A stretch of 59,463 nucleotides of DNA from the sequence record MK672798.1; one strand, written 5' to 3'. The position numbers and the translations under genes were made by a program. The DNA comes from Escherichia phage Skure. Positions within the stretch are counted from its first letter, which is position 1; every line of letters starts with the position of its first letter. Positions 1-59,463 of this stretch are shown piece by piece. A model generated the notes under the pieces. The model worked only from the letters and a program-made list of their open reading frames with translations. It was not told the origin of the DNA and ran no database searches.

Positions 1-2
1 GT

Positions 3-92
3 AAACTGAGGGTTAAGGAAATCATACGCTATGAAGCTGAAAATGTTTCGCTTGATTTTGTAGGATCAAGCAATTATATTCAGCCTAAATAG
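3..92 (+). CDS. 3' end of an ORF entering from the window edge; possibly the tail of the o-spanin ORF that leaves the window at 59463 if the record is a permuted or circularised genome
   Basis: Frame open from position 3 to TAG at 90-92; joining 59463 to 1 keeps the o-spanin reading frame. Confidence 0.2.
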   Translation, partial: KLRVKEIIRYEAENVSLDFVGSSNYIQPK

Positions 93-112
93 CAATAAGA
101 AAGGGGGCTTCC

Positions 113-670
113 ATGAACGGGGCAAGTCAAGAGCAATATGATCGTGACTGGACGAATTACATCCAGTATGCAAATAGCTTGTCCGCTGAAGAGATGGCAA
201 TACGTGACAAAGTTGTTGCTGAGTACATGTTCGACTACAATTGGACTAACGCTTGCATGAGATGCGGGTTCAATGCTATGTTTGCACAGGAGCTTGGCCA
301 ACGCTTTGCCACGGACTGTTATGTTCGATGGAAGCTCAAGGAGATTGAAAGATCCCGTGTTCAACGTACTTCTGAGCAAGCTAACATTGAAGCAGACCTT
401 GAGCGTCAGCATATCATTGAAGCATTAAAACGTGAAGCTCATTATACAGGACCGGGATCTTCTCAAGCTGCTAGAGTCGCCGCATTGGGCAAGCTTGCAC
501 AAATTTATGATTTGGATGCTCCCAAGAAGGCTAAGATTGATGTTACTAACAGAGGCGGCGTAATGATAGTCCCTGCTGTAGCAAATATTGACGAATGGGA
601 AAAAACTGCATCCGAGTCTCAACAACGACTAGTTAAAGAGACTGAAGATGGAGCTAAACCGACAACCTGA
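113..670 (+). CDS. terminase small subunit (putative)
   Basis: 185 aa ORF immediately upstream of and overlapping the large terminase gene; assigned by position. Confidence 0.45.
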   Translation: MNGASQEQYDRDWTNYIQYANSLSAEEMAIRDKVVAEYMFDYNWTNACMRCGFNAMFAQELGQRFATDCYVRWKLKEIERSRVQRTSEQANIEADLERQHIIEALKREAHYTGPGSSQAARVAALGKLAQIYDLDAPKKAKIDVTNRGGVMIVPAVANIDEWEKTASESQQRLVKETEDGAKPTT

Positions 671-2207
671 TAACATGCCGCGAGTCGTCTGGAAACCACA
701 TCCAGGTTCACAGACACTCGCTCTATCCTGCCCCGCTGATATTATCCTATACCACGGAACTCGCGGTCCTGGAAAAACGGACTGCCAGCTTATGCGTTTC
801 CGTAAGAACGTTGGCGTAGGGTACGGTAAATTTTGGAAGGGTATTATATTCGACCGTGAATATAAAAACCTTGATGACCTTGTAACTAAATCCCAGCGTT
901 GGTTTCCTGAATTTAAAGACGGGGCTAAATTCCTTAGCTCTAAGTCTGATTATAAATGGGTTTGGCCTACAGGTGAAGAGCTACTGTTCCGCGTTGCTTG
1001 TAAAGAAAAGGATTACTGGTCTTATCACGGTCACGAATACCCATTTATCGGATGGAACGAATTAACAAAATATCCGGACGGGCGCTTGTTTGAAGCTATG
1101 ATGTCCTGTAACCGTTCATCTTTCTTACCAGAAGATAACCCAATTATTAATCCAGATGGTACGGTCACATATTTACCGGATATCCCTCTTGAAGTGTTTG
1201 CTACCAGTAACCCGTTCGGTGCGGGGCATAACTGGGTTAAGAAACGCTTCATTGACGCTGCACCGATGGGTAAAATACTCAGGAAGACTACGCGAGTGTT
1301 TAACCCGAGGACGCAGAAAGACGAAGATGTGGTTACGACGCAATGCCATATCTTTGGTTCGTACCGTGAAAACAAAAACCTAAGTCCAAAATATATTGCA
1401 GAACTTATGTCTATCACAGACCCGAACAAGCGTGCTGCATGGTTGGGCGGGAGCTGGGATATTACATCCGGTGGTATGTTCGATGATCTGTGGCGTAGCA
1501 CTGTTCACAAAGTACGTCCATTTCCGATTCCAGCGAGTTGGAAGATTACACGTTCTTTCGACTGGGGTTCTTCAAAACCGTTCTCTGTCGGTTGGTGGGC
1601 TATTAGTGATGGTTCGGATGTTGTGCATGAAGATGGCACTACATTCTCCACGGTCCGCGGTGACCTGTTTAGGATTAACGAATGGTATGGGACCAACGGT
1701 AAAACAAACGAAGGTCTACATTTGCTGGACTCAGAAATTGCAAGCGGTATACTGGAGCGGGAATTGGCCTGGGGTATACACGATCGTGTAGTTCCTGGTC
1801 CTGCGGATAACTCCATTTGGGATCTGGAGAACAATAACTCCACCGCTGCAACAATGGCGAAGAAAATTCGTCTTAACGGGAAGTTATACGACGGTATACA
1901 TTGGAAGCGCAGTGATAAGTCTGCTGGGTCACGTAAACGGGGCTGGCAGAAAATGCGTGAGTTCCTTAAAGCTGCACTGCGGCAAGATGCGAACGGTAAA
2001 CCTTTGCCCGGTCCGCGCGAGAATCCAGCAATGTACATTTTTGATAACTGCAACTATTTCTTTGAGCTGGTTCCAAGTCTGCCTCGCGATGAAGTGGATC
2101 AGGACGACGTTGATACGGAATGTGAAGACCATATGGGTGATGAAGTTCGTTATATGGTTCTGGATCAAGCTGTTTATACAGGTGTTGGCAAAACTATCGG
2201 TATTTAA
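648..2207 (+). CDS. terminase large subunit
   Basis: 519 aa; Walker A-like HGTRGPGKTD near N-terminus; first gene of morphogenesis operon; AAGAG RBS-like sequence upstream. Confidence 0.8.
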   Translation: MELNRQPDNMPRVVWKPHPGSQTLALSCPADIILYHGTRGPGKTDCQLMRFRKNVGVGYGKFWKGIIFDREYKNLDDLVTKSQRWFPEFKDGAKFLSSKSDYKWVWPTGEELLFRVACKEKDYWSYHGHEYPFIGWNELTKYPDGRLFEAMMSCNRSSFLPEDNPIINPDGTVTYLPDIPLEVFATSNPFGAGHNWVKKRFIDAAPMGKILRKTTRVFNPRTQKDEDVVTTQCHIFGSYRENKNLSPKYIAELMSITDPNKRAAWLGGSWDITSGGMFDDLWRSTVHKVRPFPIPASWKITRSFDWGSSKPFSVGWWAISDGSDVVHEDGTTFSTVRGDLFRINEWYGTNGKTNEGLHLLDSEIASGILERELAWGIHDRVVPGPADNSIWDLENNNSTAATMAKKIRLNGKLYDGIHWKRSDKSAGSRKRGWQKMREFLKAALRQDANGKPLPGPRENPAMYIFDNCNYFFELVPSLPRDEVDQDDVDTECEDHMGDEVRYMVLDQAVYTGVGKTIGI

Positions 2208-2218
2208 CTGGAGGGTAT

Positions 2219-3715
2219 ATGGGTATTGATGCAACTCACCCGCTATATGACAAGTGGAAGGACGCATGGGTTAAGTGCAACGACTGCTATGAGGGTGAAG
2301 ATAAAATTAAGGAAGAAGGTGTTAAATATCTACCACCTTTAGCTTCCATGATTATTGATGGGATGAATAATCCTAATGATTTGGGCTTTCAACGTTGGCT
2401 CGCTTATCGTCTGCGTGCCAACTTCCCTGACGATTATTCAAGTGCGGTTACAAACAATTTAGGTCTGCTGCACCAGAAGCCCCCTACAATCCAGCTTCCA
2501 CCTGAAATGGAATACATGCGGGAGCTGTGTACTGCGGACGGTGAAGACATTATTGCTCTGCTACGTCGCATCAATGAAATGCAGTTAAAAAATGGGCGTT
2601 TGGGGCTGCTGCTGGACTTGCCTAAAGGTGAGGATGTAAATAACAGACCTTATATTAGTGTTTATGATGCTTTATCCATTATCAACTGGGATGATGGTAA
2701 AGATGAATTGGGTAATATCAACTTGAACATGGTTGTTCTGGATGAAAGCGGCCCTGTACGTGTCAATCAGTTTGACTGGAAAGAAGAGAAGCGTTATCGC
2801 GTTCTACAATTAGGTCCAATGGACACAGATGAAGTTGCAGGTGGGGCGGTCTACTCCCAACATCTGTTTATTAACAATACCAATTATGATGAAGGGCAAA
2901 TGATTGCTCCTTATTATAAAGGTAATACGCTGGATGAAATTCCTTTCCAGTTTGTCAATACAACAGATATTACCCCAGCACCGGAAGCGCCGCCATTGTT
3001 GGGTCTTGCTAACATTTGTCTAAGCATGTACCGAAGTGACGCGGATTACCGCCAATGCTTGCATATGCAGGGTCAGGATACTTTAGTTGTTGTTGGTGGT
3101 TCCATGGAAAATGGAGATAAAGCCCCTCAGCGTATTGGTCCTGGTGCAGTCATTAACGTTTCTCAGGGAGGTGACGCTAAATATGTAGGTGTTAGCGGTG
3201 ACGGTTTGTCCGAGCAACGTCTCGCACTGGCAGCGGATAAGCAGGAAGCCCAAATTAAAGCCGGGCAAATGGTAAACAATACCAAGAGTACGCAGGAATC
3301 AGGCGAAGCTATGAAAACGCGTATTGCTGCGCGTACAGCTAGTTTGATTCGAATTGCGTATACTGGTGCGGCTGGTTTGGAGAACTTGCTGAAGGTTTGC
3401 GCTAAGTGGATGGGTGCTGATCCCGAGAAAGTTGTGGTCAAGCCTAATCTTGAATTTACCAAGAGCATGTTTAACGGTCAGGACTTTGTTCAAATTATTA
3501 CTGCACGCAACCTTAAGGCTCCGATTAGCTTGCAGTCTATTCATGGCTGGCTTGTTGATCAGGGCTTAACCACACTAAGCTTTGAAGAAGAAATGGCAAT
3601 TCTTGAAGAAGAGCTTAAGAAGTGGCCTCTGCCCGATGATGCTAAAGCTGATTTAAACGCAGAGCAGCAAGTAAGCAAAGATCCTAAGGAAGACGACGCT
3701 TCCGATAAAGAATAG
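2219..3715 (+). CDS. portal protein
   Basis: 498 aa ORF directly after terminase; GGAGGG RBS; acidic C-terminus. Confidence 0.7.
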   Translation: MGIDATHPLYDKWKDAWVKCNDCYEGEDKIKEEGVKYLPPLASMIIDGMNNPNDLGFQRWLAYRLRANFPDDYSSAVTNNLGLLHQKPPTIQLPPEMEYMRELCTADGEDIIALLRRINEMQLKNGRLGLLLDLPKGEDVNNRPYISVYDALSIINWDDGKDELGNINLNMVVLDESGPVRVNQFDWKEEKRYRVLQLGPMDTDEVAGGAVYSQHLFINNTNYDEGQMIAPYYKGNTLDEIPFQFVNTTDITPAPEAPPLLGLANICLSMYRSDADYRQCLHMQGQDTLVVVGGSMENGDKAPQRIGPGAVINVSQGGDAKYVGVSGDGLSEQRLALAADKQEAQIKAGQMVNNTKSTQESGEAMKTRIAARTASLIRIAYTGAAGLENLLKVCAKWMGADPEKVVVKPNLEFTKSMFNGQDFVQIITARNLKAPISLQSIHGWLVDQGLTTLSFEEEMAILEEELKKWPLPDDAKADLNAEQQVSKDPKEDDASDKE

Positions 3716-3810
3716 TTGCAACTTCCAAGTTGATTGGTTTATATTAACGAACACGGGGCTGGGACGGCTCAGCTCCAAAAACGTCACACGGGTGACAACG
3801 GAGATAAGAA

Positions 3811-4683
3811 ATGAAAAAGAGTTCTGTAGCTATTAGTGTTGGTATGGCTTTAATTAATCCACGCGCTCGCGGTGAAGGTGATGTGGAACTGGAATACGAA
3901 TATGCATCTGCGGAAGAGATCCCGGCAGAGTTTGCAACTCTTTACGCAGAGCAGGGCGGTAAATACGTTCTTGCAAAAGTTAAAGGTGTAGCCCCTGCTG
4001 ATAGCGTTCGTCGTCTGGAAAGTGCATTGGCAAAAGAACGTAACGACCATCGTCAGGTGAAGCAACAGATTAGCGCACTTGGGCGTCCGGTTGAAGAAGT
4101 CCTTGCGGACCTTGATCGTATCCCACAACTGGAAGCTGCCGCTAACGGTAAAGGTACTCCGGAAGACATCGAAAAGATGGTTAAAGCTCGTCTTGCTCCG
4201 CTCGAGCGTCAATTGCAAACTGTAGCAGCTGAACGCGATTCCGTTAAGCAGGAAATTGAAGGCTACCGCACTCGCGAAACTAAAGCGAAAATTAAAGACG
4301 CAGTTATTGCCGCTGCATCCGGTGCTAAGCTGCGTCCGTCTGCTATCGAAGATGCGGTGACTTATGCACAGTTGCAAATGACCGTCGACGAGAACGGCAA
4401 TGTGGTTACGAAAGATGGGGCGGGTGTAACTCCATACCTAACCCCAGCGGATTGGCTTAACGAGATCCTCCCGAAACGTCCTCACTGGGTTGAGGGTTCT
4501 GCTGGTGGCGGTGCATCTGGTCCGGGCGCTGGCGGTCATCACGGTGAAGACCCATACAGTCACGACGGTTGGAACATCTCTAAGCAGATGAATCTCTGGA
4601 AAACTAATCAATCTTTAGCTAAACGCTTAGCTGAAAAGAATGGCGTAGATCCGCTGAAGCCTGTACGTCCTGCTAAGAAATAA
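3811..4683 (+). CDS. capsid scaffolding protein (putative)
   Basis: 290 aa, charged helical protein between portal and major capsid gene; GGAG RBS. Confidence 0.5.
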   Translation: MKKSSVAISVGMALINPRARGEGDVELEYEYASAEEIPAEFATLYAEQGGKYVLAKVKGVAPADSVRRLESALAKERNDHRQVKQQISALGRPVEEVLADLDRIPQLEAAANGKGTPEDIEKMVKARLAPLERQLQTVAAERDSVKQEIEGYRTRETKAKIKDAVIAAASGAKLRPSAIEDAVTYAQLQMTVDENGNVVTKDGAGVTPYLTPADWLNEILPKRPHWVEGSAGGGASGPGAGGHHGEDPYSHDGWNISKQMNLWKTNQSLAKRLAEKNGVDPLKPVRPAKK

Positions 4684-4697
4684 GTTGACATCCCGAC

Positions 4698-4730
4698 GTC
4701 CCTGATGTTAAGTTTCAACACATCAGGGAC
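4698..4730 (+). promoter_or_regulatory. perfect 11-bp stem-loop between scaffold and major capsid genes
   Basis: GTCCCTGATGT-(11 nt loop)-ACATCAGGGAC; no following U-tract; overlaps a TTGACA hexamer at 4685-4690. Confidence 0.45.
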
Positions 4731-4805
4731 ACGGGTTCCTAAACAGCCTTCCACGGGGAAAGGCTACCAACAGTAAACAAATCAATCCTTTTCCTGGAGA
4801 CAAGT

Positions 4806-5867
4806 ATGTCTAAATCTAAAATTATTCTGCCATTTGGTCGTGGCGAAACTGACCTGACTCGTTTGACGGATGTCATTGTCCCTGAGATCTTCACTGGTTA
4901 TGTGCAGACGCAGACCGCTGAACTTTCTGCCCTGATCCAATCCGGTGCGGTTGTGATGGACGAGCGTTTATCAGCTAACCTTGCTGGTGCAGGTCTGACT
5001 TTTAACGAGCCGTTCTATAACGACTTGAAAGATGAAGACGAAGATATCGCGGTTGATAAAGGTAATCCGTCAAAACCGTCTAATATCACTACTGGATCTG
5101 AAGTTCAGGTTCGTATGAGTCGTTCAAAATCCTGGGGTTCTGCGGATCTGGTATCAGCTTTGATTGGTAACGACCCAATGACCGCTATCGGTAACCGCGT
5201 GTCTGCGTGGTGGGTCCGCCGTCTGCAAGCTGCATACATCGCAACCTGGAAAGGTGTATTTGCTAATGCGAAGAAATCTCATAACGACGATTTGACTTTC
5301 GACATCTCTGGTTCTTCTTTTGTAAATAACCAGACCAACTTTACCGCGTCTAACTTCATCAACGCAACTGCAACGATGGGTGATGCTGCCCGCGGTCTGA
5401 CTATGATTATGGTACACTCTACCGTTCGTAACCGTATGCGTCAGTTGAACCTGATCGACTTCATTCCAGATGCTCGCGGCGAAACTCAGTTTGAGTATTA
5501 TCAGGGTCTGCGTATTATTGAAGACGACTCCATGCCACACGATCCGTCTACTGGTGTGTTTGAAAGCTGGCTGTTCGGCCCGGGCGCAACTGCAATGGGT
5601 GCTGGGTCACCGAAAGTTCCGACCGCTGTGGTGCGTGACGAAGCTGCTAACCAAGGCGCTGGTGAAGAAGTTCTTCACAACCGTGTTGAATGGATTCTGC
5701 ATCCAGTTGGGCATGCTTGGGCTGCTGCTCAAACTGCTAAAGGTGGTCCGTCTAACGCTGCTACCACTAACAACCTGGCCCATGAAGATTCCTGGCGTCG
5801 TGCGTTCCCTGAGCGCAAGCAGCTTAAAGTTGCACGCCTGATCACTCGTGAGTATCAGGGTTCCTAA
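4806..5867 (+). CDS. major capsid protein
   Basis: 353 aa; position after scaffold; followed by strong intrinsic terminator typical of a highly expressed capsid gene. Confidence 0.7.
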   Translation: MSKSKIILPFGRGETDLTRLTDVIVPEIFTGYVQTQTAELSALIQSGAVVMDERLSANLAGAGLTFNEPFYNDLKDEDEDIAVDKGNPSKPSNITTGSEVQVRMSRSKSWGSADLVSALIGNDPMTAIGNRVSAWWVRRLQAAYIATWKGVFANAKKSHNDDLTFDISGSSFVNNQTNFTASNFINATATMGDAARGLTMIMVHSTVRNRMRQLNLIDFIPDARGETQFEYYQGLRIIEDDSMPHDPSTGVFESWLFGPGATAMGAGSPKVPTAVVRDEAANQGAGEEVLHNRVEWILHPVGHAWAAAQTAKGGPSNAATTNNLAHEDSWRRAFPERKQLKVARLITREYQGS

Positions 5868-5898
5868 GGCTTCACTCAACGCTGCGCTGTAGTATTTT

Positions 5899-5925
5899 GG
5901 GGACATCTTATGTCCCCTCTTTTTT
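5899..5925 (+). terminator. rho-independent terminator after major capsid gene
   Basis: GGGGACAT-ctt-ATGTCCCC followed by TCTTTTTT. Confidence 0.6.
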
Positions 5926-5937
5926 AGGAGAACAACC

Positions 5938-6261
5938 ATGCGTTATCAACGTTATGAACGACATGACTTGATGGAAAAATCGTTGCAGGTGGAGCCAATT
6001 TCGATTACTCTCGATCCTGCTACGATTGACACCACAACTTCAGAAGTAAAAACGGTTACTGTTAAAATAAACTTTGTCCCAGGCGGAACTACAAACAAAG
6101 CGTATAGCGCGTCAGTTGACGGTTCCTCTGCTACAATTAAAGACAACGGGGACGGTACAATTACTGTGACCACAACCGAAAGCAGCGGTACTTCAAACTT
6201 GACAGTAACGTCCAAGGCAAAGGATAGTGTTACTGGTACATGTGTTATTAATGTGACCTAA
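5938..6261 (+). CDS. Ig-like (Big_2-type) domain protein, possible head decoration protein
   Basis: 107 aa, Thr/Ser/Val-rich beta-strand pattern resembling bacterial Ig-like group 2 domains; AGGAG RBS. Confidence 0.45.
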   Translation: MRYQRYERHDLMEKSLQVEPISITLDPATIDTTTSEVKTVTVKINFVPGGTTNKAYSASVDGSSATIKDNGDGTITVTTTESSGTSNLTVTSKAKDSVTGTCVINVT

Positions 6262-6277
6262 AAATAAGGATTAAACA

Positions 6278-6931
6278 ATGAAGACATTAATTGAAGCATT
6301 GTTAGAACTTGATCCGGAAAACCCGAATCATTGGACCAGCGATGGCTTACCTAAAGTAGACGCTCTGCGTTTCGCTACCGCTAACCCGTCTTTAACCCGC
6401 GACGATATTACGACTGCTGCTCCTCTATTTACCCGCGACAACCGCGTGCTGGAAGAGCCCGAGCCTGTGGAACCCGTTAAATCTGCTGATCCAGTTTTAC
6501 ATGAAGCAGTTAAACAGGAGAAAGCTCATGAAGAACAAAAGAAAGTCGCGGTTGCAACGATGCAAATCGAAGTTAAGATTAGCGAAGCACTGCGTGCTCT
6601 TCTGGAGCCGGAAAAAATCGGTGACGCTACCAGCTTAACCGATGAAGAACTGAAAGCGAAGCGCGAAAAGCTTAGCAATGTGGTTAAAGAGATTGCCCAC
6701 ACTAAGCACGCGTTGGAGCTTGCTATCGCAGACGTTCAAGCGGATCTGGATAAGATTATCGTTGAGCAGGAGCGTCGTCGTCCTAAGTCCGGTCTTACTG
6801 CAACTCAGATGTATCTTGAAGCGCAGAAAAAACGTAAACCGGAAGACATGCTTTCTGACCATCGCTTCCAGAACCCTATTGACGATCCTGTCGCCCGTAT
6901 GGTTGCACGTAATATGATGCGTCGAGGTTAA
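6278..6931 (+). CDS. hypothetical head-associated protein
   Basis: 217 aa ORF with RBS, in head module. Confidence 0.4.
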   Translation: MKTLIEALLELDPENPNHWTSDGLPKVDALRFATANPSLTRDDITTAAPLFTRDNRVLEEPEPVEPVKSADPVLHEAVKQEKAHEEQKKVAVATMQIEVKISEALRALLEPEKIGDATSLTDEELKAKREKLSNVVKEIAHTKHALELAIADVQADLDKIIVEQERRRPKSGLTATQMYLEAQKKRKPEDMLSDHRFQNPIDDPVARMVARNMMRRG

Positions 6932-6984
6932 CCATGGAAATGAGCCATAGACAATATGTGTTGTGGCTCCTCCGACGTAATAGA

Positions 6985-7015
6985 AAACGGCGTCAAGAAG
7001 ACGCCGTTTCTGTTC
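6985..7015 (+). terminator. candidate intrinsic terminator / attenuator
   Basis: AAACGGCGTC-aagaa-GACGCCGTTT then CTGTTCC; weak U-tract. Confidence 0.35.
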
Positions 7016-7069
7016 CTGAAGAAGAGCTCCCGTCACTTATCCCTACAACCATCGCAATGAGGAAGAAAG

Positions 7070-7576
7070 ATGGAGATTCCACTGATAGTTGAAGATGGTA
7101 CTGGTGTACCGGACGCCAACAGTTATGTCACCATTGAACAAGTCCGCATGTATGCCGCAATGCGAGGTATTGTACTTCCAAGTGAAGACGAAGATCTAAA
7201 GACAAAGATCTTTGACGCTATGGATTTTGTGGAAGGGTACAGCCAACGCTTTAAAGGTTATAAAATTGACCCACAGCAACCGCTAAATTGGCCACGCTAC
7301 GGGGTGTTTGTGGATGGGTTCGAGCTACCCCAAAGCCCCTTACCAAAGGCGCTTATAAACGCTGTTTGCCAGCTTACAGCGGACTCAGCTACTGGCGGTC
7401 CTCTTAATGGGAAAACTACCGCATATGCGGTCAAAAGAACTAAAGTAGAAGGTCTTGAGATTGAATATGCAACTGGTAGCACAGCACAGTCAGGTCCAGC
7501 AAAAACATACGATAAAGCTATGACGTTTTTATCACCTTTGCTGGGTTATCAAATGGGTAACAGATTAATACGGTGA
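7070..7576 (+). CDS. head-tail connector/adaptor protein (putative)
   Basis: 168 aa; position between head and tail genes; AGGAAG RBS. Confidence 0.4.
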   Translation: MEIPLIVEDGTGVPDANSYVTIEQVRMYAAMRGIVLPSEDEDLKTKIFDAMDFVEGYSQRFKGYKIDPQQPLNWPRYGVFVDGFELPQSPLPKALINAVCQLTADSATGGPLNGKTTAYAVKRTKVEGLEIEYATGSTAQSGPAKTYDKAMTFLSPLLGYQMGNRLIR

Positions 7577-7579
7577 TTT

Positions 7580-7960
7580 ATGAGCTTTCCTTATGAGCAG
7601 TTAGTTGAAGCTGCAAAGCAAATGATCAACGACGCTGGCGTGAACTGTACCCTTGTGGTCATGGAAGAAGGAGAAGGTCAAGATGAGTGGGACGATCCTA
7701 GTGTTGAAAAACGCTACCCATTTATCGGAGCTTTCCTTTCTCCGAAGGAAAAAATGATCGGTGGGAGTCTTGTTGCTGCTGGCGAATTGAAAGTCTTAAC
7801 CTATCCAATGACTCCACCATTGACACGAGATAAAGCAATGACTGCACGCATTGAGCGTATGTCTCCTGATGGTGAGTTGGAAGTATGGACAATTAACGAG
7901 TTCGTTGATACAAGACCTGCTAATGTTTCTGTTCTTTATACTTTCAAGGTGACGCGATAA
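7580..7960 (+). CDS. head-tail joining protein (putative)
   Basis: 126 aa, tightly packed in connector gene series. Confidence 0.35.
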   Translation: MSFPYEQLVEAAKQMINDAGVNCTLVVMEEGEGQDEWDDPSVEKRYPFIGAFLSPKEKMIGGSLVAAGELKVLTYPMTPPLTRDKAMTARIERMSPDGELEVWTINEFVDTRPANVSVLYTFKVTR

Positions 7961-8367
7961 TGGGATTCGGGGCGGATATACGGCGTGCAAGTCAAAAGGT
8001 GCTTGTCCAGACTGGGGAGCAAGCCAAAAAGGTTGTTGTCAAGTTCACGGAGAATGTAATTCAGGATACTCCTGTTAAGACCGGACGTACAAAAGGCGGT
8101 TGGCGTTCATCCATTGGTGCACCATATGCGACGGAAACAATCCGCCTCGATCCTACTGGGGAGTTAGCTAAAGCGGAAGCTAGAGTTGTTGTTCGACAGC
8201 TACCAGATAATAAAGACTGGACTTTCTATTTTAGCAATTTGACTCCCTATGCTTCAAAACTTGAATATCTTGGATGGTCGCAGCAAGCGCCAAATGGTAT
8301 GGTGCGTATTAACGTTGCGAAGCTGCCAATGCTAATACGTCAAGCTATTGTAGAAGGAAAACTATAA
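7960..8367 (+). CDS. neck protein, HK97 gp10-like (putative)
   Basis: 135 aa; start overlaps previous stop; position in neck series. Confidence 0.4.
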   Translation: MGFGADIRRASQKVLVQTGEQAKKVVVKFTENVIQDTPVKTGRTKGGWRSSIGAPYATETIRLDPTGELAKAEARVVVRQLPDNKDWTFYFSNLTPYASKLEYLGWSQQAPNGMVRINVAKLPMLIRQAIVEGKL

Positions 8368-8816
8368 TGCTGGGATATGATTATATTAATGACGCATTTA
8401 ATACAATGCTTCGTGAAGCGGTTGGACCGGATATTGGTATAGCTTGGAAGAATAAGAAGTTTACACCTAAAGCCAACCAGATGTGGTTAAAGGCAATCAA
8501 TGCGCCCGCTTCAACTTATGCAGCAACTCTAGGTGATAACGGTCTGAATGAAATTCCAGGCTTCTATCAAATTACAGTATATAGTCCTTTAAACACCGGA
8601 ACGTCTAAACAGAATCAAATCTTGGATTCTATTCGGAAAAAGTTTAAACTGGGCTTGCGTATCCCGTGCCCGGATGACCACACGTTACGGATTGTCAGTT
8701 TAGACTTTTCGCAGGGTGGACAAACTTCGCTGAACGATTTTACCAAAGGCGGGGTTGAAGATAACTGGGACGTTAACTTTATCACAATCTATTGGTCGGC
8801 TCGTGAGCCGAGGTAA
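8367..8816 (+). CDS. tail terminator/tail completion protein (putative)
   Basis: 149 aa immediately upstream of major tail protein gene. Confidence 0.35.
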   Translation: MLGYDYINDAFNTMLREAVGPDIGIAWKNKKFTPKANQMWLKAINAPASTYAATLGDNGLNEIPGFYQITVYSPLNTGTSKQNQILDSIRKKFKLGLRIPCPDDHTLRIVSLDFSQGGQTSLNDFTKGGVEDNWDVNFITIYWSAREPR

Positions 8817-8830
8817 GAGAGGAACTAAAT

Positions 8831-9754
8831 ATGGCTACAGGTTCACGTTATTCGTGCTACTACGTCAAAGAAGATGTAAGTAACACTACACCAGCTAGTG
8901 CGAAGTTTACTCCGTTCCGTGTAACCAGCTCCGGTCTGGACATCAATATTGCAACGCTGGAATCTGAAGAACTGCGTGACGATGCTGAAACCGCATACTT
9001 CCGTCTTGGTGCTCGTAGCGTTGAAGGTACTGTAACTGGCGAAATGTCCTTTGGTACATTTGACGATCTTATTGCTGCTGCACTTCGTGGGGAATGGCAA
9101 GACAACGTCCTCAAAGGCGGCATTGTGCGTCAATCGTTTACTTTTGTAGACTATAACGCAGATCTCCCGTCAGGTAAATATACAATTTATCGCGGATGTG
9201 AAGTTAACAGCATGACGTTCTCACTTTCTGCGGAAAACATGACCACAGTGGAGTTTGGCATTGTTGGACGTTCAATGGAAATTGCGGAATCTCTTCCGTC
9301 CGGTGCAACCATTAAAGACCGCACCACTACATCTCCTATGGACGGCTTCTCCGGTCGCTTGCTGGAAAACGGCGAAGAAATCAGTGTTATTACGGAAATC
9401 GGTCTTACTGTTGAAAACGATATTGCCCCGCGCTTTGTTGTTGGATCGAAGTTCTCCATCGAACCGTCTGCTGGTCGTCGTGCTGTAACTGGTACGGCTA
9501 ACGTATACTTCCTGGATAACAAGCTGCGTATGAAGTATCTGGATGAAGTGGAAACTTCAATCAAGTTTGACCTGATTGATCCTACTAATCCGGAACAAAA
9601 ATACACAGTTGAAATTCCGCGCGTGAAGTTTACCGAAGCTCCGCGTCCTATTGACGGCGAAGGTGATATCATGCTTAATATGGGCTATCGCGGTTTGCTG
9701 GACCCAACAACCGCAAGTTCCATCAAAATTACCCGCGTTTTAGCGGCAGCATAA
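8831..9754 (+). CDS. major tail protein
   Basis: 307 aa, upstream of the chaperone pair and tape measure gene. Confidence 0.6.
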   Translation: MATGSRYSCYYVKEDVSNTTPASAKFTPFRVTSSGLDINIATLESEELRDDAETAYFRLGARSVEGTVTGEMSFGTFDDLIAAALRGEWQDNVLKGGIVRQSFTFVDYNADLPSGKYTIYRGCEVNSMTFSLSAENMTTVEFGIVGRSMEIAESLPSGATIKDRTTTSPMDGFSGRLLENGEEISVITEIGLTVENDIAPRFVVGSKFSIEPSAGRRAVTGTANVYFLDNKLRMKYLDEVETSIKFDLIDPTNPEQKYTVEIPRVKFTEAPRPIDGEGDIMLNMGYRGLLDPTTASSIKITRVLAAA

Positions 9755-9769
9755 TATCAAGGATAAGTA

Positions 9770-10177
9770 ATGACCGACACCAAAAAAGCCAAACAAGCTG
9801 TATCTAAAAGCTTTCGTGATTTCAAAACTGTAAGTCGTGCTAACGACCCAGCCAACACCAAACCATTAGATGTGGTTATTCCTGGTGTTGGTAATACAGG
9901 TGAAAAGCTGTATATCCGTAGCCGTTATTGCACAGAATATCGCGAAGCTGAACTGAAAGCGCAACGTCAATTGTTAGCACTCATGCAGGGTAACGACGGT
10001 GAAGTAACGGACAGCATGAAGGAAGATATCCTTACTCGCTCGTTAGCTAACCTTGTTGCAGGTTGGACGTTTGAAGAGCCGCCGACTATTGATAATGTGT
10101 TTGAGTTCTTGACAGAGAACCCAACGGTTCGTGAAGACATTAACGTATTTGCCGCTAAAGATAGTAATTTTTTCTAA
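9770..10177 (+). CDS. tail assembly chaperone (lambda G-like)
   Basis: 135 aa between major tail and tape measure; ends ...AAT TTT TTC TAA with a slippery heptamer. Confidence 0.6.
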   Translation: MTDTKKAKQAVSKSFRDFKTVSRANDPANTKPLDVVIPGVGNTGEKLYIRSRYCTEYREAELKAQRQLLALMQGNDGEVTDSMKEDILTRSLANLVAGWTFEEPPTIDNVFEFLTENPTVREDINVFAAKDSNFF

Positions 10178-10575
10178 AAGCGCGCAGACAGTTAATTGAT
10201 AAGAAGATCCTCCAATGGGAACTAAATAGCAAAGTCCCCGGCGGGGGATCTTCTTTATTATCGCAACTACAAAAGGTTGAAGAACAGTCTGGTAAGACGC
10301 CTCAAAAACTTAAAGACTATCGGGAAAAGGAAATACCTGTTTGTTTTGAGTACCTTTCTAACTTGTTTGATGATTTTTACACAGGAGGTGATTTTAGTTA
10401 TACGGAGTTGCATAACTATCAGACAACTATGCGATTAAGCTTACAGCCGTACGAATGCGAAATACTGCGACAGTTATGGCTTGAAAAGCGCGTGTCTGAA
10501 GCTGAACAAAATGCTAAACTCATGGAAAGTCAAATGCAAAATCAGAATAAAGGTAGAAGGAAAAGGAGAAGATAA
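9770..10575 (+). CDS. tail assembly chaperone -1 frameshift product (lambda GT-like), shift at T TTT TTC 10168-10174
   Basis: The -1 frame is open from 10168 to TAA at 10573-10575 without needing a start codon; the extension ends exactly where the tape measure ATG begins (TAATG). Confidence 0.5.
10168..10174 (+). promoter_or_regulatory. slippery heptamer T TTT TTC for -1 programmed ribosomal frameshift
   Basis: X XXY YYZ heptamer in frame at the last two sense codons of the chaperone gene; -1 frame open downstream to 10575. Confidence 0.5.
10201..10258 (+). promoter_or_regulatory. nested stem-loop downstream of the slippery site
   Basis: Outer stem AAGAAGATCC/GGATCTTCTT enclosing TCCCC-ggc-GGGGA; lies within the frameshift extension ORF. 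Confidence 0.35.
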
Positions 10576-13500
10576 TGGCTGAAACTGCTTCGCTAGTAAT
10601 CAGAGTTGACGCGAAAGGGATTAGCACAGCGGACTCCATGCTGCGTAACCTTGCGCGTACAGGTGACACAGCGGAGCGTTCCGCTCAACGTGTCACTTCA
10701 AGCTATAAAACATTATCCAACACGTCAAACGAGCTTGCAACTGTCACAGGTCGTTTGGATGCTGCAATTGTAGGTATGATTAGCGTTGACACAATTAACC
10801 GTGTTATTTCGCTATCAGACTCCTGGACTATCCTTACTAACAAACTTGAACTAGCTCGTATGGGTAACGAAACCGTTGCGGATTCTCAGCAACGTGTGTT
10901 TGATATTGCGCAGCGTTCCCGTACTAGCTTAGAAGCAACTGCAACTCTGTATTCCCGTCTTCAGCGTGCAATGAAGAATACTGGCATGACGGGGTTGGAG
11001 CTTGGGCGCATCACAGAAACTATCAACAAAGCGATGATTGTTTCTGGTGCAACTTCCCACGAAGCAAGTGCTGCTCTTATTCAGTTTTCGCAGGCTATGG
11101 CTTCCGGCGTTCTTCGCGGTGACGAATTTAGATCGGTTGCAGAACAGGCTCCGCGTTTAACTCAAATTATGTCCGACGCGTTAGGCGTTACCATTGGACA
11201 ATTGCGTGAAATGGCTTACAGCGGCAAGTTAACCGCCGATGTGGTTATCAAATCATTGTCTGGTGCTGCGGATACAATTGATAAAGAATTCAGCCGCACT
11301 ATGCCAACGTTCAACCAACAATGGACGATTGCAACAAACAACCTGACTAAATTTATGGGTGAATCCCAAAAGACTCAAGGTGCGGTCGCTGCATTGGGTC
11401 AGACGTTTGTTGCATTATCTAAAAACTTAGGAACGGTTGTAACGGTTGGTTCAGCTTTAGCCACAGTGATTACCGCCCGTATCATTACGGCAATGCTTGC
11501 TAAGACTAAAGCGTCTATAGCTGCTGCAAAAGCATCACAGATGGAGGCTGCACAGACTGCGGCAACTACTGCGGTTATGCAAAGCTCCATTGGCGTTACT
11601 GCACAAAAGGCGGCTGCGGATCGTGCTGCGTCGCTTGCTGCGTTACAGGTTGCTCGCGGATCATTAGCGGTTGCTAAGGGCACGGCAGCGGAAGCAGGTG
11701 CACGTCTTGCACTTATTAACGCTACCCGTGCACACTCTGCGGCAATTGTGGCGGACGTACAAGCGCGACAGGCGCTTAATGCTGCGCTTAACGCAACCGT
11801 ACCAGCGGCAAGCCGTGCTGCTACAGCAATGAGCGTGCTGCGCGGTGCTATGGGGTTAATTGGCGGTCCGGTTGGTGTAGCAATGCTGGCAGCGGGCGCT
11901 ATTTACTCGTATAAAGCATCGCTGGAAGCTGGTCGTGCTGAAAATAATCAGTTCGCAGATAGCGTTGACAGTGTACGCGATAAATTGATGCAAATGACGG
12001 AAGCTCAGCTGGCAGCTAACGCGGTCAAAGCTAGAGCAATCCTTCCGGAACTTGAAGAGCAACTGAAGCGGGAGCAGAACGCTCTAAAATCTGCAACAGA
12101 AACACAGAAGTTCTATGAAGCACAATTAAAACGCCGTGCCGCGTCCGGTCGTGATACAGCTAGTGCTGAGAAGAACTTACAAATTGCAACGGATAACGTC
12201 AAGCTTGCTGCCGAGCGTGCTGAAGAAGCTCAACGCCGTTACAACAATGTCTTAGAAATGACAAGCCCTGCTATCGAGAAGATAATTCCGTTAGCTCGTC
12301 AGCTTGCTGCTGATATGAAGGCAGTTCTTAACATCAAATCCGGTCCACTTATTGACGAGAAAGTCCTTGACCGTTTTAAAGGTCAGCTAGGTGATGTCAA
12401 CCGTGAGATTGATGTTAACACGGTTAAGGGTGCTGGCAATGCTCGCCAAGCTGCAATCCTTAGTGGACTGTATCAGACGCTGGGCAAGGATGCAGACACC
12501 TATGGAAGTCTAATTCGCAAAGTAGCTATGGGGCAGGACGTTAGCTCAGAGGCAACAAGCGAATCCGCTAAAGAGCTTGTTAAATATGCTCAAGATTTAG
12601 CCCAAGCTCTTGGCAAAAACTACGATCTTGAAGAAGCAGAGAGAAACCGAACTAAAGCGACAAAAGACGGTATTAAAGCAGAACAACAGAACGCCAAAGT
12701 TATTGACGATTTACGCAATAAGCTTAACGAAGTAACCACAGGGGTTAAGGAAAACGCCAAAGCGAAAGCGCAAGCGGTAGCACTTAATAAGCTCAATGCG
12801 TCTGCAACGGCTGCGGAAAAAGCAGAAGTCGTTAGTCTTGCTGCTGCAATTTACGATGCAGAAGAAGCTCAAAAGAAACTGGACGAGCGTAAGAAGAATC
12901 GTAAAGCTGCCGAAGACTTGTTAGGGGAAGGTAGAACAGACTACGCTAAAATTGAATACGAAATGCAAGAAAAGATCATGAAGCTTCATAGGGATCAAGA
13001 AGCAGATGACCTTGAGCATTACAAACTGTATGAGGACGCTAAGACTCAAGTATTGGCGCAAGCTAACCTTCAAAGGGAAAACCTGAATAAAGTTCTTATG
13101 AACAGGATGATATCCTTTTCTCAGGACTCCTTAGGTATTATAATGGATGGTCTGTCACAGGCTGTAAGCCAGCAGAACTTCTTTTATAAAGCTATGTTTG
13201 CAGCACAGAAAGCAATGCAAATCCCGTCAATCCTTGCCAACACGGAAACGGCAGCATCCGCGGCGCTTGCATGGGGTACACAGCAAGGCGGTGCTACAAT
13301 GGGCGCAACAATGGCAGCTATAGTGAAAACTATGGGTTATGCCTCGGCTGCTACTGTGGGTGGCTTAGCAATTGCTGGTATGGCTCACGACGGTATTGAT
13401 AACGTTCCGCGTGAAGGTACGTGGCTGCTGGATAAAGGGGAGCGTGTTCTTAATGCTCCGTCAAATGATAAGCTAAACAGATTTCTGGACAGTCAATCCT

Positions 13501-13691
13501 CACAACAAGGTGGCATGAATATGTCCGGTGGTGTTAGCATTATTCAGTATATCACGGTGCAAGGAAATGGCGATGCCGCACTCACGCAAGCCATGCAGAA
13601 AGCAGCTCGTGATGGCGCAGAGCAGGGATATAACAAAGTTCTTAATGACTTTGCATCCCGAGGAACAATTCGTAGGACTGCAATGGGGTAA
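10575..13691 (+). CDS. tail tape measure protein
   Basis: 1038 aa, Ala/Gln-rich helical protein, largest gene in tail module. Confidence 0.85.
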   Translation: MAETASLVIRVDAKGISTADSMLRNLARTGDTAERSAQRVTSSYKTLSNTSNELATVTGRLDAAIVGMISVDTINRVISLSDSWTILTNKLELARMGNETVADSQQRVFDIAQRSRTSLEATATLYSRLQRAMKNTGMTGLELGRITETINKAMIVSGATSHEASAALIQFSQAMASGVLRGDEFRSVAEQAPRLTQIMSDALGVTIGQLREMAYSGKLTADVVIKSLSGAADTIDKEFSRTMPTFNQQWTIATNNLTKFMGESQKTQGAVAALGQTFVALSKNLGTVVTVGSALATVITARIITAMLAKTKASIAAAKASQMEAAQTAATTAVMQSSIGVTAQKAAADRAASLAALQVARGSLAVAKGTAAEAGARLALINATRAHSAAIVADVQARQALNAALNATVPAASRAATAMSVLRGAMGLIGGPVGVAMLAAGAIYSYKASLEAGRAENNQFADSVDSVRDKLMQMTEAQLAANAVKARAILPELEEQLKREQNALKSATETQKFYEAQLKRRAASGRDTASAEKNLQIATDNVKLAAERAEEAQRRYNNVLEMTSPAIEKIIPLARQLAADMKAVLNIKSGPLIDEKVLDRFKGQLGDVNREIDVNTVKGAGNARQAAILSGLYQTLGKDADTYGSLIRKVAMGQDVSSEATSESAKELVKYAQDLAQALGKNYDLEEAERNRTKATKDGIKAEQQNAKVIDDLRNKLNEVTTGVKENAKAKAQAVALNKLNASATAAEKAEVVSLAAAIYDAEEAQKKLDERKKNRKAAEDLLGEGRTDYAKIEYEMQEKIMKLHRDQEADDLEHYKLYEDAKTQVLAQANLQRENLNKVLMNRMISFSQDSLGIIMDGLSQAVSQQNFFYKAMFAAQKAMQIPSILANTETAASAALAWGTQQGGATMGATMAAIVKTMGYASAATVGGLAIAGMAHDGIDNVPREGTWLLDKGERVLNAPSNDKLNRFLDSQSSQQGGMNMSGGVSIIQYITVQGNGDAALTQAMQKAARDGAEQGYNKVLNDFASRGTIRRTAMG

Positions 13692-13694
13692 AAT

Positions 13695-14279
13695 ATGCTC
13701 ACCTGGCCTGAAGAACTTAGACCGTCCGAGATGGAATGGTATTTAGTCTCAAACTCTGTAGAATTTACAAGCCCCTTCAATGGGGCTTCCCAAACTGTGT
13801 CCTATCCAGGATCTCGATGGGAAGCAACATTAACTTTTAACAATTTGAATGACTGGCAATCAAGAAAGCTGGAATCGACTTTAGCTAAGCTTGACGGTAA
13901 AGCTGGTCGAATTATGCTTCAAGATTTTGGTCGTTGGGGTCGTGCACCGATCGGATCACCTGTGGTTAATGGTGCTAACAATACGGGGACAACTTTATCA
14001 ACTAAAGGCTGGACACCTAACAGAAAGGTTTTATGGGAAGGAGATTACATTGCAGTAAACAATGAATTAAAACTAATAACAGAAGACGCTTGGAGCGATT
14101 CGTCTGGTAATGTAATCTTAAACATTGCACCAATGTTAAGGACCATACCTCCAAATGGTTCGAAGATTGAAACTCAAAAGCCGCAAGGAGCTTTCCGGTT
14201 AGCAGAAAATACTAACGGAGTTAAGCGTCAACCAGCTTTTAATAATTCATTCACTTTAAAATTTTCGGAGGCGTTCTAA
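13695..14279 (+). CDS. minor tail protein (lambda gpM-like position)
   Basis: 194 aa, first gene after tape measure. Confidence 0.45.
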   Translation: MLTWPEELRPSEMEWYLVSNSVEFTSPFNGASQTVSYPGSRWEATLTFNNLNDWQSRKLESTLAKLDGKAGRIMLQDFGRWGRAPIGSPVVNGANNTGTTLSTKGWTPNRKVLWEGDYIAVNNELKLITEDAWSDSSGNVILNIAPMLRTIPPNGSKIETQKPQGAFRLAENTNGVKRQPAFNNSFTLKFSEAF

Positions 14280-14863
14280 TGCTATTTAGTCCATTTAGTG
14301 ACGAACTTCTTACCGCAATGGAGCAGCCGAACGTCGGATTAGTGTTAGCAGCGGAAATAGACTTTCCGTCCGGTGTAACGCGTGTGCATACTGGGACAGG
14401 TGTTGTTGTTATCAATGGTCAAACTTTCCTGGGCGTCGGTACGCTCGGAGACGTAGGATCTGTAACAGAAGAAAACAGCACAAGTTCCAGCACGATGTCA
14501 ATGGCGCTTAGCGGTTTGGACATGAGTCTAGTTGGGGAAACTTTAAACGAAGAAGTCATTGGCCGTAATGTTGTTTGCTATCTAGCTGTAATGAATGATC
14601 AAGGTGTAGTGTCTGCTGCCAATATCTTGTTTGAAGGCTTTATCACAGATACAGCATTACAAGCAGGGCAACAGAACGCATTAAGTTACGTTATATCTAA
14701 TGTGTTTGAAAGATGGTCGCAGGGTTTACCTGATCGTTATACAGATGAAAGTCAACAGCGGCTATATCCGGGCGATCGTTTTTTCCGATATGTTGCACAA
14801 ATGGCTGAACGTTCTATCTTTTGGGGGAGTAAAAAAGATGCGCCAGGTTTCTCATATGAGTAA
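14279..14863 (+). CDS. minor tail protein (lambda gpL-like position)
   Basis: 194 aa, second gene after tape measure. Confidence 0.45.
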   Translation: MLFSPFSDELLTAMEQPNVGLVLAAEIDFPSGVTRVHTGTGVVVINGQTFLGVGTLGDVGSVTEENSTSSSTMSMALSGLDMSLVGETLNEEVIGRNVVCYLAVMNDQGVVSAANILFEGFITDTALQAGQQNALSYVISNVFERWSQGLPDRYTDESQQRLYPGDRFFRYVAQMAERSIFWGSKKDAPGFSYE

Positions 14864-15272
14864 ATTGCCGGGCTGGCAGACACGTTTGTTAACCACAGTA
14901 AAGGAGTTGTCATCGACTCCTTTTTCTTGGGGCGAGAATGATTGCTGCACATTTGCGGCAAGATGTGTTGATGCTCAATATGGTACTAATATCTATGATC
15001 AAATCGCTGGAAAATATAATACAGAACTAGGAAGTAAAAAATTCACTTTGCAAAGAGTTGGAACCTCTTATCTTCCTTTACTTCTGGATACATACCTGAG
15101 CGAGCGGGTTGAAGCAAACTTTGCGCAAAGAGGCGATGTGGTTACATTTGAGGGAGCATTGGGCTTAACTGCTGGCATATTATGGACTGGATATGTATGG
15201 GCTATGGGTCCGAACGGTGTGGAAACATTCCCGCTTAATAAGATCAAAATTACGGATATTTGGAGGGTCTAA
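14838..15272 (+). CDS. tail assembly protein, NlpC/P60-like (lambda gpK-like)
   Basis: Start moved to ATG 14838 (GGGGGAG RBS upstream) instead of 14700; GENDCCTFAARC motif consistent with NlpC/P60 catalytic Cys. Confidence 0.5.
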   Translation: MRQVSHMSKLPGWQTRLLTTVKELSSTPFSWGENDCCTFAARCVDAQYGTNIYDQIAGKYNTELGSKKFTLQRVGTSYLPLLLDTYLSERVEANFAQRGDVVTFEGALGLTAGILWTGYVWAMGPNGVETFPLNKIKITDIWRV

Positions 15273-18200
15273 TGCCACCAGCAATAATTGGAGCAGCGAT
15301 AGCTTTAGGTGCGTCGGCTGCTGCCGCGGCTAGTATTATTTCAGCAACTACCGCTCTCGTTATTGGTATTGCTGCAACTGCGGCAGGTGCTCTTTTAACT
15401 AAGACACCAAATATGAACTTTGATGCTTACAAGGGGCAGCAAGAGCGTAAACAGGTTCTGCGTGCGGCTACAGCCTCACGTTCTGTTGTATATGGCACGA
15501 CCGTAGCGTCCGGACTATTAGCATTTGCGGAGGAAGAAGCTGGAGATCAAGATGAAGGTGAATGGATGCATCTTGTTGTTGTTCTTGCTAGTCATAAATT
15601 GGAAGGTATTGAAACGATTTGGTTGGGTGATGACGGAATTGATTGGTTTGGTGAAAACGCTACTTGGGAGTTTCATAACGACCGTCAGACTGTTGACCCA
15701 TTCATGTTAAGACATTGTCCTTCCTGGAAGGAGGATATGATTGGCAAGGGTATTGCATGGCTACGTTTAAGCTTAAAGTTTGATGCTGAAAAATTCCCAT
15801 CCGGTTTGCCAAACGTCAAGGTGTTGAAAAAGGGACGTAGAGTCTATGACCCACGTTCCGGTCAAACTGTGTTTAGCGATAACGCTGCTCTTGTTATTCT
15901 TGATTATTTCCGCACGTATTTAAAGCGCAAGGACGAGAATATTAACTGGGACCAATTCAAGGAAGCTGCTAACATCTGCGACGAGTTTGTAACTAATGCG
16001 GATAACACTACGGAAAGACGCTACCGCATTAACGGTGAGTTTGAAGTGGACGAAGCACCTGCCAAGATCCTTGATGCTATGCTTGAAGCTTGCGGTGGGG
16101 AACTAACCTATATTGGCGGTAAGCATGGTCTGTTAGTTGGTGCTTATTACGGCCCAGCCACCATGACTTTGGATGAAAGCTGCATTGCTGGGGATATCAA
16201 AATAATCCCTGAGACGTCTTATAAAGAGCGTACCAATACCATTACAGGTACATTCGTCGACCCGAAGCAAACATACGCTGAAGCAGATTTCCCTCCAGTT
16301 GTGGTTAAGGAATGGGTGGAAAAAGATGGCGGTGAAATAACGCAAGACATGGATTTCCGCTTTGTTACAAGTGAATATCAAGCTCAACGTCTTGCTAATA
16401 TTATTTTACGTCGTAAGCGTGTTGGTCGAACAATTGAAGTTCCGTGTAACATGAAGGGGTATAAATTCCGCCCAGGCATGTATGTCAACGTAACCATTTC
16501 AAATATCGGAATGAAAAACGTTGAGATGCGCGTTACTAAATGGTCATTCGATCCTAAAGGTGGGATTAATCTTGTTCTTCGTCAAGACTTCCTGGAAATG
16601 TGGGACGACGCTATTGGTAAACCAATGGAGCGCCCGGATCTGGTAGACCTTCCGTCTGGTGCTATTGCTCAGCCTCAAAACCTTCAGTATCAGGTATTGC
16701 AGATTAGCGATGTTGTGCAAGGTGTTTTAACGTGGAGCAATATTGGACAGGTAGCATATAACCGCGTAGCCGTGCGACAGGGAGGTACAACGGTTTGGAC
16801 CGCACAAGTCCCTGGCCAAAACGTTCGCGTTACTGGGCTGCTGCGTGGCGCGTATACAGCGCATGTTCAAGCGGTAGCTTATAGCGGGGCAATATCGCCG
16901 GAAGCATATCTGCAATTCAATATTCAAGCACCACCTCCGCCAACTTCTGTTGAAGTGCAACAGGGTTACTTTGCTATAAGTTTGATCCCAAAATCTGCGG
17001 ATATTGCAAACGTTAGCACGCAGTATGATTTCTGGACTTCCGGTGAAACAAGATTGTCTTCCGTGTCTACAGACATTGTAGAACGCGAAGCAACTCGTAA
17101 AGGTATGGGTGCAACTTGGACGTCGGAAGGGTTGAAGAATGACCACACTTATTACTGGTATGTCCGCACCATTAACGCTTTCGGATCATCTGCATTTGTA
17201 GAAGTAGCTGCATTGTGCTTTACAACAGCTACAGATTTGATGCCACAAATTGATTCTGAATTCAAGAAGACGGAGACTTACAAAGAGCTCACTTCAGAAA
17301 TCAAAGGCGTTAAAGACGGGATTACATCTGTCAATGAAAGCCTTGTAGACGCAGAAAAGAGACTCAGCCAGAGTATTAACAGTGTTCAGGAGACTGTGAA
17401 TGGTGTTAGTGCAACTGTGCAGGAAACAAGTAAAGCGGTAGTAACGCTCGAAGGTAAAGTTAACGCTCAATGGGGCGCTAAAATACAAGTTGACAGTAAA
17501 GGGCAAAAATACGTTGCTGGTATCCAGTTAGGTATGGAGGGCTCCGGTGGTGCTGTTCAATCTTACTTCATGGTGAGTGCAAACAACTTTGCTGTTTATA
17601 ACCCGACAAACAGCGTAGCAGAACTGGCATTTGCTGTTAAGAACGGTCAAGTGTTCATGAAGGCTGCGTTTATTGAAAACGGTACGATTGACAGTGCTAA
17701 GATTTCACAGCAAATTCAGTCAACCAATTATGCAGCTGGATCTGCTGGTTGGATGATAAATAAGAACGGTAATGCGGAATTAAATAACGTAACGATAAGA
17801 GGTACTGTATACGCTAGCAACGGGTCTTTTACTGGTACAGTCAACGCTACAAGCGGTAAATTCAAGGGTACTGTGGAAGCCACCAGTTTTGTGGGTGATG
17901 TTGCGAATATGTGTGTCATTGCTGAGTCTGCAATACCAAACACACAAACTACAAGTTCAAGAACCTGGACAAAAACTTTCAAAGACTCATCTGGTTCAAC
18001 ATTATCTAAAGACTTTGTGTTGCTATTAAGTTATAGTTTAACCGCATATACATCAAAACAGGCAAGTCGTATAATTGTGACTGCTAACATAGGGGGGACA
18101 TCAATGACAAGGAGGATTGAGCGAGCTGCTAATGGTCCTGCCATGGATGTAACCATACCTTTAGCAGTGAAAGGAAAGACAGCGTCGAGCGTGACAATAA

Positions 18201-18289
18201 GCGTTACGGAGGAATATACGAATGTCTATGGGAGTTACTTGCGCCCGTCTGTAATATTGATGACTCGCGGAACTGGTAGTTGGTCGTAA
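15260..18289 (+). CDS. tail tip / host specificity protein (lambda gpJ-like) with gpI-like hydrophobic N-terminal region
   Basis: 1009 aa; C-terminal two thirds resemble lambda J (fibronectin-like region DFWTSGETRL...YYWYVRTINAFGSSAFVE and ...KYVAGIQLGMEGS...FMVSANNFAVYNP); N-terminus Gly/Ala-rich as in lambda gpI C-terminus. Confidence 0.8.
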   Translation: MEGLMPPAIIGAAIALGASAAAAASIISATTALVIGIAATAAGALLTKTPNMNFDAYKGQQERKQVLRAATASRSVVYGTTVASGLLAFAEEEAGDQDEGEWMHLVVVLASHKLEGIETIWLGDDGIDWFGENATWEFHNDRQTVDPFMLRHCPSWKEDMIGKGIAWLRLSLKFDAEKFPSGLPNVKVLKKGRRVYDPRSGQTVFSDNAALVILDYFRTYLKRKDENINWDQFKEAANICDEFVTNADNTTERRYRINGEFEVDEAPAKILDAMLEACGGELTYIGGKHGLLVGAYYGPATMTLDESCIAGDIKIIPETSYKERTNTITGTFVDPKQTYAEADFPPVVVKEWVEKDGGEITQDMDFRFVTSEYQAQRLANIILRRKRVGRTIEVPCNMKGYKFRPGMYVNVTISNIGMKNVEMRVTKWSFDPKGGINLVLRQDFLEMWDDAIGKPMERPDLVDLPSGAIAQPQNLQYQVLQISDVVQGVLTWSNIGQVAYNRVAVRQGGTTVWTAQVPGQNVRVTGLLRGAYTAHVQAVAYSGAISPEAYLQFNIQAPPPPTSVEVQQGYFAISLIPKSADIANVSTQYDFWTSGETRLSSVSTDIVEREATRKGMGATWTSEGLKNDHTYYWYVRTINAFGSSAFVEVAALCFTTATDLMPQIDSEFKKTETYKELTSEIKGVKDGITSVNESLVDAEKRLSQSINSVQETVNGVSATVQETSKAVVTLEGKVNAQWGAKIQVDSKGQKYVAGIQLGMEGSGGAVQSYFMVSANNFAVYNPTNSVAELAFAVKNGQVFMKAAFIENGTIDSAKISQQIQSTNYAAGSAGWMINKNGNAELNNVTIRGTVYASNGSFTGTVNATSGKFKGTVEATSFVGDVANMCVIAESAIPNTQTTSSRTWTKTFKDSSGSTLSKDFVLLLSYSLTAYTSKQASRIIVTANIGGTSMTRRIERAANGPAMDVTIPLAVKGKTASSVTISVTEEYTNVYGSYLRPSVILMTRGTGSWS

Positions 18290-18296
18290 TAAATAA

Positions 18297-18326
18297 TTAA
18301 CCCCTCGTTTGAGGGGTTAATTTTCA
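18297..18326. terminator. bidirectional intrinsic terminator between convergent tail tip and lipoprotein genes
   Basis: TTAACCCCTC-gttt-GAGGGGTTAA flanked by T-rich sequence on both strands. Confidence 0.65.
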
Positions 18327-18557
18327 ATAATCAATCACACAGTTTGAAGGTGAACCAATTCGTCGGTATTCATGATCAATCTCATGGCACCATTGCCCAG
18401 TCATTGGAAGCTTTTCGGTATCATAAATTAAAGAACCGTTACCATCACGGTCTAACGGTTTTGGGATAACGCCGGAATTAGGTTTACCAGTATTCAGACC
18501 GTTACCACATGCAGTGAGGGATAAAGTTAATGCCAGCATAATTAAAGCGCGTTTCAT
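18324..18557 (-). CDS. small lipoprotein, putative receptor-blocking superinfection exclusion protein (Cor/Llp-like)
   Basis: 77 aa; signal peptide MKRALIMLALTLSLTAC with lipobox; AAGGAG RBS; opposite strand between tail tip and tail fibre genes. Confidence 0.5.
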   Translation of the reverse strand: MKRALIMLALTLSLTACGNGLNTGKPNSGVIPKPLDRDGNGSLIYDTEKLPMTGQWCHEIDHEYRRIGSPSNCVIDY

Positions 18558-18627
18558 CAGGACTCCTTTGTGTTGTTGTGAATGTTCAATTCTAATATAC
18601 TTGTTGTGTTGAGTAAGTCAAATTAAT

Positions 18628-19254
18628 GTGGGAGATATTATGGCGACTCGTTTATACGGCGTTTTATTGGATGGTTTGAATAAACCTATTATCAACGCCA
18701 CAGTAGCACTTATTTCGAAAGGAAATACTCTTACCGTATTAAACGGAAGCGAGGCAATATTCCGTACAGACGCACAAGGTGCGTATAACGTAACAGTTCA
18801 GACTGGTCGTTATAAAGTTATTATTGGACCGCAAGGTATTGAGCCATATAAAGCTGGTGAGATTGTTATTTATTCAGATAGTAAAGAAGGTTCACTAAAT
18901 AACTATCTTACTAACTGGGTCCCGGAGGAATTAACTCCGGAAGTAATTGCACAAGTAAAAGAACTTGTGGCTAATTCTGAAGCCTATGCACTCCAAGCAG
19001 GTCGATCTGCGGCTTCTGCACAAGCGGACGCTACCGATGCGCGTAACAGCAAGGCAGCTTCTGCAACGTCTGCGGCGGAAGCATTGACTTATAAAAATGA
19101 CTCAAAGGCAAACGCAGATGCAGCTAAACAAGCCCAAGCTGGAGCGGCGGGATCTGCTAACACTGCAACACAAGCTGTAACCACAGTTACTCAGCTTAAA
19201 GCTGATGTTGCTCAGTTAAAACAGATACTCAAGCAATTAAAGACTCCGCGTTGA
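18628..19254 (+). CDS. tail fibre protein, N-terminal segment
   Basis: 208 aa; Ala-rich coiled-coil C-terminal part shares composition with the start of the next ORF, which overlaps in the -1 frame. Confidence 0.55.
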   Translation: MGDIMATRLYGVLLDGLNKPIINATVALISKGNTLTVLNGSEAIFRTDAQGAYNVTVQTGRYKVIIGPQGIEPYKAGEIVIYSDSKEGSLNNYLTNWVPEELTPEVIAQVKELVANSEAYALQAGRSAASAQADATDARNSKAASATSAAEALTYKNDSKANADAAKQAQAGAAGSANTATQAVTTVTQLKADVAQLKQILKQLKTPR

Positions 19255-20612
19255 CTGAAGTCGCAACAGCTAAAGCCGACGCAGTCAAAGAAGTTAATAC
19301 AGCTAAAACATCGGGTGTTGCTGCGGTCAACACCGCTAAGACGGAAGCAATTAATGCAATAACCCCGCTAAAAGACGCTGCCGCAGCTTCTGCAACTCAA
19401 GCGGGTGCTAGTGCAACCGAAGCGGTGAAACAAGCTACAGCAGCCGCAGGCAGCGCTGCAACCGCAGGGCAGAAAGCTACCCTAGCAACAGAGGAAGCTA
19501 ACCGCGCGAAAGGGTATGCGGATTCAATGGACCCCTCCAGCATAGCTAAACTTGATGCTGAAAATACTTTTACCAAAAAGCAGAAGTTTAACCTTAATGC
19601 AGAATTTGGGGCAAACGCTGGTAATCCTCTTTTAATCAAGAGTGTTAACCCAACAATTAAATTTGAAGAAGTTGACGCCACAGGTGATGTAACTGGCTAT
19701 GTTATGGTCATGGAGGGCGGTAACATACAACTCCAGGAGAACGATACTGGTAGCACTAATGTTGTCTTTAACTACAGCGCTTCAGCTAAAACAGTCAGGC
19801 TACCATCTCACAAGACTGGTTCATTTGGGGAAGTTGGTCAGCTCAGGACAACTGGGAGTTATAGTCAAGACAGCATATTAATTAGAGCGACGGGAGCGGG
19901 TTCGGCTTACACAGCTTATACCGGATCTTCCAGTCCATCTATTGTAAGATGGCGATCAGGGCTTGCTACCAGCGGGGGCTATGCATTCTACAACTACAAT
20001 GAGGATGGCACGTATCATTCTACTCCGGTAGCCATTGGGGGTGCGGGTACTGGGATTGCAATTGCGTTCTCTACCAATATTACCGGGCGAATTACAGCAG
20101 GTGGCGGGGACGCAGGAACCGACGCTGCAACGTTTAGATCCAATGGTTCAGCGTCTTATGTTTGTAACTTAGCATCAAATGGAGTTATTCGAACCCGTGT
20201 GGGATTTAGCGACACTGTAGGGAGCTATGGATTTCAAACATATACCACAGCAGGTTCGCCTGAGTATTGGATTAGACTTCCGAGTGCTGGCGGAACCCTT
20301 GCACTGCAAGGAACATCGGGCTTAGCATATAAAAAGGCGATCAATGACGGTAATCCTATTGATGCTTTAAACCGCATCATGGCACAACGCATGGTCACTT
20401 TTATTTATAAGGACGATAAACAAGAAAGAATAAGATTTGGTATTATTGCAGAAGAATCGGAGAAAGTCACACCACAATATGTGAAGCACAATGAAGAGAT
20501 TTATGAGGATGTATACGAGGATGTTATACGAGGATGTACCTGTAGAGGTTACTGTAGATCATACCGACCCCGAAACTGGTATTACAGAACAAATCAAAGA
20601 ACAACGCATTGA
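19251..20612 (+). CDS. tail fibre protein (central/distal segment), TTG start in ORF track
   Basis: 453 aa; Ala-rich N-terminus, Gly/Ser/Thr-rich body; its C-terminus begins an intramolecular-chaperone-like region (GIIAEESEKVTPQYV); frame 0 is open from 19206. Confidence 0.6.
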   Translation: MTEVATAKADAVKEVNTAKTSGVAAVNTAKTEAINAITPLKDAAAASATQAGASATEAVKQATAAAGSAATAGQKATLATEEANRAKGYADSMDPSSIAKLDAENTFTKKQKFNLNAEFGANAGNPLLIKSVNPTIKFEEVDATGDVTGYVMVMEGGNIQLQENDTGSTNVVFNYSASAKTVRLPSHKTGSFGEVGQLRTTGSYSQDSILIRATGAGSAYTAYTGSSSPSIVRWRSGLATSGGYAFYNYNEDGTYHSTPVAIGGAGTGIAIAFSTNITGRITAGGGDAGTDAATFRSNGSASYVCNLASNGVIRTRVGFSDTVGSYGFQTYTTAGSPEYWIRLPSAGGTLALQGTSGLAYKKAINDGNPIDALNRIMAQRMVTFIYKDDKQERIRFGIIAEESEKVTPQYVKHNEEIYEDVYEDVIRGCTCRGYCRSYRPRNWYYRTNQRTTH

Positions 20613-20805
20613 ACAGAAATTTATTCGTCGTGAAGTCGAGAAGAAAATTGTTTCACAGAAGACCCGAGACAGACCTTCAATTGATACTAACCCTATTGTT
20701 ATGGACTTGATGGGCGCCACTCAAGCGCTCAAAGCAGAAATTGATAGTTTGAAAGCGGAGATAGCTGCGTTGAAGGGCAATGTGGTTAATAACAATCTGC
20801 CATAA
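20491..20805 (+). CDS. C-terminal intramolecular chaperone-like segment of the tail fibre, in +1 frame relative to 19251-20612
   Basis: Ends ...ALKAEIDSLKAEIAALKG, resembling the tail-fibre intramolecular chaperone C-terminus; frame joins the upstream ORF if one T is removed from the tandem repeat at 20505-20540. Confidence 0.45.
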   Translation: MKRFMRMYTRMLYEDVPVEVTVDHTDPETGITEQIKEQRIEQKFIRREVEKKIVSQKTRDRPSIDTNPIVMDLMGATQALKAEIDSLKAEIAALKGNVVNNNLP

Positions 20806-20816
20806 CCACAATAATT

Positions 20817-20845
20817 AAGGAGCCAAACGGCTCCTTTTTTTTTTT
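20817..20845 (+). terminator. rho-independent terminator after tail fibre genes
   Basis: AAGGAGCC-aaac-GGCTCCTT followed by ten T. Confidence 0.75.
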
Positions 20846-21066
20846 AGTTGTCACTTTCTCACCTACCTGCGACCGCACCGCGTTTAAACATAACTCCCTC
20901 CTTTTGTTCAAGTCGTGACGTCCATTGCATTATAAGGGTACCAATGCCAGGCTATTTACAATTTATTTACACGCATATCATGGTAAATAATATGTTAACG
21001 AGTATACTTACCAGCGTAACCCGTTGGTTACATCCGCTTAACAAATCCATATATGGAGATTTTCCT

Positions 21067-21774
21067 ATGTCTGACATGACTCTTTTACCTACTAATCTCG
21101 GTGGCGACGGTTTCGGTGGTGAAGCTGGTGCGGCTGGTATCGGTGGCGCGATCGGTGGCTTAATTGGTTCCTGGATCGGTAATGGTTGGGGTGGCAATGG
21201 TGGTTGGGGTGGTCGCGGTAACTTCGCTGGTCCGGTAGAAGTGCAAGCTTCTGTTGACACCAACGCAATTCTGCAAGCTATCAACAACGGTACTCTTCAG
21301 ACCATTCAGGGGTAGAACGGTACTAACCTGACTGTTGAGCGCTCCGCTGCTTCTACCTATAACGGTATTACTCAGCAGAACACTCAAAACCTGCTGGCTT
21401 CCGTTCAGGGCTTTGCTGGTCTGAACACGCAAATCCAGGGCGGCACCAGCCAAGTGCTCGCGGCTCTGTGTAACAACGAAGCAGCTAACATTACCCGCTC
21501 CTTCCAGGCTCAGTTAGAAGCTCAGAAGTGTTGCTGCGAAACCAACCTGAACATCGAGCGTCAAGCAGAAGCTACTCGTGCTCTCCTGCGCGATCAGCAC
21601 GCACAAGCGCAAGCTGTTCTGATCTGTGACCTGAAGTCCCAGTTGCAGGAAGCTCGCTTTGCAAACTCTCAGTTGGCGCAGACGGCTGGCCTTACCTGTA
21701 AAATCAATCAGGTTGAGCAGTTAGTTAACTTTAAACTGCCAACTCCTCCAACTCCTCCGACTGGCTGCTGCTAA
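21067..21774 (+). CDS. Gly-rich N-terminus / Cys-containing C-terminus protein interrupted by in-frame TAG at 21313-21315
   Basis: ATG 21067 with GGAG RBS; same frame open on both sides of the TAG; coding-like composition continues 46 codons to the annotated downstream ORF 21454-21774. Confidence 0.4.
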
Positions 21775-21845
21775 TCGTTGAAGTGCGGTTAAACTAAAGC
21801 GCCTTTCGCTCCTCCGCTTGGGGCGCTTTTAACAGAGGTAATATC

Positions 21846-22214
21846 ATGAGCCACATTAAAATTGCAACGATGGGAATGCCACGGGTCAAATTGCCTAAGG
21901 TTGCTTTACCTCGCATTAGCGTAGGTGAGCACCACCATGAACATGAGAAAGAGGAATATAAACATGCTCACTCTTATGCTCGAGATCATGAACATATGGC
22001 AGCTATGTCAAATGTTCTTGACCGGATGGAAGAACCTCCGCATACGTGGGCGGCGTACCACGACAAGCCCGGCGGTATGATGTCCATTGTTGAAATGGAA
22101 TACCGCGAATTAATGGAGTGTAAGAAAGAAGGCGACCGCGCAGGGATCATGAAAGAGTTGACTGATCTTGCCGCAGCTTGTACTTGCGCTCTTCAAAAAA
22201 TGAAAGATATGTAA
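21846..22214 (+). CDS. MazG-like nucleotide pyrophosphohydrolase (putative)
   Basis: 122 aa; EMEYRELMECKKEGDRAGIMKELTDLAA resembles the E-x-x-E...E-x-x-D metal-binding helices of all-alpha NTP pyrophosphatases. Confidence 0.35.
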   Translation: MSHIKIATMGMPRVKLPKVALPRISVGEHHHEHEKEEYKHAHSYARDHEHMAAMSNVLDRMEEPPHTWAAYHDKPGGMMSIVEMEYRELMECKKEGDRAGIMKELTDLAAACTCALQKMKDM

Positions 22215-22229
22215 GAATAGGAAGCCGAC

Positions 22230-22760
22230 ATGCAAAACGTAAACGCAGGAATGGGCGTAACCCAGTTCAACGGGATGAAACCGAAAAACTCCATCAACAT
22301 GGGCGGTGTTGATTGGACGTTACGTCGGGACGCTACCGATTCAACTACCATGTTCCCACACCAGAAGGTGAGCTGGCTTAATGCTGGATGTGAACCTATG
22401 GGTGATGGAAGGGTTCATTACTGTTGGATTATGGGAGTGATACCGCCTACGCCGGGCACTATCGAACGACCCGTGAATGTGATGTATGTCGGCTTCCACC
22501 AGTTCAAGATCACAATTGCTCCAAACTCCATTAGTCAGTCAGATCTTGATCGTATGCATGTTTACGTCAGCGATGGTACAGACTTCGCAGGGGATTTTAT
22601 TAGTAAGTTTCTTGGTATGCAACCAGAGCAGCCTGTAGAAGTACGCGAGCATATTAGCCCGTGGCCACCCATGATTGATCAGGAAGTGCTGCAACCAAAG
22701 ACCGCTCAAACGGTCCCTCAGAAACCGGAGCAGAAGGTGAAACCAAATGACGAAGAATGA
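22230..22760 (+). CDS. hypothetical protein
   Basis: 176 aa ORF with RBS at distal end of late operon. Confidence 0.4.
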   Translation: MQNVNAGMGVTQFNGMKPKNSINMGGVDWTLRRDATDSTTMFPHQKVSWLNAGCEPMGDGRVHYCWIMGVIPPTPGTIERPVNVMYVGFHQFKITIAPNSISQSDLDRMHVYVSDGTDFAGDFISKFLGMQPEQPVEVREHISPWPPMIDQEVLQPKTAQTVPQKPEQKVKPNDEE

Positions 22761-23031
22761 AGGTATTGATAAAGTCGTTGAAGGGCTTTCTATTCGTGCT
22801 CATGTTATAGCAGACGAAGGTCATGATCAACTCACAATTATGAAATCTGCATTCAGCGATTTTAAGTCTCTTGGAAACTTAAGCGGGTTAATGACTGTGG
22901 TGTCGACCGGAAAATTAACCCAGCAGCAAATCAGTCTGGCTCAGCGTATTGCTGTTAAAGTTATTGCGGTACTTGGGATGATTGAAGCTGAAAAGCCTAG
23001 TTCCAAGCAGGATAACGAAAGCGACCTTTAA
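22747..23031 (+). CDS. hypothetical protein
   Basis: 94 aa ORF overlapping previous stop. Confidence 0.35.
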   Translation: MTKNEGIDKVVEGLSIRAHVIADEGHDQLTIMKSAFSDFKSLGNLSGLMTVVSTGKLTQQQISLAQRIAVKVIAVLGMIEAEKPSSKQDNESDL

Positions 23032-23042
23032 GGAGGTCTACT

Positions 23043-23246
23043 ATGTGTGGTAATACTAACCGTTGCTGTCTAGGCAGTCCTGCAACACAAGCAGGTATAC
23101 TTCAGGGGCAATTAGCTCAAGCAGCGTGTAATTGCAAAACTTTTCAACCAGTAGCGCCAACTCCTGTGTTTGTGAATGCTTTTGCACCGCCTGTTTTCAA
23201 TACTTTTGGCGTATACCCATACGGTGCTTTCTTTCGTATATTCTAA
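23043..23246 (+). CDS. hypothetical Cys-containing small protein
   Basis: 67 aa, GGAGG RBS, last + strand gene before bidirectional terminator. Confidence 0.3.
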   Translation: MCGNTNRCCLGSPATQAGILQGQLAQAACNCKTFQPVAPTPVFVNAFAPPVFNTFGVYPYGAFFRIF

Positions 23247-23252
23247 GAAGAG

Positions 23253-23277
23253 AAAAGGGGCAAACGCCCCTTTCTTT
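23253..23277. terminator. bidirectional intrinsic terminator at convergence of + and - strand blocks
   Basis: AAAGGGGC-aaac-GCCCCTTT with T-rich flanks on both strands. Confidence 0.6.
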
Positions 23278-23557
23278 AACGCTTATGAAAAGCTGACAGG
23301 ATTGCAAGTGTTACAGCACCCAATCCAACGACGGTAGCATAAGTGAGTTGGCGTTGAACTTTAACAAAGCCATAATAGGTGCTAGGGATGTCTACAATCC
23401 CAAACGCCATAGCAAAGCTGGTCCCAAGTAGTGCTACAGCAAGGGCGCGTAATAACGCCCTGCTCATTGCTGTAAAACCCTTCTCATTACTATCTCCGGT
23501 CATTATAACAACAATGATTAGAAATAGCGAAACGACAACTAATAGATATTCCATCAT
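23276..23557 (-). CDS. small membrane protein
   Basis: 93 aa with hydrophobic helices. Confidence 0.4.
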   Translation of the reverse strand: MMEYLLVVVSLFLIIVVIMTGDSNEKGFTAMSRALLRALAVALLGTSFAMAFGIVDIPSTYYGFVKVQRQLTYATVVGLGAVTLAILSAFHKR

Positions 23558-23760
23558 TTGCGCCTCCTGTACATGTATTGATCATACGCAGTCGCAATAA
23601 TAGTGACTGGCCAGCAAGCGAGTATACATAGAAGACTTACAATCTTCTCCCAACGTTTCTTATGGGCTAGCGCATAATCATAGTTATTCCAACAAAAGAA
23701 ATAAGTCATTGCTGCAATAATTGCGCCAATTACAAAATACATAACCACATACTCACTCAT
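23554..23760 (-). CDS. small membrane protein
   Basis: 68 aa, two hydrophobic helices, basic C-terminus. Confidence 0.4.
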   Translation of the reverse strand: MSEYVVMYFVIGAIIAAMTYFFCWNNYDYALAHKKRWEKIVSLLCILACWPVTIIATAYDQYMYRRRK

Positions 23761-23947
23761 TGGTAAATTCCCATTCTAAAGAGTTACGATAACTTGATGG
23801 TACATAGCGCCCTGGACGTGGATCGAAGCTTTTCACTGAAAATTCCAGCGTTCCGGCGCTATATAGTTGCACCTTTTGTCCGTCCCACGGTCCGCCTATC
23901 AATTTAAAAGTCTGTCGATAACCTTTTGCAGCTCTAGCCATGCTCAC
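23753..23947 (-). CDS. hypothetical protein
   Basis: 64 aa ORF in operon context. Confidence 0.35.
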   Translation of the reverse strand: MSMARAAKGYRQTFKLIGGPWDGQKVQLYSAGTLEFSVKSFDPRPGRYVPSSYRNSLEWEFTNE

Positions 23948-23983
23948 TCCTTAAATACCCGCGCGAACGCGGGTATTATTTTA

Positions 23984-24190
23984 TTACGCTTCCGGTGTTT
24001 CCGGTGATGGTTCATCAGGAACAACAATAACGTCGGCTAAAACTTTTAACGCTTCTTGCTGCTCCGCGGTCATATTATTCCAGTAATAGACGTGAATGTA
24101 AACTACTGGTTTGTCACCATGTTGCCACGGTTCGCGACTTACTACATCCGCAGCTAAATCGCTTGCTACGCTCTTTTCTTTACCAGCCAT
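23984..24190 (-). CDS. hypothetical acidic protein
   Basis: 68 aa ORF. Confidence 0.35.
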   Translation of the reverse strand: MAGKEKSVASDLAADVVSREPWQHGDKPVVYIHVYYWNNMTAEQQEALKVLADVIVVPDEPSPETPEA

Positions 24191-24222
24191 GCTAATATAC
24201 CCCTTTAAGGTTTTACACGCGG

Positions 24223-24516
24223 CTAGCCCCCAAAAGTACCCATATGATCAAGGGTTCTAATGCGCTGCTCCAGCCAACGTGCGTTCTTTTCAAAATGTTT
24301 ATTGGTACGCGCTGCTTTGCACGCATCAATAATACCTAACTCACATCCAAGCTGCGTTTGTCCCATCACGTAAGAATGGGTTAACATGCTGGATACAAGC
24401 TCTTCACATTGTAACTTAATAGGATGGTCTTGGCATAGTTTCTTTGCTGCATCTTTTAAATCCACAGCTTGGACACCAGGCGCTATCAGCAAAGTTACGA
24501 GTAATAAACGTTTCAT
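24223..24516 (-). CDS. secreted/periplasmic small protein
   Basis: 97 aa; N-terminal signal peptide MKRLLLVTLLIAPGVQA; four Cys. Confidence 0.4.
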   Translation of the reverse strand: MKRLLLVTLLIAPGVQAVDLKDAAKKLCQDHPIKLQCEELVSSMLTHSYVMGQTQLGCELGIIDACKAARTNKHFEKNARWLEQRIRTLDHMGTFGG

Positions 24517-24800
24517 TATACTTTCCCTTTACGACATAAGGCTTGAAGTTCCAGAAGCGCATCAATGTCTTCCTGTGGAGTTACACCAACGTGAATTGGA
24601 TATTTATCGCGGCATTCGTTACCGACCTCAACAGTGTGGTTAATGTAGCCGTAAACACATCCACCAATAACAGTGAAGATAAGCGCAACAATCATTGTAA
24701 GGTACTTACCTTGTTTGCGTTCTTCATTTTGTTTATTAAGCTGACGGTTAAGTTCTACCGCGTCGATTTTACCTTTATTGTAATCGTCTACTAAGCTCAT
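24516..24800 (-). CDS. small membrane protein
   Basis: Start moved to internal ATG (MSLVDDYNK) with GAGGAG RBS; one TM helix. Confidence 0.4.
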   Translation of the reverse strand: MSLVDDYNKGKIDAVELNRQLNKQNEERKQGKYLTMIVALIFTVIGGCVYGYINHTVEVGNECRDKYPIHVGVTPQEDIDALLELQALCRKGKV

Positions 24801-24864
24801 TTTGTATCTCCTCTTGTTGTATGCATATATTAAAACAGACCCGCGAAGGGTCTGCAAGTAGAAT

Positions 24865-26850
24865 TTAGGCGTATCCCATGTCTTCGAGATACTTCTCTGC
24901 TTTAGCTATATAAGCATCATAATCTATGTCGTCCGGTATTTTATCCGGTAGCGTCATAATCGGGACACCTCCCGCGCTACCAGCTACACGGTTGCCCGAG
25001 TTAGCATAGATTATTTCAGGTGTTTCTTCATTAGTGCTTAAGTACCAGCGTACAACCTTACCCAAAAATTCGCCATTCCATACCGCGCCGCCTTTTACCG
25101 CACGTAGGATAATGAATTTTCTAATATCGTTGCAATTGCGTATAGTACGAGAAACAGGCGTACCGTGGGCCAAACATTCACATACAGCTTCCATAATGAT
25201 CTCACCAGTACAGTTCTTTTGAAGACCTGTCTTTGCGAACCACCCTTTACGTTTAATTTCAACATTTCCTTCCTTGTCAGGTTCTTTTACTGCAACATAG
25301 TTATTGACGTTAGCACTGTACAGCTTGTCATAGTAGTTGGATTCCATTTCAAAACCTGTTACGGATTCCCACCACTTGATCATATTATCAACGAAGTCCT
25401 GCATGTGGTCTGGATACTTAACCACAATGCCGTCCGTGTTGGCTGAAATTACTTTAACACCATTCAATTCAAATGCTTCAATAAGCATCAATAGTGAAAG
25501 TTGTCCAGTTAATGTAACTTGTATCAATAATTGAGGCGCGTACAGTACAGACCACATGGACCCCAACTTACCAAACGATCCGTTGATAACGATCTTCAGC
25601 GTGTTGGCTGTGTTCTTGTCCCCGCTGTGCTTTGCAGCAATACGTCGGTCTACAATACTTTTATAAACACGAAGGAACGCTGGTCCTAACTGTTCTGGAT
25701 ATAATCCCTGATTAAGAATAATTGAAGGATAATAAGACGTTACGTCAATGTCCCGCTTTTTGATACCTGGCTCTTTACCGTGCCCAGCACACTCTTCGGA
25801 GCTATGTAAACCACCAATACCCATACGGTACACACCGTCCGCAATCTTGATCTCAAGACCTGTTAATGCAGGAGGTAAGCTAACACCACCGTTATCGCTA
25901 ACAATAAAGCGACAGTCCCGAACAATATCCAAAACACTATTCATCAAAGGTGTTTGAAAACGAATAAAGTCCGGTATGTTGTATGCATACTTTGTTCCAG
26001 GATAAACTTGCGGACGCTGTGGGCGCACGCCCGTTAACGCTTGAATTTCGTGCTTAATTACGTCTTCTGCAATCTGTGCATCGGAGCGTGAACGTAGATC
26101 CACACCGTATTCTTGCGACATAATTTCACGCAAGTGAATAGGCTCTTGCAATGCAATAAAACATTCTTCTGTCTGTACAAGGTCGTTAATACAGTACCAG
26201 CGCACAATAAGCATCTGGTCTTGCGTCAACATTGTATTAGGCTTGAACGGTAAATCCTGCATACGACGAGTATGTACACGTCCGCCGTATTGTTTCAAAC
26301 CGCCGGACCCAGGCAGCACTTCCATGATATCAATGTGGTTAACGTTCTGCATACGCTTGAGACGGTAACTTTTCAATACATCCGAAGGACGCCAGTCTTC
26401 AACGATTATCTTATCGGTCGCGTCTTTAAGCTGCGCATTAGAACAGCCGTTAAGCGCAAGCGTAGCAATGGGCATATCGTACCCGTTACCGTTAAAGCTT
26501 ACGATAAGGAAGTTTGTCATTACCCAGTTAAGTAATAAGCAATTCAAACTACAACCGTGATACATCTCGAAGTAGACAACTTTCTTAGTTCGCACTCCGC
26601 GAAATGCAATTAAAAAATAATTTGGATAACATTCTATATCATATACAAGCGGTTCGCGGTTAATCCATGCTTGAATAAGTTCGTCCTGTGTGTACAGGTT
26701 GTATTGGAAGTTCCGCGCTTCCTCAAGATTAGGCAAATAATCCGGGCGCTCCCAAGTGCGCTCCGGCGGTAAACGTTTAACCTTTTCTTTTTTTGCTTTT
26801 GGCTCAGGCGGTAAGTCCTGCCAAAAGAAACCAATAGCATCTGTCCGCAT
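24865..26850 (-). CDS. DNA polymerase, family B, with 3'-5' exonuclease domain
   Basis: Exo motifs YDIECY, FNGNGYD, YCIND; polymerase motifs DVTSYYPSI (A), KIVINGSFGKLG (B), ANTDGI (C); start ATG 26850 overlaps upstream stop (TAATG). Confidence 0.8.
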   Translation of the reverse strand: MRTDAIGFFWQDLPPEPKAKKEKVKRLPPERTWERPDYLPNLEEARNFQYNLYTQDELIQAWINREPLVYDIECYPNYFLIAFRGVRTKKVVYFEMYHGCSLNCLLLNWVMTNFLIVSFNGNGYDMPIATLALNGCSNAQLKDATDKIIVEDWRPSDVLKSYRLKRMQNVNHIDIMEVLPGSGGLKQYGGRVHTRRMQDLPFKPNTMLTQDQMLIVRWYCINDLVQTEECFIALQEPIHLREIMSQEYGVDLRSRSDAQIAEDVIKHEIQALTGVRPQRPQVYPGTKYAYNIPDFIRFQTPLMNSVLDIVRDCRFIVSDNGGVSLPPALTGLEIKIADGVYRMGIGGLHSSEECAGHGKEPGIKKRDIDVTSYYPSIILNQGLYPEQLGPAFLRVYKSIVDRRIAAKHSGDKNTANTLKIVINGSFGKLGSMWSVLYAPQLLIQVTLTGQLSLLMLIEAFELNGVKVISANTDGIVVKYPDHMQDFVDNMIKWWESVTGFEMESNYYDKLYSANVNNYVAVKEPDKEGNVEIKRKGWFAKTGLQKNCTGEIIMEAVCECLAHGTPVSRTIRNCNDIRKFIILRAVKGGAVWNGEFLGKVVRWYLSTNEETPEIIYANSGNRVAGSAGGVPIMTLPDKIPDDIDYDAYIAKAEKYLEDMGYA

Positions 26851-27803
26851 TAGACACGTTCTCCAATTAATACACCGCGAAGATTTTCCCCAAAGAATGC
26901 GCAAGGTTGCGGATATAAACTAAAGTCCGCAGTCTTAACCACATTTTCGAGTAATAACAGGATGTCGATATTGTAAACTCCCGTTATTGATCTGTCCTGC
27001 AATACGAAGCTTGCACCTTCTGCATCATCATAATGAGTACGCGCTAGACCGTTTTCAATATATACGCGAGGACGATCTTCCGCAAAAGGTTTGATTTTAT
27101 GCAAGCCCTCAAAAAGACCTGGATCAACAGGATGTGCATTGCATTGAACATTTAAAATACGACGTATATCAGGCCACTCCGCATCAATAAGCTGTGTTCG
27201 CAACCAGCGACCTTCCGGATAATGAAACGTCACATTGTTCTTGCTGACCTGAATATGTGTCGGGTTAGCTTTAATGCGCAGTATTTCTTTAATAGCAACA
27301 GACGGTATTATGCAGTCAATAGGGAATTGATTACCGAACCAATATTCCGCAATGGTGACGTTATTTGTAGCAAACAGGCTACCGTTATTAATCAGAATAC
27401 CGCAAGCCCACGGGCGGGATGCATCTGAGCCTACGAACGGAGCAACGGACTTCACACCGTGTACGAAGCGAGCACCGTCTATTTCGTATAAATCGCCTTC
27501 AGGGAATACGTGAGGTGTTTCCTTGTCAATACAGCGTATAGCAACACGAAACGGTCCGGACTTGATATTAAGTTTACCGTTAGCCATCATTGTTAACTGT
27601 ACGGTTTCGTCACAGTTTGAAATAGCTTTAATCATAGGCCCAGCTTCGGGTTTGCAATCAATATCCAGCTCAATAGGGCTACCCAGTGCAATAACACCGT
27701 TAAAGCCCTGTACCTGTCCATCACGGATAAGAAAGCTGGTAAGCCCTTCTACCAGTTCCTTTCGAGCGACGGAGCCTTGAACAAATTTAAGAGCGTCTAA
27801 CAT
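26850..27803 (-). CDS. hypothetical protein, possible polymerase processivity factor (sliding clamp-like)
   Basis: 317 aa, translationally coupled to the polymerase gene; function guessed from position and size only. Confidence 0.3.
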   Translation of the reverse strand: MLDALKFVQGSVARKELVEGLTSFLIRDGQVQGFNGVIALGSPIELDIDCKPEAGPMIKAISNCDETVQLTMMANGKLNIKSGPFRVAIRCIDKETPHVFPEGDLYEIDGARFVHGVKSVAPFVGSDASRPWACGILINNGSLFATNNVTIAEYWFGNQFPIDCIIPSVAIKEILRIKANPTHIQVSKNNVTFHYPEGRWLRTQLIDAEWPDIRRILNVQCNAHPVDPGLFEGLHKIKPFAEDRPRVYIENGLARTHYDDAEGASFVLQDRSITGVYNIDILLLLENVVKTADFSLYPQPCAFFGENLRGVLIGERV

Positions 27804-28030
27804 TAGCGATCCTCGATTGCTCTAATTGTGGTTAAATCTAATTCGCAGGTTGGAGGGTATCCATAAAGTCCCATTTGTTTTCCTTGTGCATTAAACCATG
27901 TACCTGACGGATCCTGCCATTGCTTAGGTGTCTTGTGGAGAAATACTACTCTGTTTTCACCGTAATAATTAATTCTTACGCCTGTGTGAGTATATTTACG
28001 TTTACCTTTTGGTCTTCTTAAGTTAGCCAT
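27803..28030 (-). CDS. hypothetical protein
   Basis: 75 aa between DpdA and the polymerase accessory gene. Confidence 0.4.
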   Translation of the reverse strand: MANLRRPKGKRKYTHTGVRINYYGENRVVFLHKTPKQWQDPSGTWFNAQGKQMGLYGYPPTCELDLTTIRAIEDR

Positions 28031-28950
28031 CAGAACAACTCCATTACACGATCACGGAATGTGCCGTCATGGGTGGCGTTAATGTTTGCAGCAATTACAC
28101 CATACGCCCATAAGTTGAAGGCAGCACGTGATTCATAGATTGTTGATAAACGTTCGTAAGTGAAACCGTTTTGCTCAAGGTATTTAAGGACAGCGTCTTG
28201 TTCAATTTCAGTTAATGTTGAAACATGCTTACCAAAATGATGGCGGTCCGGTGACTTATCTGAAACGCGCATTGGTCCCCACGGAGGGGTAACCACACTT
28301 CCAAACGCTGCCGCTTGTATCCAGGAGGATGAGTCGCAGCTATACCACGGGTAACGTTCCATAATGGTTGTGGACGTAATACCAAACGCATGAAGTTTAA
28401 TCTTAGCACGTCCGCTACCGTCGCAAATGTATTTGTCCCACATGCGGTCAAGCCAAGTCTTAAGCGTGTCCGTGGAACGCCCTACCATGCCCCCGATGGT
28501 GATATATTCGTAGTTCTTCATGTAGTATTCAAGATAGCGGAAGTCCTCCCCAAAGTGAAAGCAAGGTAACGGTTTAGCACCGCGTGCTTCCATTTCAAGC
28601 TGGTTACGGTAGGTTTGTAGCGGATCACCGATACCATCGAGCACCGATGCCATCACCGCACCATCTTCTACGCGAAGGATGTCTTTGTTACGCTTAATGT
28701 ATTCGCAGTATTCAACAATATCAATGTGAGCACCCAAAGAGTGCGCGGAGAATGCACCGGAGTCGAGAAACACTTTAGCCCCGTCCGCACGCATCTGATC
28801 AACATACTTTTGACGTCCAACGTAGTGGTATGATTCCAAAATATGGGGCAGATTGCGCGTGATATTTTTCTCATGCTCCGACAGCTTTTCATAACGCTGC
28901 TGCCCGGGCATATATCCGTTTGTGTAAACTGCTGCCATAAAAACGTTCAT
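28030..28950 (-). CDS. dpdA: DpdA-like DNA-guanine transglycosylase (TGT superfamily)
   Basis: 306 aa; KVFLDSGAFS resembles the TGT catalytic DSGGFQ region; embedded in preQ0 biosynthesis genes; GGAGGA RBS. Confidence 0.7.
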   Translation of the reverse strand: MNVFMAAVYTNGYMPGQQRYEKLSEHEKNITRNLPHILESYHYVGRQKYVDQMRADGAKVFLDSGAFSAHSLGAHIDIVEYCEYIKRNKDILRVEDGAVMASVLDGIGDPLQTYRNQLEMEARGAKPLPCFHFGEDFRYLEYYMKNYEYITIGGMVGRSTDTLKTWLDRMWDKYICDGSGRAKIKLHAFGITSTTIMERYPWYSCDSSSWIQAAAFGSVVTPPWGPMRVSDKSPDRHHFGKHVSTLTEIEQDAVLKYLEQNGFTYERLSTIYESRAAFNLWAYGVIAANINATHDGTFRDRVMELF

Positions 28951-29180
28951 TTTTGGAATGGTCCTCCAAACTGATCAATTAGTTCTAAGGTACGCCATGC
29001 ATTATTAAATGCTTCGTCCGCTTGATGTTTAGCGTCAATAAGCTGCTGCTTTAAGACATTTGTAGGAGCATCATTCTGTATCGCAGAGCAAGCATCCGCA
29101 GTACCTGCTTTAAGCTTGTAGAATGCAGCTTCTAAAATTAATTGTCTTGACATATTTCCCCCAATGACTAAAAAGCCCAT
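28947..29180 (-). CDS. hypothetical protein
   Basis: 77 aa; stop overlaps dpdA start (ATGA). Confidence 0.4.
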   Translation of the reverse strand: MGFLVIGGNMSRQLILEAAFYKLKAGTADACSAIQNDAPTNVLKQQLIDAKHQADEAFNNAWRTLELIDQFGGPFQK

Positions 29181-29224
29181 ACCAGTATTATGACCGATAT
29201 GGGCTTGATCTGTAAAGCTATCTA

Positions 29225-29815
29225 TTATTTACAAGCTTCAAGGAACTCCCGGCGCCATTCTTTACCAATATCGCTACCATGCTCCAGTTCTGTAGCGCCC
29301 CGGAACGCTTTGGTAATAGTAGAGCTTCCGCATACCTGCTTGACGCCACGACTTTCCATGCACATATGCTTGGCGTCAATATAAACACATACAGCTTTCG
29401 GGTTTAAATGCTCCTGAATAGCGTCTGCAATCTGGTTAGTAAGACGTTCCTGAACTTGCAGTCGACGACTAAAAGCATCCACAACGCGAGACAGCTTACT
29501 AAGCCCAACGATCTTCCCATTGGGGACATAACCCACAACAGCACGCCCGATAATAGGAGCCATGTGATGCTCACAATGACTGTATACAGGAATATCACGG
29601 ACAATGACCATTTCATCCGCACCTTCCGCACCATCTTCAAAGGTTTTAAACAATCCAGCGATATCTACATCGTAACCGCTGAACCACGTTGCATAAGCTT
29701 TCGCTACACGCTCCGGAGTTTCCATCAACCCATCACGCAGACCTTCTTCTGCTTTTACGCCTTCAATCTGACGCAGGATAGAAATAATATTCGCTTCGAG
29801 TATTGTTTTATTCAT
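29225..29815 (-). CDS. folE: GTP cyclohydrolase I
   Basis: 196 aa; canonical CEHH motif and VGYVPNGKIVGLSKL region. Confidence 0.9.
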   Translation of the reverse strand: MNKTILEANIISILRQIEGVKAEEGLRDGLMETPERVAKAYATWFSGYDVDIAGLFKTFEDGAEGADEMVIVRDIPVYSHCEHHMAPIIGRAVVGYVPNGKIVGLSKLSRVVDAFSRRLQVQERLTNQIADAIQEHLNPKAVCVYIDAKHMCMESRGVKQVCGSSTITKAFRGATELEHGSDIGKEWRREFLEACK

Positions 29816-29851
29816 GGTTTGCAGTTTCCTTGTTTGTTAATGTGGTCATAC

Positions 29852-30373
29852 TTACAGGCTATAATTTACGTGACATTTCGAAGTTTCTTCGATGGTGCAT
29901 TCTACAAGTTGAACACCATGCTCGTCAAGCAGTTGCGGCCCAATTACTTCAACCATGTATGCAGCTAAGTTTTCCGCAGTTGGGTTGAACGGTAGAGCTA
30001 CCAGTGAATCAACGAAATGTGAGTGCTCTTCTTCTGTAATATAACCTTCACTTTCATCCGCTAAAACATCACGAAGACCGATAAGTAAGTGATCTTTTTC
30101 CCAATGCAGGAACTTATGATCCCAGTTATCTTCCAGCCACTGGCAAAGCGTAGTTTTAACCACACTGAAGTCGATAACACGACCAACACTGTCCAGGCCT
30201 CCTTCTAGCGTCAGTTTACCGCACGTAATCTTTTTAACATCCGTGCGACCTTTCGGGGCAACCTTAAAGTGAAACTTATAGTTATGTCCGTGAAGATGTC
30301 GACATTTGCTTTCATGTCCTACAACACGGTGCCCAGCGCAAATTTCATGTGAACGGATCACTGTATAGCTCAT
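29852..30373 (-). CDS. queD: 6-carboxy-5,6,7,8-tetrahydropterin synthase
   Basis: 173 aa; CxxxHGH zinc motif (CRHLHGHNY); AGGAGA RBS. Confidence 0.85.
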   Translation of the reverse strand: MSYTVIRSHEICAGHRVVGHESKCRHLHGHNYKFHFKVAPKGRTDVKKITCGKLTLEGGLDSVGRVIDFSVVKTTLCQWLEDNWDHKFLHWEKDHLLIGLRDVLADESEGYITEEEHSHFVDSLVALPFNPTAENLAAYMVEVIGPQLLDEHGVQLVECTIEETSKCHVNYSL

Positions 30374-30374
30374 T

Positions 30375-30698
30375 TTATTCTCCTAACTCTGCTTTAACCG
30401 CTGCTTCGATATCTTCAAGGGCTTTAAGTTCATGAGTATAGTAACTCATATCATCTGGTTCAGTCGACTCTTCGTGCATGGTTTCTAATGCTTGACGCCA
30501 TATAGCTATGTGACCTTTAATCATACATGCAAGCGAACTATGACCTTTGTAAACTGCTTTGTCCACTTGCATCTGTGGGTTGAATTGCACAATAGCATCT
30601 TCAACAAGATCAATCAGATCATATGCTTGTTGAGGGACTGGGTTTCCAAATGCTTTATGAGCTATACCCATTCTTGCTAAATTACTTATCCTATTCAT
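30375..30698 (-). CDS. hypothetical protein inside deazaguanine cluster
   Basis: 107 aa, AAGGAG RBS, no recognisable motif. Confidence 0.45.
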   Translation of the reverse strand: MNRISNLARMGIAHKAFGNPVPQQAYDLIDLVEDAIVQFNPQMQVDKAVYKGHSSLACMIKGHIAIWRQALETMHEESTEPDDMSYYTHELKALEDIEAAVKAELGE

Positions 30699-31264
30699 TT
30701 CGATACTCCTTTCGATTGTTCAATTTCTAACGCACGCTGTGCGGACGCAATAATGTCTTTTAAGTCTTCTACCAGACTTTTATGCCCGCGCTCACCGGGT
30801 TGCAATGCTTTTTTGATAAGGTGTTGCAGAGCTGGGTTCGTTGTTTCCCAGGCGGTAAGAACATCATACACATCTACAACAATTGAAGCAACATGCCCGT
30901 CAATATCTTTACCGCGGATAAGGCGCTGGTATTTGGTCAGACGGTTATCTTCAGGATAGCTCTGGTAACGCGCTTCTGGAACCGTCATTGCAATTTCCAT
31001 CACTTCTTTAAACTTGTGCTCGGTTATTGGGTCTTTGCTGGTCATTTGTTGATTAATTGGCTCTTCAATGATGTAACGCCAAGCAGTCACATCAAATTGT
31101 GTGGTCATTGGGATTGGCGAATATGACCATATCCAACCAGCTCCGCGATGGTTTCTTAAAACGTTACCATTTCTTAGTTTCACTTCAAAATGGTCATTCT
31201 GAAGATAGACGGGCATCCCTTTGCCGTCGTGTTTGTGCCAAATTTTATCCAGATTATCTTTCAT
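30695..31264 (-). CDS. hypothetical protein inside deazaguanine cluster
   Basis: Start placed at internal ATG (MKDNLDK) one nt after upstream stop; about 189 aa; no recognisable motif. Confidence 0.45.
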   Translation of the reverse strand: MKDNLDKIWHKHDGKGMPVYLQNDHFEVKLRNGNVLRNHRGAGWIWSYSPIPMTTQFDVTAWRYIIEEPINQQMTSKDPITEHKFKEVMEIAMTVPEARYQSYPEDNRLTKYQRLIRGKDIDGHVASIVVDVYDVLTAWETTNPALQHLIKKALQPGERGHKSLVEDLKDIIASAQRALEIEQSKGVSK

Positions 31265-31265
31265 T

Positions 31266-31745
31266 TTATGCTCTCGCTGTACGTGAATGAACTTCGTAAA
31301 CAACCCAAAGGATAGCTGATGCTGTGAACTTACTTAAGCTCATTGCTACCATCGATCCCGGATTTACAATACCAATAATACTTAAGAATACAATGGAGTC
31401 AATTGGTACTGCGACCAAAGAGCTGATAAATACTCGTTGATGGAAAGGCTTCTTGGTGACCGTGTATACCACATAGTCAGCAAACTCGCTAAGTGCAAAT
31501 GACGCAACGGATGCAACTACAACCGCAGGATCCCCGAACACCCAGCTAAGAATGCAACCGACAATCATTGCAGGGATAACGCCTTTGCCAGCGTTACGCT
31601 GTGCGTAGTCACGCAGGACGAAGATAATACCTACGAAGAAAGCCATCATGGGTACTACGCCAAGCGGCGTGTTAAGTATTGGAAGGTAGGAAAAGCCCAG
31701 GTTTACGAACGTAATTGCAGCCAGGTAAGCAACGATAAATTTCAT
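31266..31745 (-). CDS. integral membrane protein, putative queuosine-precursor (preQ0/preQ1) transporter of the YhhQ/COG1738 type
   Basis: 159 aa, about 5 TM helices; sits between queC and queD; assigned by context, not by motif. Confidence 0.4.
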   Translation of the reverse strand: MKFIVAYLAAITFVNLGFSYLPILNTPLGVVPMMAFFVGIIFVLRDYAQRNAGKGVIPAMIVGCILSWVFGDPAVVVASVASFALSEFADYVVYTVTKKPFHQRVFISSLVAVPIDSIVFLSIIGIVNPGSMVAMSLSKFTASAILWVVYEVHSRTARA

Positions 31746-31865
31746 ACTTTTGTTCTCCAGTTTTAACAGCGTTATTCGCTGGTTGTTGGGTTTAAAAGCT
31801 TTAGTAGTATAGTTGGGTTACCGCACCCTAAACAATGCGCTAGCGGTGCGGTTTTCGCGGTAAGA

Positions 31866-32588
31866 TCAAACGTGTTTGCTGTAAGCGTTATCCATAAATT
31901 CAGTGTAACCCTTAGCACGGAGTTTACACGCTGGGCATTCCCCGCAACCGTATCCCCAGTCATGCAAAGTTCGACGAATGCCGTTATAGCAGGTGTGCGA
32001 CTGTTCAATAACTGTGGTTAAGAAACCAACCTTGTCCGCCAGCTCAAACGTTTCAGCTTTGTTTAAACGCATAAGTGGGGTAACAAAATGAATATCTGTT
32101 TCATATCCAACGTTTAAGGTAGCTTCAAGCAAATCAACAAACTGCTGACGGCAATCCGGATAACCGCTATAGTCCGTTTCACATACGCCTGTAACCACAT
32201 ATCGGGCTCCGACCTTCTGCGCGTAAGCGTGCGCGGTTGTCAGAAAAAGCGCATTACGATTTGGCACAAAACTTGCCGGAAGGTTATTGTGCTGTTCGTG
32301 ATGCTCGTTGACATCACCTTCGTTCCCGATCAAAGCGCTATTACCAATCTGTTTCAAAGCTGGTAATTCGAAGACAACAAACGGGACATTGTGCTCTTTA
32401 CAAATTTGATTAGCACAAGCCAGCTCAATGTTATGACGTTGACCGTATGCAAAACCAATAGCGTAAACTTTATCATAGTTATTAAGCGCAAGACCTAGAC
32501 AAGTCACGCTGTCCTGACCGCCAGACAGGACCACAACGGCGGAGTTATGATTTTTTACAGGGAACACCAGTTTATCTAATTTATTCAT
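31866..32588 (-). CDS. queC: 7-cyano-7-deazaguanine synthase
   Basis: 240 aa; PP-loop VVLSGGQDS; C-terminal zinc ribbon CxxCxxC (GCGECPACK); no fused amidotransferase domain. Confidence 0.9.
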   Translation of the reverse strand: MNKLDKLVFPVKNHNSAVVVLSGGQDSVTCLGLALNNYDKVYAIGFAYGQRHNIELACANQICKEHNVPFVVFELPALKQIGNSALIGNEGDVNEHHEQHNNLPASFVPNRNALFLTTAHAYAQKVGARYVVTGVCETDYSGYPDCRQQFVDLLEATLNVGYETDIHFVTPLMRLNKAETFELADKVGFLTTVIEQSHTCYNGIRRTLHDWGYGCGECPACKLRAKGYTEFMDNAYSKHV

Positions 32589-32589
32589 T

Positions 32590-32787
32590 TTAGAAACCTT
32601 TAAGGCTAATATTAAGGTTAACGACTACTTGTTCAACTACATCTTCACAGGTCACCTGACGCTTGTGAATTTCAAGTTCCGAATATATTTTCTTTGAAGC
32701 TGCGCGACATAGGGCGTCATTCAATTCGTCTTGTAGACGTTGAATCTTGTGCATAAGCACTACAGTTTCTTCATTCATTTTCCACAC
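32590..32787 (-). CDS. hypothetical small protein inside deazaguanine cluster
   Basis: 65 aa between queE and queC. Confidence 0.35.
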   Translation of the reverse strand: MWKMNEETVVLMHKIQRLQDELNDALCRAASKKIYSELEIHKRQVTCEDVVEQVVVNLNISLKGF

Positions 32788-32983
32788 CTTTAATATAACA
32801 AGGGTTGATTGTTACATTTGACATTACAATTGGATGATTACGTGCTCCAATTGTACTAACGTGATTAATATCTAATTCTACATGCACACCCTGCATAGTA
32901 GCATGGGCAATTGCAGAATTAAGTTTTTCTACCAGCTCAGTAATCATTTCCTGATGCTGTTTTGCTTCTTCTAAAGTGATCAT
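32771..32983 (-). CDS. hypothetical small protein inside deazaguanine cluster
   Basis: 70 aa; stop overlaps next start. Confidence 0.35.
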   Translation of the reverse strand: MITLEEAKQHQEMITELVEKLNSAIAHATMQGVHVELDINHVSTIGARNHPIVMSNVTINPCYIKGVENE

Positions 32984-33690
32984 TATTCCACTCCGATATA
33001 TTTGTGAACCTGAAGCTGCAACGTGTAACCGTGTTTCATACAGCTTTGGACAACGGCTTGGATATTACTGTGGTTAAGGTCTTCATCCTGCTCGTCCATT
33101 GGCTGTAAATATATCTTACCCTTGAACCCCTTCGGAGGTCTAGCGATAAATGGCGTAGCTTGATGATCTAATGCTTGAAGAGGTAAACCATCTTCCACGT
33201 TTACACAGCACGCTTTAAGTACATATTTAAATGCATTAGCGCGGCGCAGCACAGAAGGATGAATCTTTGAGGTCTTAGGACTACATACAATCACAGGTAA
33301 CTGGGAAAAGTTCTTAGGTAAAGGCATAGACCCATTAGTTTCAATTTGCACCAAATAGCCGCGCGATAACAGTTGTTCAATAAACGGGTTAATTTGCTGA
33401 CGGAACGGTTCACCCCCAGTGATAACCACAAGTGAGGTGCTATTGCCGGATTCCAGCTTACGGCTTTCGATTAAACGCATAATATCGACAATATGATAAA
33501 GACTACGACCAACAGTATAATCCGTATCACAGCCAGGACATTGCAGGTTGCACCCAGCAAGACGCACAAATACAGCAGGTTGGCCGCAGAATGGACCTTC
33601 ACCCTGAATGGTAGAGAATACCGAATGCACGTCTAAATACATATCGTTTTCTTTAGAACGGGGCTCGGGAGCTTGTTGATTAATATTCAT
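32983..33690 (-). CDS. queE: 7-carboxy-7-deazaguanine synthase (radical SAM)
   Basis: 235 aa; LAGCNLQCPGCDTDYT cluster-binding motif typical of QueE. Confidence 0.85.
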   Translation of the reverse strand: MNINQQAPEPRSKENDMYLDVHSVFSTIQGEGPFCGQPAVFVRLAGCNLQCPGCDTDYTVGRSLYHIVDIMRLIESRKLESGNSTSLVVITGGEPFRQQINPFIEQLLSRGYLVQIETNGSMPLPKNFSQLPVIVCSPKTSKIHPSVLRRANAFKYVLKACCVNVEDGLPLQALDHQATPFIARPPKGFKGKIYLQPMDEQDEDLNHSNIQAVVQSCMKHGYTLQLQVHKYIGVE

Positions 33691-33699
33691 CTTAAATCC

Positions 33700-33735
33700 T
33701 CTAGTGAAAAAGAAAGCGCCTCATTGGGCGCTTTC
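33700..33735 (-). terminator. rho-independent terminator (- strand) downstream of the Ala-rich protein gene
   Basis: Plus-strand GAAAGCGCC-tcattg-GGCGCTTTC; on - strand followed by TTTTTCAC. Confidence 0.5.
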
Positions 33736-33759
33736 ATTATAACGTGATATGTTTTGATA

Positions 33760-34563
33760 TTACAAGCCGTTCAGGGCTTCCGGTACTGGCATAGGTACGC
33801 GACCAGTCACACCATTAAACTTCTTCCAACGTGCATACTGAGTTTTAACAGTATCTTCGTTCAGACCGTGACGACCTGCCAGATTCAGAACATAAGAGAT
33901 CGGAGCAGGCTGACCCAGCGTAGCGCTAATCTGGTCCATCAGAGCCCAGGCACGACCGCAGGAAGTTTCCGGTTGCGGACGACGAACACCATTCTGTTCA
34001 GGCATACGGTTCGCTTCTTTCGCTTTTTCACGTTCAGCTTTTTCGCGGGCTTTTTCAGCAGCCTTTTCAGCCTGTTTAGCAGCGCGGATCTTGTCTTTGA
34101 AGCCTTTGATAGACGAATCCAGTTCGTCGACCATGCTCTGAGCAGCAGTTACTGCACCGGACAGATCTTCACCTTTGGATTTTTTAACAACTGCTTTCAG
34201 ATCTTTCAGAGCATTCTTTAAATGCTTCAGCTGTTCGGAACCCTTAGATTCTGCTTCCGTAATCTGTTCAACAGTGCTTTCATCGGTAATACCGGATAAA
34301 GCAAACTTCACGGTTTCAACTGCCTGGGAAAGAGCGGTAAATTTATTTTCCGCTTCAGTACGAATTTCAGCTTGTTTCTTTTCAGCGGCAGCTTTTTTCT
34401 CTGCTTCTTTTTTCTCTTTTGCTACGCGTGCAGCTTCAGCGGCAGCGGCTTTTTTAGCTTCTGCGTCGTTAGCAGTAGCTTCTTTCTTTGCAGGCTTAGC
34501 AGATTTTGCAGCGGCAGCAGCGGCTGCGGCAGCAGCGGCTTTCTTATCTTCAATATTACTCAT
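33760..34563 (-). CDS. Ala/Lys/Glu-rich protein with poly-Ala tract and conserved C-terminal domain (function unknown)
   Basis: Start at ATG 34563 (GGAG RBS) rather than GTG 34572; 12-residue poly-Ala; C-terminus ...QYARWKKFNG paralogous to the protein at 50611-51225. Confidence 0.5.
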   Translation of the reverse strand: MSNIEDKKAAAAAAAAAAAKSAKPAKKEATANDAEAKKAAAAEAARVAKEKKEAEKKAAAEKKQAEIRTEAENKFTALSQAVETVKFALSGITDESTVEQITEAESKGSEQLKHLKNALKDLKAVVKKSKGEDLSGAVTAAQSMVDELDSSIKGFKDKIRAAKQAEKAAEKAREKAEREKAKEANRMPEQNGVRRPQPETSCGRAWALMDQISATLGQPAPISYVLNLAGRHGLNEDTVKTQYARWKKFNGVTGRVPMPVPEALNGL

Positions 34564-34690
34564 TTTCTTCACTCCGAATTATTATGGGTTCGTTTGTTAC
34601 CAACGGGGTTAAATGTACCAAAGGATTTTGTGACACGCAACCCCTTACATAAACATTTTTAAAAATATTTTTGATCAGGGTTAGAACTTA

Positions 34691-35185
34691 TTAGCTCTTC
34701 GCACCTCTGCCCGGTGTCCATGCTGCTTGCAATGCGGGTCGCTCACAAATGACCCTGGCACCGGAAATAATACTACCCTCCCGTTCAGCATCGTATTTGA
34801 CACGGGCAGGTTTCCAAAGTCCTTCATCCATTGACGGAACGTATTGCCCAATTTGAGGTGAGCAAAAGCCTTGGATATCGTATTCCACACAGAATTCGGC
34901 TTGTGCGCTAATTTGGGTGTGATCCAGGATTGTTTCTGGAAGTTGCGTAAAGTAATCAGACAAAATGCGCTCAACGATTTCCCGTTCATATGGTGCAGCT
35001 CCTAAGTTTTCTGTCAGGTTAATATAAAGCATTTGAAGATCAACATCTTCAAGATCTTTTAAATCGTTTACTGGTGTTACCAGTGTTGACTCCGGACAAC
35101 AGATAATTCCAAGTTGGTGTAGTGTCAACCAATTGGGATGTTTTGCCAAGAGTTCAAATTTATCTGTATCAATTAGGACGTACAT
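34691..35185 (-). CDS. hypothetical protein
   Basis: 164 aa ORF. Confidence 0.45.
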   Translation of the reverse strand: MYVLIDTDKFELLAKHPNWLTLHQLGIICCPESTLVTPVNDLKDLEDVDLQMLYINLTENLGAAPYEREIVERILSDYFTQLPETILDHTQISAQAEFCVEYDIQGFCSPQIGQYVPSMDEGLWKPARVKYDAEREGSIISGARVICERPALQAAWTPGRGAKS

Positions 35186-35244
35186 TGCAATCCCCTATAA
35201 ATAAGTAATGCCCCAATAGTAGGGGCATTAGATGTTGAAGTCAA

Positions 35245-37221
35245 TTAGAACGGGACGTAATCCGGATCATCTACTTGTACAGGGTTAACCACATTGTTCA
35301 CCGTTATGCCTTGCGTATTCTGCGAAACAATATCGTCCCAGCTTACATCATCGTTATAGCTCGGACCTTCTGTTGTTCCATCCTGCCCGTATACTTTAAC
35401 CTGAATAGCTTCGTCGTCCTGTGGAGCTTCAAACTTACCGAAACAAGTACCATCATAATCATAGTTCAATATCTCAGGCCATTTCTTATTGGTATGAACT
35501 TTGATGTATTTTGGTGTTTTAAGCATTGCAGCAACATCAAGAGCTTCTTCAATAGTTTGTGGTAAAGGTAAGTGAGTCCTTTTCTTCCACCATGCAACAG
35601 CTTTACGACCTGCCCAGTCCCCATGAAGCAGAGCTACCCATTCGCTGAATATTTTACTACCGCAATAATAAGTCACCTTCATTGTTGGAGGTTTAGAGCT
35701 GTCATTGCGTTTAGTATGCTTTGCATAAGTCACATGCGTAACTTTAAAGTCTTCAACTACTGGAATATCCTGCTTGATCAGGGCTTCCGTACTTGCTGCT
35801 TTCTTGAGTTTGGTCTGGAACTTAAACTCATGACCGCAAAAGCCTTCTTTAACGTAATCCGTCCCGCGTAGCCTAAATCCTTTCAGATATAATTGTTGAA
35901 CTTGTTCCTGTGTGACGCTGTCCATTGGGATTGGTGCGAAGCCACCGCAATAGCGAGCGGATGCATGATTATACGACCCACATACATCGCATTCTTTAAC
36001 CGGAGCAGTACCAGCACCTTTTTCGCCAGGGCGCTTGGGTTTAACAGGGTCGTTAATAGGGCCCAAACGGCGCGTATTACCGCTGAAATCCAGTACAAGG
36101 CAGTTCTGCTTGGGGCTTGCCGCAATAGCTTGTAAGCGCCCCTCCTGCGTGGAAAGATCAAAGCCCTCCGCGTACACCGGACGCGTACCACGACCCAGCA
36201 TCTGAACCCATAGCACCGCCGACGCAGTGGGACGGAGCATGATAATTAAGTCCAGCATTGGATGATCAAAACCTGTGGTTAAGACGTTGTTGTTCGTTAA
36301 TGCTCGAAATTCACCGCGCTTGAATTTTTCAATAATCTCGTCACGTTCTTTTGCATCAAGCTTAGAGTGAATACATCCACAGCTAATACCCATATCGTTC
36401 AGCATATCACACGCGTCTTTAGCGTGTTCAATGCCAGAACAAAATATAAGCCAGCTTTGACGGTCTTCACCACATTCAATCGCTTCCTCAAGTGCGCGGA
36501 GTGTTGCGTCATCGCGGTTTACCGCACTTTGCAGCTCACTCTGGATAAACTCACCGCCGCGTTTACCTACCCCGTTGAGGTCCAGCTCCATCTTAGTACG
36601 CTTTGGCACAACCGGAAGAAGATAACCTTGTTCCAGAAACCAGTTGAAGGCTTCCGGAGTAGTTGCATCAAACGTTACCTTATCAAATAACGCATCATCG
36701 TCTTCGTTTTCCTTAACAATTGAACCATACCCCAGTCGATAAGGTGTAGCAGTAAGACCGATGATTTTTAAGTAAGGGTTAACTTCACGCAACGCTGCAA
36801 AGAACTTCTTATACATTGTTGCATCACGCGGACTAATAAGATGCGCTTCGTCCACAAAAATAAGATCAACTTTGCCGAACTTTTTCGGATGCTTAGCAAC
36901 GGACGCAATCCCTGCAAAGGTAATAAGATTGTAGACTTCTTTACGCTTCAAACCCGCGCTGTAAATACCTGCTGGCGCTTCGGGCCAGACTTTCATTAAT
37001 TTATCATAGTTTTGTGCAATTAACTCTTTGACGTGAGTTAACATCATTACTCGCTGGTTTGGATACCATTTGTAAAGCAGATCGAGGAACCCCGCGATAA
37101 CGAGCGATTTTCCTGTCCCTGTTGGTAACAGGATCAAAGGGTTCCCCGCGTTACCCTTTTCAGCATCAAAATAGCGGAATACGCTATAAACTGCTTCCTG
37201 TTGATAATCGCGGAGTTGCAT
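35245..37221 (-). CDS. SF2 DEAD/DEAH-box helicase
   Basis: 658 aa; LRDYQQEA (Q motif), LLPTGTGKS (Walker A), FVDEAH (DEAH), LTATP, QMLGRGTR. Confidence 0.8.
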   Translation of the reverse strand: MQLRDYQQEAVYSVFRYFDAEKGNAGNPLILLPTGTGKSLVIAGFLDLLYKWYPNQRVMMLTHVKELIAQNYDKLMKVWPEAPAGIYSAGLKRKEVYNLITFAGIASVAKHPKKFGKVDLIFVDEAHLISPRDATMYKKFFAALREVNPYLKIIGLTATPYRLGYGSIVKENEDDDALFDKVTFDATTPEAFNWFLEQGYLLPVVPKRTKMELDLNGVGKRGGEFIQSELQSAVNRDDATLRALEEAIECGEDRQSWLIFCSGIEHAKDACDMLNDMGISCGCIHSKLDAKERDEIIEKFKRGEFRALTNNNVLTTGFDHPMLDLIIMLRPTASAVLWVQMLGRGTRPVYAEGFDLSTQEGRLQAIAASPKQNCLVLDFSGNTRRLGPINDPVKPKRPGEKGAGTAPVKECDVCGSYNHASARYCGGFAPIPMDSVTQEQVQQLYLKGFRLRGTDYVKEGFCGHEFKFQTKLKKAASTEALIKQDIPVVEDFKVTHVTYAKHTKRNDSSKPPTMKVTYYCGSKIFSEWVALLHGDWAGRKAVAWWKKRTHLPLPQTIEEALDVAAMLKTPKYIKVHTNKKWPEILNYDYDGTCFGKFEAPQDDEAIQVKVYGQDGTTEGPSYNDDVSWDDIVSQNTQGITVNNVVNPVQVDDPDYVPF

Positions 37222-37222
37222 A

Positions 37223-38131
37223 TCAATCTTTCCCGTAATAATTAGCTACTTGATAGTTTTGACAACCAACTTTCTGCCCTTGCGTATCCACTGCGGCGGA
37301 ATGGAAATTGCAATACCATGTTCCATCTTCTTTTGGTTCAAGGAATTGGCATGTGCGGCAGTTTACTTCCGGCATAGTTTTACGCCAGCATAGTGAGGAG
37401 TGATCGCACCATTTACATTCGAAGAAAGTGGAATCTTTAAATGCGCGGTCCGGAATATCTGTAGCAATAGCAATCTGCACACCACGATCAATATACATGT
37501 CCGCGGTAACAGGATCAAACGGAATAATTTCTGCGTAAACTTCATCGTCATTCTTGTTTACTGCAAGATATAACGCTGCGCCAAGACCTAGTTTTCGCAT
37601 ATACACGTTCATCTGTACATAGTGCTCAGGTTTAGCTTCTTTGACACCTTTAGCTTTCAGCTTTTTAAAAGACTTATCGTTATGCGTCTTCATTTCGGTG
37701 AGCACGGGCATCCCAGGCTGCACGTCCGGACAACCTATAACCACACCATCACAGGAACCGCCAAAGTGTCCGCCAGCTTCGCTGATACGGAACTGGTGTC
37801 CGTTTTCGTCCTGCTGGTAGACCTGCATACCTGCCGCAAGCAGCATAGCAATGAAACGGGCTTCTTCCAGATGTCCGCGGTTAAACAGTCGAAGCTGGCG
37901 TCCGTCAAACTCTTTGCGTGTAGCCCAGCGATATCCATAGAAAAGCTTGCGTGCGCATTGCTGCCCAATAAGGGAAGCGCCTAAGTGACTGCGGTTACCG
38001 CTTTCAGGGCGATAAGCGTCTTCAATTGTGGGAATGACTACGCCAAGATACTTACGGTAAGTCCCACCCTGATCTTTTTGCACACCGTCATTGATCGCTT
38101 GAAGTGTTTTTTCTGCAATATAAATAGCCAT
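37223..38131 (-). CDS. PD-(D/E)XK nuclease with C-terminal Cys cluster (Cas4/RecB-like exonuclease)
   Basis: 302 aa; C-terminal CKWCDHSSLC...CRTC...C pattern; adjacent to annealing-type ATPase and SSB-like gene. Confidence 0.55.
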   Translation of the reverse strand: MAIYIAEKTLQAINDGVQKDQGGTYRKYLGVVIPTIEDAYRPESGNRSHLGASLIGQQCARKLFYGYRWATRKEFDGRQLRLFNRGHLEEARFIAMLLAAGMQVYQQDENGHQFRISEAGGHFGGSCDGVVIGCPDVQPGMPVLTEMKTHNDKSFKKLKAKGVKEAKPEHYVQMNVYMRKLGLGAALYLAVNKNDDEVYAEIIPFDPVTADMYIDRGVQIAIATDIPDRAFKDSTFFECKWCDHSSLCWRKTMPEVNCRTCQFLEPKEDGTWYCNFHSAAVDTQGQKVGCQNYQVANYYGKD

Positions 38132-38196
38132 TGGAATACCTTAGAAAAATAAGCCGTCTTTCGACGGCTTATGGACACTACAGAGGGAGGGTTATC

Positions 38197-39081
38197 TTAC
38201 TGCTGCCACGGCGGGACTGCTGCTTGTGCCGGATGCGGTTCAGCTTGCTGCTGCGGCTGAGCTTGCTGCTGAGGTGCTGCTGCCTGGCCCGGCTGTGCTA
38301 CCTGCTGCGTCCACGGCTGCTGAGCTGCTTCCGGTGCTACTGGCTGTTGTACCGGAGCTTGCTGCACTGGCTGCTGTGGTGCTGCGTTTTGAGCAGGATT
38401 ATCCCACGGCTGCGGTGCGGCATTCTGCCACGGTTGTGCTGCTGCGCCCTGCTGTGGTGCTGGTTGCTGCACAGGCTGCTGAACTGGTTGCTGTTGCTGC
38501 ACCGGAGCTTGCTGCTGTACAGGCGCTTGCTGTTGCTGTGCAAACGGGTTAGCTGCTGGTTGCTGAGGTGCTGCGCCCGGGAAAGCTGGCTGCTGTGCTG
38601 GCGCACCTGCACCGAACGGGTTAGCTACTGCCGCTTGAGCACCCATTGCTGGAGCACCTGCTTCTTTTTCTGCATACTTAACCGGATCGTTGATGTTAGC
38701 ATAACCGTTAGGCTCGTTGCTGTCTTCATAACCTTCCTGAGAACGAACTTTCAGACGCAGGTTCAGCGGAATGTTATGCAGTTGAGCAGGAGTATCCCAG
38801 CGAATTACGCCAACCGCATGGGAAAGCGCGCCCAGTTGCTCGTATGCAATACGCACAGTATCTTCGTTGTCGTTGATAACGTTGTAACGAGCAAAGATTT
38901 TACGGCCTTTAGCAAAACCATCAATAATGCTAAACGTTACCTGGATCGCCATACCGCCATTTTTGGTCGGTTTAAATTCAGATGCTTCAATTACTGCTTT
39001 ATACCAACCTTTCGGCAATGCGCCGTAAGAAGGTGCTTGATAGCTGCTCGCGTCAAAGTGGAAATTAGTTGGCATAGTCAT
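38197..39081 (-). CDS. putative ssDNA-binding protein with long Gln/Pro/Ala-rich low-complexity C-terminal tail
   Basis: 294 aa; globular N-terminal half then QQPV/QQAP repeats; position between Sak4-like ATPase and nuclease. Confidence 0.4.
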   Translation of the reverse strand: MTMPTNFHFDASSYQAPSYGALPKGWYKAVIEASEFKPTKNGGMAIQVTFSIIDGFAKGRKIFARYNVINDNEDTVRIAYEQLGALSHAVGVIRWDTPAQLHNIPLNLRLKVRSQEGYEDSNEPNGYANINDPVKYAEKEAGAPAMGAQAAVANPFGAGAPAQQPAFPGAAPQQPAANPFAQQQQAPVQQQAPVQQQQPVQQPVQQPAPQQGAAAQPWQNAAPQPWDNPAQNAAPQQPVQQAPVQQPVAPEAAQQPWTQQVAQPGQAAAPQQQAQPQQQAEPHPAQAAVPPWQQ

Positions 39082-39809
39082 TAGTTGATACCTTTCATTT
39101 TGTTGATAACAGAACCTAAGTGTGGGACTTCAACCGCATCTAAACGTCCCGAACGATCCTTAGCGATTGTATTAAAGTCCGGTTGAGTTTGCAAGTAACG
39201 ATACGAGTTACCTTGCTGATCCTTATTTACATTCAGACGAAATACTTCGTCGAAGAAGTAAGGGAGCATTTGCCCCAATTTGGACCCAGGCATAGATGGA
39301 GCATACGCGGTAACACCGGAGACTTCATCTTTGTCTTTGCCCATTTTAGCAGACATATAAACATGTTTGCCAGGAATATCGCGAAACTTACGGATCAGAT
39401 CTTGCATCTTTTCAAGCAAAGTACCATAAGCTTGACGAGGATCTTTCGTTCCCTTTTTTGCGTTGTTTAAACATTGTTCAGCAATTTCGCTCAAGCTGTC
39501 AAGTGCAATAGAATCGAAATACTGCTGGTTAGCTGGAGTTACACACCACTGATAAGCCGCTTCAACGTCTTCCAGACATTTCACTTCAATTACCGGAATA
39601 TCGTAGACGATGGGCAAACCCATGTTACCATAAACACGGTTAAGGTTTTCCGCTGCAATAGACAACAGACCGGATTCTGCGCTGATTAAAATTGGTTTAG
39701 GTAGTGTGGCTACAAGGCTGGTTTTACCCATACCTGCTTCACCGTAAACCAGAATTTTAACACCTGTGTCCTGCACAACTTGTGAAGACATTTTAATTTC
39801 AATGGCCAT
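39081..39809 (-). CDS. RecA-core ATPase, Sak4-like recombination protein (putative)
   Basis: 242 aa; Walker A GEAGMGKTS; AGAGAGG RBS; recombination module context. Confidence 0.45.
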   Translation of the reverse strand: MAIEIKMSSQVVQDTGVKILVYGEAGMGKTSLVATLPKPILISAESGLLSIAAENLNRVYGNMGLPIVYDIPVIEVKCLEDVEAAYQWCVTPANQQYFDSIALDSLSEIAEQCLNNAKKGTKDPRQAYGTLLEKMQDLIRKFRDIPGKHVYMSAKMGKDKDEVSGVTAYAPSMPGSKLGQMLPYFFDEVFRLNVNKDQQGNSYRYLQTQPDFNTIAKDRSGRLDAVEVPHLGSVINKMKGIN

Positions 39810-39874
39810 TTAACGCCTCTCTTTTAAGTTCGCGCTCATTGTAACGTAATATACTTTGAACCCTCAATTACTTT

Positions 39875-40789
39875 TTAATCTAAAGCCTGATCACTTTCAT
39901 CGCGGAAATGCATAAAGTTTGCAAAACGCGGTTTATCTTTCACGCCATGAGGGAAGTGTTTATATGAAATAGTCCGACCTTTAATTTTGTCAGGGTTATT
40001 CCAATAATAAATCTTATCCTCTTGCGTTAGTTTACCAGGACTAACGTTGATTGTATTGCCCGTCTTAACGTCTTTACAAACCAACGTCCCGATCATACCG
40101 TTAGGAACTTTATTTTCCTGATGTGAAGATCGTGTAGTCCTTCCCAGCTCGTTAACAGTAGCTTCATTAAGATTAGTTTCACCCTCAATAATATCAAGGA
40201 CAATAGCATCTTCCTGAATAAAGCGTTTAATACGAAGATATCCACCTTCACGAACTGTGCCGCGCCCATGTTTATAAGGCTTGTCAGGATCACGGATAAT
40301 AATACCTTCATAACCCATATCAAGCCAGATGTTTTCCCAGTAGAGCAACTCTTCTAAAGACTTAACCACATACATTGGCACAACTTGCAGGTCGAGCAAT
40401 TCACCTTTCGCGTGCTGTGTGGTTATAAAATCTTTCATCATGTTGTAGCGGGCTTCATAGCCCAGCTCTGCAACACTCTCAGCGCACAGATCAAAGATGT
40501 GCCATTTCAGGAACGGTTCACCTTCAATTGTGTTTACCGCACTGGTTGTTTTACGACACAGGTCTGGATCTGTTTCCACCCCTGCCGCAAGCTCACCGTC
40601 ATAGCCCATGTATTGAGAACCGCTGAAAATTGCGCTGGTATGGCGGTTTTTAAACAGCTTTAAGCTTCGCCCTACTATCCGCCCGTCCGGATTTAAACCG
40701 CGCACACCGTCGATTTTAGGCAGTATACAGCACGGAAACTTAATCTTTTCTTCAACCGCGTCAGTCGCTAAATGTGGCTTGAATGCCAT
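39875..40789 (-). CDS. ATP-dependent DNA ligase
   Basis: 304 aa; adenylation motif I KIDGVRG; later motifs EGIIIR and LRIKR. Confidence 0.7.
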   Translation of the reverse strand: MAFKPHLATDAVEEKIKFPCCILPKIDGVRGLNPDGRIVGRSLKLFKNRHTSAIFSGSQYMGYDGELAAGVETDPDLCRKTTSAVNTIEGEPFLKWHIFDLCAESVAELGYEARYNMMKDFITTQHAKGELLDLQVVPMYVVKSLEELLYWENIWLDMGYEGIIIRDPDKPYKHGRGTVREGGYLRIKRFIQEDAIVLDIIEGETNLNEATVNELGRTTRSSHQENKVPNGMIGTLVCKDVKTGNTINVSPGKLTQEDKIYYWNNPDKIKGRTISYKHFPHGVKDKPRFANFMHFRDESDQALD

Positions 40790-40798
40790 ATGTCCTCC

Positions 40799-41452
40799 TT
40801 ACATTTCATAGTCAAAGTCTGACCAGTCTGAGCGAGTTGTAATTGAATTTACGCCCATACCTTTACCCATAGAACGCCGCCAAACGGTTGCAGCTTTTTG
40901 AGCTTTCTCTTTCATACGAGTATTGCGACGTAAATGTCCGCTGCCCTTTTTAGGTCTATTTTCCTTTTTCTTTGCTTTGGAAATAAGCTCTTTGCATTCC
41001 TGCAAACGGATTTTGCTTCTTTCCAATCGCATAGCAGAACGCGCACGTTCATCGCAGAATCTTTGTGCTTTACTACGTTGGTCTTGCGTGCTCGTATGAC
41101 CTTTAACGTGGCGGAACTCAATAGTTAGATTATATTTACGCAATTGATCGTTCAACCATTTGAAAGCTACACCTTCCTGTTCACTTTTCCAGCTTGCTTC
41201 TTTATACACTTTAATAGCTGTTGAACAATCTGTTTGCACAATTAAATGATCGCCCGGATGGATTAATTTAGCCTTCATTCCCTCCCAAATAACATTACAG
41301 ATTGCCATTGTTTCAGCTGCATTATTATCAGGAGCTCCGCGTAACGGTCCACCGTTAGCGTTATTTCCACGGTTGCACACTACCCATCCACCGTATCCCG
41401 CAGCTTTTGTATTTGGACAAAAACTTGCATCAGATATAATTGTTACTCTCAT
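40799..41452 (-). CDS. ribonuclease H
   Basis: 217 aa; catalytic-motif equivalents IISDAS, AETMAI, VQTDCS, HVKGH, CDERA match RNase HI D-E-D-H-D; basic C-terminal tail. Confidence 0.7.
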   Translation of the reverse strand: MRVTIISDASFCPNTKAAGYGGWVVCNRGNNANGGPLRGAPDNNAAETMAICNVIWEGMKAKLIHPGDHLIVQTDCSTAIKVYKEASWKSEQEGVAFKWLNDQLRKYNLTIEFRHVKGHTSTQDQRSKAQRFCDERARSAMRLERSKIRLQECKELISKAKKKENRPKKGSGHLRRNTRMKEKAQKAATVWRRSMGKGMGVNSITTRSDWSDFDYEM

Positions 41453-41493
41453 TGTTTATCCTTAATAAAAAGGGGTCTGTTGACCCCTTATAG

Positions 41494-41724
41494 TTATGCA
41501 GGAATGGATTCTTCCGGTGCTTCCGGAATAACAATCTCGATCTCTTCCTCATTCTGGAAGGTTAGTCGAAACCCGTCTCCTGGACGCCCGAAAGCAAAGG
41601 TAAGGGCTATCGTATTATCCTGCTCGTAATGACAGATACTTTCTACTTTCATTTCGTTACCGTAAAAGTCACGGTAAATCATTCCAGGTAGCGCATCGGT
41701 CGCTTTGATCTTTCTTACAGCCAT
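41494..41724 (-). CDS. hypothetical protein
   Basis: 76 aa ORF. Confidence 0.4.
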   Translation of the reverse strand: MAVRKIKATDALPGMIYRDFYGNEMKVESICHYEQDNTIALTFAFGRPGDGFRLTFQNEEEIEIVIPEAPEESIPA

Positions 41725-41735
41725 TATTCCCCCGT

Positions 41736-42527
41736 TTACAGTTTGTCTTTGAACTCTTCGATATATTGCTCGATCGGATACTGCTTACGCTTGAAACGAT
41801 CAAACAAGATTTTAGCAGATTCTACGTCTTCGTCGCTCTCTTTACTTGCGCCCGGTGCCATAAAATCACGCCATGTAAAACCGTTCAGATTATGCATCTT
41901 AGCGATGTGTTTATTGTAACGACTTTCCCAGTCCACGCGCGGACCTTCCATCTTGCGCAAACCGCGTCCAAGAACTTGCACATATACATCTTTCTGACGT
42001 TGTACAGCTTCACCATTATAAGGTCCGGTTTTAAACTCAACAACACTACCGTTAAGATCTGCACCATCCGCAAAGTTGTGTAGCATAGTTTCAATGACGT
42101 CATTCAATGTTGGAACCGTCACTTTGCCCTGGGCAATACCTGCCAAATAACCGACGTTTTCTTCACCGTACAACTCGATCAGTTCTTTCTTGGTCGCTTC
42201 TGCTTCTTTGTTTGCGGACAAAGCCAACATCTGTTGTTCGAACATGTGCTCCTGTTCCAGGAAGTGCGTATATCGCTCTTCATCCACTTTACAGACAATC
42301 CATTTGTATTCAACATCCTTGCTGAAGTCCGGATACTGATCTACTTCTACTACTTCCGTAGTAAAGAACTTGCCGTTATATTGAATAACAACTGTATCGC
42401 CCGGCTGCAATTCGTCACTTTCCAGAGCACGGTAGGTATAAAGACGACCACCTGCTTCAAACTTAACTTTGACAGTTACAACGCCTTTTAACAGAGCATG
42501 ATAAGCTTTCTGAAATTCTTTACGCAT
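41736..42527 (-). CDS. hypothetical protein
   Basis: 263 aa ORF. Confidence 0.5.
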   Translation of the reverse strand: MRKEFQKAYHALLKGVVTVKVKFEAGGRLYTYRALESDELQPGDTVVIQYNGKFFTTEVVEVDQYPDFSKDVEYKWIVCKVDEERYTHFLEQEHMFEQQMLALSANKEAEATKKELIELYGEENVGYLAGIAQGKVTVPTLNDVIETMLHNFADGADLNGSVVEFKTGPYNGEAVQRQKDVYVQVLGRGLRKMEGPRVDWESRYNKHIAKMHNLNGFTWRDFMAPGASKESDEDVESAKILFDRFKRKQYPIEQYIEEFKDKL

Positions 42528-42568
42528 TTTAGTTTCCTCTTGGGCGGATTGACCGCCCGTTAATGTGG

Positions 42569-42979
42569 TTAGGCTTTATTTGGCACAATTTCCAGAGACG
42601 CGGAACCAACTTTCGATTCAACGCACTGGTTAAAGACTGCGGCTTGCTCCGCTGTAAGTTTACGCCAAGCCGCAACTTTCAACACAGGTTTATTTTCCAC
42701 AAGCTGATCAACGTTAACACCAACTTTAATTAGATCGCCCAGGATTCCGTTGAGGCTTGGAAGATCAATCTTGCGATCAATCTTGTGAGTCATTTTCATA
42801 ACCCCGCCAGTGATTTCAACTTTATTAGTCCCTTCAGATGGAGCAGGGAAATAGGACTTAATAATCTTTTCGCGTAGTGCTCGCTCGCGAGCTTGAAGCT
42901 TTTGTAATTCTGCTTTGGTTTTATACCACTCAATTACATCTGCTTCTGTTGCTTGTACTGCTTTATCTGCGTCGAACAT
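42569..42979 (-). CDS. hypothetical protein
   Basis: Start placed at internal ATG (MFDADKAV) with GAGGAT RBS. Confidence 0.4.
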   Translation of the reverse strand: MFDADKAVQATEADVIEWYKTKAELQKLQARERALREKIIKSYFPAPSEGTNKVEITGGVMKMTHKIDRKIDLPSLNGILGDLIKVGVNVDQLVENKPVLKVAAWRKLTAEQAAVFNQCVESKVGSASLEIVPNKA

Positions 42980-43220
42980 TTTTCTATCCTCTGTTGTGTT
43001 TCGATGTATGTATAATAGCACATCCATGTGACAGGGCAAGACTCAATTCGTATCAATTAATCTTTTTAAACGGATTTGTAATCTAGCAACCTTCCTCCAT
43101 TCAGCATCCTCCATTAAGGGTGAAGGCTTATACGCTTCGGGTATCGGACAAGGTATATAGGGTTCCATGTCAGATATTACTTGCTTTGATAACTTTTTCT
43201 TCCGTTTACCCATAAATAGC

Positions 43221-43877
43221 CTATTTCAAATAGCGGGAAGTCATGATTGGATGCAAAGACACTTCTTCCTCAGATGTAACCACATCAGTGGCAGGTACAA
43301 AGTTGTTTGACTGCTCGTCTCCAACTTTCCACCCTTTGCCGTTACCCTTTTTAAGTTCTCCCGTACCAGTGGACCCAAAGCCATTAACACCGCGCTCAGT
43401 GGTCTTAAGCTCGTCCACTTCTACCAGTTGCACGCTGGGCAGCTTAATAAGCATAGCTTGCGCAATGCGATCACCATGATTGACAGTAAAATTACCATCG
43501 TTATCAATAGTAATCTTAACCTTAAGTTCCCCAGTGTAGTCGCTATCAATGACGCCCACGCAGTTTGCCAGACGCACGTCGTTTTTGAATCCGTGTCCGC
43601 TACGGGAATACACCATAAGCGCGTGACCTTCAGGAATATCAAACGCCAATCCTGTGCGGAATATGTGCTCGTAAGAGAAAATAATTTGCTCACATCCATC
43701 TTCACTCTTAAGATCCGCGTGCAGGTCAAAGCAAGCTGCCCCCGCACTGGCAAACGATGGAAGAATTGCGCTGTCTGTTAAGCGTTTCACCCCGAGAAGA
43801 GTTGGCGCAAAGGATGCAGCAGTTACGCTACAATTAGTTATAGAAATAGTGTGCATATTATTTAATACGTCCGTCAT
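43221..43877 (-). CDS. dut: dUTP diphosphatase
   Basis: 218 aa; dUTPase motif 3 GVIDSDYTGE and motif 5 ERGVNGFGSTG; AAGGTG RBS. Confidence 0.85.
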   Translation of the reverse strand: MTDVLNNMHTISITNCSVTAASFAPTLLGVKRLTDSAILPSFASAGAACFDLHADLKSEDGCEQIIFSYEHIFRTGLAFDIPEGHALMVYSRSGHGFKNDVRLANCVGVIDSDYTGELKVKITIDNDGNFTVNHGDRIAQAMLIKLPSVQLVEVDELKTTERGVNGFGSTGTGELKKGNGKGWKVGDEQSNNFVPATDVVTSEEEVSLHPIMTSRYLK

Positions 43878-43909
43878 AATTTCACCTTATTGGATTGAAC
43901 CGCGATCAA

Positions 43910-44431
43910 TTAACCATTGTTGGAAAATTCACCGTGCAAAATTGCACGCATTTCCTTCAGCCATTGTGTCGCTTTATTTTTACCTTCATCATTAAATGGA
44001 AAATACCTATAATAGTTTTTACCATTCAGTCGAATCTGCGCTAACCAACTATTGCTGGTTTTAGATTTGTTATGTGTAAGACCTTTAACCCCGCTTGAAT
44101 TGTTACTGTATTTAAATCTATTATGTGCGTTCTGACTAGAATCGCAAGCCCTCAAATTGTATTGAGCATTATTCAGTTTATTGCAGTCGTCATGATCAAT
44201 TTCTTCAGGTTCTTCATCATAGAGCATTTTCCAGATTATGCGGTGGACAAAATATGAAATGCCATCAATCTTTGTTCTAAGATGACCAGTTGTATGAACC
44301 CATCCAACGCAAGATCCCTTTGGAGCTCTGTTGCTTCTATGGATCTTCCATGTTAATGCACCCGTCGACGGATCATAGTCAAATAGCTCCAGAAGCTGCT
44401 CTTGTGTAAGGTGTATAGGCTTCGCTTTCAT
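43910..44431 (-). CDS. HNH homing endonuclease with AP2-type DNA-binding domain
   Basis: 173 aa; HRIIW...EIDHDDCNKLNNAQYNLRACDSSQNAHN (HNH) followed by SGVKGLTHNKSKTSNSWLAQIRLNGKNYYRYF (AP2-like). Confidence 0.75.
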   Translation of the reverse strand: MKAKPIHLTQEQLLELFDYDPSTGALTWKIHRSNRAPKGSCVGWVHTTGHLRTKIDGISYFVHRIIWKMLYDEEPEEIDHDDCNKLNNAQYNLRACDSSQNAHNRFKYSNNSSGVKGLTHNKSKTSNSWLAQIRLNGKNYYRYFPFNDEGKNKATQWLKEMRAILHGEFSNNG

Positions 44432-44898
44432 GACATGAGTGAACCCCTCTCAATCAAGTAGCATTTCGCGTGCGCTTTAAAAATAATGCGGTAGTCATCA
44501 AGACTAATTTCCGCGCGGATGGAATCTTTAACTTCATACCACTGCCATTCACCATTACTGAAGACAACCGGATTAAGTGGTAGAACAACCTTCCATCCTT
44601 TACGTTCTATTTTATACATCAGAACTGGATATCTGCCAAGCTCTTTAGCAGATTGAACAGTCTGCTTCCACCATGTGTTTACTTGTGGTGTAGCATGGTT
44701 TTTTACTTCAACTGCATGGTGACATGTATTGCTAATGTCGCAACCACCGACCGCACTTTGATTCTGGTTACGCTGAGCAATAGGTTTTTCCGGTAACTGC
44801 ATCCCCAGCTCTGCGTAGATTTCGGCATAAATTGCATTAAAGAAATCACATACTTCCCGCTCACCGCGTTGACCTTTAGCGCGAATATTTACTGCCAT
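44428..44898 (-). CDS. PD-(D/E)XK nuclease, possible Holliday-junction resolvase-like
   Basis: Start at ATG 44898 (GGAGA RBS); KGQRGEREV...GGCDIS...VEVK pattern; function guessed. Confidence 0.4.
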   Translation of the reverse strand: MAVNIRAKGQRGEREVCDFFNAIYAEIYAELGMQLPEKPIAQRNQNQSAVGGCDISNTCHHAVEVKNHATPQVNTWWKQTVQSAKELGRYPVLMYKIERKGWKVVLPLNPVVFSNGEWQWYEVKDSIRAEISLDDYRIIFKAHAKCYLIERGSLMS

Positions 44899-44938
44899 GT
44901 TTGTCTCCATAACTTTAATGTAAAACACTTCATAAAGA

Positions 44939-44967
44939 ATTTTATATTGAAGTTCTGTTGATCTCAA
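44939..44967 (-). promoter_or_regulatory. sigma70-like promoter (- strand): -35 TTGAGA, 17-nt spacer, -10 TAAAAT
   Basis: Hexamers read on - strand at 44967-44962 and 44944-44939; lies between terminator and the 44898 start codon. Confidence 0.4.
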
Positions 44968-44969
44968 GG

Positions 44970-45003
44970 AACAAAAAAGCCCAGGCATAAGGATTCCTGG
45001 GCT
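44970..45003 (-). terminator. rho-independent terminator (- strand)
   Basis: Plus-strand AGCCCAGG-(10 nt)-CCTGGGCT; on - strand followed by TTTTTTGT. Confidence 0.5.
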
Positions 45004-45315
45004 CTCTTGATTGTCGGATAGCTTACTTTGACTGCCGTCTTCGTCTATCCTGGCCTACTTGTACAGCCTCGCCAAAGGCTGGTGACGGTTTGGTACATCT
45101 GGCGCCGTCGCGTTAAACATCGTTCACATCGTTCAGTAAGTTGCGGGTTTACCCTGTCCGCTCCAGGAAGCCCAGCGAAAGTAGTTGCTGTAAGGAGGTA
45201 CAGCTACCGCTTTCAAGGGCTTGAGTTAAGCATCGTTCACTAAGTTAATGTTGTTAAATTGTTAAACCTCGTTAACTGTGGTTATCTTAAAGGATGCAGT
45301 CTTGAATGGCAAGCT

Positions 45316-45633
45316 TCAATTTTGCGCGGTTCCCTTTGCCGCTTTTGGTGCTAAAGTACCATCATTTAACATCAACTCAAAACCTGTTACTTGATCGGTT
45401 GGAACAATAGGGTAATTCATAATAGCCATGTGAATACAATGTCCACCGTCACATTCCTCGATGTATTCATTACCCCAATAGTATAAATGCCCATCTCTTC
45501 GAATATCCATTGCCGTTGGGAAATCTACAAGAATTCTTTTAATTTCTTTTCGTCCTTCTTTATGCAGATTAGTTTCAATACGGATAAGCTCCGCATAAAT
45601 TGCTTCACAGATAGTGTTTACAATTCCCATCAT
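45316..45633 (-). CDS. hypothetical protein
   Basis: 105 aa, Cys/His-containing. Confidence 0.4.
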   Translation of the reverse strand: MMGIVNTICEAIYAELIRIETNLHKEGRKEIKRILVDFPTAMDIRRDGHLYYWGNEYIEECDGGHCIHMAIMNYPIVPTDQVTGFELMLNDGTLAPKAAKGTAQN

Positions 45634-45827
45634 TTACCCCTTAAGTTTTGAATCATTCTGTCGCAGGCAGCTTTTACAGAAGAGTTTTGCCAGTCTTCCT
45701 CGATTTGTGAAGGTTCTTCAGGTGAATAAGCAGCACTAATTAAGCACTGATTATAACCTTCAATATAAGCCTGCTTTGCGGTATCTATTATTGCTTGTAA
45801 AGCAATATTGAATAATTGTTGAGACAT
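45630..45827 (-). CDS. hypothetical protein
   Basis: Start at internal ATG (MSQQLFNIAL) with GAGGTG RBS; about 65 aa. Confidence 0.35.
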   Translation of the reverse strand: MSQQLFNIALQAIIDTAKQAYIEGYNQCLISAAYSPEEPSQIEEDWQNSSVKAACDRMIQNLRGK

Positions 45828-46068
45828 TTTACACCTCACAGAATATACATAAACCAGAAATAACCAGCTACGAAAATAGCACCCGCAAATAATTTTAAAA
45901 GCTCGAACATTGTCCCCTCCGTTAACTTTATGCTGTAAGTATAGCAAGACTTACGATGTATGCAACAACTTTAGACTTGAAATACATCTATGAAATAGCA
46001 CGATTTGCCTTTACCTCTGATCCGTCTAGCTGTACTATTAACCCATAAACAGAGCGGAGGATTACAAA

Positions 46069-46293
46069 ATGGTCATGCTGAATAAAGTATATAGCACAAT
46101 GGGCGCGGATTATAAAGTTGTACGTCACCCGCGTACTGGTAAATTTGAAGCATACATCCGTCCAATGGGTGAAGGTTGGATGTATTACGGTACTTATGAT
46201 GACGCTGAGAAAGCTTATGAAGAAGCGGAAAGTGCGGCGGAAGCATCCGAAATTATGGCAAGGTACGACGTCGACGATTACTATTTCAACTAA
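46069..46293 (+). CDS. small acidic protein on opposite strand (moron-like)
   Basis: 74 aa; GGAGG RBS 7 nt upstream; followed by intrinsic terminator; antisense ORF 45988-46296 looks non-protein-like. Confidence 0.4.
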   Translation: MVMLNKVYSTMGADYKVVRHPRTGKFEAYIRPMGEGWMYYGTYDDAEKAYEEAESAAEASEIMARYDVDDYYFN

Positions 46294-46297
46294 CAAT

Positions 46298-46326
46298 AAA
46301 GGGCCGAAAGGCCCTTTATTTATTTG
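46298..46326. terminator. bidirectional terminator between primase gene (-) and small + strand gene
   Basis: AAAGGGCC-gaaa-GGCCCTTT followed by ATTTATTT on + strand. Confidence 0.6.
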
Positions 46327-48659
46327 CTTAAGTCCTTGAAAACACTCTCAATTGACTCGTCTATATACCATCCCAATCCCCTGAAATTACGCTTCAACGC
46401 ATCTTCACGCGTGACTGGAACGAGCGCACCCATGTCTACAAGTTGCTTGATGGTAAGGTCTGTTGCAGTACCTGCTCCCATCCTGTGATTCTTGAATGCT
46501 GCTAGACCGTAGGTTCTGCGTGTGATAGTTGCCTTTGGAATAATACCGTCAACGCGCAGCTCCTTACGATCACATGCAATCTTACCGCCAAGATAATCTT
46601 TGCAGACCTGACAGATAGCCTTCACACGTGTTTCGTCATCACCGCCAATAGTACCTTTTTCCCATGCGTTGATCATGATGTCTTGTCCATGCGTAACAAA
46701 ATCTACCGCCCATTGCATGTGGTTTGGTTGCACCACAGGATTGATCCAGTTTTCCCCCACCGCTAACAGAGACGCAAGACGCAGAGCTTTAAGGTGAGCA
46801 CGGTTCCACGGCTGACGGATTGCTTCGTCTTTGGTTGCGTTAATGTGTTCATCACATAACAGGTTAAACTCCCGTTCAATCCTTTCAGCTTCAGGACTTA
46901 ACTGGACTGTGACAGTTTGAAACTTCGCCATTGTTACTAAGGTGTGGTTAACAAGATGGCACACCATGTCCTTTAACTGCTGGGGCATTATAATCTCAGG
47001 GTTTTCGTTTGCAGGAACTCGATCTCCTTCATATTGCACAATGTGGAAACGGGACAAGAAACCGTCTTCCATCATTTCACGAGTTAATGCTTCAAAGAAA
47101 GTGTCCGGTGTTGTTTCTCCCAGCACGCTGAACGCCACCCCTTCCATTGTTTTGGTATTATTAGCCTTATCAGAATATCCAATACCGCCAACAACATCCA
47201 TCGCACCAGATTTTTGATACACATCTGTGATAGTTTGCTTCAGGGTATAGTTTGCAGTGCCAGGCTGAGCTGTCGCCATACCTTTAATGGTTTTACCAAA
47301 CTCACCGTTAATATTCACAAACGAAGTATGATCCGCAAAACTTTTACGCAAGGCAGGACCGGAAGCATAGTTAGTCATATCTACAAATTCATGCACTTGC
47401 GGTAATTGCTCGCCTACTTGCTTACAGATATAACTAGGCCCAGCGTGAAGCATTTCTTTACCCACACCAGATCGGGCAATAAGGACAAAGTAACCGTTCA
47501 GCCCTGTGTTGGTGATAGTATTCCATACCTTACCGCATACGCCGGACAAGAATGCTAACGATGCAGTGATTGCAATTTCTTTCACCGGACGCTGCGATGC
47601 TTTGTAGATATACTTCGCAAGCTCACCAGCAAGACCCGGCGGCCATTCAATAGCTGTTGCATCAATGGACGTGCTTTCTGCTACTACTATTTCACCGGAC
47701 GGGCTGACTGTGGTTACAGGCATTTCCGTTACCTGCTGCATTGTGCTGTGTGCGGCTTGCATACGGGCAGCGTAATCCCGCGCCAGCGCCGCTACGTTTT
47801 CCTGGGCAATGCGCTCACGTTCCATGCGACCGCGACACATACGCAAGCAACGGTCAATATGAACATTGTTCTTATTAGCCTTCTCACGTTTGCCCAGTGC
47901 ACTATAACGGAACAGACGACGACATTGCTCATTACTTTCCGTGTAGAATGCATACATAGAAATAAGGGCAAGGTCTGCTTCAGACTGGGAAGGGAATCCC
48001 ATTTCAACCCATTCACCGTTAAATAACCGTGCATACTTATCGCCGTTGTCTGCTTCAAGTGCACGCTGATGAATAGTTGCATCATCTTCTACCGGATCTT
48101 TTTCTACCAGTTCAATTTCATATGTCTTGCGCTGAAGATCAATTTCATTCACAAGCATAGTAAGGTAATGATCACGTTCTGCAACTGGTTTGTTGTAAAC
48201 GGGATTGCCCGTGCAGATAATAAAACGCTCCTGACTATAAACCTCGACACCATCACGTCGACGACCTTTACCGATGTTACCTCTTAACCACAGGTGAACA
48301 CCCAAGCCTGAGCGACTCACTTCGGTGTAAGTATCGAACGCAGTCATGATCTGTTCGAAGCGGCGCAACTGCTCCGGCGTCGTGTGCTTCTTGGGGTCCG
48401 GTTCATTGGTTGCATTCTTCACATCCAGGTCGATGCAGGTGAACGGGTCTTGTGCAGTAAGCACAAAGCCAATATAAGGTTTATTGAAATGAGCAGCACA
48501 ACCTTTGGCAGCTTCAAACGTCATAAGCATATCCGGATCGGTAACGTCCGCCGCCATCAAACGTCCAATATCGTTATCCCATACGAGCGGCTTTTTATCC
48601 GCATCGGCGACCGCCCATTGTGGGAAAGCTTTAATTTCAGCGGGAAACAGTTCCATCAT
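46320..48659 (-). CDS. DNA primase / replication initiation protein (primase-polymerase-like N-terminal region)
   Basis: 779 aa; SRSGLGVHLW resembles the primase-polymerase active-site region; ARSGVGKE nucleotide-binding-like segment; next to candidate origin. Confidence 0.45.
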   Translation of the reverse strand: MMELFPAEIKAFPQWAVADADKKPLVWDNDIGRLMAADVTDPDMLMTFEAAKGCAAHFNKPYIGFVLTAQDPFTCIDLDVKNATNEPDPKKHTTPEQLRRFEQIMTAFDTYTEVSRSGLGVHLWLRGNIGKGRRRDGVEVYSQERFIICTGNPVYNKPVAERDHYLTMLVNEIDLQRKTYEIELVEKDPVEDDATIHQRALEADNGDKYARLFNGEWVEMGFPSQSEADLALISMYAFYTESNEQCRRLFRYSALGKREKANKNNVHIDRCLRMCRGRMERERIAQENVAALARDYAARMQAAHSTMQQVTEMPVTTVSPSGEIVVAESTSIDATAIEWPPGLAGELAKYIYKASQRPVKEIAITASLAFLSGVCGKVWNTITNTGLNGYFVLIARSGVGKEMLHAGPSYICKQVGEQLPQVHEFVDMTNYASGPALRKSFADHTSFVNINGEFGKTIKGMATAQPGTANYTLKQTITDVYQKSGAMDVVGGIGYSDKANNTKTMEGVAFSVLGETTPDTFFEALTREMMEDGFLSRFHIVQYEGDRVPANENPEIIMPQQLKDMVCHLVNHTLVTMAKFQTVTVQLSPEAERIEREFNLLCDEHINATKDEAIRQPWNRAHLKALRLASLLAVGENWINPVVQPNHMQWAVDFVTHGQDIMINAWEKGTIGGDDETRVKAICQVCKDYLGGKIACDRKELRVDGIIPKATITRRTYGLAAFKNHRMGAGTATDLTIKQLVDMGALVPVTREDALKRNFRGLGWYIDESIESVFKDLSK

Positions 48660-48925
48660 TTACCTTCGTTAACAATCACTTTTAACAGAGATGTAATTAC
48701 ATCCTTGACTTTATCGATAGTGACGAAAGCTGTATCCATTGTGGCATATGTGCCAATATACTGATACTCATCCATGACTCTAATAAATGCGCGATATTGT
48801 GTAATCCCACCTTTTAATTCCACCTCTTCAAAATAAGCGCATACATCCTCAAATTGTCCTTCTCCCAGCCATGGAGCAGGGAATCGAATCATCTCTTTAC
48901 CTATATATGGTATTTTTCTAGCCAT
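48656..48925 (-). CDS. hypothetical protein
   Basis: Start at internal ATG (MARKIPYI) with GGAGG RBS. Confidence 0.4.
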   Translation of the reverse strand: MARKIPYIGKEMIRFPAPWLGEGQFEDVCAYFEEVELKGGITQYRAFIRVMDEYQYIGTYATMDTAFVTIDKVKDVITSLLKVIVNEGK

Positions 48926-49217
48926 AGATCTGTTTCCTCCGCCATTCTTCGTATGCTGAATTATTTGCGTCATATACTTCGCAAGCGTCTTTCATGCTGT
49001 CATACAGTCCAAGGAAAGTTCGCCTTGTTTCTCCACCTGCATCTACCCATGTTAATCGGGCGAGCCATTTACCAGTTTTATAATCGAAAGTAACTCCCTC
49101 ACGCCCGCTCACATTTTCCCGCGGCACTCGGGGCTTTCGGCGTGCGAGTCCACGACCTTTGAAATTACTACCCGGGACAGTCCTGCACTTACGACCCACG
49201 ACCAACCTCCGGCACAA
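48918..49217 (-). CDS. AP2-like DNA-binding domain ORF, possibly a degenerate homing-endonuclease fragment
   Basis: GVTFDYKTGKWLARLTWVDAGGETRRTFLGLYDSMKDACEVY resembles the AP2 domain of HNH endonucleases; Arg-rich N-terminus, no HNH motif. Confidence 0.3.
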   Translation of the reverse strand: MCRRLVVGRKCRTVPGSNFKGRGLARRKPRVPRENVSGREGVTFDYKTGKWLARLTWVDAGGETRRTFLGLYDSMKDACEVYDANNSAYEEWRRKQIYG

Positions 49218-49404
49218 CCCGGCCAGCGTGCAACATTAAGACAGGTTCTGCAACTGCACGAACATAGACATACACGTTAGCAATTTTAACTTCGCCCGGC
49301 AGCTTACCGCGAAGCGAACATAATTTGCGACGACTAAGACCGAAGCGGTTTTCAATTTCTGATGTGGTTATGTATTTAAGATCAAATTCTTTTTGACAGT
49401 CCAT
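49189..49404 (-). CDS. small protein with HTH-like segment
   Basis: 71 aa; AGGAGG RBS; ITTSEIENRFGLSRRKL resembles a helix-turn-helix; C-terminal part overlaps the next ORF out of frame. Confidence 0.35.
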   Translation of the reverse strand: MDCQKEFDLKYITTSEIENRFGLSRRKLCSLRGKLPGEVKIANVYVYVRAVAEPVLMLHAGRVVPEVGRGS

Positions 49405-49560
49405 ACCTACCTCCTAACAGCACTATACACAATCCATAGTAAGCCAGCCACAATTATTCCACCTGAAGTTATGATGTGAGCGGATTGTTAACATATAACC
49501 ACATGTGATGGAAAGTTTTGGGTAGGAATAGTTGGTGCTCCGCAGTTTGCACAATGTGAC

Positions 49561-49600
49561 GGAAAGTTTTGTGAGTTTTGCAAAGTTTTGCGAAGTTTTG
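49561..49600. repeat. four tandem (A)AGTTTTG repeats at about 10-bp spacing
   Basis: ggaaagttttg tgagttttg caaagttttg cgaagttttg; a fifth copy at 49513-49520. Confidence 0.6.
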
Positions 49601-50075
49601 TGGTGCCACTGTTGCTAAAAACTTTAATAAAAACAATAAGTTGGTGCAGTAAGTTTTTGCGTTTTGGGGTAAAACGCATTTTTTACCCTAATACCCTAAT
49701 CCCGACTGTTAGTAAAAAACGTATATAAATCAATAAGATAGATACTAAATGAATAGTGAATGGAATGGGTAGAAATCCAAATGATGGAAGTGGAATAAAT
49801 TATTCCTACTTGATGGAATAATGGAATCGGTACTCTGGAGCGCAAAAACCTAAAACTTTCAGTCAACAGACTAAAAACGGATAGAAACTAAAAGTTAATA
49901 AGTAATACCATAAATATATATAAAATAAGGATTTATTAGTAATGTATATAGTACCTATTGGTATTTATTTGAATGTTTTTGGGTCTGCAATAAAAAGTCG
50001 CAAAACTCACAAAAAGTGAAAGAATACAATTCGTGACAGGATTGTTAATGGAATATGGTGTATGGATATACAGTA

Positions 50076-50113
50076 TTATTCCAGATTCCGGAATAATTGG
50101 AATAATGGAATAA
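50076..50113. repeat. GGAATAA repeat cluster with embedded 10-bp palindrome ATTCCGGAAT
   Basis: TTATTCC-agattcc-GGAATAA-tt-GGAATAA-t-GGAATAA; related palindrome GGAATAA-a-TTATTCC at 49792-49806. Confidence 0.6.
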
Positions 50114-50233
50114 ATTATTGAACTATTGTGGTCGGAAGGTATATCAAGCTATAATGCGCTTAATCGCGGGATATTGGAGGAGGACTTTATTGCGCGGTTA
50201 ACCGGACCAGTAGGAGGGCTGGCCCGGAGTAGT

Positions 50234-50566
50234 TTAGAGCTGTACAGGTATGAAGTGGGCTAATGTGTCGTCGGACATGATACCCGACAATTTTTCGCTT
50301 ACCCATTCGGACCAAATGCTATCCGGTTCCTGGCGGTGCACAAACCAGATTTCGGAAGTGCCTTCTTTGCGCATCGGCTGCACTTCTACAAGGAACTTGT
50401 CCTGCATGAGGCGGGTGAAGCAGACGCTGGTCATTGGAACCGGCTTTTCGTGTTTATTGTAATAAGGAGTCAGTAATTTATTTCCGAAGTTGGCAACTTC
50501 ATAAACTGTTCCTTTGCGAAGCCCTCTGATGTCTGTGTAAGAGCGGATAAATGTTCTCATGTTCAC
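50234..50566 (-). CDS. hypothetical protein
   Basis: 110 aa ORF, first gene downstream (on - strand) of the iteron region. Confidence 0.45.
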   Translation of the reverse strand: MNMRTFIRSYTDIRGLRKGTVYEVANFGNKLLTPYYNKHEKPVPMTSVCFTRLMQDKFLVEVQPMRKEGTSEIWFVHRQEPDSIWSEWVSEKLSGIMSDDTLAHFIPVQL

Positions 50567-50610
50567 TCCTAGGGCTCCCGCAGAAGCCCGTTGGTTGATG
50601 TGGTTATAGA

Positions 50611-51225
50611 TTATGCGTCCAGTCCGTTATATTTGCGCCAGGCGTAGAACTGAATGGCGACTGTTGTCCCGTTGTGAGAAGGCATTGCCGCTTTCATTTC
50701 TTTCAGCTCCGGCGTGCGGCCCAGTTTGGCTAAAAGTTTGTCGCCCATTGCCCACACTTCGGCGGTTTTTCCTTTCAGAGGCTTGCGAGCGCCATTTTTG
50801 AAATCACAGCGAGCAGCTTTTGCATCCTGTTTTGGCGCAGCAGCTTTTGGCTCTTCAATTTTGATTTCAGAAACCTGCGTGGCAGCTTTTGCATGTTTCA
50901 TATCTTTCTCTTCCTCCTGCTCCAGAGCTTCGAGGCAGCTTTTGACGATTTCCGGATTTACCATCGGGCGCAGTACCGAGACGCTGGCAGCTGGCGCGGC
51001 GGTTGGTGCTGGGACTTTCTGCTCCGGTTGTTGCGCTTTTTTATGGTCGCGCAGTACCTGAAGGACTTCCTTCTCGACGATGTAAAAACCGATCTCGTCC
51101 TGATGGATAAGTTGTTCGTGTGCATCGCGTGCAACCTGGCCCCAACGGGTCTTAAGGGCGCGGCGTGCATTCGTTTTCATGGTGTAACGCATTTTGTCCT
51201 GTTCGCGGTGAGTTACTTTAGACAT
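50611..51225 (-). CDS. hypothetical protein with C-terminal domain paralogous to the 33760-34563 protein
   Basis: Start at internal ATG (MSKVTHREQ) with AAGGAG RBS; C-terminus ...VAIQFYAWRKYNG. Confidence 0.45.
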   Translation of the reverse strand: MSKVTHREQDKMRYTMKTNARRALKTRWGQVARDAHEQLIHQDEIGFYIVEKEVLQVLRDHKKAQQPEQKVPAPTAAPAASVSVLRPMVNPEIVKSCLEALEQEEEKDMKHAKAATQVSEIKIEEPKAAAPKQDAKAARCDFKNGARKPLKGKTAEVWAMGDKLLAKLGRTPELKEMKAAMPSHNGTTVAIQFYAWRKYNGLDA

Positions 51226-51298
51226 GGTATAGCTCCTTTCATTAATATTAGTTTGCTTATTACTGCCCACCGTAATGATGAGCAGTGTATAAGAAAAC

Positions 51299-51547
51299 TT
51301 ACTGCACGATTGCTACGAAATCGACGGTTGCGATATCCATACTTGCGAAAGCAACAATGCTGTAGTCGGTGTCGTTGTCCGCGTTAAAAGCTTTGAGGAA
51401 CTGCTGTACTGCTGCTTTATGGTTAAGCGTTACGTCGATAGCATAGTCCCAGCTATAGACTTTGCGCTTGCCAAAACCTTTAACTGCAATGCGAGCGCTT
51501 TTAGTGTTGGTCGGTGCCAAAAATTTGGTGACGATAGAAGTAGCCAT
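51299..51547 (-). CDS. hypothetical protein
   Basis: 82 aa ORF. Confidence 0.4.
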   Translation of the reverse strand: MATSIVTKFLAPTNTKSARIAVKGFGKRKVYSWDYAIDVTLNHKAAVQQFLKAFNADNDTDYSIVAFASMDIATVDFVAIVQ

Positions 51548-51615
51548 GATGTAATCCTCGTTTTGTTTAAGTTGACTTATTATTGCCCAGTCAGATCAAC
51601 TAGGCAAGATATAAA

Positions 51616-51768
51616 TCACTTAATTTGGACTAAATCGTATTCCTTGTAGATATCGCTAATGTACATGTCGAACTGTCCCATTAAGAAGATTTCAGCCTCC
51701 TCCCAGCTTGGGGCAGATACATAACCAGCTATTTTACCGGACGCGAGTTCCACTAATTTGAATTCCAT
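51616..51768 (-). CDS. hypothetical small protein, first gene of the - strand block
   Basis: Start at internal ATG (MEFKLVEL) with AAGGG RBS; about 50 aa. Confidence 0.3.
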   Translation of the reverse strand: MEFKLVELASGKIAGYVSAPSWEEAEIFLMGQFDMYISDIYKEYDLVQIK

Positions 51769-52088
51769 GATGTAACCCTTAATGTGGTTAAGCAGTATTG
51801 CTTTGTTGAAGTAATAATAGCCTTGCATCGTGATATTGAATAGGCCAAAAGTGCTATTTTGATATTGTTTTGCATCTAGTGAAAATTATGCTTGCCTTGC
51901 ATGTTTAGCACAAATGGCCTAACTAACATCACATTATCTGGAGTATTCGCACGGGCGCACACATACATATAAAGCTGCCAAAATATTTTTATAAAAAGAT
52001 GCAAAAAGGTGTAGACATATGATCGGTCTAGCACTACTATATACACATACCGCAAGGGTACTACAAATTAACTTAAAGGGTACACATT
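51769..52088. promoter_or_regulatory. divergent promoter/operator region between - strand and + strand blocks
   Basis: 320-nt AT-rich spacer; repeated motifs CCTTGCAT (51821, 51895) and TGATATTG (51831, 51860); candidate + strand promoter TAGACA-17-TACTAT at 52012-52040. Confidence 0.35.
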
Positions 52089-52373
52089 ATGTCCATCGTT
52101 ACTATGTCGTTCTTCGACCATTGCAATAACGAAAAACAAATTATCGTTAACTTGCAAAAAGGATCTGTTGTCGCACGCAATGCTAACCGCCAATGCATCG
52201 CGCTAACCGATTTTGCTTTCCGTCTTAACGTGGACAACACCACCGCCAAAAATATCGTTCACGATACAGCGTTGCAAGCTGCTCACGCTGCGAAGGATGA
52301 AGGTATCCGCGCCGCACGCAAAATCATGCATAAGGTGCTCGGCATCACGTTCTTCATTGGCATTAAGGGGTAA
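52089..52373 (+). CDS. hypothetical protein
   Basis: 94 aa, first gene of right-hand + strand block. Confidence 0.45.
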   Translation: MSIVTMSFFDHCNNEKQIIVNLQKGSVVARNANRQCIALTDFAFRLNVDNTTAKNIVHDTALQAAHAAKDEGIRAARKIMHKVLGITFFIGIKG

Positions 52374-52378
52374 CTACT

Positions 52379-52519
52379 ATGGCTCGCAAATACACGCTTA
52401 CACGCGCACAGCACGCGTTATTAATTGCAGCAATGCGCGCAGAATATGCAGTTCATGGCTGGCATAGTGCCATGATGCGCGGTAAAAGCATATATGCGGA
52501 CATACGCTCGCAAGGATAA
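52379..52519 (+). CDS. hypothetical small protein (46 aa)
   Basis: ATG 52379 with AAGGGG RBS; below ORF-track size cut-off; hand translation MARKYTLTRAQHALLIAAMRAEYAVHGWHSAMMRGKSIYADIRSQG. Confidence 0.3.
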   Translation: MARKYTLTRAQHALLIAAMRAEYAVHGWHSAMMRGKSIYADIRSQG

Positions 52520-52561
52520 CGCACACAGCAGCACCACAGCGAGCTAAAGCTCAAAGGTAAT

Positions 52562-52575
52562 GGTAATGCATTACC
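52562..52575. repeat. perfect 14-bp palindrome GGTAATGCATTACC
   Basis: Preceded by a direct GGTAAT copy; inside the 52520-52982 noncoding region. Confidence 0.4.
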
Positions 52576-52982
52576 AACACACAATAAGCACGCTGTACCC
52601 AGCAAAGCGGCGCTAATTTCAACACTCACAGGCTGTACGTTAACGCGTACGGCCTGCTATGCTATATGCGCGCCATGTATATAGCCAGCTCACACTGTGC
52701 ATCGATATAATTACGAATGAAATGGATTCGTCTGGAACAATAACAGATCTTACAGTCACAGACCGGTCCAATGAGCCGACTCATAGACCCCACCTAGGAT
52801 CATCAGGGTACTAATAATCACCCGAGGGTGCCTTATCCATCCTGATAGTAAGTCCTTGTCTAAATCTCACCTGTCACATACCCCACCTACCATAAAAAGT
52901 GACCCTTAGGAGTTTCACACTTTCTATATACTGGGTTTAGTGCTAAAATATAGGTGATGTAAACTTGATCAGAGGTATTGAA

Positions 52983-53456
52983 ATGAACTGGAATAACATA
53001 TTTGAATACAGGGATGGTGTTCTGTATTGGAAGGTGAGTAGACGATGTATAAACGCAGGAGACAGAGCTGGATATGTTCAAGAGGACGGATACACGAGAA
53101 TAGCATTTGAAGGCAAGCAATACCTGCGCCACCGAATAGTGTGGTTAATGCACGGAAGAACTATTCCGGAAGGTATGGAAATTGACCACATTGACCATGA
53201 CCGCCAAAATGACCGAATTGAAAATTTACGTTTAGTTACTGCTGTAGTAAACTGTCAAAATAAAGGAAAATATATCAGTAACACAAGCGGCGTTACTGGT
53301 GTAAGCTGGGACAGAAAGAATTTAAAATGGTTTGTAACTATAAGAGTCAATAAAAAGAATGTATTTTTAGGTCGTTTTGACAAATTTGATGAAGCAGTTA
53401 AGGTACGAAAGGAAGCGGAATTGCTGTATAATTTCCACGAAAACCACGGTAAATGA
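52983..53456 (+). CDS. HNH homing endonuclease with AP2-type DNA-binding domain
   Basis: HRIVWLMHG...EIDHIDHDRQNDRIENLRLVTAVVNCQNK (HNH) then SGVTGVSWDRKNLKWFVTIRVNKKNVFLGRFDKFDEAVKVR (AP2); ATG 52983 preferred over TTG 52965. Confidence 0.75.
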   Translation: MNWNNIFEYRDGVLYWKVSRRCINAGDRAGYVQEDGYTRIAFEGKQYLRHRIVWLMHGRTIPEGMEIDHIDHDRQNDRIENLRLVTAVVNCQNKGKYISNTSGVTGVSWDRKNLKWFVTIRVNKKNVFLGRFDKFDEAVKVRKEAELLYNFHENHGK

Positions 53457-53475
53457 TGGTTAAGCGGAGGAAATT

Positions 53476-53661
53476 GTGAGACTTGGACCTTATCTTGGTT
53501 TCTATGGTCGTGCTTTTTGGAATGATGAAACAAACAGGTTTGAAGGTTGGCTAATTACACCGGATCGTTTTACATTTCACAGTGTAAAAGAGAAGAATAT
53601 CGTTCTTAATTTTCAAAAATGTGTCGCTAAATATGTAGAGGAGCAAGAAGAATGCGTGTAG
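53476..53661 (+). CDS. hypothetical protein
   Basis: 61 aa, GGAGG RBS. Confidence 0.35.
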   Translation: MRLGPYLGFYGRAFWNDETNRFEGWLITPDRFTFHSVKEKNIVLNFQKCVAKYVEEQEECV

Positions 53662-53945
53662 AAGAAATTGTTGAAGGTAAAGAGTACCGTCTGCTAACTG
53701 ATATCGGTGCTGTAGGCTATACTCCGGATGGTGCAGCTTGTTTTAATGTCTTACCGCAAGCGGCAATTGTCACAGTTAATAAGGTTGTGACAAATTTATA
53801 CACTACTTCGCCTGACGGGAATTGGCCACATGCGGTTATTGTCACCTTCGGTAAAGATGGCTATGTTGACCTTGACGGCGAAGAAGACACTTACGAAGTT
53901 GCTTATACAGGTCTTGTCAGCCCCAATTTCCTGGAAGAAGTATAA
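53652..53945 (+). CDS. hypothetical protein
   Basis: 97 aa ORF. Confidence 0.4.
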   Translation: MRVEEIVEGKEYRLLTDIGAVGYTPDGAACFNVLPQAAIVTVNKVVTNLYTTSPDGNWPHAVIVTFGKDGYVDLDGEEDTYEVAYTGLVSPNFLEEV

Positions 53946-53996
53946 TTATCAATCTATAATGGGCTCTACGGAGCCCTTAATTATCTGGAGGTTGTT

Positions 53997-54293
53997 ATGC
54001 TGTATCTAGGAATGGATGAAACTGGTCACGCAATTCCTTCTGTTAACAAAGAAACGCAAGTATTTACAGACTATTACGGGTCTGCTATCCCTGTAGAGCC
54101 CTGGGCTAACTTTATCGCTGTAGATGCAGACGGTAAAGTACATTGTTATGATGCAAAACCTTCTTGCTATGAATCTGGTAAGCAGTGGATGCTTGGCGTA
54201 TACGGTTTGCATGTTCGCTACTGCGGCGAAGTTGACATTGAAGGTGTGGACTGGCGCGATACGTTGAAGGAGATTAAAGATGTCCGCGGCTGA
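53997..54293 (+). CDS. hypothetical protein
   Basis: 98 aa ORF. Confidence 0.45.
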   Translation: MLYLGMDETGHAIPSVNKETQVFTDYYGSAIPVEPWANFIAVDADGKVHCYDAKPSCYESGKQWMLGVYGLHVRYCGEVDIEGVDWRDTLKEIKDVRG

Positions 54294-54366
54294 AGTTACG
54301 ACATTTATAATAGCTTTTGCTGTTGCTTTATTCCTTATAGCTAAGTTAGATTTAATGATGGGATAG
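54280..54366 (+). CDS. 28-aa hydrophobic peptide
   Basis: ATG 54280 with AAGGAG RBS; hand translation MSAAEVTTFIIAFAVALFLIAKLDLMMG; overlaps upstream stop. Confidence 0.3.
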   Translation: MSAAEVTTFIIAFAVALFLIAKLDLMMG

Positions 54367-54369
54367 TTT

Positions 54370-54594
54370 ATGCGCTTACTCATGGTGTTAGGCGTTATAC
54401 TTGCCGCTTTCGTTGTATTTGCAATTGTAGACTCTAAAGAAATGGAGCGGCAAAACTGCCAACGTACTGGTAACAGCCGGGATGATATTATTTGGCAATA
54501 TATTTACGATGCAAAAGGTAATGTTATGTCAATGTATCCTCAGGTTATTACTGAGTATGAATATAAATGCAATGACCGTAACAGGTGGAGATAA
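54370..54594 (+). CDS. small membrane-anchored protein
   Basis: 74 aa; N-terminal TM helix LLMVLGVILAAFVVFAIV. Confidence 0.4.
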   Translation: MRLLMVLGVILAAFVVFAIVDSKEMERQNCQRTGNSRDDIIWQYIYDAKGNVMSMYPQVITEYEYKCNDRNRWR

Positions 54595-54596
54595 TA

Positions 54597-55076
54597 ATGG
54601 AAGTTACTGAAGCTGCTAAACGCATGGTAAAATTCTATGTCGGTTCTGATGCACCTTTAATTCGCGCTTTTGGTCAGGAACTTTATGTTTTCCAGGGCGA
54701 TCGAGAGGAGGCTGAAGAAATTGCTCAGGCAATCCTCGATCTGCAAGCAAAAGCGGATCGTGCGGAAGCCCTTGAAGCAGAATGGCGAGCTCAGGAAGAA
54801 CGTGCTGAAAATGCTGAAACGAATCTTGTCAACATGCGTGCTGCTGAGCACGCTCTATCCGATTCTTATATTCGTTTGCGTCAAATTGTTGGTGCAATGA
54901 ACCCGCCTGGTGTGAGCAGCGAAGAGGTGTGGGCGCATACCGAGAAGAAGGCTCAAGAGTTGCGTGATCGTTGCGAAGCTCTGGAAGCTGTAGCAAAGGA
55001 CTTCCTGCGCCGTAACAAATATGGTCCTTTGTTCTATCGTGATTTGTATAACCGTTTTAAGGAGATTGTGGAATGA
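54597..55076 (+). CDS. hypothetical protein (coiled-coil)
   Basis: Start at ATG 54597 with GGAG RBS. Confidence 0.45.
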   Translation: MEVTEAAKRMVKFYVGSDAPLIRAFGQELYVFQGDREEAEEIAQAILDLQAKADRAEALEAEWRAQEERAENAETNLVNMRAAEHALSDSYIRLRQIVGAMNPPGVSSEEVWAHTEKKAQELRDRCEALEAVAKDFLRRNKYGPLFYRDLYNRFKEIVE

Positions 55077-55342
55077 TTACCGCTCAAGAAGCTCGTGAAT
55101 TAAGCGATAAACTGGATATTAGCGAAGATATTGAATTTATCAGTGACAGCATTCGCGTAGCTGCTACAAAGGGATACAATAAAGTATCACTGGTAACCAA
55201 ATACGGAGCTGTTGGCAATCCTGACACTCAAGACCCGACCACTATGAAGATTGCTAAATGGTTAGCTGATTCTGGTTTTACGGTGTTATATTATCCTTCA
55301 ATGGACCAACGTGATAACGAGCGTACTGAGGTGGTCTGGTGA
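55073..55342 (+). CDS. hypothetical protein
   Basis: 89 aa ORF, start overlaps previous stop. Confidence 0.4.
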   Translation: MITAQEARELSDKLDISEDIEFISDSIRVAATKGYNKVSLVTKYGAVGNPDTQDPTTMKIAKWLADSGFTVLYYPSMDQRDNERTEVVW

Positions 55343-55409
55343 TTGAACAACATATGCAACACTGGAAAGATTTTATTGAAGAAATGCTGAAACCTTTGGA
55401 GAAGAAATA

Positions 55410-55802
55410 ATGTTATTAGTCGTCACCGGAGGGCGTAATTTTAAGCATGTGGAATATATTTATGCTCAACTGGATAAGTTGCATATGCAAAGAAGGATAA
55501 CCACACTTCGCCACGGTGACGCTGACGGTGTTGACCGCATTTGCGCACAGTGGGCAGAGCGCAACGGTATTAAGACAGAAGCGTTCCCTGCCCCGTGGGA
55601 CAATCTTTCCTTACCAAATACCAAGATACGGTATAACGCCAAGGGTGCTTATAATGCACAAGCTGGCGCTTACCGCAATCAATTGATGCTGGATACTGAT
55701 CCTAAACCAGATCACGCTATTGTATTTCCTGGCGGAGCTGGTACTATGGATATGTACAGACGGATTAAAGCATCCGGTATCCCTTACACATTAGCGGAGT
55801 AA
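55410..55802 (+). CDS. LOG/SLOG-like Rossmann-fold protein (putative nucleotide-binding or N-glycosidase-like)
   Basis: 130 aa; N-terminal LLVVTGGRNF and C-terminal VFPGGAGTMDM resemble the LOG family PGGxGTxxE motif. Confidence 0.35.
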   Translation: MLLVVTGGRNFKHVEYIYAQLDKLHMQRRITTLRHGDADGVDRICAQWAERNGIKTEAFPAPWDNLSLPNTKIRYNAKGAYNAQAGAYRNQLMLDTDPKPDHAIVFPGGAGTMDMYRRIKASGIPYTLAE

Positions 55803-55805
55803 ATA

Positions 55806-56276
55806 ATGGCTGACGTTAAAACTATTGTTGATGCAATGGACGAATCCAAAGACGACCAACTGAAGAAGTCGTTTGAAGTAAAACAGGTTACAGAGACTCA
55901 GTTGGTCTGTAATTTTGCGCGTTATTGTGGACTGGGGCGCGGGAAAGACTGGAACGGGCTTATTGTTATGCCCACATCACAAATCCTCGTTTACGTTCGC
56001 AATATTCTTGAGGATTTATTATATCTTCAGATTGATATCGGTGATGTAGAAATCAATATGACTGCGAGCTCTACCATTGTGGTTAAATGGCAGTCGGGCG
56101 AGACACTGCGTTTGGAAGCGTGCCATTGTGCTAAGAGCCTACACCACCTGCGCGGTTGTCATTACCAGTTCGTTGGGTTTGTACATCCGCAAGGGTTAAG
56201 CGAGCGTACGGCGCTGGTAGCGCGTTTGCTGCTGCGTCCTTATAATAACGAGCCGGAAGTTATATACGAGGCATAA
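55806..56276 (+). CDS. hypothetical protein
   Basis: 156 aa ORF. Confidence 0.45.
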   Translation: MADVKTIVDAMDESKDDQLKKSFEVKQVTETQLVCNFARYCGLGRGKDWNGLIVMPTSQILVYVRNILEDLLYLQIDIGDVEINMTASSTIVVKWQSGETLRLEACHCAKSLHHLRGCHYQFVGFVHPQGLSERTALVARLLLRPYNNEPEVIYEA

Positions 56277-56278
56277 AC

Positions 56279-56635
56279 ATGAGAAGCGGGCGATGTCGTT
56301 TTGTATTTTTTATTGGGCGTTACGCGATAAAAATACCTCGTCTAAATAGTTACGAAGGGTTCCTACAAGGCTTATTAAGTAATATTACAGAGCGGAAATG
56401 GCGTAATTATCCTGATAAACACTTGTGTCCTGTAGTGTATGCTAATTGTATTGGTTTAATTGTGATAATGCTAAGGGCGCAGGAAGTAACAGATTTTGAA
56501 AAGTTTAAAAAGGATTTGGATGTCATATGCAACGATGAAAAAGGGCTTGGCGAAGAGTTTTATCGCTGGGATGGTACAGCAAAAAACTTTGGATACCTTA
56601 ACGGTAAGTTAGTTAAAGTAGATTACGGTGATTAA
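56279..56635 (+). CDS. hypothetical protein
   Basis: 118 aa ORF. Confidence 0.4.
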   Translation: MRSGRCRFVFFIGRYAIKIPRLNSYEGFLQGLLSNITERKWRNYPDKHLCPVVYANCIGLIVIMLRAQEVTDFEKFKKDLDVICNDEKGLGEEFYRWDGTAKNFGYLNGKLVKVDYGD

Positions 56636-57064
56636 ATGACAAAAATACGATTTGTTAAACAGCCAACTTTAAATACATGCGTTTCTGCGTGTTTGGCAAT
56701 GATCCTTAATAAACCTGTTGAGAAGGTCATTGAGGAATTTCATAGTCGTTATTATAACAACTGGGAAATCACTATCAGCGAATATTTGACTAAAAACGGC
56801 GTCAAGCATCATTGTTCAGAAGGTGGTGGGCGTGAAGCTTTGCATATGGGAGGTCTGTTCCTGTGCACGGTGCCAAGTCTTAATATTCCGGGCGCATTGC
56901 ACCAGATTGTGATTGATATGACAGATCACAAGTTTATTGTGCATGATCCAATTAAAGGATGGGAAGGTAAAAAGTTCTATGTTGGTCCGGATCAAGATCC
57001 TGAAGAGCCTGGAGCTTTTATCATTCATACTTGGGTCAAAGACGTTGAAATCCTGCCTTATTAA
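56636..57064 (+). CDS. papain-fold cysteine peptidase-like protein (C39-like)
   Basis: 142 aa; QPTLNTCVSACLAMIL resembles the Q...C(G)xAxLxMI active-site region of C39 peptidases; later H in IVHDP. Confidence 0.4.
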   Translation: MTKIRFVKQPTLNTCVSACLAMILNKPVEKVIEEFHSRYYNNWEITISEYLTKNGVKHHCSEGGGREALHMGGLFLCTVPSLNIPGALHQIVIDMTDHKFIVHDPIKGWEGKKFYVGPDQDPEEPGAFIIHTWVKDVEILPY

Positions 57065-57126
57065 TTTTCTTGCTATCACATAACCATTCATTGTATTGTG
57101 TACCCATCGAATAAGAGGGGTACACA

Positions 57127-57312
57127 ATGACCAAACTATACGCCGGATTGTTTTTATTTGCGACGTTGATGTTCGCTGGGCTTTATACCTATACAGTAGT
57201 CGAACAACCTTCCACGGTTATCCGAATCTTTGCAAGTACAGGGCTTTGCATCTGTCTTATTCTATTTGTTTTATGCATTGTTATTATCCAAGACCAAAGG
57301 AAAGTTAAATGA
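57127..57312 (+). CDS. small membrane protein (two TM helices)
   Basis: 61 aa; AGAGGGG RBS. Confidence 0.35.
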   Translation: MTKLYAGLFLFATLMFAGLYTYTVVEQPSTVIRIFASTGLCICLILFVLCIVIIQDQRKVK

Positions 57313-57773
57313 CCACAATTGCGTTTGATGGAAAAGTATTAGCTGCGGACCGTGGCGTTATGCGCGGGGAAGCTGTGACTGCTTATAAGAAAGTTCATAG
57401 CGTGAATGGACATCGTGGACGGTTTTTACTGGGCTTGTGCGGTTTGACAGCATTTACCGATCAGGTGTTGCGTTATTTTAATAGCGCGGAACCTGTTAAG
57501 TTCCCTGATATTAAACTTTACAGCAAAGATGATGATTACGGGCAAACTTGCGGTCTTGCTATCACTCCGGAAGGTACTTGCCATTTTATTTATAATGATG
57601 GTACTTTGAGCGAGCCCATGCTGGATGGATGGGGATCTGAGGGTAGCGGTTGTGTGTTTGCCGCTGGTGCATTAGCCGCTGGTGCAAGCGCAAGCGAAGC
57701 TATTGAGCTGGCAATTAAACACACCACATGCGCATTCCTGGGAGTTGATACAATATCATTTGAGGGTTTTTAA
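57309..57773 (+). CDS. Ntn-hydrolase, HslV/proteasome beta subunit-like protein
   Basis: 154 aa; begins MTTIAFDGK (Thr right after Met as in HslV MTTIVSV); GSEGSG and AGALAAGASASEAIELAIK resemble HslV GSGG and C-terminal helix. Confidence 0.4.
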   Translation: MTTIAFDGKVLAADRGVMRGEAVTAYKKVHSVNGHRGRFLLGLCGLTAFTDQVLRYFNSAEPVKFPDIKLYSKDDDYGQTCGLAITPEGTCHFIYNDGTLSEPMLDGWGSEGSGCVFAAGALAAGASASEAIELAIKHTTCAFLGVDTISFEGF

Positions 57774-58034
57774 ATGACTACATTCAGTCACCTGATCCCA
57801 CCTGCTTATCATAGTAAGGTAGTTGACCACGGGACGCATGTTGTAATTGGTGGCGAAATCTTTATCACAGATAACGAGGAAATCGCCATTGCAATTATTG
57901 ACAGCACTCAGCATGACTTTATGGTTATCCTGCAACACGAACCAGATAACTTCACTTTTTACTCCAGCTACGGGGTCGATAAAGGTGGAAAAAGCCTTGT
58001 TAGCTGGTATATTAGCGAGTGGTTTGACGGGTAA
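57774..58034 (+). CDS. hypothetical protein
   Basis: 86 aa ORF. Confidence 0.4.
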   Translation: MTTFSHLIPPAYHSKVVDHGTHVVIGGEIFITDNEEIAIAIIDSTQHDFMVILQHEPDNFTFYSSYGVDKGGKSLVSWYISEWFDG

Positions 58035-58116
58035 TCTCCTTAGATCAATTCTCCTTGCGCCGTATCAAGTTTCTCTGTTACCCTTGAGTGGTTCATGTCA
58101 AGCGGAGGAACTCGAT

Positions 58117-58554
58117 ATGGCACTTCAACCTCGTGGTATTCGTAATAACAATCCAGGCAATATTCGCTGGGGTGATAATTGGCAGGGCTTAGTTCCTGCT
58201 GATAAGCGAACCGATAAATCTTTTGCTCAATTCACGCAACCGATTTACGGCATTCGTGCGCTAGCGAAAATCCTGACAAACTACACCAAACGTGAAGGCT
58301 TGCCCAATGTAGGTAAGAAAAACATCGACACTGTACGTGAAATTATCGCTCGCTGGGCACCGCCTAACGAAAACGATACGGAAGCGTATATTCGCTCTGT
58401 TGCTAAAGCAATTGGTGTTCAACCTAACGATCCAATTAATGTCTTCGACAAGGCAATTATGTCAGGATTGGTGAAAGCAATCATTCGTCATGAAAATGGC
58501 ATGATGCCCTATACCGACGACGTAATTAACCGCGCTATTGCAATGGTACTTTAA
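58117..58554 (+). CDS. putative endolysin
   Basis: Start at ATG 58117 (GGAGG RBS) rather than 57847; 146 aa soluble protein immediately upstream of holin and spanins; catalytic family not identified. Confidence 0.45.
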   Translation: MALQPRGIRNNNPGNIRWGDNWQGLVPADKRTDKSFAQFTQPIYGIRALAKILTNYTKREGLPNVGKKNIDTVREIIARWAPPNENDTEAYIRSVAKAIGVQPNDPINVFDKAIMSGLVKAIIRHENGMMPYTDDVINRAIAMVL

Positions 58555-58590
58555 CTGACGGGGCGTTAGCCCCTTTTGTTTGGAGGGAAC

Positions 58591-58935
58591 ATGTTCAATT
58601 CACCCAACGAACATTGGGCAGTTCTAGCGGGGTTTGCGTTTATCTCCCTCATTGGGGGAGCTCTCGGTTATGTCATGCGTACAATAGACGCTGGTAAGAA
58701 AGTACGGGCAAGCATTGCGTTTCTTGAAGGCTTATCCGCCGCTTTCTTTGGCGTTATAATGTATGCGATCTACAGGGAGTTTAACATCAGCCTTTGGTTC
58801 GCTTTTGGCCTTGCTGGCCTATTTGCTTGGGCAGGTTCACGTGCTACGCTAAAAGCCCTAACGTCGCTTATAGCTTCACGGACAGGGATCAAACTCGATT
58901 CAGGGGACTGCAAACATGAAAACGATTCTAAATAA
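58591..58935 (+). CDS. holin (three TM helices, class I-like)
   Basis: Start at ATG 58591 with GGAGGG RBS; three hydrophobic helices and charged C-terminus. Confidence 0.5.
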   Translation: MFNSPNEHWAVLAGFAFISLIGGALGYVMRTIDAGKKVRASIAFLEGLSAAFFGVIMYAIYREFNISLWFAFGLAGLFAWAGSRATLKALTSLIASRTGIKLDSGDCKHENDSK

Positions 58936-59392
58936 CTTCTTCAGTTTTATAAAAACTAAACCGCGTCTGTTTATCGAGTATTTGATGATCGGCGCGGTTG
59001 TGTTTTTATGCGGGGTGGCTGCATACTTGTGGTCACAGAACGAGCTTAGCAAAACTAATTTAAATCATGCTGAGCAAAGACTAACCGTTGTAGAACGGGA
59101 CAATGCAAAGCTGGGCGAAGCTGTTGTATTTCTTGCATCCCAACGGGAGAAGGATACTGAATCCTATCGAAAATTGGCTTCAGCAATTGAAAGTGAGCAA
59201 CATAACCACAGGTTGCTTCAGGACAAATTAAAAGCACTGGAGAAAAGCAATGCCGACGTCAAAGCTTATCTTAATGAGCGTGTTCCTGATGATTTGCGCA
59301 GGCTGCTCGACGGAGATACAACCTCCACCACCGCCGCAGATAGTGAAGATAAAACTTCCGGCCCATCTGTTGGTAGAATGTCGGGAAGTTGA
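58916..59392 (+). CDS. i-spanin (Rz-like)
   Basis: 158 aa; N-terminal TM helix then coiled-coil periplasmic domain; overlaps holin end and contains the o-spanin start. Confidence 0.6.
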   Translation: MKTILNNFFSFIKTKPRLFIEYLMIGAVVFLCGVAAYLWSQNELSKTNLNHAEQRLTVVERDNAKLGEAVVFLASQREKDTESYRKLASAIESEQHNHRLLQDKLKALEKSNADVKAYLNERVPDDLRRLLDGDTTSTTAADSEDKTSGPSVGRMSGS

Positions 59393-59463
59393 TAAATATC
59401 CTTTGGTTTATACAAGGGACATTATCCAACGTTTGCAGGATACAGAAACAGCTCTGACTGAAT
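59250..59463 (+). CDS. o-spanin (Rz1-like lipoprotein), partial, starts in +1 frame inside the i-spanin gene and runs off the window
   Basis: Hand translation MPTSKLILMSVFLMICAGCSTEIQPPPPPQIVKIK...; lipoprotein-like signal with Cys and a poly-Pro stretch typical of Rz1. Confidence 0.5.
   Translation, partial: MPTSKLILMSVFLMICAGCSTEIQPPPPPQIVKIKLPAHLLVECREVDKYPLVYTRDIIQRLQDTETALTE

What the first reader, a model, noticed from the sequence alone, without database searches (positions are those of the whole stretch)
10168..10258. Programmed -1 ribosomal frameshift in the tail assembly chaperone gene
The chaperone ORF ends ...AAT TTT TTC TAA, which contains the slippery heptamer T TTT TTC. The -1 frame is open from that point for about 133 codons with no start codon needed and ends exactly where the tape measure ATG begins. 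This is the conserved G/GT arrangement of long-tailed phages. A nested stem-loop lies about 27 nt downstream, which is farther than typical stimulatory structures.
Basis: partly seen in the sequence, partly recalled or inferred. Interest (0 to 1): 0.5.

Follow-up and report, generated by a model that had tools for sequence, protein, structure and literature searches.

The report
Tail chaperone G/GT ribosomal frameshift site
This is the ordinary, widely conserved -1 ribosomal frameshift that lets a long-tailed phage make a short and a long tail-assembly chaperone from one gene, already annotated in the sister phage Seurat; the only unreported detail is a conserved RNA hairpin that sits unusually far (22-28 nt) downstream of the slip site.

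Summary
ORF G (9770-10177, 135 aa) ends AAT TTT TTC TAA. The in-phase heptamer T_TTT_TTC is at 10168-10174. The -1 frame is open only from 10168, runs 133 codons and stops at 10573-10575, overlapping the tape-measure ATG (10575). It has no start codon for its first 63 codons.

The window is a Seuratvirus-like coliphage (at most 88.6% nt identity to known phages). Phages Seurat and SA80RD already annotate this same site as ribosomal slippage.

The heptamer (once T_TTT_TTA) is in phase in every relative examined across about eight genus-level groups, even at roughly 30-40% protein identity, and lies 0-93 nt from the G stop. The start-less stretch evolves as coding sequence only in the -1 frame. 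PHROG 569 matches G and T as one contiguous protein.

The stem-loop is also real. It spans 10197-10260, with an 11-bp core whose pair probabilities exceed 0.99. It is more stable than synonymous-codon controls, it lies in a trough of synonymous variation, and an equivalent hairpin in the Nonagvirus/Klebsiella clade is kept by compensatory changes. Its 22-28 nt spacing is outside the classical 5-9 nt range, so its role is unresolved.

Verdict: a known kind of feature, correctly interpreted, and of low novelty.

The parts
8831..9754 (+). Tail tube (major tail) protein gene, immediately upstream of G
   Evidence: PF18906 Phage_tube_2, E 6e-41; PHROG 290
9759..9763 (+). Shine-Dalgarno-like AAGGA, 6 nt before the G start codon
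   Evidence: read from the sequence
9770..10177 (+). G: short tail assembly (tape measure) chaperone, 135 aa, 15.2 kDa, the product of standard decoding
   Evidence: ORF; PHROG 569 E 3e-25 and PHROG 313 'tail assembly chaperone' E 7.5e-12; weak PF08748, below its cut-off; mass
10165..10167 (+). TAA in the -1 frame. It closes that frame upstream, so any shift must occur at or after 10168
10168..10174 (+). Slippery heptamer T_TTT_TTC (U_UUU_UUC), P-site UUU and A-site UUC, both read by tRNA-Phe
   Evidence: conserved in phase in all relatives examined; Phe134-Phe135 invariant; motif class efficient in E. coli (PMC4066793)
10175..10177 (+). 0-frame UAA stop directly 3' of the heptamer (possible 'shifty stop' contribution; this adjacency is not conserved family-wide)
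10174..10575 (+). T extension in the -1 frame: 133 codons plus stop. Full GT CDS = join(9770..10174,10174..10575), 268 aa, 31.0 kDa, junction ...DSNFF|LKARR...
   Evidence: PF23812 Phage_TAC_18, 32.4 bits against cut-off 27; PHROG 569 positions 130-256; coding signature only in this frame; tblastn conservation from residue 1; mass
10197..10260 (+). Conserved RNA stem-loop inside the T coding region. Core arms 10203-10213 / 10243-10253 (11 bp), A-U extension 10197-10202 / 10255-10260, small apical hairpin
   Evidence: MFE -29 to -30.7 kcal/mol, z -3.7; rank 30 of 11,879 70-nt windows in the phage; more stable than synonymous-codon permutations; no substitutions in the core in STP-SP5, 0/22 against 12/64 elsewhere; equivalent hairpin with compensatory changes in the Nonagvirus/Klebsiella clade
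10142..10340 (+). Trough of synonymous-site (third-position) diversity among 17 Seurat-like phages, covering heptamer, spacer and hairpin
   Evidence: diversity 0.03-0.11 against about 0.2 background; block 10150-10265 ranks 4 of 371 contiguous blocks
10563..10568 (+). Shine-Dalgarno AAGGAG of the tape measure gene, embedded in the end of T
   Evidence: read from the sequence
10575..13691 (+). Tape measure protein gene. Its ATG overlaps the GT stop (TAATG)
   Evidence: PF20155 TMP_3, E 5e-59; PHROG 339, E 5e-178

Best explanation
This is a lambda-type G/GT tail-assembly-chaperone recoding site.

Most ribosomes translate G (9770-10177) and terminate at UAA 10175-10177, giving the 15-kDa chaperone. 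A minority slip back one nucleotide while the two tRNA-Phe occupy UUU (P site) and UUC (A site) of U_UUU_UUC (10168-10174). They re-pair on UUU_UUU, read CUA as the next codon and continue for 133 codons to 10575. This makes the 31-kDa GT fusion (...DSNFF-LKARRQ...).

By analogy with lambda, G and the G part of GT coat the tape-measure protein encoded immediately downstream, and the T part recruits the tube protein encoded immediately upstream. Neither ends up in the virion, and the fixed low GT:G ratio is set by the slip frequency.

What is shown here: the anatomy, the family-wide conservation of the motif and its phase, -1-frame coding without a start codon, and family membership of the T part. 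What is inferred: the actual slip, its efficiency and the protein-binding roles.

A conserved hairpin (10197-10260) begins 22-28 nt after the heptamer and is under RNA-level selection. I think it most likely modulates ribosome traffic at this site, but at this distance it cannot act as a classical entrance-channel stimulator.
For: Anatomy:
- The frame overlap is only 10 nt (TTTTTTCTAA) and consists of the heptamer plus the stop.
- There is no start codon in the -1 frame for 63 codons.
- Synteny is tube - G - T - TMP.

Homology:
- PHROG 569 spans G plus T as one protein.
- The T part passes Pfam Phage_TAC_18.

Comparative:
- The heptamer is in phase in 17 Seurat-like phages, STP-SP5, 9g/ESCO3/HdK1 and the 9g-type metagenomic/IMG-VR loci, Vid5, PSTCR4/7, the Kpn2-P2 clade, K21lambda1/VLCpiS6a, Baskent_P4_1 and ZQG1. 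T-part identity falls to about 28-44%, and the heptamer sits 0, 3, 39, 48, 51 or 93 nt before the G stop.
- L040 carries T_TTT_TTA instead.
- Phe-Phe is invariant.
- Codon-position variation in the -1 frame is 0.42/0.29/0.62, with 0 stops against 2-8 in the other frames.

Prior annotation: join CDS with a 'ribosomal slippage' note in Seurat and SA80RD.

Motif: U_UU.U_UU.C is in the efficient H_HH.U_UU.Y class in E. coli and is under-represented in E. coli genes (PMC4066793). It is also depleted in this phage.

G/GT biology: PMC5009743.

Hairpin.
Against: - There is no experimental evidence (protein, reporter or ribosome profiling) for this phage or any close relative. Seurat's annotation is itself a prediction, and its genome announcement does not discuss it.
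- Transcriptional insertion of one U in the T6 run would give the identical protein, so sequence analysis cannot formally separate the two.
- No stimulator was found at the canonical 4-10 nt distance. A closing helix starting 10 nt downstream appears only in some folding contexts and has no covariation support.
- G alone is below the Pfam cut-off for Phage_TAC_4 (15.5 against 21.1 bits).
Confidence: 0.9

Rival explanations
1. Transcriptional slippage. RNA polymerase adds one extra U in the T6 run (10168-10173), and standard translation of that minority mRNA yields the same 268-aa protein (AAU UUU UUU CUA...).
For: The run of six T (seven in the Nonagvirus clade and in L040) is conserved. The predicted product is identical, so protein data could not distinguish the two. 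The mechanism is known in bacteria and IS elements (PMC5009743).
Against: From general knowledge of E. coli RNA polymerase, productive slippage needs longer homopolymer runs (about 9 or more, with A6G/A7 in some IS elements), and T6 is short. The motif is always a perfect in-phase X_XXY_YYZ heptamer of a class measured as shift-prone for ribosomes. Demonstrated G/GT cases such as lambda are ribosomal. The conserved RNA structure lies downstream, not in the nascent transcript upstream where it would stimulate polymerase slippage.
Confidence: 0.04
2. Single-tRNA 'shifty stop' slippage is the main route in this clade. A ribosome waiting at UAA (A site) with tRNA-Phe on UUC (P site) slips to UUU and then reads CUA. 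The product is the same, but the trigger is slow termination rather than tandem slippage.
For: UAA directly follows the heptamer in the Seurat-like, Nonagvirus and Kpn2-P2 clades. U_UU.C is the second most shift-prone tetramer in E. coli (PMC4066793).
Against: In Vid5, PSTCR4/7, K21lambda1, ZQG1 and Baskent the stop is 3-93 nt away, yet the full heptamer is retained. This points to tandem slippage as the conserved mechanism. Tetramers alone were barely shifty without a strong stimulator.
Confidence: 0.05
3. There is no recoding. The downstream frame is a separate small gene started internally, as annotated in the BASEL, CSP1C and Greed records (48-aa ORF) and in 9g, Vid5 and PSTCR4.
For: Several GenBank records annotate it this way. 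Internal ATG/TTG codons exist at 10363, 10408 and 10429.
Against: The 63 codons upstream of the first possible start are conserved as protein from the first post-shift residue down to about 35% identity. They have a coding substitution pattern and no stops in nine diverged sequences. The internal starts have no Shine-Dalgarno sequence. The annotated starts differ between records. PHROG 569 covers G plus T contiguously.
Confidence: 0.01
4. The hairpin is unrelated to frameshifting. It could be a weak intrinsic terminator or attenuator, an RNase III or stability element, or an anti-Rho structure protecting the sparsely translated T region, tuning G versus TMP expression.
For: The consensus scan flags 10234-10249 plus CTTCTTTATT as terminator-like. 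The T region is translated by only a minority of ribosomes, so it is exposed (inference). Hairpin position relative to the heptamer is not constant across the family: 6-7, 28, 35 and 54-57 nt.
Against: Terminator-like matches are not above chance (4 against 2.8 +/- 1.9). The U-tract is interrupted and is absent after the Nonagvirus hairpin. Excess structure is specific to the 105 nt right after the heptamer in all 11 lineages tested (mean z -2.49, against -0.3 to -0.6 in five control blocks), whatever the position of the G stop.
Confidence: 0.3

Closest known systems
Phage lambda G/GT tail assembly chaperone -1 frameshift (Levin 1993; Xu, Hendrix and Duda 2004, 2013, 2014; reviewed in PMC5009743)
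   Same: Position between the major tail gene and the tape-measure gene. A short G product and a -1 extended GT. The slippery heptamer lies at the very end of G. T has no start of its own. The arrangement is conserved despite low sequence similarity.
   Different: The heptamer is U_UUU_UUC rather than G_GGA_AAG. No detectable sequence homology to lambda G or T was tested here. This family has a conserved downstream hairpin, whereas, from my own recollection and not checked here, lambda needs no defined 3' structure.
Escherichia phage Seurat CPT_Seurat13/14 (KM236243) and SA80RD_14/15 (OL960575), annotated 'tape measure chaperone', ribosomal slippage
   Same: Orthologous locus with identical heptamer, stop, spacer and hairpin core. 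Fusion of identical length (268 aa) and the same junction.
   Different: The window is a different species-level genome (at most 88.6% nt identity over this locus). Those annotations are predictions without experiment and do not mention an RNA structure.
IS3/IS911-type and dnaX -1 frameshift signals in E. coli (PMC4066793)
   Same: The same class of bacterial heptamer. U_UU.U_UU.C is used by some IS3 members. A downstream hairpin or branched structure is under selection.
   Different: Those stimulators start 4-10 nt after the motif and may be combined with an upstream SD-like element. Here the robust stem starts 22-28 nt away, and I saw no obvious SD-like sequence in the ~24 nt read upstream of the heptamer (by eye; no formal scan).
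Collision-stimulated -1 frameshifting of trailing ribosomes (Smith et al. 2019, PMC6815119)
   Same: The optimal stall-to-slip-site spacing there is 9 codons (27 nt), close to the 28-nt heptamer-to-core-stem distance in the Seurat and Nonagvirus clades.
   Different: In that work the stall was a UGA stop in an artificial reporter. Here the stall would be a hairpin, and in this phage only ribosomes already in the -1 frame reach it. This is entirely untested.

Membership tests
G/GT tail assembly chaperone programmed -1 frameshift of long-tailed phages | Located between the major tail/tube gene and the tape measure gene | tested here: met
   PF18906 tube 8831-9754; PF20155 TMP 10575-13691
G/GT tail assembly chaperone programmed -1 frameshift of long-tailed phages | Second ORF in the -1 frame, overlapping the end of the first, without its own start or RBS | tested here: met
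   -1 frame open 10168-10572; first start-like codon at 10363, without SD
G/GT tail assembly chaperone programmed -1 frameshift of long-tailed phages | In-phase X_XXY_YYZ slippery heptamer inside the overlap | tested here: met
   T_TTT_TTC 10168-10174; background rate 0.34% per codon
G/GT tail assembly chaperone programmed -1 frameshift of long-tailed phages | Arrangement and slip site conserved among diverged homologues | tested here: met
   about eight genus-level groups, with a T_TTT_TTA variant in L040; coding signature in the -1 frame
G/GT tail assembly chaperone programmed -1 frameshift of long-tailed phages | Proteins belong to tail-assembly-chaperone families | tested here: met
   T: PF23812 Phage_TAC_18, 32.4 bits against 27. 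G+T: PHROG 569. G: PHROG 313 'tail assembly chaperone', 7.5e-12. G against PF08748 is only 15.5 against 21.1 bits. No PDB relative by sequence; fold not tested
G/GT tail assembly chaperone programmed -1 frameshift of long-tailed phages | GT fusion actually made at a low fixed ratio, with both products required for tail assembly | not testable with these tools
   needs mass spectrometry, Western blot, reporter and genetics
G/GT tail assembly chaperone programmed -1 frameshift of long-tailed phages | G binds the tape measure protein; T binds the tube protein | not testable with these tools
   inferred from lambda (PMC5009743)
Classical 3' RNA stimulator of bacterial -1 frameshifting | Stable hairpin or pseudoknot downstream of the motif, more structured than expected | tested here: met
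   -29 kcal/mol; z -3.7 against dinucleotide shuffles; z about -2.4 against synonymous permutations; top 0.25% of windows in the phage
Classical 3' RNA stimulator of bacterial -1 frameshifting | Evolutionary conservation of the pairing | tested here: met
   Nonagvirus/Klebsiella clade: 97% of cells paired, 4 pairs with compensatory changes, slid controls at 56% or less. Seurat clade: core invariant, synonymous trough. The register is not shared between clades
Classical 3' RNA stimulator of bacterial -1 frameshifting | [quoted passage not shown] | tested here: not met
   core stem starts 28 nt and extension 22 nt after 10174; ranges from PMC4066793 and PMC5009743. A closing helix at 10 nt is context-dependent and lacks covariation. 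No significant loop-flank pseudoknot pairing
Classical 3' RNA stimulator of bacterial -1 frameshifting | Raises frameshift efficiency when present | not testable with these tools
   needs reporters with disrupting and compensatory mutations
Intrinsic (Rho-independent) terminator | G+C-rich stem directly followed by an uninterrupted U-tract, conserved in relatives | tested here: not met
   consensus match at 10234-10249 is not above chance (4 against 2.8 +/- 1.9); tail CUUCUUUAUU is interrupted; no U-tract after the Nonagvirus hairpin
Programmed transcriptional slippage site | Long homopolymeric A/T run (about 9 or more for E. coli RNA polymerase; A6G/A7 in IS elements) | tested here: inconclusive
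   the run is T6 here and T7 in Nonagvirus. It is shorter than typical, but the threshold comes from general knowledge and was not tested
Any curated Rfam RNA family | Match at gathering score | tested here: not met
   0 matches in the whole window

The most novel reading that the evidence does not exclude
The conserved hairpin 22-28 nt downstream is a genuine frameshift modulator that works at a non-classical distance.

A leading ribosome slowed while melting the stem would sit about 9 codons ahead of the heptamer. That is the spacing at which a stalled ribosome was shown to stimulate -1 slippage of the trailing ribosome in E. coli (PMC6815119).

In this phage only ribosomes already in the -1 frame reach the hairpin. 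This would therefore make GT synthesis dependent on ribosome load, or self-reinforcing, and would tune the G:GT ratio to translation intensity during infection.
Probability: 0.2. Interest if true: 0.55.

Novelty: already known. Interest (0 to 1): 0.2.

Why it matters
For annotation, the window should carry a join(9770..10174,10174..10575) CDS. Many public records of this phage group mis-annotate the locus, with a 48-aa ORF, no feature at all, or G named 'tape measure protein'.

Biologically the frameshift itself adds nothing new to the G/GT paradigm.

The modest point of interest is a covariation-supported, synonymously constrained hairpin specific to the first ~100 nt after the slip site. It occurs across a whole chaperone family, at a distance that existing stimulator searches (4-10 nt) would miss. 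If it proves functional, it would be a natural test case for long-spacer or collision-mediated control of bacterial -1 frameshifting.

Tried and rejected
- **Closing helix.** A branched structure whose closing helix (CAGAC 10185-10189 with GUCUG about 10287-10291, p 0.98 in a 133-nt context) would start 10 nt after the heptamer. I rejected it as unreliable. It disappears in a 160-nt context in several phages, its 3' arm lies in the conserved SGKTP codons, and it shows no covariation.
- **Pseudoknot.** Pairing between the apical loop and the spacer or the 3' flank is no better than in shuffles (z -0.76 and +0.75).
- **Column-by-column homology of the hairpin across clades.** The 5' arm starts at the same column in the Seurat and Nonagvirus clades, but the 3' arm is offset by 5 nt, and Vid5, PSTCR and K21lambda1 use other registers. 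A single family-wide covariance model was therefore not built.
- **What the hairpin tracks.** Neither the distance to the G stop codon nor the distance to the heptamer is constant.
- **Terminator reading.** Not above chance and not conserved.
- **Database searches.** Rfam, tRNA and PDB sequence searches found nothing.
- **Other heptamers opening onto long -1 frames.** The one at 14255 precedes a gene with its own RBS and start. The one at 51037 is in a spurious antisense ORF.
- **Loci search.** The search for related loci with the 7-sequence alignment failed for lack of a conserved block. A 4-sequence alignment worked but returned few loci.
- **Not attempted.** Structure prediction of G/GT was not run, because the alignment rows available were not admissible inputs and the conclusion does not depend on it.
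Full report
**1. What is in the sequence**

The ORF at 9770-10177 (135 aa) ends GAT AGT AAT TTT TTC TAA.
- The heptamer T_TTT_TTC occupies 10168-10174 in X_XXY_YYZ phase.
- In the -1 frame a TAA at 10165-10167 closes the frame immediately upstream. The two frames are therefore simultaneously open only over the 10 nt TTTTTTCTAA.
- From 10174 the -1 frame runs 133 codons to TAA 10573-10575. Its last base is the A of the tape-measure ATG at 10575 (TAATG), which is preceded by AAGGAG at 10563-10568.
- The first ATG/GTG/TTG in the -1 frame is at 10363, 63 codons in, and has no Shine-Dalgarno sequence.
- The predicted products are G (135 aa, 15.2 kDa) and GT (268 aa, 31.0 kDa, junction ...DSNFF|LKARR...).

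**2. More than chance**

- In-phase X_XXY_YYZ heptamers occur at 69 of 20,173 codons (0.34%) in the long ORFs of this window. Only one in-phase position fits in the overlap.
- TTTTTTC is depleted in the window: 9 occurrences on both strands against 20.9 +/- 5.0 in shuffles.
- It is the only in-phase slippery heptamer in G.
- Two other heptamers open onto long -1 frames, and both are trivial. The one at 14255 precedes a gene with its own GGAGG and a coupled ATG. The one at 51037 lies in a spurious ORF antisense to a real gene.

**3. Context and identity**

- The window is a relative of the Seurat/CAjan group of E. coli siphophages (Queuovirinae, Seuratvirus), with at most 88.6% nucleotide identity over this locus.
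- Contigs that are 99% identical at protein level, and identical across the heptamer-to-hairpin segment, exist in IMG/VR and in two metagenome assemblies.
- Upstream lies the tube protein (PF18906, 6e-41) and downstream the tape measure protein (PF20155, 5e-59).
- The -1 extension passes Pfam Phage_TAC_18 (32.4 bits against 27). G alone is only a sub-threshold Phage_TAC_4 match.
- PHROG 569, a 256-position profile, aligns G to positions 11-126 and the extension to 130-256. Family members are therefore contiguous G-T fusions.
- There is no solved-structure relative by sequence and no Rfam family.

**4. Already annotated**

GenBank KM236243 (phage Seurat) and OL960575 (SA80RD) carry a two-piece CDS 'tape measure chaperone' with a 'ribosomal slippage' note at the orthologous base. 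The Seurat genome announcement lists a tape measure chaperone without further comment (PMC4342423).

Other records annotate a 48-aa ORF (BASEL phages, CSP1C, Greed), an internally started ORF (9g, Vid5, PSTCR4), or nothing (CAjan, SLUR phages).

**5. Comparative evidence for recoding**

tblastn with the 133-aa extension finds 74 phage records. The matches start at query residue 1-3 even at 35-44% identity. I reconstructed the junction in a spread of them.

In-phase T_TTT_TTC is present in:
- 17 Seurat-like phages and STP-SP5
- Nonagvirus 9g, ESCO3 and HdK1, and the 9g-type metagenomic/IMG-VR loci
- Vid5
- PSTCR4 and PSTCR7
- the Kpn2-P2 clade
- K21lambda1 and VLCpiS6a
- Pseudomonas phages Baskent_P4_1 and ZQG1

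Further observations:
- Metagenomic locus L040 has T_TTT_TTA at the same position.
- The heptamer lies 0, 3, 39, 48, 51 or 93 nt before the G stop. The motif is conserved, but its adjacency to the stop is not.
- Phe134-Phe135 are invariant in the fusion alignment.
- Across nine diverged sequences, the 63 start-less codons vary at codon positions 1/2/3 by 0.42/0.29/0.62 in the -1 frame. They contain no stop, against 2-8 stops in each other frame.

This excludes an independently initiated downstream gene.

**6. The motif**

Sharma et al. measured all heptamers in E. coli (PMC4066793).
- UUN A-site codons and all-pyrimidine motifs are shift-prone.
- H_HH.U_UU.Y is among the most efficient classes.
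- U_UU.U_UU.C gives more than 0.1% frameshifting without any stimulator.
- The motif is under-represented in genes and is used by some IS3 elements.

**7. The stem-loop**

*Fold in the window.* The region 10168-10270 folds at -30.7 kcal/mol, with z -3.7 against dinucleotide shuffles.
- The robust element is an 11-bp core, GAAGAUCCUCC (10203-10213) paired with GGGGGAUCUUC (10243-10253). Its pair probabilities are 0.99-1.00.
- It is extended by a weaker A-U helix (10197-10202 with 10255-10260) and capped by a small hairpin.
- The 70-nt window containing the hairpin ranks 30th of 11,879 in the phage.

*Evidence for RNA-level selection.*
- (a) Permuting synonymous codons while keeping the protein gives z of -2.3 to -2.5 for the window and -1.1 to -4.0 in ten other lineages.
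- (b) The effect is specific. The 35-codon block directly after the heptamer has mean z -2.49 over 11 lineages. Three G blocks and two later T blocks give -0.3 to -0.6.
- (c) Among 17 Seurat-like phages, third-position diversity falls from about 0.2 to 0.03-0.11 across 10142-10340. Block 10150-10265 ranks 4 of 371 contiguous blocks.
- (d) In the most divergent Seurat-like phage, STP-SP5, the core arms have 0/22 substitutions against 12/64 in the rest of the segment (Fisher p 0.03).
- (e) In the Nonagvirus/Klebsiella-phage clade the amino acids differ (HLLLEW...PGSKT against KKILQW...GGGSS). A hairpin there starts at the same column, 29 nt after the heptamer. In it 97% of cells are paired and four pairs show compensatory double changes, while slid-register controls pair at 56% or less.

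*Caveats.*
- The pairing register is not shared between clades.
- In Vid5 the stem starts 35 nt after the heptamer, and in PSTCR and K21lambda1 54-57 nt after.
- In the two Pseudomonas phages the distance is 6-7 nt, which is the canonical spacing.

**8. What the hairpin might do**

Reviews put 3' stimulators 5-9 nt from the motif, with a minority at 12-15 nt (PMC5009743). Sharma et al. searched only 4-10 nt. At 22-28 nt the stem cannot contact a ribosome that has the heptamer in its P and A sites.

- A closing helix beginning 10 nt downstream appears in a 133-nt context. It is context-dependent and lacks covariation. No pseudoknot pairing stands out.
- One published mechanism fits the geometry. 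A stalled leading ribosome stimulates -1 slippage of the trailing ribosome, optimally at 9 codons or 27 nt (PMC6815119). In this phage, however, only ribosomes already shifted reach the hairpin, and spacing varies across the family. I rate this as a hypothesis with probability about 0.2.
- Alternatives are protection or attenuation of the sparsely translated T region. The terminator-like match is not above chance and is not conserved.

**9. Rivals to ribosomal slippage**

- Transcriptional insertion of one U in the T6 run would yield the identical protein and cannot be excluded by sequence. The run is short for E. coli RNA polymerase (my own knowledge). The motif is always a perfect in-phase heptamer of a shift-prone class, and demonstrated G/GT cases are ribosomal.
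- P-site-only slippage at the adjacent UAA may contribute in this clade. It cannot be the conserved mechanism, because the stop is distant in five lineages.

**10. Verdict**

The finding is real and correctly interpreted. It is a canonical G/GT tail-assembly-chaperone -1 frameshift site, orthologous to one already annotated in phage Seurat, and it is unverified experimentally in this lineage. Novelty is low.

The one addition is a conserved hairpin under selection downstream of the slip site, at a non-classical distance in the enterobacterial clades. Its function remains open.

Noticed in passing
window 38200-38630: The most 'stable' RNA windows in the whole phage are CTG/CAG-rich repeats with roughly 18-nt spacing (8 copies of a 36-nt unit and related families). 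There are no inverted repeats. They lie inside minus-strand ORF 38197-39081 (294 aa), so this is a low-complexity coding region and not an RNA element.
   Followed up: partly
window 14255-14281: An in-phase T_TTA_AAA heptamer sits 24 nt before the stop of ORF 13695-14279. The -1 frame is the next tail gene (14279-14863). That gene has its own GGAGG and a TAATG coupled start, so this is probably coincidence and not a second frameshift.
   Followed up: partly
window 10477-10548: A second trough of synonymous-site diversity among Seurat-like phages lies near the 3' end of T, upstream of the tape-measure Shine-Dalgarno and ATG. It may reflect constraints on TMP translation initiation or another RNA structure.
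   Followed up: no
window, whole (for example 34393 and 34408 on +): TTTTTTC is depleted in the genome (9 against about 21 expected). Two copies lie 15 nt apart, both in phase, in ORF 34175-34612, with -1 frames open for 82-87 codons that extend only 17 codons past that ORF's stop.
   Followed up: no
window 14279-15272: ORFs 14279-14863 and 14700-15272 overlap by 164 nt as listed. The true start of the second (its position suggests a tail-tip module gene; no family search was run) is probably a later codon.
   Followed up: no
L014 (MK373794, phage HdK1) 662-1096: The T frame of HdK1 diverges at its C-terminus (...ELIRARFVLNGKHLILG...). Its tape measure is annotated as a short 'tape measure domain protein'. 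This looks like an indel or sequencing error in that record.
   Followed up: no
L053 (MT713136, Aeromonas phage AP1); L043, L044 (Dyella japonica and Sulfoacidibacillus contigs): A 254-kb Straboviridae record holds a Nonagvirus-like T/TMP fragment on the strand opposite to its annotated genes. Two bacterial assembly contigs of 472 and 652 nt match 9g-type sequence over the heptamer-to-hairpin segment (L044 identical to 9g over 129 nt; L043 over the 91 nt it covers). These are probably contamination or chimeric assembly.
   Followed up: no
L001-L004, L010-L012, L045-L052 (public records of the same locus): Annotation of this locus is inconsistent. Seurat and SA80RD have a join CDS. BASEL, CSP1C and Greed have a 48-aa ORF. 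CAjan and the SLUR phages have nothing. RefSeq and Pharokka-style records name G 'tail length tape measure protein' after PHROG 569's label.
   Followed up: yes

What the first reader, a model, noticed from the sequence alone, without database searches (positions are those of the whole stretch)
18324..18557. Opposite-strand lipoprotein gene next to the receptor-binding genes
A 77 aa protein with a lipoprotein signal (LTLSLTAC lipobox) and strong RBS is encoded antisense between the tail tip gene and the tail fibre genes, bracketed by a bidirectional terminator. Phage lipoproteins placed beside receptor-binding genes (Cor and Llp types) block the phage receptor and exclude superinfection.
Basis: partly seen in the sequence, partly recalled or inferred. 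Interest (0 to 1): 0.45.

Follow-up and report, generated by a model that had tools for sequence, protein, structure and literature searches.

The report
LamB-type phage exclusion lipoprotein gene

Summary
The 77-aa ORF at 18324-18557 (-) is real. It has a canonical lipoprotein signal (MKR, hydrophobic core, LTAC; Gly at +2), an AAGGAG RBS, a sigma-70-like promoter and one shared hairpin terminator with gene J. The mature domain is under strong purifying selection (omega about 0.02-0.1).

The window is a Seuratvirus, 99.4% identical to SLUR25. The same gene is annotated "lipoprotein / apparent moron" in phage Seurat.

It is not a Cor or Llp homologue: only the signal peptides align. It is 55% identical to gp116 (Lpp010) of temperate phage mEp010. 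Published work shows that Lpp010 expression excludes LamB-dependent mEp phages and lambda.

The gene always lies convergent to J, about 30-40 nt downstream, in at least six phage lineages. All eight carriers with a measured receptor use LamB. None of 23 relatives that use LptD, FhuA, BtuB, TolC, YncD or OmpA has it. LamB users lambda and HK97 lack it.

Best reading: a LamB-directed superinfection-exclusion and progeny-protection lipoprotein, working like Llp or Cor. The physical target and mechanism are untested. It is a new member of a known kind and of low interest.

The parts
18324..18557 (-). Lipoprotein precursor CDS, 77 aa. Signal peptide is residues 1-16 (18510-18557). Lipobox LTAC is 18507-18518. 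Mature domain C17-Y77 is 18327-18509, with conserved Cys57 and Cys73.
   Evidence: ORF and translation. (PHROG 12984 'lipoprotein', E 2e-55). (invariant C17, PNSGV, T47, E48, G54; near-invariant D46, K49-L-P, T53, Q55-W-C57, N72-C73). (purifying selection on the mature domain, free divergence of the signal peptide).
18563..18568 (-). Shine-Dalgarno AAGGAG, 5 nt upstream of the ATG
   Evidence: Read. Conserved in Seurat, KurtStettler, 9g and CSP1.
18594..18621 (-). Sigma-70-like promoter TTGACT-16 nt-TATATT. The -10 hexamer ends 36 nt before the ATG.
   Evidence: 10/12 match. The region has 4 such sites against 3.3 expected, so the scan alone is weak. The identical hexamers and spacing in Seurat, KurtStettler and CSP1 add support. 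Activity is not shown.
18295..18322 (.). Shared (bidirectional) intrinsic-terminator-like hairpin between the stop codons of J and the lipoprotein gene. It also marks a recombination junction of the module.
   Evidence: 12-bp stem, -17.6 kcal/mol, z -4.9. A GC-rich hairpin with different sequence sits at the same place in all 8 loci compared. It is annotated as a bidirectional terminator in Seurat. Homology of CSP1 and of HK97 breaks at this point.
15272..18289 (+). Central tail fibre / tail tip gene J (1005 aa). Its C-terminal ~150 aa (17840-18286) are the presumed LamB-binding domain ('type a').
   Evidence: phrog_31. (lambda gpJ structures, E 6e-29). (C-terminus 96-98% identical to that of LamB-dependent Bas21, Bas23 and Bas24). 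(C-terminus aligns end to end with mEp010 J). Receptors.
18640..19254 (+). First lateral tail fibre gene (conserved N-terminal anchor), divergent from the lipoprotein gene. Context only.

Best explanation
The gene encodes a small lipoprotein precursor. It is exported by Sec, lipidated at Cys17, cleaved by signal peptidase II, and sent by Lol to the inner leaflet of the outer membrane, because residue +2 is Gly and not Asp.

It is a self-contained unit with its own sigma-70-like promoter, strong RBS and terminator. It lies antisense to the late tail operon, so host RNA polymerase can express it independently of the structural genes, and from a repressed prophage in the temperate relatives.

In the infected cell or lysogen, the 61-residue mature domain probably carries a Cys57-Cys73 disulfide. 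It makes the cell refractory to phages whose tail tip uses the maltoporin LamB. It most likely does this by binding LamB from the periplasmic side, as Llp does with FhuA and as reported for the Rtp accessory protein with LptD.

For this virulent phage the payoff would be no superinfection, and no loss of progeny on LamB in the debris of the lysed cell.

Shown here: the gene, its signals, selection, synteny, and the association with LamB use. Shown in the literature for a 55%-identical homologue: exclusion of LamB-dependent phages, including lambda. Inferred: lipidation, outer-membrane location, early expression, the disulfide, direct LamB binding, and the same activity in this orthologue.
For: 1. 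Homology to a tested exclusion factor. The protein is 55% identical to mEp010_116 (E 4e-32). That gene is gp116/Lpp010, which excludes mEp010, mEp044, mEp554 and lambda when expressed from a plasmid (PMC11893012). These phages need LamB.

2. Receptor association. Bas21-24 are LamB-dependent and all carry the gene at 87-100% identity. None of the 21 other BASEL small siphoviruses (LptD, FhuA, BtuB, TolC, YncD) appears among the 43 hit records. In the mEpimmI group, the four LamB phages carry it and the two OmpA phages carry a different lipoprotein type.

3. Replacement in a congener. The LptD-dependent Seuratvirus VogelGryff has a J that stops before the C-terminal domain. Its slot holds an unrelated antisense 321-aa protein with no signal peptide.

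4. Fixed synteny. The gene is convergent to J, about 30-40 nt downstream, with a hairpin between them. This holds in Seuratvirus, Nonagvirus 9g, Dhillonvirus EP23, Drexlerviridae AS5, mEpimmI phages, a lambdoid Salmonella prophage and the E. coli Nissle prophage. In AS5 the far flank is not a tail fibre gene, so the linkage is to J.

5. Independence from the J tip type. The mature domain stays about 97% identical between the window (J tip type a) and KurtStettler (type b), while the whole aligned J tail regions are about 47% identical and the terminal ~140 aa about 31-32%. This fits a constant host target rather than co-evolution with the phage tip.

6. Canonical lipoprotein signal with no Asp at +2 in any homologue. 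omega is 0.02-0.19 on the mature domain.

7. Precedent. T1 cor has the same convergent, terminator-separated layout after its receptor-binding locus. T5 llp has its own promoter. Llp binds the periplasmic face of FhuA. The Rtp accessory protein is reported to bind the periplasmic face of LptD. The BASEL authors state that this locus encodes receptor-binding proteins and exclusion factors.
Against: - No experiment exists on this orthologue or on any virulent-phage member.
- Lpp010 did not exclude the LamB-dependent mEp013, so exclusion is not a simple loss of LamB.
- LamB has no plug domain, so the Llp mechanism cannot be transferred as it stands.
- Lambda and HK97 use LamB without this gene, so it is dispensable for LamB users.
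- E. coli Nissle carries a 95%-identical copy, yet lambda was still removed from suspension in a maltose-enhanced way. This is compatible with a block after adsorption, or with lack of expression.
- AlphaFold models are poor (pLDDT 60-62), so no structural support is available.
- The receptor association rests on few independent lineages.
- The promoter is only a consensus match.
Confidence: 0.75

Rival explanations
1. It is an exclusion factor, but it acts after adsorption. The periplasmic lipoprotein would block the trigger for DNA ejection, or passage of the tape-measure protein and DNA across the periplasm, rather than masking or remodelling LamB.
For: A lipoprotein anchored in the inner leaflet of the outer membrane faces the periplasm, not the phage. 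mEp013 escapes Lpp010 although it needs LamB. E. coli Nissle carries the gene, resists lambda, yet still removes lambda from suspension in a LamB/maltose-dependent way.
Against: The excluded phages (mEpimmI phages and lambda) are known to share only LamB. The gene travels with the J tip, not with tape-measure or injection genes. Llp and the Rtp factor both act on the receptor itself. The Nissle data are slow 24-h inactivation assays in a capsulated strain, and expression of the gene there is unknown.
Confidence: 0.15
2. It is a host-fitness 'moron' unrelated to phage entry, for example a Bor/Iss-like envelope lipoprotein that changes serum resistance, adhesion or permeability.
For: It has moron architecture (annotation). 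It occurs in prophages of commensal and pathogenic E. coli and Salmonella.
Against: Most carriers are strictly virulent phages, which gain nothing from long-term host fitness. The gene is linked to J and to LamB use. A homologue has a measured exclusion phenotype. No similarity to Bor/Iss or any Pfam, NCBIfam or PADLOC family was found.
Confidence: 0.05
3. It is the outer-membrane spanin subunit (Rz1-like) used for the last step of lysis.
For: It is a small outer-membrane lipoprotein with some prolines and cysteines. There is a weak PHROG hit to an Rz-like spanin (E 0.006), over residues 1-32, essentially the signal-peptide end.
Against: It lies about 40 kb from the lysis cassette (endolysin 58117-58551, holin 58591-58932). 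That cassette has its own Rz-like gene (58916-59392) with an overlapping candidate o-spanin, MSVFLMICAGC|STEIQPPPPP (59274 onward). The gene is absent from VogelGryff, a member of the same genus. It is present in phages with unrelated lysis cassettes.
Confidence: 0.02

Closest known systems
Type-C Lpp exclusion lipoprotein of mEpimmI phages (mEp010 gp116, 'Lpp010'; Negrete-Mendez et al. 2025, PMC11893012)
   Same: Homologous over the whole mature domain (55% identity, E 4e-32). Same size. Same convergent position after J with a hairpin between. The carrier phages use LamB. The J C-terminal 350 aa are also homologous.
   Different: The host phage is temperate and belongs to an unrelated lineage. 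Residues just after the lipid-modified Cys differ (AVDKEAALHN versus GNGLNTGK). The promoter region is not conserved. Exclusion is tested there and not here.
T5 Llp (lytic conversion lipoprotein, blocks FhuA)
   Same: 77-aa precursor and about 61-aa mature outer-membrane lipoprotein of a virulent siphovirus. Encoded next to the receptor-binding gene with its own promoter. Serves exclusion and protection of progeny. Acts from the periplasmic side.
   Different: No detectable sequence relationship beyond the signal peptide. Its target is a TonB-dependent transporter whose plug mediates the effect, and LamB has no plug. A fold comparison was not possible.
Cor (phi80, N15, HK022, T1; FhuA-directed exclusion)
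   Same: Small lipoprotein. In T1 it lies convergent to the receptor-binding locus downstream of J, separated by a terminator.
   Different: Only the signal peptide aligns. Different receptor.
The Rtp accessory protein adjacent to the receptor-binding gene (LptD-directed exclusion factor; gene name rtp45 is from my own knowledge, not from the text read)
   Same: Accessory gene of the same 'receptor-binding locus downstream of gpJ' in small siphoviruses. Reported to bind the periplasmic face of the receptor.
   Different: Different receptor. Sequence relationship was not tested here. It accompanies a separate receptor-binding protein rather than a J C-terminal domain.

Membership tests
Bacterial lipoprotein (Lgt/LspA/Lnt substrate) | Positively charged n-region, hydrophobic core, lipobox [LVI][ASTVI][GAS]C with the Cys within about 15-35 residues of the start | tested here: met
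   MKR / ALIMLALTLSL / L-T-A-C17. The Cys is invariant in 30 of 30 sequences.
Bacterial lipoprotein (Lgt/LspA/Lnt substrate) | Outer-membrane sorting: no Asp at +2 (E. coli Lol-avoidance rule) | tested here: met
   Gly at +2 here. The homologues have G, A, S or T and never D. This is a sequence rule only.
Bacterial lipoprotein (Lgt/LspA/Lnt substrate) | Actual acylation and globomycin-sensitive processing | not testable with these tools
   Needs labelling or a globomycin experiment.
mEpimmI type-C Lpp (Lpp010) exclusion lipoproteins | Significant similarity across the mature domain | tested here: met
   42 of 76 residues identical, E 4e-32. Shared PNSGVIP, DTEKLPxTGQWC and GSPSNC motifs.
mEpimmI type-C Lpp (Lpp010) exclusion lipoproteins | Gene convergent to and immediately downstream of J | tested here: met
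mEpimmI type-C Lpp (Lpp010) exclusion lipoproteins | Carrier phage uses LamB | tested here: inconclusive
   The receptor of the window phage itself is unknown. Relatives with 96-97% identical J tips and 97-100% identical lipoproteins (Bas21, 23, 24) are LamB-dependent.
mEpimmI type-C Lpp (Lpp010) exclusion lipoproteins | Expression excludes LamB-dependent phages | not testable with these tools
   Shown only for Lpp010.
T5 Llp family | Homology of the mature domain | tested here: not met
   hhalign aligns residues 1-21 only. No PHROG or Pfam hit to an Llp family. No PDB sequence hit.
T5 Llp family | Llp-like fold | tested here: inconclusive
   Two AlphaFold2 runs gave pLDDT 61.7 and 59.5. Foldseek against the PDB gave no match.
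Cor family | Homology of the mature domain | tested here: not met
   hhalign against T1 Cor aligns the signal peptide only.
Rz1-type o-spanin | Gene embedded in, overlapping or adjacent to an i-spanin gene in the lysis cassette | tested here: not met
   The lysis cassette is at 58117-59392 and has its own overlapping lipoprotein ORF. This gene is about 40 kb away.
Phage moron (independently transcribed insertion in an operon) | Own promoter and terminator; present or absent between otherwise syntenic relatives | tested here: met
   Promoter-like site and hairpin. Absent from VogelGryff and HK97 at the same junction. Annotated 'apparent moron' in Seurat. Promoter activity is not shown.

The most novel reading that the evidence does not exclude
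LamB is a plug-less trimeric porin, so this family cannot work by the plug-jamming 'reverse allostery' that Llp uses on FhuA. It may represent a structurally new way for a roughly 60-residue periplasmic lipoprotein to disable a general porin as a phage receptor. One route would be threading into or capping the channel from below, which would also shut maltodextrin uptake. The effect would reach across at least six phage lineages, including lambda. The 95%-identical copy in the E. coli Nissle 1917 prophage could then be an overlooked contributor to that probiotic's lambda resistance.
Probability: 0.35. Interest if true: 0.5.

Novelty: new member of a known kind. Interest (0 to 1): 0.25.

Why it matters
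It links the unnamed 'lipoprotein' or 'hypothetical protein' of Seurat-, 9g- and EP23-like coliphages, and of about 39 of 5,426 complete E. coli genomes (including Nissle 1917), to an experimentally tested LamB-associated exclusion factor.

In practice the gene marks LamB use in small siphoviruses. It also predicts cross-exclusion between cocktail phages that share LamB.

LamB has no plug, unlike the transporter targeted by the structurally understood case (Llp-FhuA). The family is therefore a tractable case for asking how a periplasmic lipoprotein disables such a porin. None of this changes current concepts.

Tried and rejected
- Pfam, NCBIfam and PADLOC gave no family. The only hits were weak LptM matches (E 0.02 and 0.004, below cut-offs) confined to the signal peptide and lipobox. 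I rejected these as evidence of LptM or LptD mimicry.
- A PDB sequence search gave nothing.
- The profile search of 1.84 billion representatives found three family clusters (one a truncated or frameshifted copy, one new) and two giant repeat proteins. I treated the repeat proteins as low-complexity matches.
- AlphaFold2 on the full precursor and on the mature domain gave pLDDT 62 and 60. Foldseek against the PDB returned no match, so no fold claim is made.
- The o-spanin idea was rejected after locating the lysis cassette and its own candidate o-spanin.
- The idea that the lipoprotein co-evolves with a particular J tip was rejected, because two divergent J tip types accompany nearly identical lipoproteins.
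- 'Every LamB phage needs it' was rejected: HK97 has a J tip 87% identical to KurtStettler's but no such gene, and lambda gave no hit in the tblastn.
- A literature search for the Seurat genome note found nothing usable.

Full report
**Observation**

The window holds a 77-codon ORF on the minus strand at 18324-18557. It starts with ATG and is preceded by AAGGAG at a 5-nt spacing. The product is MKRALIMLALTLSLTAC|GNGLNTGKPNSGVIPKPLDRDGNGSLIYDTEKLPMTGQWCHEIDHEYRRIGSPSNCVIDY.

- The N-terminus is a textbook lipoprotein signal: K2/R3, an 11-residue hydrophobic core, lipobox L-T-A-C17. Gly at +2 predicts outer-membrane sorting under the E. coli Lol rule.
- Upstream on the plus strand lies gene J (15272-18289; PHROG 'central tail fiber J', E 1e-182; lambda gpJ structures, E 6e-29).
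- Downstream lie the lateral tail fibre genes (18640-19254 and 19251-20612).
- Between the two convergent stop codons sits a 12-bp GC-rich hairpin (18295-18322, -17.6 kcal/mol, z -4.9).
The 5' side carries a sigma-70-like site (TTGACT-16-TATATT, 18621..18594) and the divergent fibre gene.

**Is it a real gene?**

Yes.

- A search of 5.8 billion proteins found 29 clusters. The lipobox Cys is invariant. Conserved motifs are PNSGV, DTEKLPxTGQWC and a near-invariant NC, giving two conserved mature cysteines.
- Codon analysis of eight loci shows strong purifying selection on the mature domain. Against KurtStettler pS is 0.53 and pN 0.03, omega about 0.03. omega is 0.02-0.19 wherever it could be computed.
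- The signal peptide diverges freely (pN 0.3-0.6) but stays hydrophobic.
- The hairpin is present at the same place in all eight loci with different sequences. The promoter hexamers are identical in Seurat, KurtStettler and CSP1.

**What the window is**

The region is 99.4% identical to Escherichia phages SLUR25 and SLUR63, and 87-90% identical to Seurat, CAjan, slur01 and the BASEL phages GottfriedDienst, WildeMaa and SeppeHuegi. It is therefore a Seuratvirus (Queuovirinae).

In phage Seurat the gene is already annotated 'lipoprotein', with a 'bidirectional terminator between end of gene and end of apparent moron'. It matches PHROG 12984 'lipoprotein' at E 2e-55.

**What it is related to**

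- No Pfam, NCBIfam, PADLOC or PDB family matches. The only hits are weak and limited to the signal peptide.
- A profile search of 1.84 billion representatives shows a very narrow family: three clusters at the 50% identity level plus two spurious repeat proteins.
- Profile comparison with T5 Llp (sequence verified as 100% T5) and with T1 Cor aligns only the signal peptide. It is therefore not a member of either family.

tblastn against 50,697 phage records found the gene in 43 records:

- most Seuratviruses;
- Nonagvirus 9g;
- Dhillonviruses EP23, HH3, PNS1, Maverick and CS16;
- the Drexlerviridae Enterobacter phage AS5;
- the temperate phages mEp010, mEp013, mEp044, mEp554 and MagusPhagus.

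The mEp010 hit is mEp010_116, 55% identical over the mature domain. Negrete-Mendez et al. 2025 (PMC11893012) cloned exactly this gene (gp116, 'type-C' Lpp, Lpp010). They showed that its expression excludes mEp010, mEp044, mEp554 and, unexpectedly, lambda, but not mEp013. All four mEp phages require LamB.

**Association with the receptor**

The BASEL S5 table gives measured terminal receptors.

- Bas21-24, all Seuratviruses, need LamB. All four carry the gene at 87-100% identity.
- The other 21 small siphoviruses (Bas01-20 and Bas25) use LptD, FhuA, BtuB, TolC or YncD. None appears among the 43 hits.
- In the mEpimmI group, the four LamB users carry it. The two OmpA users carry another lipoprotein type.
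- In total, 8 of 8 tested carriers use LamB and 0 of 23 tested non-LamB relatives carry it. These are not 31 independent observations.

The Seuratvirus VogelGryff (LptD) is instructive. Its J stops just before the C-terminal domain, and the slot holds an unrelated antisense 321-aa protein without a signal peptide.

The converse does not hold. HK97 has a J tip 87% identical to KurtStettler's but no lipoprotein gene, and the homology breaks inside the hairpin. Lambda also did not appear among the tblastn hits.

**Linkage is to J and probably to the host target**

- In every lineage examined the gene is convergent to J, about 30-40 nt downstream.
- In AS5 the other flank is not a tail fibre gene.
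- Two divergent J tip types accompany it. Type a occurs in the window, most Seuratviruses and the Dhillonviruses. Type b occurs in KurtStettler, 9g, mEp010 and HK97. The aligned J tail regions are about 47% identical and the terminal ~140 aa about 31-32%.
- The mature lipoprotein of KurtStettler differs from the window's at only two positions.
- A nearly invariant lipoprotein beside a variable tip, with both tip types proven LamB-dependent, argues that the lipoprotein's partner is the constant host component rather than the phage tip.

**Mechanism**

The gene is an independently transcribed, antisense unit with the architecture of a moron. That layout allows expression by host polymerase regardless of late transcription. 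The product should be an outer-membrane lipoprotein facing the periplasm.

By homology with Lpp010 it makes cells refractory to LamB-dependent phages. Two analogies suggest that the target is LamB itself, bound from the periplasmic side:

- Llp binds the periplasmic face of FhuA and folds extracellular loops inward.
- The Rtp accessory protein is reported to bind the periplasmic face of LptD.

The BASEL authors state that virulent porin-targeting phages use such proteins to stop progeny adsorbing to debris of the lysed cell, and that this locus carries exclusion factors.

Direct binding is inferred. LamB has no plug, so the structural details must differ. The mEp013 escape, and the slow LamB-dependent removal of lambda by E. 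coli Nissle (which carries a 95%-identical copy), leave room for a block after adsorption.

**Rivals**

- o-spanin role: excluded. The lysis cassette at 58117-59392 has its own Rz-like gene with an overlapping lipoprotein ORF, and the gene is missing from VogelGryff, a member of the same genus.
- Host-fitness moron: unlikely, because most carriers are virulent phages.
- Chance ORF: excluded by conservation.

**Structure**

Two AlphaFold2 runs, on the precursor and on the mature domain, gave pLDDT 62 and 60. Foldseek against the PDB gave nothing. No fold statement is possible.

**Verdict**

The feature is a new member of a known kind and is already annotated in relatives. Interest is low, about 0.25. 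The open point is how a plug-less porin is disabled.

Noticed in passing
window 59274-59463 (+), overlapping 58916-59392: Candidate Rz1-like o-spanin, MSVFLMICAGC|STEIQPPPPPQ..., in another frame over the 3' end of an Rz-like gene (N-terminal transmembrane segment plus coiled coil). It runs off the end of the window and would continue at window position 1 if the sequence is circularly permuted. Seurat's record calls the Rz-like gene 'hypothetical protein' and annotates no spanin.
   Followed up: partly
window 21067-21774 (+): A 234-aa Gly- and Cys-rich protein (PHROG 9288, unknown function) is interrupted by a single in-frame TGA at 21313-21315. The ORF finder therefore splits it into 20848-21315 and 21454-21774. 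SeppeHuegi annotates two CDS here, while the records for SLUR25, slur01 and other relatives list a single hypothetical protein under the match. It could be a nonsense mutation or read-through.
   Followed up: partly
window 18640-20612 (+): The lateral tail fibre is split into a conserved N-terminal anchor gene (204 aa) and a distal gene (453 aa), whereas Seurat has one 602-aa gene. Window positions about 19100-19300 are about 88% identical to ltfA of the T5-like phages HK6 and Gostya9. This points to fibre-module exchange with Demerecviridae.
   Followed up: no
L014 (HK97 NC_002167) 2900-3150; L004 (KurtStettler): The HK97 J tip is 87% identical to KurtStettler's. Nucleotide homology runs through the J stop into the first half of the terminator hairpin and then stops, and no lipoprotein ORF follows. 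A 12/12-nt match to the -35 region of the lipoprotein promoter lies about 45 nt further on. It looks like a clean deletion or non-acquisition of the gene.
   Followed up: partly
L015 (E. coli Nissle chromosome NZ_CP148105) 6035-6268 (-): A lambdoid prophage of E. coli Nissle 1917 carries J followed by a convergent 77-aa lipoprotein that differs from the window's at 4 of 77 residues. 39 of 5,426 complete E. coli genomes have the cassette. Nissle's lambda resistance has been attributed to a prophage repressor (PMC5987069), and this gene was not considered.
   Followed up: partly
L003 (VogelGryff MZ501110) 655-4293: In this LptD-dependent Seuratvirus, J (879 aa) lacks the C-terminal domain. The antisense slot holds a 321-aa protein without a signal peptide, presumably the separate LptD-binding protein. 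No small lipoprotein is annotated there.
   Followed up: partly
L011 and L012 (E. coli contigs carrying P0027): A divergent 72-aa family member (…ALCC|TAFANTN…) sits among small unannotated ORFs with no J gene within the contig. This is the only context found that breaks the 'next to J' rule. The contigs are short (4-5 kb).
   Followed up: no
L006 (Shigella phage EP23 NC_016566) 3486-3728: The lipoprotein gene is present (80 aa) but not annotated in the EP23 and PNS1 records. The 'gap' between their J and tail fibre genes is this gene.
   Followed up: yes

What the first reader, a model, noticed from the sequence alone, without database searches (positions are those of the whole stretch)
19200..19260. 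Tail fibre gene split into two ORFs by a -1 frame change
ORF 18628-19254 and ORF 19251-20612 overlap by about 48 nt in different frames. Both sides of the junction share the same Ala/Thr/Gln-rich coiled-coil composition, which suggests one ancestral tail fibre protein of about 660 aa. No canonical slippery heptamer is present, so this may be a genuine two-gene arrangement, a frameshift mutation or a sequencing error.
Basis: seen in the sequence. Interest (0 to 1): 0.5.

Follow-up and report, generated by a model that had tools for sequence, protein, structure and literature searches.

The report
Broken side tail fibre gene
The side tail fibre gene of this E. coli phage (Skure) has been knocked out by two small deletions that cut it into three out-of-register pieces, an ordinary loss of a dispensable fibre like the classic one in laboratory phage lambda.

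Summary
The window is Escherichia phage Skure (Seuratvirus, 59,463 bp). ORF 18640-19254 (204 aa) and ORF 19251-20612 (453 aa) are in different frames (-1). Their open frames overlap by 49 nt.

They are fragments of one lateral (side) tail fibre gene. That gene is an uninterrupted 725-aa ORF in the closest relatives (SLUR25/SLUR63 and a Logan contig). It is also continuous across both break points in the T5-like phages Gostya9 and HK6.

Skure has lost one A from an A5 run (19218-19221). It shifts the last 93 codons (20527-20805) into a third piece.

Five of six amino-acid differences from SLUR25 are Skure-specific. Substitutions in this gene are 1 synonymous to 6 non-synonymous, against 580:78 in 18 other genes. 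The next gene downstream carries an amber codon (21313-21315). No other Skure gene is split.

The second piece has no ribosome-binding site, and there is no frameshift signal.

Verdict: a genuine, decaying pseudogene of a fibre that is dispensable on the rough K-12 isolation host, the same kind of event as the lambda PaPa stf frameshift. Sequencing error is unlikely but cannot be excluded without reads. Low interest.

The parts
18630..18642 (+). Shine-Dalgarno GGGAG (18630-18634) and the true ATG start (18640) of the lateral tail fibre gene
   Evidence: Read from the sequence. The start agrees with the SLUR25 CDS and with GenBank QBZ71649.1.
18640..19254 (+). Piece 1 (204 aa, QBZ71649.1). It reads the native sequence M1-K194, then 10 out-of-frame residues (QILKQLKTPR) and a TGA stop. 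It contains the Stf-type N-terminal tail-attachment ('collar') domain.
   Evidence: Pfam PF08400 phage_tail_N covers residues 1-134, E 7e-24. Residues 1-91 match the lambda Stf collar domain of PDB 9E7M/9MGH, E 3.8e-14.
19218..19221 (+). Lesion 1: an A4 run where SLUR25, Gostya9 and HK6 all have A5. This 1-nt deletion causes the -1 frame change after K194.
   Evidence: Pairwise and multiple DNA alignments.
19221..20612 (+). Piece 2. GenBank annotates it from TTG 19251 as QBZ71650.1 (453 aa); the frame is open from 19206. It reads the native sequence T195-V628, then 28 out-of-frame residues and a stop at 20610-20612. It holds the Ala-rich shaft, the receptor-binding region and the first ~69 residues of the S74 chaperone domain (candidate S560-x4-K565 dyad at about 20316-20333).
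   Evidence: Pfam PF13884 Peptidase_S74, E 1.4e-7. Match to LtfA chain 8hqz_d over residues 542-628. No SD-like motif lies within 20 nt upstream of TTG 19251.
20524..20525 (+). Lesion 2: the site of an 11-nt deletion (TTATAAGGATA) relative to SLUR25, Gostya9 and HK6. It lies inside four imperfect 12-nt tandem units that encode YEDV-YEDV-YKDI-YEDV.
20527..20805 (+). Piece 3, unannotated, in the same frame as piece 1. It reads the native sequence Y633-P725 plus a stop. This is the C-terminal two-thirds of the S74 intramolecular chaperone, including the terminal coiled coil.
   Evidence: BLASTP gives 98.9% identity to SLUR25 residues 633-725. Match to 8hqz_d residues 1031-1073.
20817..20845 (+). 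Intrinsic-terminator-like hairpin followed by a T-run, marking the natural end of the tail fibre transcription unit just after piece 3.
   Evidence: The scan reports no + strand terminator-like site between the pieces.
21067..21774 (+). The neighbouring conserved gene (phrog_9288, function unknown; 235 aa from M42 of the SLUR25 annotation). In the window an amber codon at 21313-21315 (TAG, where SLUR25 has CAG) interrupts it.
   Evidence: This gene and the tail fibre are the only two genes split in Skure relative to the 89 SLUR25 CDSs.

Best explanation
This is a genuine loss-of-function allele (pseudogene) of the lateral/side tail fibre gene of phage Skure.

Shown:
- The ancestral gene encoded one 725-aa protein: an N-terminal Stf-type collar domain, an Ala-rich shaft, a receptor-binding region and a C-terminal S74 intramolecular chaperone.
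- In the Skure lineage, one A was lost from an A5 run. Translation from the only good ribosome-binding site therefore ends at 19254, giving a 204-aa stub.
- An 11-nt deletion also cut the chaperone domain.

Inferred:
- The A5-to-A4 loss arose by replication slippage.
- Even if piece 2 were translated, it could not fold into a trimeric fibre, because the chaperone is broken.
- The virion carries no distal side fibres. At most it carries the collar stub.
- The phage infects through its J-like central fibre. This costs nothing on the O-antigen-less K-12 MG1655 on which it was enriched.
- After the first hit the locus drifted neutrally. That would account for the Skure-specific amino-acid changes and the second deletion. 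The amber codon in the neighbouring gene may belong to the same decay, but a functional link between the two genes is untested.
For: Identity of the window: it is phage Skure, and the two ORFs are QBZ71649.1 and QBZ71650.1.

Intact orthologues:
- SLUR25/SLUR63 have a 725-aa single CDS at 99% nt identity.
- A Logan contig has a 725-aa protein.
- Gostya9 LtfA and the 885-aa HK6 ORF are continuous and carry both the A5 run and the 11 nt.
- Putting back 1+11 nt restores a 725-aa ORF.

Evidence that the locus is decaying:
- Five of six non-synonymous differences from SLUR25 are Skure-derived when polarised with Gostya9, HK6 and P0004.
- The gene shows 1 synonymous to 6 non-synonymous differences, against 22:5 in the J-like gene (Fisher p = 0.002) and 580:78 in 18 other genes (p = 2e-5).
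- A genome-wide integrity check finds only this gene and its downstream neighbour split.
- All three disabling lesions lie within 2.1 kb.

Sequencing: Illumina NextSeq at x226 coverage.

No signals for separate expression:
- There is no SD before TTG 19251.
- There is no significant downstream RNA structure (z = -1.5, starting 20 nt away).

Dispensability:
- The phage was enriched twice on MG1655 without plaque purification.
- Seuratvirus lateral fibres are proposed to bind O-antigen, and the terminal receptor is read by a separate locus (PMC8594841).
- LTFs of T5-like Gostya9 and DT57C are not needed on rough strains (PMC10743462).

Precedents:
- The lambda PaPa stf frameshift (PMC12617516).
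- In experimental evolution of lambda, 15 of 19 stf mutants carried frameshifts (PMC2762979).
- A second K-12-isolated Seuratvirus, Bas21, has its fibre cut to 193 aa at the same module boundary.
Against: - No reads are available, so the two indels cannot be verified directly.
- The paper lists Skure as 59,474 bp, while the record and window are 59,463 bp. The difference is exactly 11 bp, the size of the second deletion. This could mean that assembly versions differ at this site, or it could be coincidence.
- The lysate was not plaque-purified and also held a second phage, the Dhillonvirus 'jat'. The consensus may therefore hide a mixed population.
- Several lesions within a module that is only about 0.3% diverged from SLUR25 is a lot for neutral drift, though the numbers are small.
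- Absence of side fibres on the virion is inferred, not observed.
Confidence: 0.85

Rival explanations
1. Sequencing or assembly artefact: the real phage has an intact 725-aa gene, and the 1-nt and 11-nt gaps are consensus errors.
For: - One lesion lies in a homopolymer and the other in a short tandem-repeat region.
- The published genome length exceeds the deposited record by exactly 11 bp.
- The paper says both CLC and SPAdes assemblies were constructed.
- The lysate held two phages.
Against: - Sequencing was Illumina NextSeq at x226. From general knowledge, A5 runs are not error-prone on that chemistry.
- The 11-nt gap is out of register with the 12-nt repeat and has only 1 nt of microhomology.
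- No other gene in 59 kb carries an uncompensated indel.
- The same locus also carries an amber substitution and an excess of Skure-specific non-synonymous changes. Indel errors would not produce either.
- The co-resident phage is a 54.5% GC Dhillonvirus, and no Dhillonvirus appeared among the 29 DNA matches to this gene.
Confidence: 0.08
2. Genuine multi-gene arrangement: the pieces are translated separately and assemble into a working fibre (a collar protein, a distal fibre and a free chaperone).
For: - GenBank annotates two separate tail fibre proteins.
- The TTGA stop/start overlap could in principle allow termination-reinitiation.
- Some phages do encode fibres in several genes, for example DT57C LtfA/LtfB (general knowledge).
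Against: - There is no SD before TTG 19251 or before any ATG of piece 3 at a functional spacing.
- Piece 2 would lack the collar domain that attaches Stf-type fibres to the tail.
- The break in the S74 domain falls in the middle of a fold that acts in cis (and general knowledge of S74 chaperones).
- No relative has this arrangement.
- The breaks are plainly derived deletions.
Confidence: 0.03
3. Recoding: a programmed or leaky -1 ribosomal frameshift at UUA_AAA_C (A_AAA tetramer) joins pieces 1 and 2 in a fraction of ribosomes, giving sub-stoichiometric fibres.
For: The A-site Lys codon AAA can re-pair perfectly in the -1 frame. From general knowledge (not checked against a paper here), A_AAA/A_AAG tetramers are reported to give low-level -1 slippage in E. 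coli.
Against: - The P-site UUA would have to re-pair with GUU, which fits poorly.
- There is no upstream SD-like stimulator.
- The downstream fold is not significant and is wrongly spaced.
- Relatives need no frameshift because they have A5.
- A second, +1/-2 event at 20524 would also be needed to restore the chaperone, and no signal for one is apparent there.
Confidence: 0.03

Closest known systems
Lambda PaPa stf frameshift (orf401/orf314 versus Ur-lambda stf; Hendrix & Duda 1992, as cited in PMC12617516)
   Same: - A side tail fibre gene with the same PF08400/Stf-type N-terminal collar domain is split into consecutive ORFs by a small frameshifting indel.
- The fibre speeds adsorption but is not needed for plaque formation on K-12.
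- The broken allele dominates in a laboratory-propagated stock.
- In experimental evolution of lambda, 15 of 19 stf mutants carried frameshifts (PMC2762979).
   Different: - Skure carries two lesions, not one.
- Its distal fibre has an S74 intramolecular chaperone rather than relying on a separate Tfa.
- The presumed ligand is an O-antigen glycan rather than OmpC.
- The defect was found in a fresh wastewater enrichment, not in a decades-old laboratory strain.
T5-family L-shaped tail fibre LtfA/pb1 (Gostya9 LtfA, HK6; PDB 8HQZ chain d)
   Same: - The distal 530 residues of the reconstructed Skure fibre share about 94% nt identity with Gostya9 and HK6 ltfA.
- They carry the same C-terminal S74 chaperone.
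- LTFs of this family bind specific O-polysaccharides and are dispensable on rough hosts.
   Different: - The N-terminal anchor differs: Stf-type collar in Skure, a long Ala/Ser/Glu-rich T5-type N-terminus in Gostya9 and HK6.
- The T5-like genes are intact.
Truncated lateral tail fibre of Seuratvirus GottfriedDienst (Bas21)
   Same: - Same genus, and also isolated on K-12.
- The fibre gene is reduced to a 193-aa N-terminal stub that ends at the same boundary between the conserved anchor and the variable distal part.
- Small remnant ORFs follow.
   Different: Bas21 appears to have lost the distal part by a large deletion or replacement, and it also lacks the phrog_9288 neighbour. Skure keeps all the sequence but out of frame.

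Membership tests
Stf-type side/lateral tail fibre (PF08400 N-terminal collar domain) | N-terminal domain homologous to lambda Stf residues 1-94, the collar that docks on the tail tip | tested here: met
   PF08400 at 84.8 bits against a cut-off of 26.6. phmmer match to 9e7m_Ta residues 1-91, E 3.8e-14.
Stf-type side/lateral tail fibre (PF08400 N-terminal collar domain) | Position in the genome just downstream of the J-like central fibre gene | tested here: met
   The J-like 1009-aa ORF lies at 15260-18289. A lipoprotein gene on the - strand follows, and then the fibre gene.
Stf-type side/lateral tail fibre (PF08400 N-terminal collar domain) | One continuous ORF that joins the collar domain to the distal receptor-binding part | tested here: not met
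   The ORF is interrupted at 19218-19221 and at 20524/5. It is intact in SLUR25, P0004, CAjan and Seurat. The window therefore holds a pseudogene of this family, not a working member.
Peptidase_S74 (intramolecular chaperone) tail fibres/spikes | C-terminal S74 domain contiguous with the fibre, so that it acts in cis | tested here: not met
   PF13884 is detected in piece 2 (32.2 bits against a cut-off of 22). The 11-nt deletion cuts the domain after residue 628, and the remaining 93 residues lie in another frame.
Peptidase_S74 (intramolecular chaperone) tail fibres/spikes | Ser-x4-Lys autoproteolytic dyad at the start of the domain | tested here: inconclusive
   S560-GLAY-K565 aligns with TSGIEYKK of 8hqz_d. 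Its catalytic role is assumed from general knowledge of the family and was not tested.
Programmed -1 ribosomal frameshift site | Slippery heptamer X_XXY_YYZ in the 0 frame | tested here: not met
   The sequence is G_UUA_AAA, so only the A-site tetramer A_AAA can re-pair.
Programmed -1 ribosomal frameshift site | A stimulatory element (downstream hairpin or pseudoknot at 5-9 nt, or an upstream SD-like sequence) | tested here: not met
   The minimum-energy fold of 19222-19300 has z = -1.5 and its stem starts 20 nt downstream. No SD-like motif lies upstream.
Programmed -1 ribosomal frameshift site | Conservation of the two-frame arrangement in relatives | tested here: not met
   All relatives have A5 and a single frame.

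The most novel reading that the evidence does not exclude
The three clustered lesions may be more than drift.

First, they may show that the conserved gene of unknown function next door (phrog_9288, called 'putative sugar-binding protein' in some BASEL records) works together with the lateral fibre and is discarded with it.

Second, Seuratviruses on rough hosts may repeatedly shed the distal fibre while keeping a collar stub of about 190-200 aa because the stub itself is needed for tail-tip stability. Skure keeps 204 aa and Bas21 keeps 193 aa.
Probability: 0.2. Interest if true: 0.35.

Novelty: new member of a known kind. Interest (0 to 1): 0.15.

Why it matters
The main value is for annotation and for phage-host work.

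- The two 'tail fiber protein' entries of Skure (QBZ71649.1, QBZ71650.1) are fragments of a pseudogene. They should not be used as receptor-binding-protein examples, as training data for host prediction, or as parts for engineering.
- The finding predicts that Skure lacks functional side fibres. Its adsorption and host range on O-antigen-bearing strains would then be poorer than those of SLUR25.
- It adds a natural example, next to lambda PaPa, of how enrichment on rough K-12 hosts yields fibre-less variants.
- It is not a new mechanism.

Tried and rejected
- Exact-pattern scans of IMG/VR for the junction with A4 and with A5 both returned nothing. There is therefore no independent copy of either allele in that collection.
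- I looked for a frameshift stimulator by folding the downstream RNA. The fold was not significant.
- I looked for internal promoters or terminators between the pieces. Promoter-like hits were at the level expected from shuffles (6 found, 5.5 expected). On the + strand, the only terminator-like site is the one after piece 3.
- A chimeric assembly with the co-resident phage 'jat' is unlikely. It is a Dhillonvirus, and no Dhillonvirus appeared among the DNA matches to this gene.
- I considered a diversity-generating retroelement as the source of the amino-acid changes and rejected it. The derived changes are not restricted to adenines, and the SLUR25 annotation lists no reverse transcriptase.
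- I considered phase variation at the A-run and rejected it. A4/A5 is short, and the 11-nt deletion is irreversible.
- Pfam gave nothing for the downstream phrog_9288 gene.
- The absence of an HK6 ltfA annotation turned out to be an annotation gap, not a frameshift. An intact 885-aa ORF is present.
- Technical note: loci fetched in parallel calls were not all visible to Python, so SLUR25 had to be re-fetched.

Full report
**Observation.** On the + strand the window has an ORF at 18628(GTG)/18640(ATG)-19254 and an ORF at 19251(TTG)-20612. The second is in the -1 frame relative to the first. The called ORFs overlap by 4 nt (TTGA). The second frame is already open from 19206, so the open frames overlap by 49 nt. 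Both sides are Ala/Thr/Gln-rich. There is no X_XXY_YYZ heptamer.

**Identity of the sequence.** An exact look-up shows that the 204-aa and 453-aa products are QBZ71649.1 ('tail fiber protein') and QBZ71650.1 ('putative tail fiber protein') of Escherichia phage Skure, on a contig of 59,463 bp. The window is thus the whole Skure genome. Skure is a Seuratvirus isolated from Danish wastewater. It went through two overnight enrichments on E. coli K-12 MG1655, and lysates were sequenced without plaque purification. Sequencing was Illumina NextSeq at x226 coverage, and the lysate also held the Dhillonvirus 'jat' (PMC7552041). The paper does not mention the split gene.

**What relatives have.**
- The closest phages, vB_Eco_SLUR25 and SLUR63, match this region at 99% identity and annotate one 2178-nt 'side tail fiber' CDS of 725 aa.
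- The 90% identity protein cluster holds only the two Skure fragments, the SLUR25/63 protein and a further 725-aa protein from a 58.6-kb Logan contig.
- Base-by-base alignment shows two indels inside the gene: one A missing from an A5 run (window A4 at 19218-19221), and 11 nt (TTATAAGGATA) missing at 20524/20525.
- The distal 1.8 kb of the gene is also about 94% identical to ltfA of the T5-like phages Gostya9 and HK6. Both have the A5 run and the 11 nt, and both are continuous ORFs.
- Both gaps are therefore deletions derived in Skure. Putting back the 1+11 nt restores a 725-aa ORF.
- Other Seuratviruses (Seurat 602 aa, CAjan 1027 aa) also have a single fibre gene that starts with the same conserved N-terminus.
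- No homologue in the 5.8-billion-protein search shows the Skure split.

**Anatomy.**
- The only good ribosome-binding site is GGGAG, 5 nt before ATG 18640.
- Piece 1 reads the native sequence M1-K194, then 10 wrong residues and a stop.
- Piece 2 reads T195-V628, then 28 wrong residues and a stop at 20612.
- Piece 3 reads Y633-P725 with a stop at 20805.
- A terminator-like hairpin with a T-run follows at 20817-20845.
- Residues 1-134 match Pfam PF08400 (prophage tail fibre N-terminal). Residues 1-91 match the lambda Stf collar domain solved in 9E7M/9MGH.
- The C-terminus is a Peptidase_S74 intramolecular chaperone that aligns with LtfA chain 8hqz_d on both sides of the second deletion. That deletion therefore bisects the chaperone.
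- There is no SD-like sequence before TTG 19251 or at a functional distance before any ATG of piece 3.
- RNA downstream of the A-run has no significant structure (z = -1.5).

**Mutation or error?** A comparison of the whole window with all 89 SLUR25 CDSs shows that every other alignment gap inside an intact gene is either a paired +1/-1 gap within a few bases or a multiple of 3. Only two genes are split in Skure: the tail fibre (three pieces) and the gene immediately downstream (two pieces).

That neighbour (phrog_9288, function unknown) is 97-100% identical in protein across SLUR25, CAjan, slur01, ECP2304 and CSP1. In Skure it carries TAG at 21313-21315 where SLUR25 has CAG.

Substitutions tell the same story:
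- Between Skure and SLUR25 the fibre gene has 1 synonymous and 6 non-synonymous differences.
- The J-like gene has 22:5, and 18 other genes together have 580:78 (Fisher p = 0.002 and 2e-5).
- Polarised with Gostya9, HK6 and the Logan protein, five of the six amino-acid changes arose in Skure, at positions otherwise invariant.

The locus thus carries three disabling lesions and shows relaxed constraint, all within about 2.1 kb of a genome that is otherwise clean. That pattern fits a real, drifting pseudogene, not consensus errors of a x226 Illumina assembly.

One caveat remains. The paper gives 59,474 bp for Skure and the record has 59,463 bp. The difference is 11 bp, the size of the second deletion. 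I could not find out where that difference lies.

**Mechanism (inferred).** The A5-to-A4 loss is the classic replication-slippage frameshift. The origin of the 11-nt deletion is unclear. It lies in four imperfect 12-nt repeats but out of register with them. Ribosomes starting at 18640 make a 204-aa collar stub. Piece 2 has no start signals, would lack the tail-docking domain, and ends in a broken chaperone. No functional distal fibre is expected.

The phage can do without the fibre. In Seuratvirus the terminal receptor is read by the locus next to the J-like gene. The hypervariable lateral fibres are proposed to bind O-antigen, which K-12 lacks (PMC8594841). LTFs of Gostya9 and DT57C are likewise unnecessary on rough strains (PMC10743462).

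**Comparison with what is known.** The closest known case is lambda. Laboratory lambda (PaPa) differs from Ur-lambda by a frameshift in stf that abolishes the side fibres without affecting titre (PMC12617516). In experimental evolution of lambda, 15 of 19 stf mutants carried frameshifts (PMC2762979). Skure's fibre shares the Stf collar domain, so it is a pseudogenised member of the same fibre family. It differs in having two lesions and an S74 chaperone. A second Seuratvirus isolated on K-12, GottfriedDienst (Bas21), has its fibre reduced to 193 aa at the same module boundary. This suggests that such loss is recurrent.

**Rivals.**
- Sequencing or assembly artefact: about 8%.
- A genuine multi-gene fibre: about 3%.
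- Leaky -1 frameshifting at A_AAA: about 3%. It could at most join pieces 1 and 2 and would not mend the chaperone.

**Verdict.** The finding is real and correctly located, but ordinary. It is a frameshift-inactivated lateral tail fibre gene, in three pieces rather than two, annotated in GenBank as two proteins. It is a new member of a known kind, with low interest (0.15).

Noticed in passing
window 21067-21774 (amber codon at 21313-21315): The conserved gene just downstream of the tail fibre (phrog_9288, function unknown) has an in-frame TAG where SLUR25 has CAG. It is 97-100% identical in protein across SLUR25, CAjan, slur01, ECP2304 and CSP1. It is the only other gene split in Skure.
   Followed up: partly
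whole window (59,463 bp) compared with Table 1 of PMC7552041: The paper lists Skure as 59,474 bp, 11 bp longer than the record. That is the same size as the second deletion in the fibre gene. Where the 11 bp lie is unknown.
   Followed up: no
window 19116-20900; L002 (Gostya9) 3001-4793; L003 (HK6) 3001-4786: The distal fibre module, including the S74 chaperone, is about 94% identical in DNA between this Seuratvirus and T5-like Tequintaviruses. The N-terminal anchors are unrelated. This indicates recent horizontal exchange of the receptor-binding module across families. The junction (about 19116-19190) lies just upstream of the frameshift.
   Followed up: partly
L003 (phage HK6, PP724615.1) 2028-4685: An intact 885-aa ltfA ORF is present but not annotated in the GenBank record.
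   Followed up: yes
L009 (GottfriedDienst/Bas21) 3639-4800: The lateral tail fibre is truncated to 193 aa at the same anchor/distal boundary. It is followed by 36-aa and 113-aa remnant ORFs, and the phrog_9288 gene is absent. This is an independent case of fibre decay in a K-12-isolated Seuratvirus.
   Followed up: partly
window 20491-20560: There are four imperfect 12-nt tandem units encoding YEDV-YEDV-YKDI-YEDV in the intact relatives. The 11-nt deletion removes all but one base of one unit, out of register with the repeat.
   Followed up: partly
window 15000-23500 compared with the rest of the genome: Identity to SLUR25 is mosaic. By nucleotide alignment it is about 99% in the fibre region (18500-20900) and 95.9% over the whole 29-kb HSP 1-28952. 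Per-gene synonymous differences are few in the J-like, fibre and mazG-like genes but many in the tape-measure gene and its neighbours. Identity falls to 83-91% or is lost around 29-33 kb and 51-54 kb. The fibre gene (0.3% diverged) is more similar than its downstream neighbour (15 synonymous differences in 708 nt).
   Followed up: partly
window 20835-20845 and 24242: The T-run of the terminator after the fibre gene is one T longer than in SLUR25. A 1-nt insertion relative to SLUR25 near the 3' end of a small - strand gene (24226-24528) changes only its last few residues.
   Followed up: no

What the first reader, a model, noticed from the sequence alone, without database searches (positions are those of the whole stretch)
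20505..20540. One-nucleotide length difference inside a 12-nt tandem repeat detaches the tail fibre C-terminal chaperone domain
The sequence GAGGATGTATAC GAGGATGTTATAC GAGGATGTACC is a near-perfect tandem repeat encoding EDVY. The second copy has an extra T that shifts the frame, so the upstream ORF ends in a short Cys/Arg-rich tail. The +1 frame (ORF 20491-20805) continues into a region resembling the intramolecular chaperone C-terminus of tail fibres. Removing one T restores a continuous reading frame.
Basis: seen in the sequence. Interest (0 to 1): 0.55.

Follow-up and report, generated by a model that had tools for sequence, protein, structure and literature searches.

The report
Broken side tail fibre gene
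The odd repeat marks one of two frame-breaking deletions that have turned the dispensable side tail fibre gene of coliphage Skure, isolated on a laboratory E. coli K-12 strain, into a decaying pseudogene, which is an ordinary and well-known fate for such genes.

Summary
The window is Escherichia phage Skure, a Seuratvirus isolated on E. coli K-12 MG1655. The sequence at 20505-20541 is as described. Four close relatives (SLUR25/63, Gostya9, HK6, one Logan contig) carry one continuous tail fibre gene with four 12-nt units here (EDVY EDVY KDIY EDVP). Skure lacks 11 nt of that array, so the lesion is an 11-nt deletion and not an inserted T.

It cuts off the N-terminal tail-attachment domain 1.3 kb upstream. 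The gene is therefore split into three ORFs: 18640-19254, 19251-20612 and 20485-20805.

The self-cleaving C-terminal chaperone domain (Peptidase_S74) starts upstream of the repeat, at Ser 20316-20318. The deletion therefore cuts this domain in two and does not detach it.

No other conserved gene is interrupted by an indel mid-gene. The fibre gene differs from SLUR25 by 6 nonsynonymous and 1 synonymous change, against 176:1051 genome-wide (p=6e-5). The neighbouring gene carries an amber stop.

Best reading: a real pseudogene of a dispensable lateral fibre, like lambda PaPa stf. Nothing supports programmed frameshifting. Low interest.

The parts
18640..19254 (+). ORF1: N-terminal fragment of the side (lateral) tail fibre, 204 aa. 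It holds the phage_tail_N attachment domain and the start of the Ala-rich shaft. It ends in 12 out-of-frame codons (QILKQLKTPR*). Annotated as QBZ71649.1 'tail fiber protein'.
   Evidence: Pfam PF08400 84.7 bits; PHROG tail fibre families; exact match to QBZ71649.1 of phage Skure; good RBS GGGAG upstream of ATG 18640.
19218..19221 (+). A4 run: site of a 1-nt deletion (A5 in SLUR25; the Gostya9, HK6 and Logan proteins read QLKTDT here). This is the first frameshift. ORF1's frame stops at 19252-19254.
   Evidence: Alignment A2; indel census; tblastn frame change fr1 to fr3 at 19215-19242; relatives' proteins.
19251..20612 (+). ORF2: middle part of the fibre (shaft, receptor-binding region, first ~70 residues of the chaperone domain), 453 aa counted from an in-frame TTG that is a Leu codon in relatives. 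There is no start or RBS of its own. Annotated as QBZ71650.1 'putative tail fiber protein'.
   Evidence: 98.6% identical to SLUR25 residues 193-631; this frame is open only from 19206.
20313..20333 (+). Start of the self-cleaving intramolecular chaperone domain: Thr-Ser scissile pair (ACA 20313, TCG 20316) and Lys at +5 (AAA 20331), motif GTSGLAYK.
   Evidence: Coordinates; Ser invariant and Lys nearly invariant in alignment A3 of homologues; same spacing as Thr1263-Ser1264...Lys1269 of T5 pb1 (PMC4690869).
20352..20486 (+). Pfam Peptidase_S74 ('chaperone of endosialidase') match within ORF2.
   Evidence: PF13884, 32.2 bits against a cut-off of 22, residues 368-412; coordinates.
20505..20541 (+). 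Remnant of the 12-nt tandem array (37 nt). The ancestral array is 48 nt: GAGGATGTATAC GAGGATGTTTAT AAGGATATATAC GAGGATGTACCT, encoding EDVY EDVY KDIY EDVP.
20524..20525 (+). Junction of the 11-nt deletion, with 1 nt (T) of positional ambiguity. This is the second frameshift.
   Evidence: Alignment A1 against SLUR25, Gostya9 and HK6; indel census.
20526..20612 (+). Out-of-frame tail of ORF2: 28 Cys/Arg-rich codons plus the stop. It has no homologue.
20485..20805 (+). ORF3 frame: the rest of the chaperone domain, comprising a long variable insertion, the conserved RDRPSIDTNPIVMDLMG motif and the C-terminal coiled-coil helix. It is homologous to relatives from 20525 onwards. The ATG codons at 20491-20521 are fortuitous and have no evident RBS. 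Not found as a protein in the collection.
   Evidence: 98.9% identical to SLUR25 residues 633-725. It matches the C-terminal ends of the same PHROG profiles that ORF2 matches further upstream (phrog_1980: 129-393, then 387-438 of 449). Conserved columns in A3; PDB 8hqz_d residues 1031-1073; not in the protein collection.
20817..20846 (+). Intrinsic terminator (8-bp GC-rich stem plus a T-run) that closes the fibre transcription unit 12 nt after the ORF3 stop.
   Evidence: sequence.

Best explanation
The finding lies in the single side (lateral) tail fibre gene of Escherichia phage Skure. In this genome the gene is a pseudogene. Intact relatives encode one 725-aa protein with three parts: an N-terminal tail-attachment domain, a shaft plus receptor-binding region, and a C-terminal Peptidase_S74 intramolecular chaperone. 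That chaperone trimerises the fibre and then cleaves itself off.

Skure carries two frame-breaking deletions:
- One A is lost from an A5 run at 19218-19221. Translation from the real start stops at 19254.
- 11 nt are lost inside an imperfect 12-nt tandem array at 20524/20525. This is most simply a replication misalignment one base out of register. It cuts the chaperone domain after about 70 of 163 residues and removes the conserved motif and the coiled-coil helix where folding is thought to begin.

The expected product is a 204-aa N-terminal stub and no functional fibre. Such fibres bind O-antigen and are not needed on rough K-12, the isolation host, so the gene was free to decay or its loss was favoured.

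Shown here: the lesions, the intact relatives, the domain boundaries and the relaxed-constraint signature. Inferred: absence of fibres on the virion, the mutational mechanism, and the reason for the loss.
For: 1. Identity of the window. ORF1 and ORF2 are exact matches to QBZ71649.1 and QBZ71650.1 of phage Skure on a 59463-bp contig. Skure was enriched on MG1655 K-12 and sequenced on Illumina.
2. Intact relatives. SLUR25/63, Gostya9, HK6 and a Logan contig have one continuous ORF through both sites.
3. The three Skure ORFs map collinearly onto SLUR25 residues 1-201, 193-631 and 633-725 in frames 1, 3 and 1.
4. Genome-wide census. Against SLUR25, every other non-multiple-of-3 indel is either locally compensated, intergenic, or within a few codons of a gene end. 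A general sequencing-error explanation therefore fails.
5. Relaxed constraint. The fibre gene differs from SLUR25 by 6 nonsynonymous and 1 synonymous change, against 176.5:1051.5 in the other genes (pN/pS 1.9 against 0.048, Fisher p=6e-5). Five of the six nonsynonymous changes are private to Skure. Two of them, E567A and E594K, lie in the chaperone domain.
6. The adjacent conserved gene carries a private CAG to TAG stop.
7. The chaperone spans the break. S74 Pfam match upstream, invariant C-terminal motif downstream, both halves aligned to one PDB chain, 8hqz_d, and the architecture of T5 pb1 (PMC4690869).
8. Dispensability. Lateral fibres are not essential on K-12 (PMC8594841; PMC10743462). 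Lambda stf is lost rapidly, mostly by 1-nt indels in short homonucleotide runs (PMC2762979). Seuratvirus GottfriedDienst, also isolated on K-12, has most of the locus deleted.
Against: - No reads are available, so the lesions cannot be confirmed at read level.
- The lysate was sequenced without plaque purification, so the consensus could hide a mixture.
- The published genome length (59,474 bp) exceeds the window by exactly 11 nt, the size of the repeat deletion. This could mean another assembly version lacks that lesion.
- Two overnight enrichments are too short to accumulate about 9 private changes. The decay must largely predate isolation, which weakens the 'lost because of K-12' part of the story.
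- The two deletions sum to 12 nt, so ORF1 and ORF3 are in the same frame. I treat this as coincidence.
Confidence: 0.8

Rival explanations
1. Sequencing or assembly artefact. The phage has an intact fibre gene, and one or both indels were introduced by the assembly of an unpurified lysate.
For: - The lysate was sequenced without further purification, from Nextera XT short reads assembled in CLC.
- The paper's table gives 59,474 bp, exactly 11 nt more than the 59,463-bp window.
- Tandem repeats and homopolymers are classic trouble spots for assemblers.
Against: - Illumina consensus errors at an A5 run are rare.
- No other gene in 59 kb shows an uncompensated mid-gene indel.
- Independent signs of decay that indel errors cannot produce cluster in the same locus: five private nonsynonymous substitutions against one synonymous, and a private nonsense codon in the next gene.
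- Even if the 11-nt deletion were an artefact, the A-run deletion would still break the gene.
Confidence: 0.1
2. Translational recoding. Ribosomes slip -1 at UUA AAA C (19216-19222) and +1 within 20485-20612, producing some full-length fibre. The split would then be a regulatory device that sets fibre dosage.
For: - A -1 slip of tRNA-Lys on A AAA would regenerate exactly the ancestral QLKTDT sequence.
- Both frame overlaps are open, at 19206-19254 and 20485-20612.
- Rare codons (ATA CGA GGA, AGA, CCC CGA) follow the second site.
Against: - Neither site is conserved as a shift site. All four relatives encode the protein in one frame.
- There is no canonical X XXY YYZ heptamer.
- No stable downstream RNA structure (z = -1.5 and -0.8).
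- Two independent low-efficiency events would multiply to a negligible yield.
- The excess of nonsynonymous changes argues that the reading frame is no longer under selection.
Confidence: 0.03
3. Functional split gene. ORF1, ORF2 and ORF3 are expressed as separate polypeptides, with ORF2 made by termination-reinitiation at the TTGA overlap at 19251-19254. ORF3 supplies the missing chaperone half in trans, and together they assemble a working fibre.
For: - The stop of ORF1 overlaps an in-frame TTG of ORF2 (TTGA).
- ORF3 has several ATG codons.
- Lateral fibres made of two or more proteins exist in other siphoviruses (PMC8594841).
Against: - The TTG is simply the ancestral Leu codon. No RBS precedes ORF2 or ORF3.
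- ORF2 would lack the tail-attachment domain.
- The S74 chaperone works as an intramolecular, C-terminally nucleated trimer (PMC4690869).
- ORF2 ends in 28 nonsense residues.
- No relative shows this arrangement.
- The relaxed-constraint signature.
Confidence: 0.03
4. Reversible on/off switch. The homopolymer and the tandem array act as mutational hot spots that let the phage population toggle a 'disposable' fibre, as proposed for lambda stf.
For: - Lambda stf is inactivated at high rate by indels in short homonucleotide runs, and a gain/loss cycle has been proposed (PMC2762979).
- One Skure lesion is of exactly this type.
Against: - The A-run is only 4-5 nt long.
- The repeat unit is 12 nt, so ordinary slippage stays in frame.
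- Copy number is identical in all relatives.
- Two lesions plus five amino-acid changes make reversion very unlikely.
Confidence: 0.04

Closest known systems
Lambda PaPa stf frameshift (orf401/orf314) and experimentally selected stf loss mutants
   Same: - A dispensable side tail fibre gene with the same N-terminal attachment domain (Pfam phage_tail_N) is split into consecutive ORFs by a small deletion.
- The lesion type matches: in lambda, 15 of 19 stf-mutant clones (out of 21 sequenced) carried frameshifts, most in short homonucleotide runs (PMC2762979; PMC8594841).
- In both cases the phage was propagated on E. coli K-12.
   Different: - Skure has two frameshifts plus an excess of amino-acid changes, so the decay is older or deeper.
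- Its fibre uses a self-cleaving S74 chaperone instead of a separate Tfa assembly protein.
- Skure is a virulent Seuratvirus, not a lambdoid phage.
T5-type L-shaped tail fibre pb1 / DT57C LtfA with C-terminal intramolecular chaperone (Peptidase_S74, PF13884; PDB 8hqz_d; T5 pb1 structure paper PMC4690869)
   Same: - Thr-Ser...Lys(+5) cleavage motif, S74 core, conserved RDRPSxDxNPIVMDLxG motif and terminal coiled-coil helix.
- The distal ~1.65 kb is 95% identical in DNA to the ltfA gene of the T5-like phages Gostya9 and HK6.
   Different: - In Skure the domain is interrupted and cannot be made as one chain.
- This clade carries a ~45-residue insertion, beginning with the EDVY repeats, between the S74 core and the conserved C-terminal motif. 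DT57C LtfA has 3 residues there.
Intact orthologue: side tail fiber SOE45391.1 of Escherichia phage vB_Eco_SLUR25/SLUR63
   Same: Same gene at the same genomic position. It is 99.7% identical at the aligned nucleotides, with 7 substitutions in 2166 nt.
   Different: SLUR25 has A5 and the full four-unit array, giving a 725-aa continuous ORF.
Lateral fibre locus deletion in Seuratvirus GottfriedDienst (Bas21)
   Same: Another K-12-isolated Seuratvirus that retains only an N-terminal ~193-aa fibre stub. Homology to Skure ends at 19206 and resumes at 21728.
   Different: The loss is by a large deletion or replacement rather than by point frameshifts, and the phrog_9288 gene is almost entirely gone as well.

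Membership tests
Peptidase_S74 intramolecular chaperone domain of tail fibres/endosialidases | Significant match to Pfam PF13884 | tested here: met
   32.2 bits against a gathering score of 22, ORF2 residues 368-412. SLUR25 full-length protein scores 31.9 bits.
Peptidase_S74 intramolecular chaperone domain of tail fibres/endosialidases | Scissile Ser with catalytic Lys five residues downstream, at the domain's N-terminal boundary | tested here: met
   GTSGLAYK at 20313-20333. Ser invariant and Lys nearly invariant in A3. Same spacing as T5 pb1 Ser1264/Lys1269.
Peptidase_S74 intramolecular chaperone domain of tail fibres/endosialidases | Complete domain, ending in the C-terminal coiled-coil helix, on the same polypeptide as the fibre | tested here: not met
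   In Skure the last ~93 residues, including the RDRPSIDTNPIVMDLMG motif and the helix, are in another frame. The feature is met in all four relatives.
Peptidase_S74 intramolecular chaperone domain of tail fibres/endosialidases | Autoproteolytic release after trimer folding | not testable with these tools
   Needs protein expression.
Lambda Stf-type side tail fibre | N-terminal phage_tail_N attachment domain (PF08400), encoded downstream of the J-like tip protein | tested here: met
   84.7 bits against a cut-off of 26.6. The J-like protein lies at 15260-18289 with Phage_Tail_Tip and Ig_J domains.
Pseudogene of a dispensable fibre (lambda PaPa stf type) | Frame-disrupting lesions relative to intact close orthologues | tested here: met
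   A 1-nt and an 11-nt deletion.
Pseudogene of a dispensable fibre (lambda PaPa stf type) | Relaxed selective constraint compared with the rest of the genome | tested here: met
   6 nonsynonymous: 1 synonymous against 176.5: 1051.5, Fisher p=6e-5. Five of the six nonsynonymous changes are private to Skure. The counts are small.
Pseudogene of a dispensable fibre (lambda PaPa stf type) | Virions lack the fibre yet remain infectious on the isolation host | not testable with these tools
   Infectivity on MG1655 is implied by the isolation. Fibre absence needs EM or mass spectrometry.
Programmed ribosomal frameshift site | Shift requirement and slippery site conserved among relatives | tested here: not met
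   Relatives are in one frame at both positions.
Programmed ribosomal frameshift site | Canonical slippery heptamer and/or a stimulatory downstream structure | tested here: not met
   Only an A AAA tetramer is present. Fold z-scores are -1.5 and -0.8.
Phase-variable (contingency) simple-sequence repeat | Repeat whose unit slippage changes the frame, with copy number varying among isolates | tested here: not met
   The unit is 12 nt, so slippage stays in frame. All relatives have exactly four units. The A-run is only 4-5 nt long.

The most novel reading that the evidence does not exclude
The two lesions are not dead ends. A low level of -1 slippage at UUA AAA C plus a +1 event in the rare-codon stretch after the repeat, or frequent reversion at these two mutable sites, would let a minority of Skure virions carry full-length lateral fibres. 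That would be a bet-hedging 'disposable fibre' switch of the kind proposed for lambda stf.
Probability: 0.04. Interest if true: 0.55.

Novelty: new member of a known kind. Interest (0 to 1): 0.15.

Why it matters
The main value is for annotation and data hygiene.

- **Annotation.** Skure's two deposited 'tail fiber' proteins (QBZ71649.1, QBZ71650.1) and the unannotated ORF3 are fragments of one dead gene. They should not be used as independent receptor-binding proteins in host-range prediction or engineering sets.
- **Isolation bias.** This is another documented case showing that phages isolated on rough K-12 hosts often carry defective lateral fibres. Their apparent host range may therefore understate that of their wild relatives.
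- **Module exchange.** The locus shows that a fibre module is shared at ~95% DNA identity between a Seuratvirus and T5-like phages.

No new mechanism is implied.

Tried and rejected
**Searches that led nowhere**
- Exact-pattern scans for the deletion junction and for the repeat's upstream flank found nothing in IMG/VR, JGI metagenomes or GTDB genomes. No independent sighting of either allele was obtained there.
- The large protein search did not return the closest relatives. It gave only 36-46% identical S74 domains, which were still useful for locating conserved motifs.
- Two tool calls failed on a too-short search term.
- A first polarisation script loaded the wrong sequence and was rerun.

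**Readings considered and rejected**
- Programmed frameshifting: not conserved, no heptamer, no structure.
- A phase-variable repeat: 12-nt unit, invariant copy number.
- A trans-acting split chaperone: no RBS, an intramolecular mechanism, and the decay signature.
- The net -12 nt as a compensating pair: ruled out because ORF1's frame hits a stop 12 codons after the first deletion.

Structure prediction was not run. The restored domain is not a sequence of the window, and a monomer model of an intertwined trimer would add little beyond the alignments to PDB 8hqz_d and the T5 pb1 description.
Full report
**What is in the sequence**

At 20505-20541 the window reads GAGGATGTATAC GAGGATGTTATAC GAGGATGTACCT. 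Tandem Repeats Finder reports this as the only array in the gene region (20505-20537, period 13, 2.6 copies, score 59).

ORF 19251-20612 reads EDVYEDV through the repeat. It then runs into 28 Cys/Arg-rich codons and a stop at 20610-20612. The +1 frame is open from 20485 to the stop at 20803-20805.

**What the window is**

ORF 18640-19254 and ORF 19251-20612 are exact matches to QBZ71649.1 ('tail fiber protein', 204 aa) and QBZ71650.1 ('putative tail fiber protein', 453 aa) of Escherichia phage Skure. The contig is 59,463 bp, the length of the window.

Skure is a Seuratvirus (Queuovirinae). It was obtained from Danish wastewater by two overnight liquid enrichments on E. coli K-12 MG1655. It was sequenced from the lysate without further purification, on Illumina NextSeq with Nextera XT (PMC7552041; preprint). 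The paper does not mention a frameshift.

**Comparison with relatives**

The region 19251-20900 is 99% identical to SLUR25/SLUR63 (Seuratvirus). It is ~95% identical to the ltfA L-shaped tail fibre genes of the T5-like phages Gostya9 and HK6.

- In SLUR25 the whole locus is one 2178-nt 'side tail fiber' CDS of 725 aa.
- In Gostya9 it is the C-terminal ~60% of an 889-aa LtfA.
- In HK6 an 885-aa ORF is intact although unannotated.
- A fourth relative, from a Logan assembly, is also a continuous 725-aa protein.

All four read EEIY EDVY EDVY KDIY EDVP. At DNA level this is four 12-nt units. Skure lacks 11 nt of this array (TTATAAGGATA; junction 20524/20525).

The 'extra T' is therefore what remains after an 11-nt deletion spanning the end of unit 2 and most of unit 3. 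The endpoints share only 1 nt. This is most simply a replication misalignment one base out of register in a TAT/ATA-rich imperfect repeat (inference).

Upstream, SLUR25 has CAGTTAAAAACAG where Skure has CAGTTAAAACAG. One A is lost from an A5 run at 19218-19221.

This shifts the frame of the true start. ATG 18640 has a good GGGAG ribosome-binding site. Translation from it ends at 19252-19254 after 12 aberrant codons.

tblastn of the SLUR25 protein shows the three Skure pieces in frames 1, 3 and 1. They cover residues 1-201, 193-631 and 633-725.

The two deletions sum to 12 nt, so ORF1 and ORF3 share a frame. This cannot rescue anything, because the shifted frame stops almost at once.

**Where the chaperone domain lies**

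Pfam finds phage_tail_N in ORF1 and Peptidase_S74 in ORF2 residues 368-412, which is 20352-20486.

The motif GTSGLAYK (20313-20333) has the Thr-Ser scissile pair and a Lys five residues later. This matches T5 pb1 Thr1263-Ser1264...Lys1269 (PMC4690869). The Ser is invariant and the Lys nearly invariant among homologues.

The T5 chaperone consists of a loop, a mixed alpha/beta hairpin, a long beta-hairpin 'tentacle' and a C-terminal helix. That helix forms the central trimeric coiled coil, where folding is proposed to begin.

In Skure the conserved RDRPSIDTNPIVMDLMG motif and the ATQALKAEIDSLKAEIAALKG helix are encoded after the break, in ORF3's frame. Further evidence that the break is internal to one domain:

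- One PDB chain (8hqz_d, 'L-shaped tail fiber assembly') aligns to both halves. Residues 944-1027 align upstream of the break and 1031-1073 downstream.
- The same PHROG tail-fibre profiles are matched by ORF2, and then at their C-terminal ends by ORF3.

The deletion therefore bisects the chaperone domain after roughly 70 of 163 residues. It does not detach it. The EDVY units open a ~45-residue insertion specific to this clade, at a position where DT57C-type fibres have three residues. Its correspondence to the 'tentacle' hairpin is an inference.

**Real mutation or sequencing error?**

I compared the whole window with SLUR25.

- Every other indel that is not a multiple of three is one of three things: paired with a compensating indel within a few bases, intergenic, or within the last or first few codons of a gene.
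- In a tblastn census of all 89 SLUR25 proteins, only two conserved genes are interrupted. One is the fibre gene. The other is the gene immediately downstream, which has one in-frame stop.
- The fibre gene differs from SLUR25 by only 7 substitutions. Six are nonsynonymous.
- The other ungapped genes together show 176.5 nonsynonymous against 1051.5 synonymous differences. This gives pN/pS 0.048 against ~1.9 for the fibre gene, Fisher p = 6e-5.
- Using the other relatives as outgroups, five of the six amino-acid changes are private to Skure: H57R, T191A, T387R, E567A and E594K. The last two are in the chaperone domain.

This is the signature of a gene that has stopped being selected. Indel errors in an assembly would not produce it. 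I therefore take the lesions as real (confidence about 0.8).

One caveat remains. The paper's table gives the genome as 59,474 bp, exactly 11 nt longer than the window. I cannot tell whether this is coincidence, for example end trimming, or a sign that another assembly version carries the full repeat. Even in the latter case the A-run deletion would still break the gene.

**Why the gene can be lost**

- Lateral fibres of T5-like and small siphoviruses bind O-antigen as a primary receptor. They are not essential on K-12, which lacks O-antigen (PMC8594841; PMC10743462).
- Laboratory lambda PaPa lacks side fibres because of a mutation in stf. My own knowledge: Hendrix and Duda 1992 showed this to be a 1-nt deletion that splits stf into orf401 and orf314.
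- When lambda stf+ is grown in agar, fibre-less mutants take over. Nineteen of 21 clones had stf mutations and 15 were frameshifts, most in short homonucleotide runs (PMC2762979). The A5 to A4 lesion in Skure is exactly of this type.
- Within the genus, GottfriedDienst (also isolated on K-12) retains only a 193-aa N-terminal stub. Its homology to Skure stops at 19206 and resumes at 21728.
- About nine private changes are too many for two overnight cultures. Most of the decay probably predates isolation, and enrichment on a rough host merely permitted recovery of the phage (inference).

**Alternatives**

- Programmed frameshifting is not supported. Relatives need no shift. There is only an A AAA tetramer and no X XXY YYZ heptamer. 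The RNA downstream of either site folds no better than shuffled sequence (z = -1.5 and -0.8).
- A phase-variable repeat is not supported. The unit is 12 nt and the copy number is fixed at four in all relatives.
- A functional three-protein fibre is unlikely. ORF2's TTG is the ancestral Leu codon, overlaps the ORF1 stop as TTGA, and has no ribosome-binding site. ORF3's ATGs also lack one. ORF2 would lack the attachment domain, and the S74 chaperone acts within one chain.

**Comparison with the known, and verdict**

This is a new example of a well-known phenomenon: inactivation of a dispensable side or lateral tail fibre gene by small frameshifting deletions. The intact ancestor is a standard Stf-type fibre with a Peptidase_S74 intramolecular chaperone, and it shares its distal module with T5-like LtfA proteins.

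It is wrong on the nature of the lesion and on the domain boundary, and it missed the upstream frameshift.

Interest is low (0.15). The practical value is to flag QBZ71649.1 and QBZ71650.1 as pseudogene fragments.

Noticed in passing
window 21067-21774 (amber codon at 21313-21315): The gene immediately downstream of the fibre has its own promoter-like site at 20966-20993 and an RBS. It belongs to phrog_9288 (function unknown) and has a Gly-rich N-terminus and a Cys-rich C-terminus. It carries a private CAG to TAG nonsense codon relative to SLUR25 and is split into ORFs ending at 21315 and starting at 21454. It is otherwise under strong purifying selection (15 synonymous : 1 nonsynonymous). It is conserved across Queuovirinae, Drexlerviridae (annotated 'putative sugar-binding protein' in BASEL phages) and some T5-like phages. 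It is the only other interrupted conserved gene in the genome, so it may belong functionally to the lateral fibre apparatus.
   Followed up: partly
whole window (length): The Skure paper lists the genome as 59,474 bp. The window, and the contig behind the deposited proteins, is 59,463 bp. The 11-nt difference equals the size of the repeat deletion. This is unexplained: it could be end trimming or a different assembly version.
   Followed up: no
window ~19150-20900; L002 (Gostya9), L003 (HK6): The distal ~1.65 kb of the fibre gene (shaft end, receptor-binding region, chaperone) is ~95% identical in DNA between Seuratviruses (Skure, SLUR25/63) and the T5-like Tequintaviruses Gostya9 and HK6. This looks like recent exchange of a host-recognition module between different phage families. 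In the HK6 record the intact 885-aa fibre ORF (L003 1876-4533) is not annotated.
   Followed up: partly
L006 (GottfriedDienst) 4128-5289; L007 (Seurat) 4311-6119: Other Seuratviruses have rearranged lateral fibre loci. GottfriedDienst keeps a 193-aa N-terminal stub and lacks nearly all of the phrog_9288 gene. In Seurat, homology to Skure stops at 18962 and resumes at 22569. The C-terminus of Skure's 22230-22760 protein matches the end of the Seurat-type fibre family (phrog_4128), which suggests a deletion or fusion history.
   Followed up: partly
window 18324-18557 (- strand) and 18295-18322: A small lipoprotein gene (phrog_12984, 77 aa) sits on the opposite strand between the J-like tip protein and the fibre gene. 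It is bounded by a 12-bp-stem terminator-like hairpin. In phage Seurat the counterpart is annotated as an 'apparent moron' behind a bidirectional terminator. It may be a superinfection-exclusion lipoprotein.
   Followed up: no
window 19251-19254: The stop codon of the N-terminal fragment overlaps an in-frame TTG of the next ORF (TTGA). This resembles a termination-reinitiation junction, but it is a by-product of the frameshift, because the TTG is a Leu codon in relatives.
   Followed up: yes
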